Source of the DNA: Candidatus Saccharimonadota bacterium
GTDB lineage: Bacteria > Bacteroidota > Bacteroidia > Cytophagales > Amoebophilaceae
NCBI RefSeq assembly: GCF_936981045.1
Contig: NZ_OW441264.1
Span: 1,105,203 to 1,137,202, forward strand
DNA: 32,000 nucleotides
Direction: 5' to 3'
The notes under the pieces are model-generated. The model was not told where the DNA came from. It was given only the letters and a program-made list of their open reading frames with translations, and ran no database searches. This document shows positions 1 through 32,000 of the stretch, piece after piece. A program made the position numbers and the translations under genes. Each line of letters begins with the position of its first letter. Within the stretch, counting starts at the first letter, position 1.

Positions 1-333
1 GATCGAAAGATTCTATTTCTCCATAAATTGGTGGCTGGAGGTAGTGCGCATAGCTTTGGCATTCATGTTGCTCAAATGGCTGGTATGCCCTCTATGATTT
101 TGGAAAGGGCCAGGGAAGTATTGGCGCACCTATCGCAAGTAGGCGGTAAGATGCATGCAAAGATAGAAGCGTTTCCAAAAGGGCAATATCAGCTCAAACT
201 TTTTGGTCCAGATGAGGACTTAAGTGGCCTCAAAGCACTCTTAGAAGCTATTGATATCAGTGCCCTTTCTCCAATAGAAGCCTTGTTAAAATTGAATGAC
301 CTCAAAAATATGGTTAAAGGTTTTAAAAGCTAG
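1..333 (+). CDS. mutS: DNA mismatch repair protein MutS, C-terminal end (5' partial, runs off window start)
   Basis: Frame 1 is open from base 1 (DRKILFLHKLVAGGSAHSFGIHVAQMAGMP...). This matches the conserved MutS C-terminal block FLHKLxxGxxxxSxGIxVAxxAGxP. Stop codon at 331-333. Confidence 0.8.
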   Translation, partial: DRKILFLHKLVAGGSAHSFGIHVAQMAGMPSMILERAREVLAHLSQVGGKMHAKIEAFPKGQYQLKLFGPDEDLSGLKALLEAIDISALSPIEALLKLNDLKNMVKGFKS

Positions 334-404
334 CCACAAAAGTGGATAACTATTTTGAAAACAAAGAATCTTTAAGTAAATTCGACCTATTATGTAGTGT
401 ATAA

Positions 405-477
<73 letters not shown>

Positions 478-584
478 CGTCTGATCTATTTGGGTAAACC
501 ATCAACTATTTCTTGCTATTACTAGTAGTTGAGCGGATGGTGCACTTATTTTTGTGTGTGCTGTCTTCACAGCCATGCAGCTTT

Positions 585-667
585 GCCAGGATGGTGGAAC
601 TGGTATACACGCAAGACTTAAAATCTTGTGGCTTTTGGCCATGCGGGTTCGATTCCCGCTCCTGGTA
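585..667 (+). tRNA. tRNA-Leu (anticodon TAA), long variable arm
   Basis: Acceptor GCCAGGA/TCCTGGT, anticodon stem CAAGA/TCTTG with loop CTTAAAA, variable arm TGGCTTTTGGCCA, T-arm GCGGG-TTCGATT-CCCGC. Close to canonical bacterial tRNA-Leu(UAA). Confidence 0.9.
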
Positions 668-697
668 CACATTCTACTCTTTTTGCTTGTTGTATTG

Positions 698-982
698 ATG
701 GACTTTTGCGCTATTTCCTTTTTAGATGTTGTGTCATGCATCGCTTCATCTACAGCAGTACTTTCTCTTCTTCCGCAGATTATACAGTCATATAGAACCA
801 AATCTGTTCATGATGTTTCCATGTTGATGCTCTTAAACCTAACCGTTTCTTCGGTCAGCTGGACCCTTTATGGAGCAATGACCGCTGATAAACCATTGTT
901 GCTAACCAATTTGTTGCTCACAATTGGTTCTTTGATTATGGTGTGGCTCAAACGAAAATACTGTTCAGCTGAACGTCCATAA
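698..982 (+). CDS. SemiSWEET / PQ-loop (MtN3-like) small membrane transporter
   Basis: About 94 aa with three predicted TM segments and the PQ motif (LLPQIIQSYRTKS). I placed the start at the internal ATG at 698 because the longer ORF (554..) overlaps tRNA-Leu. Confidence 0.7.
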   Translation: MDFCAISFLDVVSCIASSTAVLSLLPQIIQSYRTKSVHDVSMLMLLNLTVSSVSWTLYGAMTADKPLLLTNLLLTIGSLIMVWLKRKYCSAERP

Positions 983-1005
983 GGACTTTGTATGCTACTT
1001 TTTAC

Positions 1006-1162
1006 CTATCTATTGAGCGGTACGGCCATGCAAAAAAATAAAAAAGCGCCCCTTGTAAAAAGTTGCTCAACTTCTTGTACAGGGCTTGACTTTTTGCACA
1101 CTTTTTGATCAAGAAAAAAGTGTGCTATAAATGCCTTTTTTACCACTGACTTGAATGGATAC
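1006..1162. repeat. Short (157-bp) member of palindromic MITE-like family B; core hairpin sits between convergent genes like a bidirectional terminator
   Basis: Aligns end to end with the reverse complement of 25099-25351 but lacks that copy's ~100-bp inner hairpin module. GC-rich core GCGCCCCTTGTAAAAAGTTG..CAACTTCTTGTACAGGGC is flanked by A/T tracts. Flanks are ACTTTTTA / ACTTTTTG (7/8). Confidence 0.65.
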
Positions 1163-1255
1163 ACTTTTTGTTTGATCAAAAAGTAACATACACAACCCTT
1201 CTATTTATTTACTTACCTGCACTTTATGTGCATCTGCAAGTTCTGCTTCATGTTT

Positions 1256-2704
1256 TTACTCAGCTGCTGCTTTTAACTTTGCTAGAGTTCGAACAGCTAT
1301 TAACCAAAGCACAATCACAGCTATGATCATGAGCACAATTGGCGTACGAATATTTGCAATATTCCCACCACCCACTAAGGTGGCCATACCTGTAACCAAT
1401 ACAGATGCTAAACTCTTTCCCAAACGAGAACCTACCCCATCTACAGCTGCTTTTCCACGCACTTTAGTTTCTTCATCTAATGGAATATACACCGCTTCTT
1501 TGGTGGGATCAAAAAGGACATATTTAACCGACTTAATCAACACCACATTGTAGAGACCTACTTGAACAGAGAGATGCAAAGCCGTGAGATTAAAGCTCTT
1601 TAAAAAATTATCCAAAACATCACCAAATCGAAGGAAGGTGAAAAATAAGGCTGTCATCACCAATGCCGTAACGGGTGTGGCAGATGCAGCAAAACGCCAT
1701 CCTCTTTTTCGTATAGGTGTGGCAAGGAAAAGTGTTACTAAAATAGAGATGATCCCTACTGCAACTTGTTGATCTGAGTATATACTTGCCAAAATGGTAT
1801 CATCCCCAGCAACCTTTACATATTGCTTAATTTGCTCTTTTTGTACGGCTTCAAAAAGCGCAATCACTAATCCGTAACCAATTACCAATATGGAAAGCAA
1901 CGTCAAATACCTAGAGCGAGCTAGGAACTTTATAGAATCCATAAAAGACATTTTTACCTTTGCTTTTTTAGGCTTTTGTTCAATCTGATAGTAGGCTGGA
2001 TTCGCTTTTATATCTGAAGTAAAGTAGTTGTACACTACTAGAATCAAAATAATCGCTGTAATCACAAACTGTAAACCCTGATCGAAGTTGGTACGCACAC
2101 TATCCAGCTTAAGAATGAGTCCAGCCAAGATGCTGCCAACGGCAGCAAACATACTTAAGAAGCTGTAAAATCTTTTAGCTTGATTTACAGTAGTAATCTC
2201 ATTTACAAAGGTCCAAAATACTACACTTAATGCAAAAGTTCCCCAAGCTTCAGCATGGATATAGAAGAGGGAAATAGGCCAATGGCAAATAGCTCCCCAC
2301 AGTCCTATAAGGCTTGGAAATTTTGCTTCAAGCATTTTAGAGAGGCTATTTAGTTGCAATAACTCTTTTTTAGGGAGCAAAAAAACCAATGAAAGGGTAA
2401 AAAAGGCAAGAAAGTAAATCATAACTGCATTGAACCTTCCATCCCTTCCTGTAGCACGACTCACTTTTCCATAAAGAATGGTAAAGAAAATCATACTAGG
2501 CGTGATGGCTACTGCTTTTAACCAGTAAATAGCTGTAACATTTATTTCTTTAATGAGATTCATATCTTTAAGGGAGCGTGTAAGCGCGTAACAGAAAGAT
2601 ATAAGAATAAATATAAAGGCCATTGGCAAAAATTTACGTAGCTCACTTTTGTGAATGGGAAATACGATCCCACGTGTGTCACCAAATTCTTTTTTCATGC
2701 TCAT
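1256..2704 (-). CDS. tlc: ATP/ADP translocase (Tlc/NTT nucleotide transport protein)
   Basis: 482-aa polytopic membrane protein with the family block WGTFALSVVFWTFVNEITTVNQAKRFY, typical of Rickettsia/Chlamydia-type nucleotide antiporters. Confidence 0.9.
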   Translation of the reverse strand: MSMKKEFGDTRGIVFPIHKSELRKFLPMAFIFILISFCYALTRSLKDMNLIKEINVTAIYWLKAVAITPSMIFFTILYGKVSRATGRDGRFNAVMIYFLAFFTLSLVFLLPKKELLQLNSLSKMLEAKFPSLIGLWGAICHWPISLFYIHAEAWGTFALSVVFWTFVNEITTVNQAKRFYSFLSMFAAVGSILAGLILKLDSVRTNFDQGLQFVITAIILILVVYNYFTSDIKANPAYYQIEQKPKKAKVKMSFMDSIKFLARSRYLTLLSILVIGYGLVIALFEAVQKEQIKQYVKVAGDDTILASIYSDQQVAVGIISILVTLFLATPIRKRGWRFAASATPVTALVMTALFFTFLRFGDVLDNFLKSFNLTALHLSVQVGLYNVVLIKSVKYVLFDPTKEAVYIPLDEETKVRGKAAVDGVGSRLGKSLASVLVTGMATLVGGGNIANIRTPIVLMIIAVIVLWLIAVRTLAKLKAAAE

Positions 2705-2811
2705 TGTGTTTTTAATTTAGTTAAAATATAAAGTATAAAATAAAATGATAGGTCAATCATATACTTTATAGTGTTATGAAATGCTTTTGGAAAATATTAA
2801 TCATGCTGTTT

Positions 2812-3453
2812 TCATAGTTGTTCTGAATTTAGGGTTAGGTAGTTGCATACGCCCTCAGGGGTAGCTTCCATAGCCATATCGCCTTTTGCCCAGTTAGCTG
2901 GACAAACCTCTCCAAATTTGACGACATGTTGCCACATATCAATAATGCGTAGTATTTCATTAATATTTCTACCTAATGGCAAATCATTAATGGCCATATA
3001 ACGTATGATACCTTCTTTATCAATTAAAAAAGTTCCACGATACGCTACAGGAATACCCGTGAAAATCAACTGGTTATGTTCATTATAGCTCCAGTTGCCT
3101 CCTAATACACCATAGTTGGAAGCAATGGCCTTACTGGTATCTGCAACCAATGGATAGGTTAGGCCAGCAATGCCCCCTTTTGTTTTGGGTGTATGTAACC
3201 AAGCCACATGCGTTTCTTCTGTATCGGTAGAGCAACCTACCAGTGCTACGTTGCGTTCTATAAGTTGGGGTAAATGTTGTTGGAAGGACAATAATTCAGT
3301 GGGACAAACAAAAGTGAAATCTTTTGGGTAAAAGAAAAAGAGTACTTCTTTTTTTCCTAAAAACTGCTCCAGTGAAAAGTCAGTTGTGACGTTTCCACCA
3401 TCTACGACAGCAGGCGCCTTAAAAATAGGGGCCTTTGTTCCTAATAAATGCAC
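2812..3453 (-). CDS. 2-Cys peroxiredoxin (AhpC/TSA family)
   Basis: Peroxidatic Cys motif FYPKDFTFVCPTE and resolving Cys motif GEVCPANW. Confidence 0.9.
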   Translation of the reverse strand: MHLLGTKAPIFKAPAVVDGGNVTTDFSLEQFLGKKEVLFFFYPKDFTFVCPTELLSFQQHLPQLIERNVALVGCSTDTEETHVAWLHTPKTKGGIAGLTYPLVADTSKAIASNYGVLGGNWSYNEHNQLIFTGIPVAYRGTFLIDKEGIIRYMAINDLPLGRNINEILRIIDMWQHVVKFGEVCPANWAKGDMAMEATPEGVCNYLTLNSEQL

Positions 3454-3631
3454 GGTATATACGAATAATTAAAAAATAAAATGCGCCGTCTATGCTTCTA
3501 ACCTTATCATTTTTAGAAGCTTAGATGAGGCTAAGCCTTACACTGCAAATTTATACTTTTTTTAATAAATCCTAATAGTACCATACCTTTAAATTAAGAA
3601 ATAAAGATTGGTTTACCATATCCTACTCTAG

Positions 3632-3870
3632 GCATCTAATAGCCATTCCTATCAAAAAGACCCTGCATTGTAGAAAATTGCAACTGGCAGGTCTACGCTG
3701 AAAGCTGAGCAGAAAATCAGTTTAATGGGGCCGCGAGGCGGCTGCTGATTTCCCAGCTTTCAGCGTAAACTTACAACAGCTTTTTGCACAGCGCTTGATT
3801 TTTTGCTTGTTTTTTGATCCAGCAAAAAGTAGCATAGCACTTCCTTTTAATCCGTCAAAAAGTAAGATCA
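3632..3870. repeat. Diverged ~240-bp member of palindromic repeat family B, with the long inner hairpin
   Basis: Same module order as rc(25099-25351): end GCATCTAATAGCC, an arm, a 13-bp perfect stem ACGCTGAAAGCTG/CAGCTTTCAGCGT (3695-3766), TTTTTGCACAGCGCTTGATTTTTT, then a second small hairpin. No target-site duplication (TSD) is visible. Confidence 0.5.
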
Positions 3871-3883
3871 AAACGTCTTATGT

Positions 3884-4228
3884 TTAAAACGGTAAATCAT
3901 CTTCTACATCGGCAGGAGATGGATTGGATGGAGGTGATTCGTTTAATTTATTGCCTTTTTCTAAACGCCATGCTTGCAACGCATTAAAGTATTTTACGAC
4001 TCCTTCTGGATTGGTCCATTTTCTACCCCGTAGATTGAAATGAACGGTTATCTCTTCTTGCTCCATGAATCCATCTAGTAGATCACATTTGTCCTGAATC
4101 AACTCAAAGGAGATGTATTCTGGATATTGTGGATTCTCTACATATTCTACCACAAAATTTCTTTTTTTAAATGATTCAGACACTTGCTGTGGCGGACTAA
4201 TTTCAAATAATCTTCCAGTTATATGCAT
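3884..4228 (-). CDS. DUF3127 domain protein (OB-fold-like) with SSB-type acidic C-terminal tip
   Basis: Small Bacteroidota family pattern (ITGRL..ISP.Q.VSESFKKRNFVVE....QYPEYISFEL..DKCDLL...VHFNLRGRKW). Low-complexity linker, then C-terminal EDDLPF. Confidence 0.65.
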   Translation of the reverse strand: MHITGRLFEISPPQQVSESFKKRNFVVEYVENPQYPEYISFELIQDKCDLLDGFMEQEEITVHFNLRGRKWTNPEGVVKYFNALQAWRLEKGNKLNESPPSNPSPADVEDDLPF

Positions 4229-4322
4229 GGTATGTATGGGTTTAGTGAAATAAAAATGATACGTCTCTCAAACAGACTGGATGATCCAGATCGCTTCTTT
4301 ATGCAGTCTACTAGTGATTATC

Positions 4323-5159
4323 TTAATTATTTTTGGAAAATACAAAAGCAACTAAGAATAATAGCCCTGCTATGGTAACCATTGTAGCCGCCATAGAGCT
4401 ATTCAACCAGAAACTGATATAATATCCGCTAATAGACGTTAATATAGCAAAGAGTATATTGTAAAATAACAAACGTTTAAGACATTTTGTAACCAAATAG
4501 ATGCTTGCAGCTGGAACAATTAAAAGGGCCACCACTAAAATCGCTCCTGCTACTTCAAATGCAGAAACGGTTGTCAATGAGGTTATGGCCATTAAGCAAT
4601 AGTGCCAACGGGTCGTGTGCACGCCAATGCTTTGGGCAAATTGTGGATCAAAGGTGCTTACAAATAGCTGTTTATAGCCCATGATCAAAAAGGTTACATT
4701 GACGCTTAAAGCGGTTAATAAAATGTAAAATGCTTTGGGTCCTAGGTTGATGCCACTAGCTGTACGCCACAAATCTAATGGAACAGTTGCCAATTCCCCA
4801 TATAAACTGCATTCGGGGTCTAAGTCTATTTTTCTGCTAAAAAAAGAGATTAAAATGACCCCTAAAGCGAAGAGAAAGGTGAAATTGATCCCTATGGCCG
4901 CATCTGCTTGTATGCTTATTTTTTTTTCTAAAAATGCGATTAGGAAGGTGACCAATAGGCCTGTTATACCCGCTCCAGCGATGAGTACAGGGGAATTTTT
5001 AGATCCAGTGATCAGGAGGGCCAATACAATGCCTGGTAGTGTAGAATGCGCAATGGCATCTCCCATCATGGCTATTTTCCGCAATACCAAATAGGTACCT
5101 ACTAAGGCACAATTTATACTGGCGAGTGCAGCAATAATAATGGTCCAGAGTACATCCAT
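4323..5159 (-). CDS. Metal (Mn/Zn/Fe) ABC transporter permease, ABC-3 family
   Basis: 278-aa polytopic protein with ZnuB/MntB/TroC-like blocks (MMGDAIAHSTLPGIVLA, FDPQFAQSIGV). Starts 3 bp after the hisS stop. Confidence 0.85.
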   Translation of the reverse strand: MDVLWTIIIAALASINCALVGTYLVLRKIAMMGDAIAHSTLPGIVLALLITGSKNSPVLIAGAGITGLLVTFLIAFLEKKISIQADAAIGINFTFLFALGVILISFFSRKIDLDPECSLYGELATVPLDLWRTASGINLGPKAFYILLTALSVNVTFLIMGYKQLFVSTFDPQFAQSIGVHTTRWHYCLMAITSLTTVSAFEVAGAILVVALLIVPAASIYLVTKCLKRLLFYNILFAILTSISGYYISFWLNSSMAATMVTIAGLLFLVAFVFSKNN

Positions 5160-5161
5160 AG

Positions 5162-6535
5162 CTAAGATCTTGCGACTAAGGCTGCCCTTAATAGGCCACA
5201 GAGATCAGACCAACTATAACTATTTTGTGCGCCTGTTTGCATATTTTTTAGTGTGTAATGGTTCATAGCACATTCTGTTGCTCCTAGTATAATCACAAAA
5301 GGGATATTTTTTTTATGGGCATAGCTTAATTGTTTTTTGATTTTTACCTGATCAGGGTATAGTTCTGCCTTAAATCCATCTACACGCAACTGATTTAATA
5401 GATGAAGCAGTTGCATTTCTACTTTTGCTTCGATGTTGGTTAACAATACCTCTGTTGTGTAGGTGGTAATAGATTCAAAGCGATTTTGCGTCTCCATAAG
5501 GTCGTACAGCCTATCTATCCCAAAAGAAAATCCTACGCCAACCAATCCAGTTGTCCCGAATAGATCTCCAAGATGTTCATACCTGCCCCCTCCACCTAGG
5601 CTTCCTATAGGTGTATGGGCTACGGTTAATTCCATAATGAGCCCGGTGTAATAGGCCAAGCCTCGTGCTAAGGTTGGTTCAATACAACATATGCCATCTG
5701 GTAAACCAAGACCATGGGCTTGTGTGAGTATGCCTGTCAAGGCTTCTATTGCCTTGGATCCTTGATCTGTGTGACCAATAGCTGCTTGTAATTGCATCAA
5801 AAGTTCACTATTGTTCCCTTTAAAGTTTTGCAATAGAGCCAGTGATGCAATGGTTTGGCTGCTAAAGTCTGCTGCTTGTAAGGCAGTCATAACTTTTTCA
5901 AGACCCATTTTCTCTAATTTATCTACAATGGTACAAAATACCTTTTCTTTTTCAGGGTCAGCAATAGCGGATAGTATTCCTCTATGGTTGATTTTGATGC
6001 AGAAATCTCGTATCTGCAACTCGGTAGATACGTCATAAATTAATTTTAAAATTTCCGCTTCACATAATAAAGCGCTACTTCCAATAATATCCGCATCACA
6101 CTGTAAAAACTCTCTATAGCGACCTCTTTGAGGCCTGTCTGCCCGCCATACGGGTTGCATTTGGTAGCGTCTAAATGGGAAGCATATTTGATGTTGGTTC
6201 GCTACAATATACCGCATTAAGGGCACGGTTAAATCATAGCGCAGCCCTTTGTCACTGATCAGCGGTTTCAGTTTTTTGTAATCTATGGCGTTTATACCTG
6301 ACTCCATTCCTTCTAGGAAGTTACCAGATTTAAGTACGTTAAACATCAATTGCTCTCCTTCCTGGCCATATTTTTCTGTAAGGGTAGCACGCTGTTCCAG
6401 TGCAGGGGTCTCCAGTGGCTCAAAACCATAGCGTGCATAGATAGATTGTATAATGGAAAACATATAATTGCGCCGGTAGACCTGCAGGGTGCTGTAGTCG
6501 CGCATACCTTTTACAAGACTGGGTAATAGGGCCAT
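5162..6535 (-). CDS. hisS: Histidine--tRNA ligase
   Basis: Class II aaRS motifs: VKGMRDY, RYxxxQPVWRADRPQRGRYREFxQCD, ARGLAYYTG, GGGRYxxL. Plus a C-terminal anticodon-binding domain. Confidence 0.95.
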   Translation of the reverse strand: MALLPSLVKGMRDYSTLQVYRRNYMFSIIQSIYARYGFEPLETPALEQRATLTEKYGQEGEQLMFNVLKSGNFLEGMESGINAIDYKKLKPLISDKGLRYDLTVPLMRYIVANQHQICFPFRRYQMQPVWRADRPQRGRYREFLQCDADIIGSSALLCEAEILKLIYDVSTELQIRDFCIKINHRGILSAIADPEKEKVFCTIVDKLEKMGLEKVMTALQAADFSSQTIASLALLQNFKGNNSELLMQLQAAIGHTDQGSKAIEALTGILTQAHGLGLPDGICCIEPTLARGLAYYTGLIMELTVAHTPIGSLGGGGRYEHLGDLFGTTGLVGVGFSFGIDRLYDLMETQNRFESITTYTTEVLLTNIEAKVEMQLLHLLNQLRVDGFKAELYPDQVKIKKQLSYAHKKNIPFVIILGATECAMNHYTLKNMQTGAQNSYSWSDLCGLLRAALVARS

Positions 6536-6704
6536 CTACTTTTGCGAATGGGTGAAAGATAGGTTTCCATTTGGACCTACAACAGCTGCTAATTTACAGG
6601 ATCATTGGATGATTCACAATAGTTGATCAACCATTGATGGGCGGGCCATTTAAACGAAATACCCCTACAATGATTTTGCCATAACATAAAATTATGATAA
6701 ACTT

Positions 6705-6722
6705 GGTTCTGTCGCGTCTATA
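6705..6722 (+). mobile_element. Solo IS6-type terminus (IRR-like), no transposase attached
   Basis: GGTTCTGTCGCGTCTATA is identical to the outer 18 nt of the IS6 IRR end. Similarity then decays (..TTTTCGTTAGTA vs ..GTTTTCTTAGTA). Confidence 0.55.
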
Positions 6723-6749
6723 TTTTCGTTAGTAACGTCTTTTCTTTTA

Positions 6750-6991
6750 AACGTGAGTTCGGGATTATATTATTTTTTCATTTGATAATCAATATTAATA
6801 AAAATTTATAAAATTTGTTTTATAGACAGTTAAATAGGTAGTTGAATAACAAATAATTCTGATAATCAGTTTATTATATATATTATATTTATAAAATTAG
6901 ATATAAAAACTTGTTAAATAGGTGCAAATATTAACTAAATAATTGATATTAAATTGTTGTAAATCAGTCAAATAAATCCTGAACTCACGTT
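6750..6991 (+). mobile_element. AT-rich MITE family A, copy 1 (IS982-type TIRs)
   Basis: TIRs AACGTGAGTTCGGGAT ... ATCCTGAACTCACGTT. Near-identical to 29041-29281 and to the reverse complement of 11924-12165 and 21701-21932. Confidence 0.85.
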
Positions 6992-7360
6992 CATTGTTTA
7001 CCCATTCCCTTCTCATCCCAAGGTACGTTCAGTTTTCCCGAATACGGCGGTCCGACAGTCTTCTTCATAAACCTTGCACAACTTTCTCAGGATACTTAAT
7101 CATTCCACTACCAATGTACAACATCCCCATTGTATAGAGTTTGCTATTGGGATAGCTTTGCCACCCACACCCACGGCCTTTTCTTCTATGGGTTAAGTAT
7201 CTGCGAAATCGGTTATTAATAAAGTCCTGCAATCTAACAAAAGCTTCACTGGAATTCATATGTTTAAAATAGTTAACCCATCCTAACACTACTGGTTTTA
7301 TTTGCTCGATGAATGCTTGAGGTTTGATTGGTGCTTTTCTACAAGTCAGGTATTTTAGTC
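6992..7360 (-). mobile_element. Group II intron 3' remnant (maturase C-terminus plus degenerate domain V-like hairpin)
   Basis: Maturase/X-domain ORF, followed on the minus strand by CCGUAU-UCGG-GAAAA-CUGA-AC-GUAC (about 7017-7054). This resembles domain V (AC bulge, GNRA-like loop), but the base of the stem is imperfect. The 5' side is cut by a solo IS6 terminus at 7361. Confidence 0.55.
7065..7358 (-). pseudogene. Group II intron reverse transcriptase/maturase, C-terminal fragment
   Basis: In-frame LKYLTCRKAPIKPQAFIEQIKPVVLGWVNYFKHMNSSEAFVRLQDFINNRFRRYL.. with the GWxNYF maturase signature. No RT domain lies upstream. Confidence 0.6.
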
Positions 7361-7377
7361 GGTTCTGTCGCGTCTAT
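7361..7377 (+). mobile_element. Solo IS6-type terminus (IRR-like)
   Basis: GGTTCTGTCGCGTCTAT is identical to the IS6 IRR end and abuts the truncated intron ORF. Confidence 0.55.
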
Positions 7378-7463
7378 TATACTGGACTGAAAAATTCGGA
7401 CAAAAAAGATGATAATTTGTTTCTGTATATTTTAGTTTAATGATATTAAAATAGAGCTATCTA

Positions 7464-7585
7464 ATGGTCAGAAATAAGATTAGAAATTTTAGTTCGGAAG
7501 AAAAGACTAAAATAGTATTCGCTTTACTAAAAGAAGATTGAACACTAGTTGAATTATCGTCCAAATAGGGAGTAACGAGTAAAAC
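7464..7585 (+). pseudogene. IS3-family OrfA-like fragment with in-frame stops
   Basis: MVRNKIRNFSSEEKTKIVFALLKED*TLVELSSK*GVTSKT resembles the HTH N-terminus of IS3 OrfA (..R.FS.EFK..IV......S..E...KYGV). It is cut by IS6 copy A. Confidence 0.4.
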
Positions 7586-8418
7586 GGTTCTGTCGCGTTT
7601 ATTCTAAAAAATGATTATTTTAGTATCGGTATTTAAAAAAGTAGTTATTATGTTTAATATTTCTCCCGAGTTATTACCATATTTTAAAGGTTATTGTTCT
7701 TCATCAGAAGTCATCCTGTTATTTGTATACATGAAGTGTCGTTTTTCCTTGAGCTATAGAGATTTGGAAGAGATGATGCGTATGAGAGGCGCAAAAGTTG
7801 ATCATTCTACGCTACAGAGATGGGTTATTAAGTTTGTTCCTCTGATAGATAAAGCAGTAAGAAAAAGAAAACGACCAGTTGGTAGTAGTTGGAGAATGGA
7901 TGAAACCTATGTTAAACTAAACGGGAAGTGGATCTATTTATATAGAGCAGTAGATCGTTATGGTGATACAGTTGACTTTTTTCTATCTGAGCATAGAGAC
8001 AAGTCTTCAACGCTTTCTTTTTTTCGAAAGGCGATCACAGAAAATAATATTCCTAAGAAAGTAGTAATTGACAAAAGCGGTAGTAATAAAGCTGCCCTTG
8101 ATGCGATCAATACAGATCTTGATCAAGATCATACCATTCAAATATTGCAAAACAAATATTTGAATAATAGAGTTGAACAAGATCATAGGTTTATCAAAAA
8201 ACGGATAAAACCTATGCTGGGTTTTAAGAATTTTTATTCTGCTTCCATTACTATTTCAGGGATAGAAAACATTCGTATGATTCAAAAAGGACAAGTAAGA
8301 GGAGCTAAAAATCATCTTTCTACTTTTGAGAACTTTGCTATCTTAATGGCCGCATAATATCCAAAATTTGACTTAAACGAAAAACCTATACTAAGAAAAC
8401 TATAGACGCGACAGAACC
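7586..8418 (+). mobile_element. IS6-family insertion sequence, copy A (833 bp)
   Basis: Termini GGTTCTGTCGCGTTTAT (IRL) and rc GGTTCTGTCGCGTCTAT (IRR), with a single DDE ORF. Flanks AGTAAAAC / CTAATGCC, so no TSD. Confidence 0.9.
7611..8357 (+). CDS. IS6 family DDE transposase (copy A)
   Basis: DDE triad context WRMDETYVK (D97), VVIDKSGSN (D154), NNRVEQDHRFIKKR (E189). The real start may be M14 (7650), by analogy with IS26 Tnp length. Confidence 0.9.
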   Translation: MIILVSVFKKVVIMFNISPELLPYFKGYCSSSEVILLFVYMKCRFSLSYRDLEEMMRMRGAKVDHSTLQRWVIKFVPLIDKAVRKRKRPVGSSWRMDETYVKLNGKWIYLYRAVDRYGDTVDFFLSEHRDKSSTLSFFRKAITENNIPKKVVIDKSGSNKAALDAINTDLDQDHTIQILQNKYLNNRVEQDHRFIKKRIKPMLGFKNFYSASITISGIENIRMIQKGQVRGAKNHLSTFENFAILMAA

Positions 8419-8453
8419 CTAATGCCAGACGTATAGTTTAGGACTTTAGCATT

Positions 8454-9317
8454 TTAAATATGCCGTTCTGCATGGTAAGAGGAACGTACAAGTGGACCTG
8501 ACTCCACATAAGAAAAGCCACGCTTGAGCGCCTCATTTTTAAAATGCGCAAATTTATCTGGATGTACGAAAGTAGCCACTTCAAGATGTTGCTTAGTAGG
8601 TTGTAGATATTGACCTAGCGTTAAAACATCCAAACCATTCTCCAGAAGGTCATCCATAACTTGATAGACCTCCGCATCTGTTTCGCCTAATCCGAGCATA
8701 ATACCCGATTTAGATCGTTTGCCATATGCTTTAATTCGTCTAAGTTGCTCTAAGCTGCGTGCATACTTAGCCTGTGGACGGACTGTTTTATACAGTCTTT
8801 CTACAGTTTCCATATTGTGAGAGACAACCTCTTGACCCGAACTAATCATCCGCTCTAGTGCCCACCAAATCGCCTTAACATCTGGAATTAAGGTTTCTAT
8901 AGTGATCGAGGGATTCAAGGCCTTGACCTCCTTAACGGTTTGATACCAAATTTCTGCGCCACAGTCCTTTAGTTCGTCTCTATTTACCGAAGTAATAACC
9001 GCATGTTTAACCCCCATTAGATGAATCGCTTGTGCAACTCGTTTCGGTTCTTCCTTATCATAAACAGTAGGTCTGCCAGTAGCTACCGCACAAAAGCCAC
9101 AACTTCGCGTGCAAATATTACCCAATATCATAAAAGTAGCCGTACCTACTCCCCAACATTCACCCATATTGGGACAGTTACCACTGGTGCAAATGGTGTG
9201 TAGCTTGTGTTGATCTACTATATCACGTACAGTGATATAGTGCTTACCTATCGGTAATTTAACCCGCAACCAATCTGGACGTTGAGTAGTTGTAGTCGGT
9301 GAGGTTTTTTGTTTCAT
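8454..9317 (-). CDS. lipA: Lipoyl synthase (radical SAM)
   Basis: N-terminal cluster CxxxxCxxxxxC ([12 protein letters not shown]) and radical-SAM CTRSCGFC. Conserved C-terminal RSSYHA. Confidence 0.95.
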
Positions 9318-9323
9318 GACAAT

Positions 9324-10156
9324 GGTTCTGTCGCGTCTATAGTTTTCTTAGTATAGGTTTTTCGTTTAAGTCAAATTTTGGATATTATGCGGCCATTAAG
9401 ATAGCAAAGTTCTCAAAAGTAGAAAGATGATTTTTAACTCCTCTTACTTGTCCTTTTTGAATCATACGAATGTTTTCTATCCCTGAAATAGTAATGGAAG
9501 CAGAATAAAAATTCTTAAAACCCAGCATAGGTTTTATCCGTTTTTTGATAAACCTATGATCTTGTTCAACTCTATTATTCAAATATTTGTTTTGCAATAT
9601 TTGAATGGTATGATCTTGATCAAGATCTGTATTGATCGCATCAAGGGCAGCTTTATTACTACCGCTTTTGTCAATTACTACTTTCTTAGGAATATTATTT
9701 TCTGTGATCGCCTTGCGAAAAAAAGAAAGCGTTGAAGACTTGTCTCTATGATCAGATAGAAAAAAGTCAACTGTATCACCATAACGATCTACTGCTCTAT
9801 ATAAATAGATCCACTTCCCGTTTAGTTTAACATAGGTTTCATCCATTCTCCAACTACTACCAACTGGTCGTTTTCTTTTTCTTACTGCTTTATCTATCAG
9901 AGGAACAAACTTAATAACCCATCTCTGTAGCGTAGAATGATCAACTCTTGCGCCTCTCATACGCATCATCTCTTCCAAATCTCTATAGCTCAAGGAAAAA
10001 CGACACTTCATGTATACAAATAACAGGATGACTTCTGATGAAGAACAATAACCTTTAAAATATGGTAATAACTCGGGAGAAATATTAAACATAATAACTA
10101 CTTTTTTAAATACCGATACTAAAATAATCATTTTTTAGAATAAACGCGACAGAACC
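9324..10156 (-). mobile_element. IS6-family insertion sequence, copy B (833 bp)
   Basis: Same termini as copy A. The IRR end lies 6 bp from the lipA ATG. The IRL end interrupts an IS982-like element. Confidence 0.9.
9385..10131 (-). CDS. IS6 family DDE transposase (copy B)
   Basis: 248 aa. Differs from copy A only at K62R, E127D and A232V. Confidence 0.9.
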   Translation of the reverse strand: MIILVSVFKKVVIMFNISPELLPYFKGYCSSSEVILLFVYMKCRFSLSYRDLEEMMRMRGARVDHSTLQRWVIKFVPLIDKAVRKRKRPVGSSWRMDETYVKLNGKWIYLYRAVDRYGDTVDFFLSDHRDKSSTLSFFRKAITENNIPKKVVIDKSGSNKAALDAINTDLDQDHTIQILQNKYLNNRVEQDHRFIKKRIKPMLGFKNFYSASITISGIENIRMIQKGQVRGVKNHLSTFENFAILMAA

Positions 10157-10280
10157 AATTTTTCTACATTCATAACTGGCTCCTTTGGATAATCTGGTTA
10201 GTATTTTTTTATCTCCAAATTTAAAACACAAAGGAGCTTTTTAAAGCTATTTTTTAACAAGCTAATCCCGAACTCAGGTT
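10157..10280 (-). mobile_element. IS982-like element, left-end fragment (IRL to codon 6 of transposase)
   Basis: rc reads AACCTGAGTTCGGGATTAGCTTG...ATGAATGTAGAAAAATT. One SNP from the copies at 21523 and 22373. Truncated by IS6 copy B. Confidence 0.8.
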
Positions 10281-10296
10281 ATATCGCAAATTGAAG

Positions 10297-10929
10297 TTAT
10301 CTATCCCCAGACAGTATGGTAGCAGACAATAAGCCTATTGCTATGCCCAATAATGCACCACAAATCACATCCAAAGGGTAATGCATGCCTCCATAGATTC
10401 TTCCGTAAGAGATAAGCGTAGCCCATGGAAAGAATAAATAGGTATATTTATACCTTTTTCTTAAAGATTTCCAGAAAAATATTGCAAATGCAAAAGTATT
10501 GCTTGCGTGAGATGAAGGAAATCCATACAGGCCTATATGTGCTCCCACTAAGTGAATAGGTGGTAAGTTGGGTGCATAACATGGACGATACCTTGCAAAA
10601 AAAGGCTTCAATAAAGAAGAAGTAGATTGGTCAGCAATAAGAATGGCTAGGCTCAATGATAAGAGGCCCCGCCACCCTAGATTTGTTTTGATGAAAAAAA
10701 ATAAAAAAAGATACAACGGGATCCAAAAAGTTGTACAGGTGATCCACTTAAAAAGTAGGTCCATAGATGGATGAGAAACGTTATTTAATATAAAAAATAA
10801 TGCCTGGTCTAACGCTTTGATAGGTGTAAGCATCATCGACAATATGCAAAGTACCCAGGTCCGGGATTGAACCGGCACGATGTCACTATCATTGGCCTTT
10901 GCGACCAGCCCATCTGCCAATTCCGCCAC
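10297..10929 (-). CDS. PAP2-family phosphatase (phosphatidic acid / undecaprenyl-diphosphate phosphatase-like)
   Basis: Tripartite PAP2 motif: KPFFARYRP, PSSHAS, GRIYGGMHYPLD. The start may be the internal MM at about 10836. Confidence 0.8.
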   Translation of the reverse strand: MAELADGLVAKANDSDIVPVQSRTWVLCILSMMLTPIKALDQALFFILNNVSHPSMDLLFKWITCTTFWIPLYLFLFFFIKTNLGWRGLLSLSLAILIADQSTSSLLKPFFARYRPCYAPNLPPIHLVGAHIGLYGFPSSHASNTFAFAIFFWKSLRKRYKYTYLFFPWATLISYGRIYGGMHYPLDVICGALLGIAIGLLSATILSGDR

Positions 10930-10948
10930 CTAGGCAGTAATAAAGTAT

Positions 10949-11875
10949 TTATATTACATCCGGCTGCAAATAAAAACTTTGCAAGCGTTGTATTTCTTTT
11001 GTCCACATGGTTGCACCATTGGGTGTTTCTAAATATTTAGGAATCATCCGAAGTTTTGGATGCTGCATGATGGTTTGAAAACAAGCCATCCCTATTTCCC
11101 CATTGCCTAAGTTAGCATGTCGGTCCTTTCTTGAACCAAGTGGCGTCATAGAGTCATTCACATGTAGGGCATAGAGATGGTGTAGACCAACGATTGATTC
11201 AAATTTGGTCAATGTATCCTCCCATCTATCAAGGGTACGAATGTCATACCCTGCTGCAAAAATATGACAAGTATCGATACAAACCCCAATAGGAACTACT
11301 TCTTTGACTCGATCGATTATATAGGCCAACTGTTCAAAGGAATGGCCAACCGTAGAGCCTTGACCTGCGGTGGTTTCTACCAGCAAACGTAAAGTCGTTT
11401 CTTGTTGGAAAAGTGGCTTAAGTGCCCATAAACTTTCCACAATTCGGTCTAAACAAGCTTCCATGCTATCGCCCGTTGCAGCACCTGGATGAAAGTTTAA
11501 ATAATTGATTTTTAAAGCTAAACAACGTGTTACTTCTTCCACAAAAGCGTTACGACTTTTTGCCAACAACGGTTCTTTGTTAGAACCAAGGTTGATCAGA
11601 TAACTCGCATGGCTCATCACCTGTTTCATAGAGGTAGTCTCTAGTGCATGGTGCCATCCCTCTAGCGCTACTTTATTCGGTAGTTTACCTACCCATTGGC
11701 GTTGATTATTGGTAAAAAGTTGTATAGTAGTCGCACCTATTGCTGCACCATGCAGTAACGCATTGTGGAGCCCCCCTTGGGTAGAGGTATGGGCACCAAT
11801 CAATGGTACAGTGGCATCTATTTCTGTCGTTATCTCTACCATATAGGGTGTGGGTTTAGTGATATCTAGAAGCAT
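10949..11875 (-). CDS. nfo: Endonuclease IV (AP endonuclease family 2)
   Basis: IGAHTS, HASYLINL, FHPG, ETTAGQGSTVG, CIDTCHIFAAGYD, HVNDS..GSRKDRH. The start may be the downstream ATG at 11842. Confidence 0.9.
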   Translation of the reverse strand: MLLDITKPTPYMVEITTEIDATVPLIGAHTSTQGGLHNALLHGAAIGATTIQLFTNNQRQWVGKLPNKVALEGWHHALETTSMKQVMSHASYLINLGSNKEPLLAKSRNAFVEEVTRCLALKINYLNFHPGAATGDSMEACLDRIVESLWALKPLFQQETTLRLLVETTAGQGSTVGHSFEQLAYIIDRVKEVVPIGVCIDTCHIFAAGYDIRTLDRWEDTLTKFESIVGLHHLYALHVNDSMTPLGSRKDRHANLGNGEIGMACFQTIMQHPKLRMIPKYLETPNGATMWTKEIQRLQSFYLQPDVI

Positions 11876-11923
11876 GAAGATAAAGATACACCATTATACA
11901 CAACCTATCTAATCTGTTGTAGT

Positions 11924-12165
11924 AACGTGAGTTCGGGATTTATTTGACTGATTTACAACAATTTAATATCAATTATTTAGTTAATATTTGCACCTATTTA
12001 ACAAGTTTTTATATCTAATTTTATAAATATAATATATATAATAAACTGATTATCAGAATTATTTTTTATTCAACTACCTATTTAACTGTCTATAAAACAA
12101 ATTTTATAAATTTTTATTAATATTGATTTTCAAATGAAAAAATAATCTAATCCCGAACTCACGTT
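11924..12165 (-). mobile_element. AT-rich MITE family A, copy 2
   Basis: AACGTGAGTTCGGGAT ... ATCCCGAACTCACGTT. If the TIR is taken as ACGTGAG, TAGTA flanks both sides (candidate 5-bp TSD). Lies in the divergent nfo/ppa intergenic region. Confidence 0.85.
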
Positions 12166-12301
12166 AGTAGGAAAAATTTAAGCACTGGCTTAGGTTTGTT
12201 ACTAGATTGCTAGCAAATTTGTAATTTATGTATTGTCTAGCCCATTAGACGATGAGGTCTAATAGGCATATTGCTAATTATGTATTTAAATCTGAAAGGG
12301 A

Positions 12302-12829
12302 ATGAATATAGAAAAGATATCATTAGGGGATGATTTTCCAAATGAGCTGCATGTCATCATTGAAATTCCGATGCATCATGATCCTGTAAAGTATGAAATG
12401 GATAAATCCTCTGGTACTTTATTTGTAGATAGATTTATGCCAACGGCTATGTATTATCCTTGTAACTATGGATTTGTCCCACATACCTCTTCTGGAGATG
12501 GGGATCCTGCTGATGTCTTGGTGGTAACCACCTACCCTATTATATCCGGTGCGGTGATTAAAGCTAGACCTATTGGCGTATTATTGATGGAAGATGAATC
12601 TGGTTTTGATGAAAAAGTTATTGCACTACCTATCAAAAAAGTAGCGCCTGAATTTGCGCATATTGATCATATTGAACAATTAAATACGCTTTTACAAGGG
12701 CGTATTATACACTTTTTTAGTCACTATAAGGATTTAGATGCGGCAAAATGGGTTAAAGTAAAGGGATTTGAAGGGAAGGGAAAGGCTATGGAACTTTTAA
12801 CAGAAGCCGCGCAAAGGGTTAAAAGCTAA
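12302..12829 (+). CDS. ppa: Inorganic pyrophosphatase (family I)
   Basis: YPCNYGFVP.T...DGDPADVLV and DEKVIA motifs. 175 aa. Confidence 0.95.
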   Translation: MNIEKISLGDDFPNELHVIIEIPMHHDPVKYEMDKSSGTLFVDRFMPTAMYYPCNYGFVPHTSSGDGDPADVLVVTTYPIISGAVIKARPIGVLLMEDESGFDEKVIALPIKKVAPEFAHIDHIEQLNTLLQGRIIHFFSHYKDLDAAKWVKVKGFEGKGKAMELLTEAAQRVKS

Positions 12830-12881
12830 TAGAACTGTTTCGAAACCTATTTGTGATGACCAATTTTTAGGAGAAGAGCAG

Positions 12882-15506
12882 TTGAGCACCGCATCATACT
12901 CAGATGTATTTCAGGAGTATAGACAAACTTTAACCAAAAAATTGCCATTAGAAATCGAGTTCCCAAAGAGGTCTAATCAGTCGAATAATAGTGTTACTTT
13001 CTTGAAAATTATGCACCAAACATGCGACGCTGCAAACGGCTCTAATGGTCCGGATCATAAAGCGTCTGACCTACCTCCTATGGAGGAAATGTATGAACAG
13101 TGGTTTTTAGAATATGCTTCTTATGTAATTTTGGAGCGAGCTGTGCCTGCTATAGAAGATGGTCTTAAGCCTGTGCAGCGTCGGATTCTCCATGCCATGC
13201 AGCTGATTGACGATGGTCGTTACAATAAAGTAGCCAATATTGTAGGGCAAACGATGCAATACCATCCCCATGGAGATGCATCTATTACAGAGGCCATTGT
13301 AGCTATAGGCCAAAAAGAATTGTTGATAGATACGCAGGGGAATTGGGGAGACTTGCGGACCGGGGATAGTGCGGCTGCTGCCCGCTATATAGAAGCCCGT
13401 CTAGCTCCATTCAGTAAGGAGATTTTGTATAGTCCACAGATTACAACCTGGCAACTCTCTTACGATGGCAGAAAAAAAGAGCCCCGTACCTTACCGGTTA
13501 AATTTCCGCTATTGCTTGCCCAAGGTGTAGAGGGCATTGCGGTAGGACTGGCGACTAAAATTTTACCCCATAATTTTATAGAACTGGTAGAAGCCGCTAT
13601 AGATCTGCTTAAGGGTAAACCTGTTAGCTTATTTCCAGATTTTGCCACAGGTGGATTAGCAGATTGTACCCATTATAATGAGGGAAAAAGGGGAGGGAAG
13701 GTGCGGGTACGTGCCCGTATAGTAGCCCGAGAGAAGCAAACATTGGCTATAACCGAAATACCTTACGCGGCTACTACTACTAGTTTAATTGATTCTATCC
13801 TAAAGGCACATGAAAAAGGGAAAATAAAAATTAAAAATGTGGTGGATAACACGGCAGAGGATATTGAAATCCTTGTGCACTTGCTCTCTGGTCAACCAGC
13901 AGAAACCGTTATAGATGCACTCTATCTTTTCACAGATTGTGAAGGAAGTTATGCGCCTAATGCTTGTGTGATTCAGGATGAAAAACCTGTTTTTGTAACG
14001 GTTCATGAGCTCTTGGCCTATGCGGTAGCCCGTACGACCGATTTGTTGGAACAAGAGTTGCTTTTAGAACAGCAGGCATTAAAAGAAAAATTATTTTTTG
14101 CCAGTTTGGAAAAAATATTTATTGAAAACCGTATCTATAGGGAGATAGAAGCATGTACAACCTGGGAGGAGCTACTGATGACCATAGCAGACCATCTTAA
14201 ACCCTATGATTTTTATCGGCCCATTGTAGAAGAAGATTTAGTCCGTTTAACAGAGATTAAGATCAAACGCATCTCACAATATGATAGCCTCCGTGCGCAG
14301 GAAACATTAACCCAACTTCAAACCCATTTAGCTACTACCATACATCATTTACAGCACCTAAAGGATTACACCATAGCCTGGTATAGCGGCCTGCTTCAAA
14401 AATATGGAAAGGGCCGAGAAAGAAAAACCATTTTAACCAGCTTTGATCCTATTCCGCTACATGATGTAATGGTAAAACATTATAAGCTTTATGTAAATCG
14501 TAAACAAGGTTTTATAGGTTACAGGCTTAAAGGAGAAGAATTTGTCCAGGCTTGCTCAGATATAGATGATATCATTGTAATAAGAAAAGATGGCAAATAT
14601 GTCATTACTAAAATAGCAGATAAGCTCTTTGTAGGAAAAGACATTATATATGTTTCTGTTTATGATAAAAAAGATACTAAACGTTATTATAATGTAATTT
14701 ATGTAGATGGTGCTACTGGTATTTCCTTTGTCAAACGGTTTCAAGTATTGGCGATTACACGTGATAAAACCTATGATTTAACCTTAGGCACACCCGGCTC
14801 TAGAGTAGTTTATTTAAGTGCAGAGCCCAATGGAGCGACAGAAACTGTTACCATTTTACTTTCTCCTATCAGTAGGACGACTAAAAAGAAATTTGAATTT
14901 AATTTTGCTGATTTATCCATAAAAGGACGTGCTACCAGAGGCAATATCCTGACTAAGCATGCCATTTATAAGGTGCAACAAAAAGGAAAAGACGGTTCTA
15001 CACTAGCTAAAGTGGAGCTCTGGTATGATGCGTCTACAGGTCAAATAGCGCCTCGTGGAAAAGGAAAATTACTAGGCGTTTTGGGTCCAACGGATAAAAT
15101 CCTTTTGGTCTTTAAGGAGGGGTACTATCTGGTAACTACTTTCTCCTTTCAACCAATCCCTGATCGCATTGCCCTTATAGAGCCATTAAGAAATACCCAT
15201 CTGCTTTCGGTTGTCTATTACAACAATCTACAGCAAAACTATTTTGTAAAACGTTTTATGGTAGAGATGGGGGTTTTAGATAAAAAATATAATCTATTTC
15301 TTTCAGAACCACATGGTTGCATTTTAAAATTGGTTACGTCTTCTGAAACGCCTAAATTACAATTGCACTATTTAGTAGATGCTACTGGTAATGACAAACG
15401 ATCGATTATCTATGATTTAGAAAAAGTTGCTGTTAAAACCATTAGAGCAAAGGGAGCCTTGCTTTCTAAATATAAGATTACAGCAGTAGATTTATGGAAT
15501 GAGTGA
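12882..15506 (+). CDS. parC: DNA topoisomerase IV subunit A (GyrA/ParC family)
   Basis: YASYVILERAVPAIEDGLKPVQRRILHAM, QYHPHGDASI, AAARYIEARL (catalytic Tyr region). No GyrA-box was recognised. The TTG start is uncertain. Confidence 0.8.
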   Translation: MSTASYSDVFQEYRQTLTKKLPLEIEFPKRSNQSNNSVTFLKIMHQTCDAANGSNGPDHKASDLPPMEEMYEQWFLEYASYVILERAVPAIEDGLKPVQRRILHAMQLIDDGRYNKVANIVGQTMQYHPHGDASITEAIVAIGQKELLIDTQGNWGDLRTGDSAAAARYIEARLAPFSKEILYSPQITTWQLSYDGRKKEPRTLPVKFPLLLAQGVEGIAVGLATKILPHNFIELVEAAIDLLKGKPVSLFPDFATGGLADCTHYNEGKRGGKVRVRARIVAREKQTLAITEIPYAATTTSLIDSILKAHEKGKIKIKNVVDNTAEDIEILVHLLSGQPAETVIDALYLFTDCEGSYAPNACVIQDEKPVFVTVHELLAYAVARTTDLLEQELLLEQQALKEKLFFASLEKIFIENRIYREIEACTTWEELLMTIADHLKPYDFYRPIVEEDLVRLTEIKIKRISQYDSLRAQETLTQLQTHLATTIHHLQHLKDYTIAWYSGLLQKYGKGRERKTILTSFDPIPLHDVMVKHYKLYVNRKQGFIGYRLKGEEFVQACSDIDDIIVIRKDGKYVITKIADKLFVGKDIIYVSVYDKKDTKRYYNVIYVDGATGISFVKRFQVLAITRDKTYDLTLGTPGSRVVYLSAEPNGATETVTILLSPISRTTKKKFEFNFADLSIKGRATRGNILTKHAIYKVQQKGKDGSTLAKVELWYDASTGQIAPRGKGKLLGVLGPTDKILLVFKEGYYLVTTFSFQPIPDRIALIEPLRNTHLLSVVYYNNLQQNYFVKRFMVEMGVLDKKYNLFLSEPHGCILKLVTSSETPKLQLHYLVDATGNDKRSIIYDLEKVAVKTIRAKGALLSKYKITAVDLWNE

Positions 15507-15680
15507 TTTGTATATTCAGTAAATGTGGTTTAAGCCAACTCAGTTTTGATATTGATATAGAAATCGCTATCTAGCCTAGTATCTAATGTAAACACAACGT
15601 TTCTCACGCTATTTTGAAAAGAAAAATGTCCTATGTGCTTAGGTGTTTACGTTAAATATTAATAACTTAATAACCTGAGT

Positions 15681-15692
15681 GGTTCTGTCGCG
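15681..15692 (+). mobile_element. 12-bp solo IS6 terminus, 9 bp outside copy C
   Basis: GGTTCTGTCGCG is followed by GGTCTTTTG, then the complete IS end. It is preceded by AACCTGAGT, a truncated IS982/MITE-A TIR. Confidence 0.5.
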
Positions 15693-15701
15693 GGTCTTTT
15701 G

Positions 15702-16534
15702 GGTTCTGTCGCGTCTATAGTTTTCTTAGTATAGGTTTTTCGTTTAAGTCAAATTTTGGATATTATGCGGCCATTAAGATAGCAAAGTTCCCAAAAGTAG
15801 AAAGATGATTTTTAGCTCCTCTTACTTGTCCTTTTTGAATCATACGAATGTTTTCTATCCCTGAAATAGTAATGGAAGCAGAATAAAAATTCTTAAAACC
15901 CAGCATAGGTTTTATCCGTTTTTTGATAAACCTATGATCTTGTTCAACTCTATTATTCAAATATTTGTTTTGCAATATTTGAATGGTATGATCTTGATCA
16001 AGATCTGTATTGATCGCATCAAGGGCAGCTTTATTACTACCGCTTTTGTCAATTACTACTTTCTTAGGAATATTATTTTCTGTGATCGCCTTGCGAAAAA
16101 AAGAAAGCGTTGAAGACTTGTCTCTATGATCAGATAGAAAAAAGTCAACTGTATCACCATAACGATCTACTGCTCTATATAAATAGATCCACTTCCCGTT
16201 TAGTTTAACATAGGTTTCATCCATTTTCCAACTACTACCAATTGGTCGTTTTCTTTTTCTTACTGCTTTATCTATCAGAGGAACAAACTTAATAACCCAT
16301 CTCTGTAGCGTAGAATGATCAACTCTTGCGCCTCTCATACGCATCATCTCTTCCAAATCTCTATAGCTCAAGGAAAAACGACACTTCATGTATACAAATA
16401 ACAGGATAACTTCTGATGAAGAACAATAACCTTTAAAATATGGTAATAACTCGGGAGAAATATTAAACATAATAACTACTTTTTTAAATACCGATACTAA
16501 AATAATCATTTTTTAGAATAAACGCGACAGAACC
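15702..16534 (-). mobile_element. IS6-family insertion sequence, copy C (833 bp)
   Basis: Same termini as the other copies. Lies head to head with copy D. Confidence 0.9.
15763..16509 (-). CDS. IS6 family DDE transposase (copy C)
   Basis: 248 aa. Shares V90I, R95K and E240G with copy D. Confidence 0.9.
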   Translation of the reverse strand: MIILVSVFKKVVIMFNISPELLPYFKGYCSSSEVILLFVYMKCRFSLSYRDLEEMMRMRGARVDHSTLQRWVIKFVPLIDKAVRKRKRPIGSSWKMDETYVKLNGKWIYLYRAVDRYGDTVDFFLSDHRDKSSTLSFFRKAITENNIPKKVVIDKSGSNKAALDAINTDLDQDHTIQILQNKYLNNRVEQDHRFIKKRIKPMLGFKNFYSASITISGIENIRMIQKGQVRGAKNHLSTFGNFAILMAA

Positions 16535-16701
16535 GTTCCATTCGGGTTAAGGCGACCAAACTTAGAGACGATTTCTTGAGAACCAGGCAAGCGAACTGAG
16601 AAGCCATCTCCAGCAATAACTCTATAACCTCTCCATGTTCCATATGAGGTATCACCTTGATAAGCTGTTTGAAGGCTTAAATTCAATAATTCTTTAAATC
16701 C
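16535..16701 (-). pseudogene. IS4-family-like transposase internal fragment
   Basis: The minus strand reads GFKELLNLSLQTAYQGDTSYGTWRGYRVIAGDGFSVRLPGSQEIVSKFGRLNPNG. This resembles the W.G.R..A.DGS...LP first-D region of IS4-type DDE transposases. Confidence 0.35.
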
Positions 16702-17534
16702 GGTTCTGTCGCGTTTATTCTAAAAAATGATTATTTTAGTATCGATATTTAAAAAAGTAGTTATTATGTTTAATATTTCTCCCGAGTTATTACCATATTT
16801 TAAAGGTTATTGTTCTTCATCAGAAGTCATCCTGTTATTTGTATACATGAAGTGTCGTTTTTCCTTGAGCTATAGAGATTTGGAAGAGATGATGCGTATG
16901 AGAGGCGCAAGAGTTGATCATTCTACGCTACAGAGATGGGTTATTAAGTTTGTTCCTCTGATAGATAAAGCAGTAAGAAAAAGAAAACGACCAATTGGTA
17001 GTAGTTGGAAAATGGATGAAACCTATGTTAAACTAAACGGGAAGTGGATCTATTTATATAGAGCAGTAGATCGTTATGGTGATACAGTTGACTTTTTTCT
17101 ATCTGATCATAGAGACAAGTCTTCAACGCTTTCTTTTTTTCGCAAGGCGATCACAGAAAATAATATTCCTAAGAAAGTAGTAATTGACAAAAGCGGTAGT
17201 AATAAAGCTGCCCTTGATGCGATCAATACAGATCTTGATCAAGATCATACCATTCAAATATTGCAAAACAAATATTTGAATAATAGAGTTGAACAAGATC
17301 ATAGGTTTATCAAAAAACGGATAAAACCTATGCTGGGTTTTAAGAATTTTTATTCTGCTTCCATTACTATTTCAGGGATAGAAAACATTCGTATGATTCA
17401 AAAAGGACAAGTAAGAGGAGCTAAAAATCATCTTTCTACTTTTGGGAACTTTGCTATCTTAATGGCCGCATAATATCCAAAATTTGACTTAAACGAAAAA
17501 CCTATACTAAGAAAACTATAGACGCGACAGAACC
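16702..17534 (+). mobile_element. IS6-family insertion sequence, copy D (833 bp)
   Basis: Same termini as the other copies. The IRR end lies 27 bp upstream of the next gene's ATG. Confidence 0.9.
16727..17473 (+). CDS. IS6 family DDE transposase (copy D)
   Basis: 248 aa. V7I is shared with copy E. V90I/R95K/E240G are shared with copy C. Confidence 0.9.
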   Translation: MIILVSIFKKVVIMFNISPELLPYFKGYCSSSEVILLFVYMKCRFSLSYRDLEEMMRMRGARVDHSTLQRWVIKFVPLIDKAVRKRKRPIGSSWKMDETYVKLNGKWIYLYRAVDRYGDTVDFFLSDHRDKSSTLSFFRKAITENNIPKKVVIDKSGSNKAALDAINTDLDQDHTIQILQNKYLNNRVEQDHRFIKKRIKPMLGFKNFYSASITISGIENIRMIQKGQVRGAKNHLSTFGNFAILMAA

Positions 17535-17561
17535 GATCTTATTTCACTTTATTTTTTTGCC

Positions 17562-18779
17562 ATGTCCAATCCATTACCACCTTCCACTTCTGGCACGCAC
17601 AGATGGGCTAGTAGCGATTTACAGGTAGCTACTGAAGTAGTACATGCTGGTGTTAGTCCAGAATCACATACCGGTGCCATTCTTACACCTATTTTTCAAT
17701 CATCCGTATTTGTACAAGAATCAATTGAAACCTATCTAGCAAAGGGGCATTCCTATTCTGGTTCAAGAAATCCTACTGTTGCAGTACTTGAAGCCAAGAT
17801 TGCTACTTTGGAAAAAGCACAAACTGCCTATTGTTTTGGTTCAGGGGTGGCTGCCATTGTCACGACCATGGCAACTTTTTTACGCCATAGGGACCACTGT
17901 ATACTCTCAAATAGTTGTTATGCCACTACACAAGAAGTGGCACGTGACCTTTTTGGCCAACTTGGCGTAACCTGTTCTTTTGTAGATTTTACCAATCTAG
18001 CTGTAATAGAAGCTGCCATACAACCCAATACGAAAGTACTTTTTTCAGAGTATCCGACCAATCCAACGCTTACTTTAACCGATTTAGCTGCGGTTAGTAC
18101 ATTGGCCCAGCAAGTAGGTGCGAAACATGTTTGTGATAGTACACTGGCCTCGCCTATGGTGATTTGTCCATTAACATTTGGTGCAGATATAGTGATTCAA
18201 TCTACCACTAAATACTATGACGGACATAATATGACTATTGGTGGCGCAGCAGCTTGTGCATCTGCAGAAGATGGTCTTTCAATTTTTTCTTATAGGAATA
18301 GGCATGGGAGTATTATGAGTCCTATGGTTGCCTTTTTGACCTTACAATCTATCAAGACCATGCACTTACGCATACGGGAACAGTCTATAAATGCCGCGCA
18401 GATTGCCATATTTTTAGCAGGACATGCTAAGGTAGCAAAGGTGGGGTATCCGGGATTGGCGGATTTTCCGCAAAAATCATTGGCAGATAGACAACATAGT
18501 AATGGGCTACATGGTGGTATGTTATACTTTGTACTGAAAGGAGGAGCGGATGCAAGCAGCAAATTTATGAAGGCACTGCGTCGTCCATGGAGTTTTGGTG
18601 CCAATTTAGGTGGAGTAGAGAGTTTGATTACTTATCCTGCTGTAATGTCTAATGGGACAATGGATGCTATACAACTTCAATCCATTGGTATAAGCGAGGG
18701 TTTTGTACGCGTATCTTGTGGGATTGAAGATATCCAAGATCTTATTGATGCACTTGAAGCAACCTTTAATGCATGCTAA
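17562..18779 (+). CDS. PLP-dependent Cys/Met metabolism enzyme (cystathionine gamma-synthase / beta-lyase / methionine gamma-lyase family)
   Basis: VHAG....TGAILTPIFQSS.F, SGSRNPT, FGSGVAAI, YPTNPTL, and the PLP-lysine block QSTTKYYDGHNMTIGG. The exact subfamily cannot be assigned by eye. Confidence 0.85.
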   Translation: MSNPLPPSTSGTHRWASSDLQVATEVVHAGVSPESHTGAILTPIFQSSVFVQESIETYLAKGHSYSGSRNPTVAVLEAKIATLEKAQTAYCFGSGVAAIVTTMATFLRHRDHCILSNSCYATTQEVARDLFGQLGVTCSFVDFTNLAVIEAAIQPNTKVLFSEYPTNPTLTLTDLAAVSTLAQQVGAKHVCDSTLASPMVICPLTFGADIVIQSTTKYYDGHNMTIGGAAACASAEDGLSIFSYRNRHGSIMSPMVAFLTLQSIKTMHLRIREQSINAAQIAIFLAGHAKVAKVGYPGLADFPQKSLADRQHSNGLHGGMLYFVLKGGADASSKFMKALRRPWSFGANLGGVESLITYPAVMSNGTMDAIQLQSIGISEGFVRVSCGIEDIQDLIDALEATFNAC

Positions 18780-18787
18780 AAGAGATG

Positions 18788-19620
18788 GGTTCTGTCGCGT
18801 CTATAGTTTTCTTAGTATAGGTTTTTCGTTTAAGTCAAATTTTGGATATTATGCGGCCATTAAGATAGCAAAGTTCTCAAAAGTAGAAAGATGATTTTTA
18901 GCTCCTCTTACTTGTCCTTTTTGAATCATACGAATGTTTTCTATCCCTGAAATAGTAATGGAAGCAGAATAAAAATTCTTAAAACCCAGCATAGGTTTTA
19001 TCCGTTTTTTGATAAACCTATGATCTTGTTCAACTCTATTATTCAAATATTTGTTTTGCAATATTTGAATGGTATGATCTTGATCAAGATCTGTATTGAT
19101 CGCATCAAGGGCAGCTTTATTACTACCGCTTTTGTCAATTACTACTTTCTTAGGAATATTATTTTCTGTGATCGCCTTGCGAAAAAAAGAAAGCGTTGAA
19201 GACTTGTCTCTATGATCAGATAGAAAAAAGTCAACTGTATCACCATAACGATCTACTGCTCTATATAAATAGATCCACTTCCCGTTTAGTTTAACATAGG
19301 TTTCATCCATTCTCCAACTACTACCAACTGGTCGTTTTCTTTTTCTTACTGCTTTATCTATCAGAGGAACAAACTTAATAACCCATCTCTGTAGCGTAGA
19401 ATGATCAACTCTTGCGCCTCTCATACGCATCATCTCTTCCAAATCTCTATAGCTCAAGGAAAAACGACACTTCATGTATACAAATAACAGGATGACTTCT
19501 GATGAAGAACAATAACCTTTAAAATATGGTAATAACTCGGGAGAAATATTAAACATAATAACTACTTTTTTAAATATCGATACTAAAATAATCATTTTTT
19601 AGAATAAACGCGACAGAACC
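18788..19620 (-). mobile_element. IS6-family insertion sequence, copy E (833 bp)
   Basis: Same termini as the other copies. The IRR end lies 8 bp after the PLP-enzyme stop. The IRL end cuts a group II intron ORF. Confidence 0.9.
18849..19595 (-). CDS. IS6 family DDE transposase (copy E)
   Basis: 248 aa, with an intact DDE context. Confidence 0.9.
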   Translation of the reverse strand: MIILVSIFKKVVIMFNISPELLPYFKGYCSSSEVILLFVYMKCRFSLSYRDLEEMMRMRGARVDHSTLQRWVIKFVPLIDKAVRKRKRPVGSSWRMDETYVKLNGKWIYLYRAVDRYGDTVDFFLSDHRDKSSTLSFFRKAITENNIPKKVVIDKSGSNKAALDAINTDLDQDHTIQILQNKYLNNRVEQDHRFIKKRIKPMLGFKNFYSASITISGIENIRMIQKGQVRGAKNHLSTFENFAILMAA

Positions 19621-19865
19621 GCTTCACTCGCATTCGTATGTTTAAAATAGTTAACCCATCGTAACACTACTGTTTTATTTGCTCGATGAATGCTTGAGAT
19701 TTGATTGGTGCTCTTCTACAAGTCAGGTATTTTAGTCTATTACGGATGCTTTGTTGGGATTGTTTCGTTGGAAATACATAAATGCTATTTCTGCCACTTG
19801 TTGGACTCTTTCTTTTTGGGGTCCCCTCAGAAAAAGGAAAATAAAGCACGTTAAGGAGCTGCTAA
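19621..19865 (-). pseudogene. Group II intron RT/maturase internal fragment, second copy, frameshifted
   Basis: ..VLYFPFSEGTPKRKSPTSGRNSIYVFPTKQSQQSIRNRLKYLTCRRAPIKSQAFIEQIK, then a 1-nt deletion relative to 7290-7300 (CCAGTA -> CAGTA). Overlaps copy 1 by about 110 bp with several SNPs. Confidence 0.55.
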
Positions 19866-19970
19866 TATTCTTATCCGCCTAAATTTCCTTAGATATGGTA
19901 CTTTTATTAAAAGTGAGTTTGTGTTATATAGCCAACGAAATTGAAAGTGTTATATATTTATTGAACAATA

Positions 19971-20548
19971 TTATTGATTATCATAGATATTAATATATCT
20001 ATAAAAACTTGCTCTAGACATTTTTAATGTTTTACAGATATCATTAATGGCCATACCATGATTCTTGTGCATGTTTTTAGCCATCAATACTTTAGGATCT
20101 GTAGAGGATACTTTTTTTCGGCCACCTTGCTTGCCACGCGCTTGTGCTGCTCTAAACCTGCTCGCGTTCGTTCCTGGACAAGACGGCGTTCGAATTGCGT
20201 TAAAGAGGAAAAGATATTGAAGATTAACTCTCCAGAAGCGGTTGTCGTATCAATAGCCCCGTCACACAAGAATCTAAATCCAATACCTTTTTGACATAAG
20301 TGTTCAATAAGATGAACTAAATGAGGCATCGAGCGACCAAGCCGATCTAATCGCCAGACTAATAGGGTATCACCCGAAGTTAAACTGGCCAAACATTTCT
20401 TTAACCCTGGACGTTCCGCTTTAGCACCTGAGATTTTTTCTATAAAAATCATATTTGTTGCAGAACCTGCTTTTGCAAGCGCGTCAACTTGAGGATGCAC
20501 TTCCTGATCTTGGGTGCTGACTCTGACATAGCCAACTAATTTTGCCAT
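19971..20548 (-). pseudogene. tnpR: Serine recombinase / Tn3-type resolvase with a 1-nt frameshift
   Basis: The N-terminus YVRVSTQDQ carries the catalytic Ser. After ..RTRAGLE the frame is lost near 20148-20152. The shifted frame continues AAQARGKQGGRKKVSSTDPKVLMAKNMHKNHGMAINDICKTLKMSRASFYRYINIYDNQ* (HTH domain). Confidence 0.8.
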
Positions 20549-20838
20549 ATTTTCTTAAAAATACTAAAAAAAATGAGTTTATAGTATTTTTTTTTTTACG
20601 ATCGCAATATGATACAACTAATGAGCTATTTTAGGAGGCTGTTTTAGGTGTCTCAATAAACGCTCGTTTGTTAAGATAAATCTATTCGCAAAATAGGGAA
20701 GCTTATTCAGGAATCTATAATGAATTTAGGGATGCAGTAGAAATTATAATTTTTGGCTGATTTTGTCCCTCTATTCCTAGTTGGTCAATTTGATATCAGT
20801 TGAGAAACCTTATTCCAGTATATTTAATCAAACTAAAC

Positions 20839-21522
20839 ATGCCACGCCGCTCAATCCTTTCTACCATTGATCGTGAAACTCTTCTGGCACTTCCAGATGA
20901 CAAAGAAACACTGATCCAGTATTATACGTTGGATACTCATGACTTATCTGTTATCCATCACCATCGTGGTTCGGCTAATCGACTGGGTTTCGCTGTACAA
21001 CTTTTTTACTTGCGATTTCCTGGCATCATTTTGGGAGTTGGTGAGCGCCCGTCTAACACCTTATTGCAAATAGTTGCATCTCAACTGAAGATTTCAGAAG
21101 AAAATTGGAATAAGTATGGTAAGAGCGAACAGACAAGAAGGGATCATTTGATTGATTTACAAGTTATTTTTAGATTTAAACCTTTCAAGATGAGTCACTA
21201 TAGAGAATCGTTGGATACCTTAACGGAGTTAGCCCTTCAGACAGACAAAGGGATCATTTTGGCCAGCTTGTTGATCGAAACTCTTCGGAAAAAGAGCATA
21301 ATCCTGCCAGTTATAAACGCTATAGACCGAATTTGCTCAGAATCTGTATCTCGTGCTAACCGGCGTATTTATGCATCGTTAACTGATTCTTTACTGCCAT
21401 CTCATCTCCTTCGTTTGGATGAACTGCTAAAGCGCAAAGAGGAGAGTAAAATGACTTGGCTGTCTTGGTTACGGAAATCTCCATCCAAGCCGAATTCACG
21501 TCATATGCTCGAACATATTAAT
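20839..21522 (+). pseudogene. tnpA: Tn3-family transposase, N-terminal ~228 aa only (DUF4158 region)
   Basis: MPRRSILSTIDRETLLALPDDKETLIQYYTLDTHDLSVIHHHRGSANRLGFAVQLFYLRFPG is the typical Tn3 TnpA N-terminus. The ORF is cut by the IS982-like IRL at 21523. It is divergent from tnpR. Confidence 0.8.
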
Positions 21523-21700
21523 AACCTAAGTTCGGGATTAGCTTGTTAAAAAATAGCTTTAAAAAGCTCCTTTGTGTTTTAAATTTGGAGATAAAAAAAT
21601 ACTAACCAGATTATCCAAAGGAGCCAGTTATGAATGTAGAAAAATTAGTTGAAATATATTATGCTGTTGATGAATTTTTCATAAAGTTTATGCCGTATAT
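21523..21700 (+). mobile_element. IS982-like element, left-end fragment (IRL to codon 24)
   Basis: AACCTAAGTTCGGGATTAGCTTG... ATG AAT GTA GAA.. up to ..CCGTATAT, then MITE-A copy 3. It is a perfect inverted copy of 22196-22373. Confidence 0.8.
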
Positions 21701-21932
21701 ACGTGAGTTCGGGATTTATTTAATTGATTTACAAAAATTTAATATCAATTATTTAGTTAATATTTGCACCTATTTAACAAGTTTTTATATCTAATTTTAT
21801 AAATATAATAAACTGATTATCAGAATTATTTATTATTCAACTACCTATTTAACTGTCTATAAAACAAATTTTATAAATTTTTATTAATATTGATTATCAA
21901 ATGAAAAAATAATCTAATCCCGAACTCACGTT
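21701..21932 (-). mobile_element. AT-rich MITE family A, copy 3 (232 bp, small internal deletion)
   Basis: ACGTGAGTTCGGGAT ... ATCCCGAACTCACGTT. It joins two oppositely oriented IS982-like fragments. Confidence 0.85.
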
Positions 21933-22266
21933 AATAACCTGTTTTTGTTTTAGAAAGACTTTGTGTAAAACAGTACAAGGGAACTAACGTTCTTTGGATC
22001 AGTTCTATAAATCTATTCTAGCTTACTAACTTTCCAAATTTACTAGAATGAAATTGCTGTAAATGAATATAATAAGACTTAAAATTTCTAAAACCAATCA
22101 CATGAAAGGCAATAAGAACAGTCATTATTTCACCCAAAGTTAATGAACAAGTTCTAGTGGGTTTTCTTTTAGAGTTGGTTAACAGTTGTTTTTCCATATA
22201 CGGCATAAACTTTATGAAAAATTCATCAACAGCATAATATATTTCAACTAATTTTTCTACATTCAT
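21933..22266 (-). pseudogene. IS982 family transposase, N-terminal fragment with in-frame stop
   Basis: MNVEKLVEIYYAVDEFFIKFMPYMEKQLL...LTLGEIMTVLIAFHVIGFRNFKSYY...FGKLVS*NRFIELIQRTLVPLYCFTQSLSKTKTGY. TAG at 22015-22017 sits where the family has Tyr. No DDE region is present. Confidence 0.7.
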
Positions 22267-22373
22267 AACTGGCTCCTTTGGATAATCTGGTTAGTATTTT
22301 TTTATCTCCAAATTTAAAACACAAAGGAGCTTTTTAAAGCTATTTTTTAACAAGCTAATCCCGAACTTAGGTT
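21933..22373 (-). mobile_element. IS982-like element, left ~440 bp (IRL plus 5' third of transposase)
   Basis: IRL at 22373 (rc AACCTAAGTTCGGGATTAGC). The 3' side is cut by MITE-A copy 3. Confidence 0.8.
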
Positions 22374-22424
22374 ATAAGCATGATGCAAGTCTATGTAGGC
22401 TATAGAGATTGATCTTGAGGTAAG

Positions 22425-23153
22425 GTGATAAAAATCTATAATGATATAGGGGTTTCTAAAGAAAGTGCGCAGCATTGTTTATATAGCCTAAAGTTTTATA
22501 TACCTAAAAGTTATTCAGTAGAGTATGTTTCTGCGTTAGAAATTATAGAAGGGAATGGGCTTGAAGGTACCCGTTTGTTCATTCTGCCAGGAGGAAGAGA
22601 TCTCTGTTATATAGAAAGCTTAGCAGGTAAAGGTAACAAACGCATACAAGATTATGTGTCAGGTGGTGGCAACTTTCTAGGAATCTGTGCAGGTGGTTAT
22701 TATAGTGGGACATATGTAGTGTTTGCGGAAGCTACCCCAATTGAGGTAGTAGGTCCCAGAGCGCTTGGTTTATTTCAAGGCGTCGTAAAGGGACCCGTAT
22801 TAGCGCCCTATTATTATGGATCGCATAAAGGCGCATCTGCTGCACGTGTTCTAATCACTTATAGTACAGATGAAAAAGATTGTTATGTCTATTATAATGG
22901 TGGAGGCTATTTTGTTGATGCGGAAAACATAACAGATACAGTAGTCATAGCTGGTTATACAAATGGAAAAGCAGCTATAATCAAGTGCAGTTATGGTCTA
23001 GGTAGCGTAGTTTTAAGCGGTGTCCACCTGGAGTATGATCCTTGTATGATGCAACACCAAGCCCTTAAGCATATTCGGAACACCTTAAAGCAGTATAATG
23101 AACAAAGAGTGAAGCTGTTTAAACATATATTGGCCCTATTGTCCGTTGGGTAA
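22425..23153 (+). CDS. Stand-alone BPL_N domain protein (biotin-protein-ligase N-terminal, GATase1-like fold)
   Basis: IKIYND.GVSKESAQHCLYSL......Y.V..V.A..I........LFILPGGRDLCY...L.G.GN.RIQDYV..GGNFLGICAGGYY matches the BPL_N pattern. There is no catalytic BirA domain. GTG start. Confidence 0.65.
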   Translation: MIKIYNDIGVSKESAQHCLYSLKFYIPKSYSVEYVSALEIIEGNGLEGTRLFILPGGRDLCYIESLAGKGNKRIQDYVSGGGNFLGICAGGYYSGTYVVFAEATPIEVVGPRALGLFQGVVKGPVLAPYYYGSHKGASAARVLITYSTDEKDCYVYYNGGGYFVDAENITDTVVIAGYTNGKAAIIKCSYGLGSVVLSGVHLEYDPCMMQHQALKHIRNTLKQYNEQRVKLFKHILALLSVG

Positions 23154-23318
23154 TCCTACTGTATTCTATTCAACCTTCGGGAAACACTACCCAAGCAATA
23201 AGCAAAAACACCAATCCATCTAAAAGCTGCAAAACAACACGATATCTTTGCGGCCCCTGGGTAATTTTTTGAAAAACTGCGCGGCTTTGCACAGGGCTTT
23301 ATTTTTTGCTGGAGTATT

Positions 23319-24251
23319 TTACAACACGCGACCGAAGTTCCGCTTCTGCTTTTGGTAGAAGATTACCGCTTTTGTCAGTCGCTCTTTTGTGAAGGCCGGC
23401 CAATATTCATCTGTAAAATATAGCTCTGCATAAGCAGATTGCCAGGGTAAAAAATTACTTATGCGTTTTTGCCCACCTGTACGTATTAGTAGGTCAATAT
23501 CGGGTAATTCTCCTGTATTTAAATGTTCCTTATATATATCTGGTGTAATCTTAACATGATAATCATGTGCAAATTGTATAAAGTCTTCAAAACGAGCATT
23601 ACGATTAAATCCCTTATTTAGAAATGCATGAATTGTTTTCATTAAGCAATCCTTTGCTATAGCCTCTGAGGCAGCTACTGCTTCTGCTTGCCCTCCGTAG
23701 TTGATGGCAACCGTTAAGTGTAACTTAGTATTATCCTTTGTAAGTTCTATTGCCTCTTTTAATTTACTCCAGCAAAAACTAGGTATCCCTTCTGTATCTC
23801 CTACAACACGAAATTTAATGTTATGTTCAGTAAAAAGGTCGATATTCTCATCAATACCTTCAGTAATCACTCTAAAAATGGTATTTATTTCTTGCTCTGG
23901 TCGGTTCCAATTTTCAGTAGAAAAAGCATAGAGCGTTAAATAGGAAATGCCTTCTTCTAAACATGCAGTTATTACCTCATTTACAGCCTTTTTTGCGTTT
24001 TTATGTCCATAAGATCTATCTCCTGTTTCTTTTTTTCCCCATCTGCCATTACCATCCATAATAATCGCAATATGTTTTGGCTTTTTTTGTAAGCTGTGTG
24101 ATGGGTTTGCATCACATTTAGAAGAAGAGGTATACCCAGGCAGTAGTGTGAGTGGTAATATGCAAATTATAAAAATTTTGCTAAATAGATTCGCTGAAAT
24201 AAGGGAAAATGATTTTTTTTTATCTGCCATGATAGGAAACGGGTTACGCAT
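23319..24251 (-). CDS. uppS: Undecaprenyl-diphosphate synthase (cis-prenyltransferase) with N-terminal hydrophobic extension
   Basis: HIAIIMDGNGRW, YLTLYAFSTENWNRP, IRTGGQKRISNFLPWQSAYAELYF. About 60 extra N-terminal residues include a hydrophobic stretch. Confidence 0.9.
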   Translation of the reverse strand: MRNPFPIMADKKKSFSLISANLFSKIFIICILPLTLLPGYTSSSKCDANPSHSLQKKPKHIAIIMDGNGRWGKKETGDRSYGHKNAKKAVNEVITACLEEGISYLTLYAFSTENWNRPEQEINTIFRVITEGIDENIDLFTEHNIKFRVVGDTEGIPSFCWSKLKEAIELTKDNTKLHLTVAINYGGQAEAVAASEAIAKDCLMKTIHAFLNKGFNRNARFEDFIQFAHDYHVKITPDIYKEHLNTGELPDIDLLIRTGGQKRISNFLPWQSAYAELYFTDEYWPAFTKERLTKAVIFYQKQKRNFGRVL

Positions 24252-24437
24252 CTAATATAAGTATCTTCTTTTTATCTTAAATCAACATTATCCAACACAA
24301 AAAAAGTATAGAGGTAGGGTCTCATGAACTACTGGTGAGGAAGCAGGCGCAATTTAATAAAAAATATAATGCGGCCAAAAGGTAATTTGATATATTTTCC
24401 TGTATAATTGTGCACAGTAGTTGATAGGAAGAATGAT

Positions 24438-25094
24438 TTAGCTTGATCGTAAGTGTGGTCGTTGCATTGAAATATGTGCTATAATGGTTTTGATGAATTC
24501 AGAAATATCATCCTCCTCTTGATTGATCTGAAGATAGGGACATAGTTTCAGTTGGAGCGCTTGCTTGTAAGCCTGTTTAATGGATTCAAAGCGCTTTTGG
24601 GACATTTGATCAAATGAGTCCTGCTTGTTTCTGATCTGGTTGCGCGATTGGAAGCTATTAAAGCCGATATCACAGTATATACATAGATCTGGTATTAAGC
24701 CAGAAAAAATACGGTGCATTGTTAAAAAGGGCTCCCAATAATCAGGTTTATGCGTTAGTTGATAGGCTATAGTAGAAAAAATAAATCGATCGAATATGAT
24801 TACATCTACATCAGCTACCAATGCTTCTTTGTAGATCAGTTCATGGCGTGCTGCTAAAAAGAGAAAGAATTCTGTAATAGGATGGGCATCTTTATTTTTA
24901 AGGGCTAAGATGGTTTCCCAAATCACTTCCGAATTTTTACTCCCTTTAGGGTCGTGTAGCAACTTTACACGATAAGATTGATTGGTTAAGATAGATTGGA
25001 TTTGGTGCGCCAAAGTCGTTTTCCCAGAAAAGTCTACGCCTTCAATAACTAGAATAAATTGGTCACGTCGTTTACGGTTTATTAAATGTCCCAT
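24438..25094 (-). CDS. tmk: dTMP (thymidylate) kinase-like
   Basis: P-loop IEGVDFSGKTT, DRFIFSTIAYQ (the DR..S..AYQ motif), about 218 aa. Confidence 0.75.
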   Translation of the reverse strand: MGHLINRKRRDQFILVIEGVDFSGKTTLAHQIQSILTNQSYRVKLLHDPKGSKNSEVIWETILALKNKDAHPITEFFLFLAARHELIYKEALVADVDVIIFDRFIFSTIAYQLTHKPDYWEPFLTMHRIFSGLIPDLCIYCDIGFNSFQSRNQIRNKQDSFDQMSQKRFESIKQAYKQALQLKLCPYLQINQEEDDISEFIKTIIAHISMQRPHLRSS

Positions 25095-25098
25095 ATAC

Positions 25099-25351
25099 GT
25101 ATCTGTTCAAGTCAGTGGTAAAAAAGGCATTTATATCACACTTTTTTCTTGATAAAGAAGTGTGCGAAAAATCAAGCCCTGTGCAAAAAGTTGCTACAAT
25201 CCCCCCTTACAGCTGGAAAAACAGAAGCGACCCTGTGGCCTTCATTAAACTGTTTTTTTGATCAGCTGCAAGGTATGCTTTCTGATTGCAACTTTTTACA
25301 AGGGGCGTTTTTTATTTTTTTCGTAGCATGGCCATACCGCTGAATAGATAC
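25099..25351 (-). mobile_element. Palindromic MITE family B, full-length 253-bp copy with 8-bp TSD
   Basis: TIRs GTATCTGTTCAA / rc GTATCTATTCAG. The direct repeat CCATATAC occurs at 25091-25098 and 25352-25359. The interior holds nested hairpins. Confidence 0.8.
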
Positions 25352-25502
25352 CCATATACTAGTTTTACGATTAAGGCTAAAAATGTACCACCTAAAAATA
25401 CAAATAAATCCACTACCTATTAAAAAATTCAGTTTCCCTTAAAATTAGGTATATTGTAGCCCGGCCATTCAGTGATAAAGTAGTGCGGGAATAATTTTAT
25501 AA

Positions 25503-26372
25503 ATGATGAGCGCTATTCAAGATTTTTTTTCCCTTTCTGACCCTAATGTGCGCAACGTGTTATTGGGAACCATTTTGCTGAGTACTAGTAGCGCTATGAT
25601 TGGTGCATTCGCCCTTCTAAAAAGAAAGACCTTAATCAGTGATGCCATTGCGCATGCCGTACTGCCCGGTATCTGTTTGGCTTTTTTGCTAACCGGAGAG
25701 AAAAATTCCATTTGGCTTATTATAAGTGCTTTTGTTACAGGTTGGTTGGCCTCCATAGTGATCAATCAAATCACAGCTCATTCAAAAATAAAGCAAGATG
25801 CAGCCATTGCTATTGTGTCTTCCGTAGCTTTTGGATTTGGTAGTTTTTTACTATCTATGTTGCAAAATAGTGGTCAAGCAAATCAAGGAGGGTTGAAATC
25901 ATTTTTATTAGGCAGTGCCGCCACCCTACTGCAGGAGGATGTTATTGTATTGCTCTGGTTGAGTTGCATCATCGTTTTAGTTTTATTTTTGTTTTTCAAG
26001 GAATTTATGGTCATTGCCTTTGATCGCCTTTTTGCCCAGTCGATAGGACTGCCTGTTAAAAAAATAGATTTTTTGTTTACTAGTTTAATGGTGCTTGCCA
26101 TTGTAATTGGCATAAGGGCGGTAGGTGTAGTATTGATGAGTGCTATGCTCATTACGCCAGCTGCTACTGCACGATTCTGGACGGTTAAGATGGCCTACAT
26201 CATGCTATTTGCTACTTTGATGGCGCTGCTTTCTTCCTTAGCAGGCACCTTTATTTCCTATATGATACCTTCTATGCCTACTGGGCCTTGGATTGTACTC
26301 ATTATGTCACTGATAGCCTATTTTTCTTTTCTTATTTCTTGGTATTGTCGAGTGTCCAGAAAAAATGCGTAA
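25503..26372 (+). CDS. Metal ABC transporter permease, ABC-3 family (second paralog)
   Basis: 289-aa polytopic protein with LISDAIAHAVLPGICLA and FDRLFAQSIGLP, paralogous to 4323-5159. Confidence 0.85.
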   Translation: MMSAIQDFFSLSDPNVRNVLLGTILLSTSSAMIGAFALLKRKTLISDAIAHAVLPGICLAFLLTGEKNSIWLIISAFVTGWLASIVINQITAHSKIKQDAAIAIVSSVAFGFGSFLLSMLQNSGQANQGGLKSFLLGSAATLLQEDVIVLLWLSCIIVLVLFLFFKEFMVIAFDRLFAQSIGLPVKKIDFLFTSLMVLAIVIGIRAVGVVLMSAMLITPAATARFWTVKMAYIMLFATLMALLSSLAGTFISYMIPSMPTGPWIVLIMSLIAYFSFLISWYCRVSRKNA

Positions 26373-26383
26373 ATATATTGTAA

Positions 26384-26851
26384 TTGTATATGATGCTACT
26401 TACCTTGCCTTGCTTTGATTATAAGACCAAACAAGTATTAGATAAAACGTATATTTTAGACCTGGTGCGTAAAAAATATGTATTGCTTACCCCAGAAGAA
26501 TGGGTACGCCAGCATATGTTGCATTACTTGATTCATCACCGTTCATATCCCAAGGGATTGTGCTGTTTGGAAAAAAGAATATATAGAGGCACAAGGTATT
26601 ATAGACCTGATATCATACTGCGCGATAAACTTGGAGTTGCTAAAATGGTTGTAGAATGTAAAGCCCCCTACATCACACTGACCAACAAAACCCTAGGGCA
26701 AATGATGCAATACAATCGACAGCTTGCTGTAGATTATCTACTAGTTACCAATGGTATAGACCATTTTTGTTGGAAGTGGGAAGCAAACCGAGGCCAATTT
26801 CAGGCAATAAGAAATATTCCAACCTATCAAACCTGTGCAATGACTGGTTAG
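26384..26851 (+). CDS. Stand-alone type I restriction enzyme HsdR N-terminal-like (PD-(D/E)xK nuclease fold) domain protein
   Basis: LTPEEWVRQ, RPDIIL....VVECKAP, LLVTNG. This pattern matches the small Bacteroidota HSDR_N_2 family. The start may be one of several nearby ATGs. Confidence 0.6.
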   Translation: MYMMLLTLPCFDYKTKQVLDKTYILDLVRKKYVLLTPEEWVRQHMLHYLIHHRSYPKGLCCLEKRIYRGTRYYRPDIILRDKLGVAKMVVECKAPYITLTNKTLGQMMQYNRQLAVDYLLVTNGIDHFCWKWEANRGQFQAIRNIPTYQTCAMTG

Positions 26852-26889
26852 CCTGCTTATAGCTGAACGAGTACTATATGGGTGCATAA

Positions 26890-26988
26890 AAAACAAGCCG
26901 AGTATCGCGCTGCTACAACCACCTTACCATTGCTTCTTTCCAGACCTGGGGGATTCAGTAGGAGCTAGCCGTACCGGCTTGCCCTATC
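26890..26988 (-). ncRNA. ffs: Signal recognition particle RNA (small bacterial 4.5S type)
   Basis: The minus strand reads ..CAAGCCGGUACGGCUAGCUCCUACUGAAUCCCCCAGGUCUGGAAAGAAGCAAUGGUAAGGUGGUUGUAGCAGCGCGAUACUCGGCUUG UUUUUU. It has the conserved helix-8 core (CCAGGUC.GGAA.GAAGCA..GGUAAGG) closed by CAAGCCG/CGGCUUG, then a T-tract. The ends are approximate. Confidence 0.7.
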
Positions 26989-27077
26989 AAGTTTAATACT
27001 TTTTGATCGAAATTAAAAAATAATTCAATAAAAAGTTAAGGATCCATTCAGCTACATGGCAATCCTACAAAATAAGG

Positions 27078-27106
27078 TGCAAAAACGCCCCTTGGAAAAA
27101 AGGGGC
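27078..27106 (-). terminator. Rho-independent terminator downstream of htpG
   Basis: On the minus strand, GCCCCTT-TTTTCC-AAGGGGC is followed by GTTTTT, 47 nt after the htpG stop. The hairpin resembles the family-B repeat core. Confidence 0.55.
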
Positions 27107-27152
27107 TATAATAGGTACGCAGGCTTCGAAAAGTTAATCTATCCACTGATGG

Positions 27153-28964
27153 CTATGCATTTAGTAAGCTATCTGTATAACCTTTTATAAACGCAGCAAG
27201 CGATGCACCTTCTAAAAGACCCTGTGCCAGTAGGCCTAAGTGATAGGCCTGTTCTACCAATGCTTTTTGTACAGTTTGATCACTAATAGTGAGGATTTTT
27301 TTTGCCAAAGGATGATTTCCGTTAATGGCTGCATGTATGGAACGGAAAGTCTTTTGTTTACCCTCATTTCCTCGTGTAAATTGTGCCATACGCTTCAAAT
27401 GCTCGGAAGTTATAAAGGCCACAGGTAGCTCCTCTGGTAACATGGCGGCTACATTCCAAGTAGTTTGCTCAGTGCCAATAGTGGTTTCATAAATAGATTT
27501 TAACCTTTCTCTTTCTTCTTCTGTAAGGGTATGTGCAACTACTTCTTCTTTTTGAATGAGGTTACCGATGGTATCGGTGTCAATACCTTTGAATATAACC
27601 TTGTCTAATTTGTGTTCAGAAAAATTAATAAAGTTTGCATCAATCTGGCCATTCAGGACCAACACATCATATCCTTTTTGTTGTGCGGATTGTAAATAGG
27701 TAGCATGTTTGTTAGGATCTGTTGTATAGAGTAAGACCAAATTTCCGTCTTTATCAACTTGATTTTTAGCTATTTTATCTTTGTACTCGGCTATGGTATA
27801 GTAGTGGTCCGTTGTGTTTTGCAATAGTACAATTTCCCTTATCCTTTCATCAAACTTAGGATCGGTTATCATACCATATTTGATAAATAGGGAGATATCA
27901 TTCCATTTGGCTTCGTAAGCTTTACGATCTTTCCCAAAAAGTGTTTCGAGCTTTTCTGCTACCTTTTTAGCAATGTATGTATTAATTTTTTTAACATTGC
28001 TATCTGCTTGTAAAGCACTTCTGGATACGTTTAGCGGTATATCAGGTGAGTCAATAATACCATGTAGCAAGCGTAAAAAGTCTGGAATAACTTCTTTTAC
28101 ATCATTGGTAATAAACACCTGTCTTGCATAAAGTTGAATGGTTTCTTTTTGCGTAAAATAATTGGCCGCTTTAGGAAAATAAAGTATGCCTGTTAATGTA
28201 AATGGGTAGTCAATGCTTAGGTGAATCCAGAAAAGCGGCTCTTCTGCAAAAGGATAGAGTTCTTTATAAAATTTAAGATAGTCTTCTGGTTGTAAATCTG
28301 ATGGTCGTTTGATCCATAATGGCATGGTATCATTGATCACTTTTTTATCGAATACGATTTCTATCGGTAAAAAGCGGCAATGTTTATCTAAAATAGCGTG
28401 AATGCGCTTTGGTTTCAAAAATTCTTCGCCATCTTCGGCAAGGTGCAAAATAACCTCTGTGCCTACTTCACTTTTTTCAGTAGGATGTATTTCAAAATTG
28501 GTGCTGCCATCACAGCTCCAATGGGTGGCTTGGGAACTTGCTTGATATGATTTCGTAATAATTTCAACTTTTTTAGCTACCATAAAGGCTGAGTAAAAGC
28601 CCAACCCAAAAAAGCCAATGAGTTGGTGTTGATCTACTTGTTCTTTATATTTTTCTACAAATGCAGCAGCACCAGAAAAAGCAATTTGGTTGATATATTG
28701 CTTGATTTCATCGGCCGTCATGCCTAATCCATCGTCTTTAATCGTCAGTGTTTTGGCAGATGCGTCAAGCAGTACCTCTACCTGTAATGTATCTATAGCA
28801 CCCTCATAGAGGCCCATAGCGCCTAGCTTTTTAAGCTTTTGAACCGCGTCTACCCCATTGGCTACTAATTCCCTTAGGAAAATGTCTTGATCGGAATAAA
28901 GAAATTTTTTAATAATCGGAAAGATGTGCTCAGTATGTACCGATATGGTTCCTTTTTCGTTCAT
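27153..28964 (-). CDS. htpG: Molecular chaperone HtpG (Hsp90 family)
   Basis: GHKL ATPase N-terminus (FLRELVANGVDA, IKDDGLGMT, IGFFGLGFYSAFMVA), followed by middle and C-terminal domains. 603 aa. Confidence 0.95.
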   Translation of the reverse strand: MNEKGTISVHTEHIFPIIKKFLYSDQDIFLRELVANGVDAVQKLKKLGAMGLYEGAIDTLQVEVLLDASAKTLTIKDDGLGMTADEIKQYINQIAFSGAAAFVEKYKEQVDQHQLIGFFGLGFYSAFMVAKKVEIITKSYQASSQATHWSCDGSTNFEIHPTEKSEVGTEVILHLAEDGEEFLKPKRIHAILDKHCRFLPIEIVFDKKVINDTMPLWIKRPSDLQPEDYLKFYKELYPFAEEPLFWIHLSIDYPFTLTGILYFPKAANYFTQKETIQLYARQVFITNDVKEVIPDFLRLLHGIIDSPDIPLNVSRSALQADSNVKKINTYIAKKVAEKLETLFGKDRKAYEAKWNDISLFIKYGMITDPKFDERIREIVLLQNTTDHYYTIAEYKDKIAKNQVDKDGNLVLLYTTDPNKHATYLQSAQQKGYDVLVLNGQIDANFINFSEHKLDKVIFKGIDTDTIGNLIQKEEVVAHTLTEEERERLKSIYETTIGTEQTTWNVAAMLPEELPVAFITSEHLKRMAQFTRGNEGKQKTFRSIHAAINGNHPLAKKILTISDQTVQKALVEQAYHLGLLAQGLLEGASLAAFIKGYTDSLLNA

Positions 28965-29040
28965 GGTTGATATTTATTTAGGTTAAATCTATTTATGCTG
29001 TATTGTATAGTATGAGGCCTGGTTAAGTATCTACACTAGC

Positions 29041-29281
29041 AACCTAAGTTCGGGATAGATTATTTTTTCATTTGATAATCAATATCAATAAAAATTTATA
29101 AAATTTATTTTATAGACAGTTAAATAGGTAGTTGAATAACAAATAATTCTGGTAATCAGTTTATTATATATATTATATTTATAAAATTAGATATAAAAAC
29201 TTGTTAAATAGGTGCAAATATTAACTAAATAATTGATATTAAATTGTTGTAAATCAGTCAAATAAACCCCGAACTCACGTT
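29041..29281 (+). mobile_element. AT-rich MITE family A, copy 4
   Basis: AACCTAAGTTCGGGATAG ... ACCCCGAACTCACGTT. Lies 76 bp upstream of the htpG ATG. Confidence 0.85.
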
Positions 29282-29428
29282 AGTAGTGAACTTTCTAGCT
29301 TTTACGCAACCTTACTAGCTATTGAGCGACAAAAACCATGCCAATGTATCATACACATGCTTTTATGACAGCCTATCTATTTGGGGGGATTATAAAATGC
29401 TGTTATCCAATCTATGACCTGATTGGTC

Positions 29429-30058
29429 CTATTGCGGCAAAGAACGCTTATCTATTGACGTAGTAGCAGTTGGCTGCAGAACAGCAGTGGATTTTGAAGT
29501 GGATTTTGTTCCAATATCGTCTTTAAAATTAACCGTTTTGTCATGTCCTCCTGCATAAGCGTCCAATATACTCAATAAGTACCAAGCACTTGCAATTATA
29601 ATAAATAGGTCACGTGTACGCTTACATTCTTGAATACGTTTCTCGGTGTATGCAGGATTTGGTTTATCACCACCATTTATAAGTAAATCTCGCTTATGTT
29701 TATTCATTTCTTGGTGTTCTGAATAGATCCTATGGCCAACCAAGGCAAAACCCAAATAAAAGCAAGGCACTTTCCAGTAATCTTTGTTATACACTTGCCC
29801 CAAGCCAGGAACCACCATGGAACCAATCCAAGAACGTTGTACCATAGCCTCTATATGCATAGTTTTACGCAATAATTCCACTTCATCTACCTTACTAGAA
29901 GTTGAACGATTGTACCCATTTTGTATGGTATACAACCTAGGAGATCCGTTGGAAAAATCCGGTACAATAGGCTTGTGCGGCAGCATAACAGCCTGACTAG
30001 GGTAGGAAAAGTGTAAACATCCTATTACCATTAAAGAGAAATTATAGCGCACCTTCAT
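29429..30058 (-). CDS. DUF5683 domain protein (Bacteroidota protein usually found right after parB)
   Basis: Signal-like N-terminus and the block VPGLGQVYNKDYWKVPCFY. Starts 3 bp after the parB stop. Confidence 0.6.
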   Translation of the reverse strand: MKVRYNFSLMVIGCLHFSYPSQAVMLPHKPIVPDFSNGSPRLYTIQNGYNRSTSSKVDEVELLRKTMHIEAMVQRSWIGSMVVPGLGQVYNKDYWKVPCFYLGFALVGHRIYSEHQEMNKHKRDLLINGGDKPNPAYTEKRIQECKRTRDLFIIIASAWYLLSILDAYAGGHDKTVNFKDDIGTKSTSKSTAVLQPTATTSIDKRSLPQ

Positions 30059-30061
30059 ATC

Positions 30062-30958
30062 TTATTTTGTATTCGAAATCATAGCAACAATTCTTCTTAA
30101 TTCTTCTTCAGAATCAAATAGAATTTTAATTTCACCTTGCTTTTGTGCATCTGCTTTTATAATTACCTTTGCATTGAATTGTTGGGTTAATTGCGTGGTT
30201 GTATTTTTTAGACTGGCTTTAAAAGAAGGATTAAGTTGTGTTTTAATCGTTGGCTTTTTCAAATGGTTGGTAGTAGACAGATCTTGCACCAATTTTTCCA
30301 CTTCTCGTACAGAAAGGGCTCCTTCTAGGATCTTTTTCAATACACTTAACTGTGTTTCTGGCGTCTGAAGATTAATCAGAGCCCTTGCATGACCCATAGA
30401 AATTTTTTGGTCTCGAAGCGCAATTTGAATATCAGGAGGCAATTTAAGCAACCGAAGGTAATTGTTAACAGTTGTTCTATCTTTGCCCACCCGTTCTGCT
30501 AATGCTTCCTGCGTTAGTTTACAGTCTGTTAGCAAGCGTTGATAGCTCAGCGCGATTTCAATTGCATTTAATGATTGACGTTGGATGTTTTCAATAAGTG
30601 CTACCTCTAGCATATGCAGATCTTCAGTAGTACGTATATAAGCTGGTACCTCTTCTAAGCCCGCTAATTTAGCAGCACGTAAGCGTCGTTCTCCAGATAT
30701 TAACTGGTAGACGTGATGGTCTATTTTGCGTACAGTAAGCGGTTGTATAATGCCATGTAATTTTATGGATGAGCTTAATTCATTGAGTGTTGCTTGGTTA
30801 AAGTCTTGTCGAGGTTGGAAAGGATTGATGGCAATGGATGCGATCTGAATCATTTTAAAAAAATGCTCAGTAGCATCAGAAGGGGCTTCTGTATGTGCCC
30901 CCTGCAACAGAGCACTTAACCCTCTACCTAGGACTCGCTTTCCTTTTGTAGGCTCCAT
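30062..30958 (-). CDS. parB: Chromosome partitioning protein ParB
   Basis: GLSALL, I.PNPFQPR..F, IQPL.VRK......QLISGERRLRAAKLAGL..VPA, HTH region. Confidence 0.95.
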   Translation of the reverse strand: MEPTKGKRVLGRGLSALLQGAHTEAPSDATEHFFKMIQIASIAINPFQPRQDFNQATLNELSSSIKLHGIIQPLTVRKIDHHVYQLISGERRLRAAKLAGLEEVPAYIRTTEDLHMLEVALIENIQRQSLNAIEIALSYQRLLTDCKLTQEALAERVGKDRTTVNNYLRLLKLPPDIQIALRDQKISMGHARALINLQTPETQLSVLKKILEGALSVREVEKLVQDLSTTNHLKKPTIKTQLNPSFKASLKNTTTQLTQQFNAKVIIKADAQKQGEIKILFDSEEELRRIVAMISNTK

Positions 30959-30973
30959 ATTTTAAATCATAAA

Positions 30974-31747
30974 TTACTTCTTAGCGCTGCTAGCAATTTC
31001 TTCAGCAAGACTAAGATAACTAACCGCTCCTTTACTATCCGAATCATAAATAATGGCCGGCATACCAAAGCTTGGTGCTTCACTTAATTTGATATTTCTT
31101 GGAATAATGGTTTCAAAGACCATGCTTTGAAAATGCTTCTTAACCTCTGCTACAATTTGGTTGGCCAGACGGAGCCTCGCATCATACATCGTCATCAATA
31201 TACCCTCGATTTCCAGATTAGGATTCAGCCGAGATTGGATGATCTTAGTTGTATTTAATAGCTTTCCTAACCCTTCTAATGCAAAGTATTCACACTGAAC
31301 CGGTATGATTAAAGAATCTGCAGCGGTAAGCGCATTGATGGTGATTAAGCCCAAGGAGGGCGCACAGTCCACTATAATGTAGTCATAAGTTCGCATTATA
31401 GGCTTTAGGGCTTCTCTGATGCGACCTTCTCTATTCTTAAAGTTGACCATTTCCACTTCTGCACCCACTAAGTTGATATGGGAAGGCAAAAGATCCAAAT
31501 TAGGTATACTGGTTGGTTGAATCAATAGTTTGGGGTCTACAGCCTCCACAATGCATTCGTAGATGCTGTGTTCCACTTCTTCCGGCTTAATACCTACTCC
31601 AGAAGTTGCGTTTGCCTGTGGATCAATATCAATAAGAAGGGTTTTCTTTTCTAATATGGCAAGACTTGCTGCCAGGTTTATAGCAGTAGTAGTTTTGCCA
31701 ACGCCACCTTTCTGATTTACAATCGCTACGATTTTTCCCATAAACAC
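30974..31747 (-). CDS. parA: Chromosome partitioning ATPase ParA/Soj
   Basis: Deviant Walker [37 protein letters not shown]. The likely start is the third codon (MGKIVAI). Confidence 0.95.
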
Positions 31748-32000
31748 TGCGATTTACTCGCATAAATTTTACTAATGATCAGATTATTCCCAAATCCCCG
31801 TTTTTCTATTTCCCGATTACAAGGGCATTCAGTACCTGAAAAAATAAAAATCAAGTAAAAAAAATAAAACCAATGTTATAAACATATCGAAAAAATAAAA
31901 TGGGCATTAAACCATAAAGGGATCTCATTACCTTATGATTATCATACCATATGCTGTGTTAATCACCCCAATCTATGAAAAAATAAAAATATATCAAAAA

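Follow-up and report, generated by a model that had tools for sequence, protein, structure and literature searches.

Transcription running from an insertion sequence (IS) into the gene behind it has been described in 'Candidatus Amoebophilus asiaticus', where RT-PCR gave contiguous IS-to-downstream-gene transcripts at 9 of 10 loci (Schmitz-Esser et al. 2011, PMC3196728). ISCaa16, the sole IS6-family representative among the ten, was the locus at which no contiguous transcript was obtained. Some of the gaps between IS and gene were regarded by the authors as too short for a promoter, and expression was inferred by them to come from promoters inside the IS or from the IS's own promoter; the Bacteroidetes -7 promoter consensus is cited in the same paper as TAnnTTTG. 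IS6-family elements measure approximately 790-880 bp, carry a single transposase (tnp) ORF over most of their length and short inverted repeats (IRs) starting with GG, and can drive neighbouring genes (PMC7986276). In Cardinium cEper1 55.8% of the transposases are transcribed, and lipoate synthesis has been kept in all Cardinium but one (PMC12342168). The genome of Cardinium cOegib contains 300 IS copies and 30% mobile DNA, with many genes and ISs pseudogenised, and 109 copies of the element named ISCca2 in Table 1 of that study were published for the 1.14 Mb genome (PMC9769881). The host of this Cardinium is a spider (O. gibbosus).

The window, which is the whole 32,000-nucleotide stretch of DNA that was analysed, belongs to the IS-saturated cOegib chromosome and contained five 833-bp copies of ISCca2 (A to E). 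Two pairs of these copies each enclose a single gene, one of which is the lipoyl synthase gene lipA. The features referred to below are:

7586-8418, + strand: ISCca2 copy A, 833 bp, with tnp at 7650-8357 (235 aa)
8419-8453, no strand: spacer between the copy A IRR end and the lipA stop codon, 35 bp
8454-9317, - strand: lipA, lipoyl synthase, 287 aa, intact
9318-9323, no strand: remnant of the native lipA leader, 6 bp, GACAAT on the + strand and ATTGTC on the lipA strand
9324-10156, - strand: ISCca2 copy B, 833 bp, with tnp at 9385-10092 (235 aa)
9414-9421, - strand: candidate -7 box TACTTTTG, an exact TAnnTTTG at the 3' end of copy B tnp, 98 nt upstream of the lipA ATG
10153-10283, no strand: repeat of approximately 130 bp adjoining the copy B IRL end, with further copies at 22246-22376 and, inverted, at 21521-21650
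10297-10929, - strand: PAP2 phosphatase, on the same strand as copy B tnp and lipA
10949-11875, - strand: nfo-like endonuclease, on the same strand as copy B tnp and lipA
15702-16534, - strand: ISCca2 copy C, whose IRL end faces the copy D IRL end across a 167-bp spacer
16702-17534, + strand: ISCca2 copy D, 27 bp upstream of the trans-sulfuration gene and in the same orientation
17562-18779, + strand: PLP-dependent trans-sulfuration enzyme (Cys/Met metabolism family), 405 aa, PF01053 at 1e-106
18788-19620, - strand: ISCca2 copy E, convergent, with its IRR end 8 bp from the trans-sulfuration stop codon

The coordinates of the lipA box were re-measured on the sequence and agreed with an earlier note on this DNA, which had described gaps of 35 and 6 bp between the gene and the flanking elements. 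The transposase gene of copy B was found directly upstream of lipA and in the same orientation, again as claimed, with 67 nt separating the tnp stop codon from the lipA ATG. Copies A and B differed at four positions, forming inverted repeats of 99.5% identity that are 905 bp apart. Both of the inward-facing ends were IRR ends, as had been reported, but this is no separate coincidence, because any two inverted copies in +/- order give it automatically. Copy A points its IRR end towards the 3' end of lipA, and read-through from this copy into the gene would be antisense. The PAP2 and nfo-like genes lie on the lipA strand, giving host read-through into the IS as a possible third source of transcript. 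The repeat of approximately 130 bp beside copy B probably derives from the end of another IS; elsewhere it adjoins an IS982-like ORF. Rfam and tRNA scans gave no match in or near the lipA box.

The ISCca2 transposase matched the IS6 profile NF033587 with a score of 237.9 bits (cutoff 125) and the DDE_Tnp_IS240 domain PF13610 with a value of 4.9e-43. It shared 98-100% identity with Cardinium IS6 transposases from the host O. gibbosus and was 81% identical to a cBtQ1 transposase named 'IS6-like element ISCca2 family'. The repeat termini were GGTTCTGTCGCG...CGCGACAGAACC, with terminal IRs GGTTCTGTCGCGT at both ends that were identical at 13 of 13 positions, and a single tnp ORF occupied positions 65-772 of the 833 bp. 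The annotated transposase is 235 aa long and starts at 7650 in copy A and at 10092 in copy B, a length of 248 aa being the maximal ORF only. By transposase model, length, ORF and IRs, ISCca2 is a member of the IS6 family. A target site duplication (TSD) of 8 bp was sought at all five copies in the window and no matching 8-mers were found within or across copies; the ISCca2 copies of cBtQ1 likewise lacked TSDs. Since their absence is expected after intramolecular transposition or recombination between copies, it gives no argument against IS6 membership. In the genome 43 of the 109 ISCca2 copies are intact.

The copies in the window differed from one another by 2-7 nt (99.2-99.8% identity), and copies A and B were not each other's closest copies. 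The SNPs that distinguish the copies also bear on whether the arrangement could be absent from the organism and have arisen in assembly, as might be suspected in a genome with 300 IS copies and 30% mobile DNA. The genome was closed from long and short reads and manually curated (PMC9769881), and one long read readily covers the unit of 833 + 905 + 833 bp, so that an assembly artefact can be practically dismissed.

The boxed gene is lipoyl synthase. Its product matched the LipA equivalog TIGR00510 with 347.2 bits (cutoff 310.25) and contained the auxiliary-cluster motif CX4CX5C at residue 43, the radical-SAM motif CX3CX2C at residue 69 and the C-terminal RSSY motif at residue 278. In the protein search it was 83-94% identical to Cardinium LipA, and the best protein matches of both lipA and the trans-sulfuration gene were all from Cardinium or Amoebophilaceae. 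In the search of genome contigs, free-living Cytophagales and Saprospiraceae reached at most 78% identity among the matches listed. The GC content of lipA was 0.43 compared to 0.34 for tnp, lipA being host-like. Judged by homologue ranking and composition, lipA belongs to the Cardinium core genes and was inherited vertically. The horizontal origin for which a check had been proposed in the earlier note was ruled out by the same two observations, as the Cardinium homologues ranked top and the composition was that of the host.

That note had also proposed a search for an IS-free ancestral context of lipA, and this was found in four relatives, one of them a 94.6%-identical sister contig. In each the gene order is ABC-F (-), an intergenic region of 229-286 bp, and lipA (+). 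An upstream block, AATATTGTACAAGTTTTAATATATT, was conserved in all four of the relatives and was missing from the whole window. Homology between the window and the relatives stopped 6-11 nt before the lipA ATG on one side and at the stop codon on the other, and the 35-bp spacer at 8419-8453 showed no homology to the sequence that follows lipA in the relatives. The position of the IS/lipA junction is ambiguous between -6 and -11, since the two closest relatives carry a native GAACCATTyTC-ATG and the tip of the IS likewise reads GAACC. On this comparison the native promoter region of lipA is lost, and with 6 bp left any lipA transcript would have to start in copy B or pass through it.

A terminator scan of positions 7400-10400 revealed no terminator-like site. 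The tnp-lipA junction was unstructured, with an MFE of -4.7 kcal/mol (z = +0.3), and the hairpin or terminator potential of the junction between copy A and the lipA 3' end was no better than that of shuffled sequences (z = -0.56). The claim that a lipA transcript must begin in the IS or be read through from it was therefore upheld, given the absent native upstream region and the lack of a terminator between tnp and lipA. A sigma-70 scan gave as many matches in total as expected from shuffles and no outward promoter facing lipA in the IRR-proximal 60 nt. A hybrid promoter, with a -35 in the IR and a -10 in the flank, was rejected because the 6 bp from the IS tip to the ATG leave no room for it. 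An exact TAnnTTTG, TACTTTTG, is a candidate internal promoter. Approximately 0.5 matches to this consensus are expected by chance per IS strand, making it statistically unremarkable; no TTG was present at the right distance for a -33 element, and the match falls within coding sequence (S-T-F-E-N-F) that is also kept in the cBtQ1 ISCca2. The neighbours of ISCca2 in cBtQ1 were mostly pseudogene fragments or convergent ORFs, and the loci of that genome showed no systematic IS-to-gene co-orientation and no sign of promoter donation. For lipA itself, ISCca2 may plausibly act as a promoter donor or supply tnp read-through.

The second box reproduced the geometry of the first. Its recurrence at 16702-19620 had been pointed out in the earlier note and was confirmed here, the gaps measuring 27 and 8 bp. 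The trans-sulfuration protein was 100% identical to a cOegib protein and 82-90% identical to those of other Cardinium, and homology to the Nabis strain extended from 22 nt before the ATG to 1 nt past the stop codon. From these matches and its host-like composition, the gene is, like lipA, a vertically inherited Cardinium gene. The only non-IS DNA upstream is the 167-bp spacer between copies C and D, and the gene again lies downstream of a co-oriented tnp. The accompanying claim that chance is a poor explanation was overstated. With uniform placement of 109 copies in 1.137 Mb, approximately 9-13 pairs of neighbours within 0.9-1.3 kb of each other are expected genome-wide. Two such pairs in one 32-kb window have a probability of about 0.05, and three, including C/D, of about 0.005. 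Local clustering of ISCca2 is real, but boxes around one gene are in themselves to be expected in this genome. Both the clustering and the inverted pairs would be explained by IS6 intramolecular replicative transposition, which yields inversions and deletions.

A gene tightly flanked by two IS copies, found twice, recalls an IS6 compound or pseudo-compound transposon or translocatable unit that carries one metabolic gene, and the mobilisation of cargo by IS6 elements is well known (PMC7986276). The copies in both boxes are inverted, however, while pseudo-compound transposons of this family are 'invariably' direct, owing to the cointegrate mechanism (PMC7986276). Furthermore, the outer ends carried no 8-bp duplication (AGTAAAAC compared to AATTTTTC, and TTTAAATC compared to GCTTCACT), and A and B were not the closest pair of copies. 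Both cargo genes are single-copy, Cardinium-typical and found in IS-free conserved contexts in relatives. This alternative of the earlier note, in which the boxes would be transposon-like units, is thus highly improbable with inverted copies, no duplication and cargo that is not foreign; the lipA box is an ordinary by-product of IS proliferation rather than a one-gene transposon.

A different possibility is that lipA and the trans-sulfuration gene were orphaned by a very recent ISCca2 event and are now silent, in an early decay too young to show. The loss of the native promoter region would fit this, as would the 99.2-99.8% identity of the IS copies, which indicates recent activity or homogenisation, the reduction and extensive pseudogenisation of the genome, and the IS6-family locus without a contiguous transcript in Amoebophilus (PMC3196728). 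A dN/dS of 0.05-0.19 was obtained for lipA, and the value against the sister contig (0.19) was somewhat above those against more distant relatives (0.04-0.09). These ratios show lipA under purifying selection. The changes on the cOegib branch numbered 12 synonymous and 10 non-synonymous, compared to 15 and 8 on the branch of the IS-free sister, giving no non-synonymous excess (Fisher p = 0.55), and the gene contained no frameshift, stop or loss of a catalytic motif. If the insertion was as recent as the 2-7 nt between IS copies would suggest, only 1-2 substitutions are expected in lipA since, and the intact ORF and low dN/dS are consequently also compatible with recent silencing. Other observations argue against it: lipoate synthesis and pyruvate dehydrogenase are kept in nearly all Cardinium (PMC12342168), read-through from tnp into lipA is unblocked, and the co-oriented arrangement is found at two independent core genes. 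Overall, silencing of both genes is considered rather unlikely.

It is on balance probable, as read from these comparisons, that IS6 rearrangements isolated lipA and that the gene is expressed from an IS-derived transcript. The recently expanded ISCca2 would have left lipA as a single-gene island between two inverted copies. Within one replicon the replicative cointegrate chemistry of IS6 would give inversions, with an inverted second copy, or adjacent deletions, and homologous recombination among approximately 109 near-identical copies would have contributed further. These events would have erased everything upstream of lipA -6 to -11, including the ABC-F/lipA intergenic region, as well as everything downstream of the stop codon, trimming the flanks to the limits tolerated by selection. 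An origin of A/B, C/D or D/E by a one-step intramolecular inversion was tried and rejected, as no pairing shared an 8-bp signature; since the reverse-complement signature is missing, several events or recombination between copies would be needed. With no room left for a promoter, we infer that lipA is carried at the far end of a transcript derived from the IS. Most simply, this would be read-through of the copy B tnp mRNA, or nfo-PAP2 transcription entering the IS, and an alternative would be a start at the internal Bacteroidetes-type -7 box near the tnp 3' end. Translation of the Bacteroidetes type needs no Shine-Dalgarno sequence, so that the 6-bp leader would be no obstacle.

Inverted repeats of 833 bp and 99.5% identity, 905 bp apart, are also a good substrate for recombination, and RecA could in principle flip 8419-9323 as a switch that turns lipA on or off or changes its level. 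Orientation would matter if lipA relied on nfo-PAP2 read-through. A crossover within the IS, however, keeps lipA 6 bp from an IRR end and behind a chimeric co-oriented tnp, leaving IS-derived expression unchanged. For the same reason the earlier proposal that inversion would exchange the 6-bp and 35-bp spacers was wrong, as recombination in the IS arms keeps both junctions between IS and unique DNA. The closed long-read assembly showed no sign of both orientations and no site-specific invertase was associated with the locus, making such a switch very unlikely.

If lipA is expressed from ISCca2, as favoured above, the locus would be a clean natural case of a mobile element serving as the promoter of a housekeeping gene during reductive evolution, and IS proliferation would be tied to the rewiring of expression as well as to gene loss. 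A bolder and, in our view, doubtful extension is that retained cOegib core genes have come to depend on ISCca2 as an obligatory portable transcription unit after IS deletions erased their native promoters. Selection on lipA and the trans-sulfuration gene would then preserve the adjoining intact and transcribed IS, a kind of host-IS 'addiction' which would go some way to explaining the 43 intact copies among 109. It would also predict that, across the genome, intact genes co-oriented with the IS occur in excess within a few tens of bp of IRR ends. The lipA box is a good test locus.

When the locus is compared with known systems, the products of IS26-type intramolecular replicative transposition share with it the inverted pairs, like inward ends, missing TSDs and trimmed flanks, although they bear a diagnostic 8-bp reverse-complement signature that A/B, C/D and D/E lack. 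The IS6 pseudo-compound transposons and translocatable units Tn4352, Tn4003 and Tn610 likewise hold a short cargo between two IS6-family copies. The lipA box differs from them in having inverted rather than direct copies and no TSD, and in enclosing a core gene of vertical descent whose chromosomal surroundings are rearranged. The hybrid and outward promoters of IS26, IS257/IS431 and IS6100 (PMC7986276) belong to the same family, and there too the IS end abuts the start of the driven gene. In these classical cases the -35 lies in the terminal IR and the -10 in the flank, whereas lipA would need a fully internal promoter or tnp read-through; promoters are of the Bacteroidetes type here, and the gene is a housekeeping rather than a resistance gene. 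A further parallel is the sister genus Amoebophilus (PMC3196728), also a member of the Amoebophilaceae with an IS-saturated endosymbiont genome, in which the IS and the downstream gene are similarly co-oriented and separated by less than 50 bp, a distance that cannot hold a Bacteroidetes -33/-7 promoter. Because the principle has already been demonstrated there and for numerous resistance genes next to IS6-family elements, the lipA locus is of illustrative rather than conceptual value. The Amoebophilus case was shown by RT-PCR, while that of lipA is read from the sequence. Two features set lipA apart from it: at its 3' end the gene meets another ISCca2 copy in convergent orientation, and the ancestral promoter region without an IS is directly visible in four relatives.

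The repeat that bounds lipA was identified as ISCca2. Its transposases in the window share 98–100% identity with transposases of the IS6 family from this same genome and match the IS6 equivalog model, and ISCca2 is listed as an IS6-family element with 109 copies in cOegib, 43 of them intact (PMC9769881); the repeat is thus a named, published IS within a published genome. For the cOegib genome (OW441264), long reads gave a closed assembly that was curated by hand; mobile DNA makes up 29.6% of it (PMC9769881). Repeat finding and direct reading revealed five 833-bp copies, designated A–E, in the window.

405–478, +, tRNA-Gly(GCC)
585–668, +, tRNA-Leu(TAA)
7586–8418, +, ISCca2 copy A (repeat finding, direct reading)
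8454–9317, −, lipA (matches TIGR00510; both cysteine motifs and RSSY present)
9324–10156, −, ISCca2 copy B (repeat finding, direct reading)
15702–16534, −, ISCca2 copy C (repeat finding, direct reading)
16702–17534, +, ISCca2 copy D (repeat finding, direct reading)
17562–18779, trans-sulfuration gene, between copies D and E
18788–19620, −, ISCca2 copy E (repeat finding, direct reading)
26887–26991, −, small SRP RNA, Bacteroidales-type

The termini GGTTCTGTCGCGT...ACGCGACAGAACC are common to all five copies, which differ pairwise at only 2–7 positions. The closest pairs by sequence are B with E and C with D, so that A and B are not mutual closest copies. C and D differ least (2 positions); their IRL ends point toward one another, with a 167-bp spacer between them (16535–16701) that resembles a fragment of an orphan gene. 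No inversion signature linking this pair was found. A solitary ISCca2 terminus (GGTTCTGTCGCGG; window 15681–15701) lies exactly 8 bp (GTCTTTTG) beyond the IRR end of copy C and could be what is left of a neighbouring copy since deleted, or a trace of an aborted or targeted event. A comparable partial IR (GGCTCTGTCGGG) lies just beyond the IRL end of one ISCca2 copy in strain cBtQ1 (L090/L092). Two cBtQ1-type ISCca2 loci from two Cardinium samples (L091 and L096) have the same IRL flank and different IRR flanks, which indicates strain-level rearrangement at that copy.

The coordinates that the earlier note gave for both boxes were correct. The gap between lipA and the copy A IRR end is 35 bp, and that to the copy B IRR end is 6 bp; the copy B transposase gene (tnp), encoded on the lipA strand, has its stop codon 67 nt 5' of the lipA ATG. 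The second box, reported at 16702–19620, is real and consists of copy D, 27 bp, the trans-sulfuration gene, 8 bp and copy E. The statement that both inward ends are IRR is true, yet only restates the +/− order of the copies. The trans-sulfuration enzyme has homologues in Cardinium and Amoebophilaceae at at least 64% identity; the next-best are eukaryotic (protist, algal; 50–56%) and not bacterial, a hint of an ancient transfer between domains, with the Amoebophilaceae lineage as recipient or donor.

The ancestral context of lipA was found in all four IS-free relatives compared (Philonthus endosymbiont, Nabis endosymbiont, cEper1 and one Logan contig, the closest at 94.6% DNA identity), where a divergent ABC-F ATPase gene and a 229–286 bp intergenic region lie 5' of lipA. 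This region carries a conserved block (AATATTGTACAAGTTTTAATATATT) approximately 40–70 nt upstream of the ATG, of which no copy exists anywhere in the window with up to 3 mismatches allowed. In the window, homology to these relatives begins 6–11 nt before the lipA ATG and ends at the stop codon; that of the trans-sulfuration gene, which is conserved across Cardinium, to the Nabis strain runs from 22 nt before the ATG to 1 nt past the stop. The two closest relatives read GAACCATTyTC-ATG, and the 5-nt tip of the IS, GAACC, equals native lipA positions −11 to −7 (window 9318–9328; L088 2293–2303; L081 9990–10000). This 5-nt ambiguity or microhomology could reflect chance or a non-transposase joining event. 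The best LipA matches are all Cardinium (83–94%), followed by Amoebophilaceae and then Cytophagales, and the GC content of lipA is host-like (0.43, compared to 0.34 for tnp); lipA is therefore vertically inherited, and the horizontal origin raised earlier is rejected.

Chance had been considered a poor explanation for the boxes. Random placement of 109 copies in 1.137 Mb predicts approximately 9–13 neighbouring pairs within 0.9–1.3 kb genome-wide, so single-gene boxes as such are expected; the part that stands is the local clustering, since two or three close pairs within one 32-kb window are unusual (P ~0.05 and ~0.005, respectively). Intramolecular replicative transposition of IS6-family elements gives local clustering and inverted pairs (PMC7986276). 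No 8-bp target duplication was found on any of the five copies, target duplications were also absent from the cBtQ1 copies examined, and no cross-copy flank pairing among the five gave the reverse-complement signature of a single intramolecular inversion. The boxes do not behave as pseudo-compound transposons, another earlier proposal: the IS copies of such IS6 units are direct (PMC7986276), whereas those of both boxes are inverted, the outer ends lack duplications and the cargo is vertical. Nor would inversion exchange the lipA spacers, as had been supposed, because a crossover in the IS arms turns over the segment and its IS junctions as one; the 6-bp distance from lipA to an IRR end would persist, and only DNA beyond the IS would change. 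We infer that ISCca2 proliferated within one replicon by replicative steps that produce inversions and adjacent deletions, as described for the IS6 family (PMC7986276), and that its many identical copies then recombined with one another, which fits the absent duplications and signatures. Such rearrangements would trim dispensable flanks until halted by selection at ORF boundaries, which would explain four IS ends 6–35 bp from two retained genes.

Other mobile DNA surrounds the boxes. A repeat of ~230–250 bp in four copies (6740–6991, 11924–12175, 21701–21937 and 29056–29285; 94–97% identical, both orientations) fits the published MITECca01, with 169 copies in cOegib. Between a MITE copy and copy A lies a group II intron reverse transcriptase/maturase reduced to a C-terminal fragment (7065–7289). 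A Tn3-family remnant (20084–21549; 154-aa serine resolvase, −, and DUF4158 N-terminal TnpA fragment, +) is probably the single Tn3 copy, "ISCca15", listed for cOegib. A 130–187-bp repeat abuts the copy B IRL end (10153–10283) and recurs at 21514–21700 and 22196–22382 as the inverted ends of a ~870-bp element (21514–22382). Inside this element are a MITE insertion and a fragment of an IS982-like ORF, so that mobile elements are nested.

The claim that lipA has no room for its own promoter was borne out by the 6-bp gap and the loss of the conserved upstream block. This gap is too short for a promoter and likewise rules out an IS6-style hybrid (−35 in the IR, −10 in the flank). Any lipA transcript must therefore originate inside copy B or pass through it; tnp of that copy is co-oriented with lipA. 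No terminator-like site was found in 7400–10400, and the tnp–lipA junction is unstructured (MFE −4.7 kcal/mol, z = +0.3). At 98 nt 5' of the lipA ATG is TACTTTTG, which matches the Bacteroidetes −7 consensus exactly; it lies in coding sequence and is statistically not unusual. Further upstream of copy B are nfo and PAP2, on the lipA strand, from which transcription could read into copy B. In the second box the sole non-IS DNA upstream of copy D is the 167-bp spacer, bounded by outward-facing copy C, which leaves even less room for a transcript source outside the IS.

lipA is under purifying selection (dN/dS 0.05–0.19), with 12 synonymous and 10 non-synonymous changes on the cOegib branch and 15 and 8, respectively, on its IS-free sister (p = 0.55), and lipoate synthesis is kept in nearly all Cardinium (PMC12342168). 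The intactness of lipA may say little against its recent silencing by ISCca2 insertion, because near-identical copies allow a very recent event. Copy A would send antisense transcription into the lipA 3' end, as copy E would into the second gene, and no systematic gene-driving arrangement was found at the cBtQ1 ISCca2 loci. In Amoebophilus the single locus negative for IS-to-gene transcripts is that of its IS6-family element (PMC3196728). Given these points, IS-dependent expression of lipA is judged somewhat probable and recent silencing unlikely, with little left for other readings.

The lipA box is what IS6 proliferation ordinarily leaves behind in an IS-saturated endosymbiont genome, here a published one, and its documented IS-free ancestral promoter region makes it a convenient locus for testing IS-dependent transcription. 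Transcription of 55.8% of transposases has been recorded in Cardinium cEper1. Amoebophilus asiaticus offers a strong precedent: at 9 of 10 loci, RT-PCR gave contiguous transcripts running from the IS into the downstream gene, and some gaps were considered too short for −33/−7 promoters (PMC3196728). Whereas those transcripts were shown by RT-PCR, the lipA box is known from sequence, and it is a fresh example of a known phenomenon, the takeover of an upstream region by an IS with, we infer, IS-dependent transcription of the gene behind it.

Follow-up and report, generated by a model that had tools for sequence, protein, structure and literature searches.

An old Cardinium core gene between two young ISCca2 copies, with candidate read-out from the insertion sequence

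[quoted passage not shown] The gene lies in the window, i.e. the whole stretch of 32,000 nucleotides that was analysed, at 17562-18779 (+) and encodes an intact PLP-dependent enzyme of 405 aa from the eukaryote-derived cystathionine gamma-lyase (CGL) lineage, with the catalytic Lys217. An earlier note on this DNA had correctly guessed a reduced Bacteroidota symbiont, which is Cardinium, and had proposed the bracketed gene as a candidate for IS6-mediated acquisition, mobilisation or IS-driven expression.

Results

Two units of the same topology

The published cOegib genome harbours 109 copies of ISCca2, 43 of them intact, and consists of mobile DNA to 29.6% (PMC9769881). Five copies, each of 833 bp and each with an intact tnp, fall within the window; they differ pairwise by 2-7 nt and are young and active. 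As delimited by terminal repeats and length, copy A occupies 7586-8418 (+) and copy B 9324-10156 (−). Copy C (15702-16534, −) forms an IRL-to-IRL inverted pair with copy D (16702-17534, +), which directs its IRR end towards the start of cgl, and copy E (18788-19620, −) is convergent with cgl with its IRR inward. At the ISCca2 termini 16 of the first 18 positions match, the first 13 of them contiguously, including a 12-bp perfect repeat (GGTTCTGTCGCG). D and E both turn inward the end located downstream of the transposase stop (AAGAAAACTATAGACGCGACAGAACC), which hence is the IRR. The terminal-repeat orientation thereby agrees with the earlier description of D as co-directional and upstream, E as convergent and both inward ends as IRR.

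The 235-aa product of the tnp of copy D (16766-17473, as in the NCBI annotation) carries the NCBI name IS6 family transposase, from the same organism. The ISCca2 transposase matches NF033587 at 234 bits (cut-off 125), which bears out the family named in the earlier note, and PF13610 with E = 1.4e-42. The elements of the window correspond to ISCca2 of PMC9769881 and belong to the IS6 family. Comparing the flanks by eye, we found no 8-bp target-site duplications, direct or reverse-complement, within or between the five copies. Recombination among numerous copies would be expected to leave none, and their absence does not exclude the IS6 family assignment. The IRR 19-mer had a sole match across the searched genome contigs, a chance one inside a Flavitalea gene, and none in the metagenomes searched.

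Only short spacers separate cgl from the two copies. The 27 bp between the end of D at 17534 and the ATG at 17562 (17535-17561, +, GATCTTATTTCACTTTATTTTTTTGCC) are native flank, and homology to five relatives begins here; the 8 bp between the stop, which ends at 18779, and the start of E at 18788 (18780-18787, AAGAGATG) form the 3' spacer. All of these coordinates had been given correctly before. As the earlier note had also recognized, the same topology recurs in mirror image around lipA at 7586-10156, where A (+) is followed by a 35-bp gap, lipA (8454-9317, −), a 6-bp gap and B (−). Both IRR ends again point inward, and B is upstream of lipA and co-directional with it.

We compared this geometry with a uniform random placement of 109 ISCca2 copies in the chromosome of 1,137,202 bp (~1.137 Mb), in which about 12 copies would be expected to have another copy no more than 1.25 kb away. 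An inverted orientation, seen in three of the four pairs of neighbouring IS copies in the window, is nothing remarkable. Thus, the IS-cgl-IS arrangement itself is not beyond chance, while the close spacing at all four junctions (6, 8, 27 and 35 bp from the CDS boundaries) is somewhat unusual.

On their outer sides D and E border on other mobile DNA. The 167 bp between C and D (16535-16701, −) hold an open 55-codon fragment with a weak match to an IS4-family transposase (NF033592, E = 0.0025) and have no match in the cgl loci of relatives; being IS4-like, this remnant is not native cgl flank. Beyond E lies a Tn3-family remnant (19621-21549). It comprises a frameshifted resolvase, with its N-terminal domain at 20084-20548 (−, PF00239) and its HTH_7 domain near 19975-20090 in another frame, and a DUF4158 tnpA fragment at 20800-21549 (+, PF13700). 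The resolvase remnant is 86% identical to a Cardinium plasmid recombinase. A plasmid origin of cgl was considered and rejected, as matches to Cardinium plasmids (82-86%) are confined to the IS6 and resolvase pieces and do not include cgl.

Descent of the cgl gene

The 405-aa protein is 100% identical to one recorded for the O. gibbosus Cardinium as a trans-sulfuration enzyme family protein. Cardinium from Nabis, Philonthus and Encarsia and several MAGs, i.e. every Cardinium lineage sampled, have intact orthologues with 82-90% identity, and Amoebophilaceae-level relatives carry intact orthologues at 65-68%. For all pairs dN/dS is 0.09-0.18, although this purifying selection over whole branches is no proof of expression since the insertions, the IS copies being much younger than the cgl divergence. 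With a GC of 0.42 and a GC3 of 0.29 the gene is inside the host-gene range. Together with the published finding that cgl is universally conserved in Cardinium and a core gene (PMC6232779), these comparisons indicate that it is old, vertically inherited and part of the Cardinium core. The earlier view of an accessory function does not hold for a gene with orthologues in all lineages sampled.

Outside the Amoebophilaceae the nearest relatives of the protein are protist eukaryotes at ~50-56% identity, which answers the question of a non-Bacteroidota nearest neighbour. The eukaryotic origin is ancient and has been described before: Santos-Garcia et al. reported in 2014 that an ancestor received the gene from a eukaryote (PMC4007549), and the eukaryote-like affinity is reproduced here in both protein and structure-chain matches. 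The Cardinium cgl described there, intact in cEper1 and a pseudogene in cBtQ1 (CHV_c0068), is the orthologue of the cOegib gene with the same affinity; the cEper1 protein is 82% identical to that of cOegib. This ancient transfer, the dN/dS values, the composition and the orthologues in relatives without adjacent IS6 refute IS6-mediated acquisition.

Breakpoints of synteny at the two insertion sequences

Homology to the relatives spans 17533/17543 to 18780 of the window and nothing beyond, ending 1-3 nt past the cgl stop. Since it stops at the two IS ends, the ancestral synteny breaks there. The ancestral neighbours are GH25 upstream, kept in three lineages including the closest relative (90% identity), and mscS(−)-uvrA(+) downstream, likewise kept in three lineages. 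The cEper1 locus reads engB(−), cgl, mscS(−), uvrA without an insertion sequence. No transposase is among the called neighbours in the relatives' loci examined and no IS6 adjoins a cgl orthologue there; the synteny check proposed earlier yields GH25 and mscS-uvrA as neighbours. In cOegib mscS is absent from the window, and its orthologue is found elsewhere on the same chromosome (P0130), so the cgl-mscS linkage was broken by rearrangement and not by deletion. ISCca2 copies thus mark both breakpoints of the lost synteny. Only in this weak sense does the idea of mobilisation find support.

Two IS6 copies with intact tnp that flank one passenger at 27 and 8 bp, in a topology that recurs at lipA, might suggest an IS6 composite (pseudo-compound) transposon or translocatable unit which acquired or mobilises the cgl cassette. 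We consider this highly improbable. Neither the unit nor any single copy is flanked by an 8-bp duplication, nor is there a reverse-complement one as from intramolecular inversion, and the outer flanks (TTAAATCC versus GCTTCACT) do not match. As D (+) and E (−) are inverted, the directly oriented copies needed for an IS26-type translocatable unit are absent, and the circular IS-gene unit envisaged in the earlier note is unable to form by D-E recombination. Moreover, cgl is ancestral, keeps native flanks, matches the host in composition and is IS-free in all relatives. Nor are D and E fresh duplicates: a duplication of D into E was rejected, as the two differ at three positions and C is closer to D.

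The preferred reading of an islanded core gene involves only ordinary events. ISCca2 would have arrived by insertion, and by recombination or intramolecular transposition among 109 near-identical copies. These events would have severed cgl from GH25 upstream and from mscS and uvrA downstream, so that the native DNA left over amounts to 27 bp upstream of the ATG and no more than 8 bp downstream of the stop, with copy D displacing a conserved upstream block and aiming its IRR at cgl. The D/E pair is no functional transposon, and recombination between its members would only invert the segment. This mode of rearrangement, like the IS-dependent transcription of cgl, is what we infer from the layout of the locus.

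The distance between lipA and cgl in cOegib is 8 kb. An ancestral lipA-cgl operon split by insertion sequences was considered and rejected: lipA adjoins cgl in one Amoebophilaceae MAG, but in none of the examined Cardinium loci and in neither of two further relatives. The proximity in cOegib is therefore not demonstrably ancestral. Metagenome relatives of lipA are all at ≤78% identity and not Cardinium, and are of no use for its synteny. If birA is counted as well, two out of three examined relative lineages have one of these genes (lipA or birA) beside cgl.

Transcription of cgl

Three of the four aligned relatives share a conserved block (TATTTTTTTAAnTTG) ~50-65 nt upstream of cgl. In cOegib it is replaced by copy D, and nothing native remains upstream of about -25. 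Between the tnp stop and the cgl ATG lie 88 nt that contain no terminator and are unstructured (MFE -6.9 kcal/mol, z = +0.95). As D has removed the native block and its IRR faces cgl, ISCca2 IRR read-out appears the likeliest source of cgl expression, either by read-through from tnp or from a promoter that would lie in the 3' part of the insertion sequence. This part contains a perfect Bacteroidetes-type -7 box (TACTTTTG) at 17437, whose -33 partner is a poor match; our Bacteroidetes -33/-7 scan gave no convincing full promoter, hybrid or internal. A sigma-70 scan found no outward-facing promoter and fewer matches than in shuffles, and Rfam returned no riboswitch or other RNA. In the mirror unit the ATG of lipA, fixed by its conserved N-terminus, is only 6 nt from the IRR of B, too close for lipA to have its own promoter in between. 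Judged by this arrangement, lipA appears to depend on B in the same way as cgl on D.

The bracketing could instead be incidental and without regulatory effect, with cgl using a minimal promoter or a leaderless start in the retained 27 bp. The ~12 close neighbours expected by chance and the high proportion of mobile DNA (PMC9769881) are consistent with this, and the 27 bp are the best-conserved upstream part in relatives (TTTCACTTTATTTTTTTTG), where they match the Bacteroidetes -7 motif at 7 of 8 positions. Against it, 27 bp are too short to accommodate a start site in addition to the two promoter elements, cOegib has a changed TA in the TATATTTC-like box, the -33 position is IS sequence without TTG, and lipA retains only 6 nt. 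On this evidence we regard an effect-free bracketing as unlikely. Read-out from D would nevertheless not imply a refined design: if ISCca2 reads through its IRR, E sends antisense into cgl across 8 bp, and the layout therefore looks incidental, not optimised.

Antisense transcription from the convergent E could also have contributed to a recent silencing of cgl by the IS insertions, which would make it a nascent pseudogene still without disruptions. The pseudogene CHV_c0068 in cBtQ1 (PMC4007549) sets a precedent, and pairwise dN/dS is slightly higher with cOegib than without. At otherwise fixed sites cOegib has nine lineage-specific replacements, including G110R, M96V and F138C, versus three in the closest relative, an excess that is not significant (p = 0.15). 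The open reading frame is of full length and retains the PLP-binding Y65, Y120, Asp, K217 and R383, and lipA, which has the same IS configuration, is intact as well. Silencing thus seems to us more doubtful still than bracketing without effect.

Enzyme family and active site

The match to PF01053 extends over positions 2-380 of the 381 in the model (E = 1.4e-106), in accordance with the PLP-dependent enzyme of Cys/Met metabolism proposed earlier, and the conserved residues include K217, the PLP-binding Asp, Y120 and R383. None of the NCBIfam equivalogs was reached, be it a CGL, CGS, CBL or MGL model, the best giving 328 bits against a cut-off of 513. The best solved homologue is Toxoplasma gondii CGL (7NL1), with 394 bits and E = 8.8e-117 over residues 24-401, whereas the other solved chains, including the best bacterial one, reach at most 263 bits. 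The published phylogeny agrees with CGL as the nearest characterised homologue (PMC4007549).

The residues that coordinate cystathionine are replaced: A347 stands for E339 of the human enzyme (E359 in TgCGL), E125 for R119 and G67 for R62 (R80 in TgCGL). The human numbering was cross-checked against the TgCGL alignment. A347, E125 and G67 occur in 20 of 20 members of the Cardinium/Amoebophilaceae clade, one with H at the R119 position, and E/R/R is kept in 100 of 100 eukaryote-type neighbours. The whole bacterial clade has swapped the residues that specify cystathionine binding. The roles of E339/E359, R119 and R62/R80 are described in PMC10053738 and PMC7293657. Mutations at R119 and E339 convert human CGL into an enzyme that degrades methionine or cyst(e)ine. 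With TgCGL (7NL1; PMC10053738) the cOegib protein shares the Schiff-base motif QSTTKYYDGHN as well as N360, R395 and Y133 (N348, R383 and Y120 here). In contrast, R80, which binds the PLP phosphate and the substrate, corresponds to G67, E359, described as CGL-specific, to A347, and YGGTNR to YATTQE.

A bolder joint reading, tentative and on balance unlikely to hold as a whole, is that the clade enzyme was re-tooled away from cystathionine after the transfer from a eukaryote (R62G, R119E, E339A) and that cgl and lipA were rewired to ISCca2 read-out. Judging from the active-site residues, a re-tooled enzyme may perform other sulfur chemistry, e.g. as a Cys/Hcy/Met desulfhydrase, possibly in cofactor sulfur insertion; the latter link is suggested by the lipA or birA neighbours of cgl in relatives. 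As every Cardinium annotation says CGL, CBL or MetB, the more original lead lies in the changed active-site signature.

Discussion

Compared with cEper1, whose cgl locus is without an insertion sequence, the cOegib gene has lost its ancestral neighbours and sits between two ISCca2 copies. Units of this appearance are familiar from IS26 and other IS6-family elements, which form pseudo-compound transposons such as IS26-aphA1a-IS26 and Tn4352 and often lack target-site duplications after IS-IS recombination. The cOegib unit resembles them in that ~0.8-kb IS6-family elements with short terminal repeats surround a passenger. It differs in that the copies are inverted with their IRR inward and the gene they enclose is native to the chromosome and still has flanking bases of its own, and the window and the relatives' loci examined give no sign of the cgl unit existing or moving elsewhere.

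Promoters supplied by insertion sequences are likewise well known, e.g. the IS257/IS431 hybrid promoter for dfrA in Tn4003, the -35 boxes of IS26 and the IS elements upstream of cfiA in Bacteroides fragilis. As in these cases, an IS end is placed directly upstream and co-directional, and the gene's own promoter region is displaced. Unlike them, the ISCca2 end shows no recognisable outward promoter, and the genes concerned serve housekeeping or cofactor functions in an endosymbiont and not resistance.

The locus reveals no new kind of mobile element and no recent gene acquisition. It illustrates how IS proliferation reshapes a host-restricted genome, in which core genes become single-gene islands and native control regions are replaced by IS ends. 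If ISCca2 read-out into cgl and lipA is true, retained metabolism would depend on active transposon transcription, which would bear on how genomes tolerate 30% mobile DNA. If the joint reading with a re-tooled enzyme is true as well, selfish elements in a decaying symbiont genome would have taken on the role of promoters for the core metabolism that it retains.

ISCca2 copies around cgl and lipA

The five ISCca2 copies of the window, A (7586-8418, + strand), B (9324-10156, −), C (15702-16534, −), D (16702-17534, +) and E (18788-19620, −), are each 833 bp long, have identical 12-bp termini and differ from one another at 2-7 positions. NCBI lists their 235-aa IS6 transposases under the organism that the window comes from, and the copies are genuine members of the IS6 family. 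The gaps of 27 bp and 8 bp that the earlier note had described between cgl (17562-18779) and copies D and E are exact in window coordinates, as is the inward orientation of the IRR (the IS end downstream of the transposase stop codon) on both sides. Its statement that the lipA unit mirrors this arrangement also holds, as we found a mirror-image topology: with the lipA start placed by the conserved N-terminus, the IRR of B ends 6 nt before the ATG and that of A lies 35 nt past the stop codon.

The cOegib genome is manually curated and consists to 29.6% of mobile DNA, with 300 IS elements including 109 of ISCca2 (43 intact), and 169 copies of a MITE of ~240 bp (PMC9769881). Under uniform placement of 109 copies in 1.137 Mb, ~12 ISCca2 copies are expected to have a neighbour at ≤1.25 kb, and the IS orientation patterns within the window are unremarkable. 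The sole oddity, a mildly unusual one, is that 4/4 IS-gene junctions lie ≤35 bp from a CDS boundary. In this published and curated genome, the layout is an ordinary outcome of saturation with IS elements.

Further repeats accompany these elements. The 10 nt outside the IRL (the opposite IS end) are alike in A, C and E (GTTTTACTCG, GTTCCATTCG and GCTTCACTCG in outward reading; 7576-7585, 16535-16544 and 19621-19630), where a repeat search lengthened the IS arms by ~10 nt, while B and D are without such similarity; this could reflect target preference or shared history. Solo ISCca2 terminal repeats, namely a bare 12-mer 9 bp beyond the IRR of copy C (15681-15692) and, upstream of copy A, two IRR-type ends that belong to no complete element (6705-6716, 7361-7372), are likely leftovers of truncated copies or adjacent deletions. 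Repeat families of roughly 110-250 bp with 94-98% identity in both orientations (6740-6991, 11920-12175, 21701-21937 and 29056-29285; also 10153-10283, 21514-21700 and 22196-22382) are probably MITECca01/02 of the cOegib genome (PMC9769881). Among GTDB species-representative genomes the ISCca2 IRR 19-mer is matched exactly just once, inside an ORF of 957 aa in a Flavitalea MAG (L009:4719-4737); it is a chance match, and no further similarity to the window was found there.

Descent of cgl

The proposal that cgl was acquired or carried by IS6 elements is refuted by its orthologues, the IS-free loci of relatives, dN/dS and composition. Orthologues of 82-90% identity occur in Cardinium of Nabis, Philonthus and Encarsia and in several MAGs, and of 65-68% identity in Amoebophilaceae-level relatives; among called neighbours, no transposase lies beside cgl in any of eight distinct relative contexts. 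Three Cardinium lineages have the downstream order cgl / mscS(−) / uvrA(+) in common, and a GH25 gene lies upstream of cgl in three Cardinium lineages including the closest relative (90% identity). Pairwise dN/dS is 0.09-0.18, GC (0.42) and GC3 (0.29) are in line with host genes, and the gene has been described as universally conserved in Cardinium (PMC6232779).

The anticipated non-Bacteroidota nearest neighbour is real. Outside the Amoebophilaceae clade the next 100 matches are protist-type (50-56% identity), and among solved structures Toxoplasma gondii CGL ranks first (TgCGL; 394 bits), the top bacterial chain reaching 263 bits. This foreign affinity stems from an ancient, already published transfer that is independent of ISCca2.

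As to gene neighbourhood, lipA immediately precedes the cgl-like gene on the same strand in one Amoebophilaceae MAG (L007:8675-11221), and a birA-type biotin-protein ligase gene is divergent beside that of a freshwater relative (L093:2839-5166; also L094, L095). In the window, lipA (8454-9317) lies 8 kb upstream of cgl and a BPL_N-domain ORF (22425-23153) 3.6 kb downstream. The proximity may point to some loose tie with cofactor metabolism, or may be coincidence.

Rearrangement around copies D and E

Nucleotide homology to relatives starts at 17533-17543 and ends at ~18780, halting at both IS ends, with no ancestral flank beyond the D/E pair. To the left, an open fragment of 167 bp, with a weak match to an IS4-family transposase, is wedged between C and D; to the right lies a Tn3-family remnant with a frameshifted resolvase. 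The mscS orthologue (P0130) is absent from the window and retained elsewhere on the same chromosome, so the linkage was lost by rearrangement, not deletion. Mobilisation of cgl, as suggested earlier, stands only in the sense of IS-mediated rearrangement, homology ending at the IS ends, and not as cassette carriage.

Intramolecular inversion-type transposition would leave a reverse-complement duplication and naturally give two IRR-inward copies. Neither an 8-bp target duplication nor a reverse-complement duplication was found at any of the five ISCca2 copies. D has fewer differences from C than the 3 that separate it from E, which rules D and E out as a fresh pair. The most economical history would combine insertion with recurrent events among many near-identical copies, either homologous recombination or intramolecular ones. 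Given the inverted orientation of D and E, a crossover between the two flips the segment and releases no circle; a screen for circular translocatable units should be negative.

In the remnant, the two resolvase domains (N-terminal and HTH_7) lie in different frames (19975-20548, −) beside a DUF4158 fragment (Tn3 transposase N-terminal; 20800-21549, +), presumably the lone degraded Tn3-family element ISCca15 listed for the cOegib genome. The resolvase DNA is 86% identical to a dust-mite Cardinium plasmid. Just downstream of cgl, two relatives (L010:2020-2242, L005:11234-11375) have a dispersed intergenic repeat (73-83% identity) that also occurs three times in the window, away from cgl (25078-25351, 3703-3846, 1068-1175); E occupies the spot where it begins in relatives.

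Expression of cgl and lipA

In relatives a conserved block, TATTTTTTTAAnTTG, lies about 50-65 nt before the cgl ATG and a conserved stretch, CCTATATTTCACTTTATTTTTTTTG, adjoins the start codon. In cOegib everything upstream of about −25 is replaced by D. Between the transposase stop codon (17473) and the cgl ATG we found neither a terminator-like site nor an Rfam element, and the RNA forms no stable fold (MFE −6.9 kcal/mol, z = +0.95). A perfect Bacteroidetes-type −7 motif, TACTTTTG, lies at 17437 inside the transposase end and is missing a good −33 partner. IS-driven expression of cgl, as the earlier note had proposed, is plausible, and we lean slightly towards read-out from the ISCca2 IRR as the likeliest expression source for both genes. 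The case is stronger for lipA, as 6 nt is too short for a promoter. Outward IRR transcription would also have E feed antisense transcripts into cgl.

The insertions are so recent that the intact cgl ORF is no proof of continued expression. In Cgl of cOegib, 9 sites that are otherwise fixed show private replacements, versus 3 in the closest relative, an excess that is not significant (p = 0.15) but is compatible with mild relaxation. Private changes include M96V, G110R, G118S, F138C and V230A, which affect positions invariant in other Cardinium and the Amoebophilaceae MAG.

Active-site residues of Cgl

Cgl is a full-length PF01053 protein that keeps the Schiff-base lysine and PLP-anchoring residues and reaches no NCBIfam equivalog threshold. 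An alignment of its 120 best matches splits sharply in two at CGL positions. At human CGL R62/G116/N118/R119/E339, numbered on what we take to be the human sequence and consistent with the computed TgCGL alignment, every one of the 20 sequences from the Cardinium/Amoebophilaceae clade (P0001-P0020) has G/T/Q/E/A, apart from one K or E at N118 and one H at R119, whereas all 100 eukaryote-type neighbours (P0021-P0120) have R/G/N/R/E, with Q at N118 in one. The cOegib residues are G67, T122, Q124, E125 and A347.

In TgCGL, R80 (human R62) contacts the PLP phosphate and ligands, and E359 (human E339) is described as a residue that CGLs alone conserve and as key to substrate orientation (PMC10053738). 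Human CGL coordinates cystathionine through E59, S63 and E339, and E59N/R119L/E339V turns it into a methionine gamma-lyase (PMC7293657). The positions altered in the clade thus include cystathionine- or PLP-phosphate-binding residues, mutation of which gives Met or Cys lyases in the human enzyme. Given this clade-wide replacement, phylogeny is the only basis for the label 'cystathionine gamma-lyase', and the residue pattern suggests that substrate preference changed in the clade after the ancient transfer.

Discussion

The D-cgl-E unit has the outline of an IS26-type pseudo-compound transposon and nothing more: as such it fails, since it shows no duplication, its passenger is native, its IS copies are inverted and a second context was not found. 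The influence that ISCca2 likely has on expression of cgl and lipA would fall into the well-known class of IS-supplied transcription. Two leads come out of the unit, a regulatory prediction of modest interest and, as a by-product, a hint about enzyme specificity.
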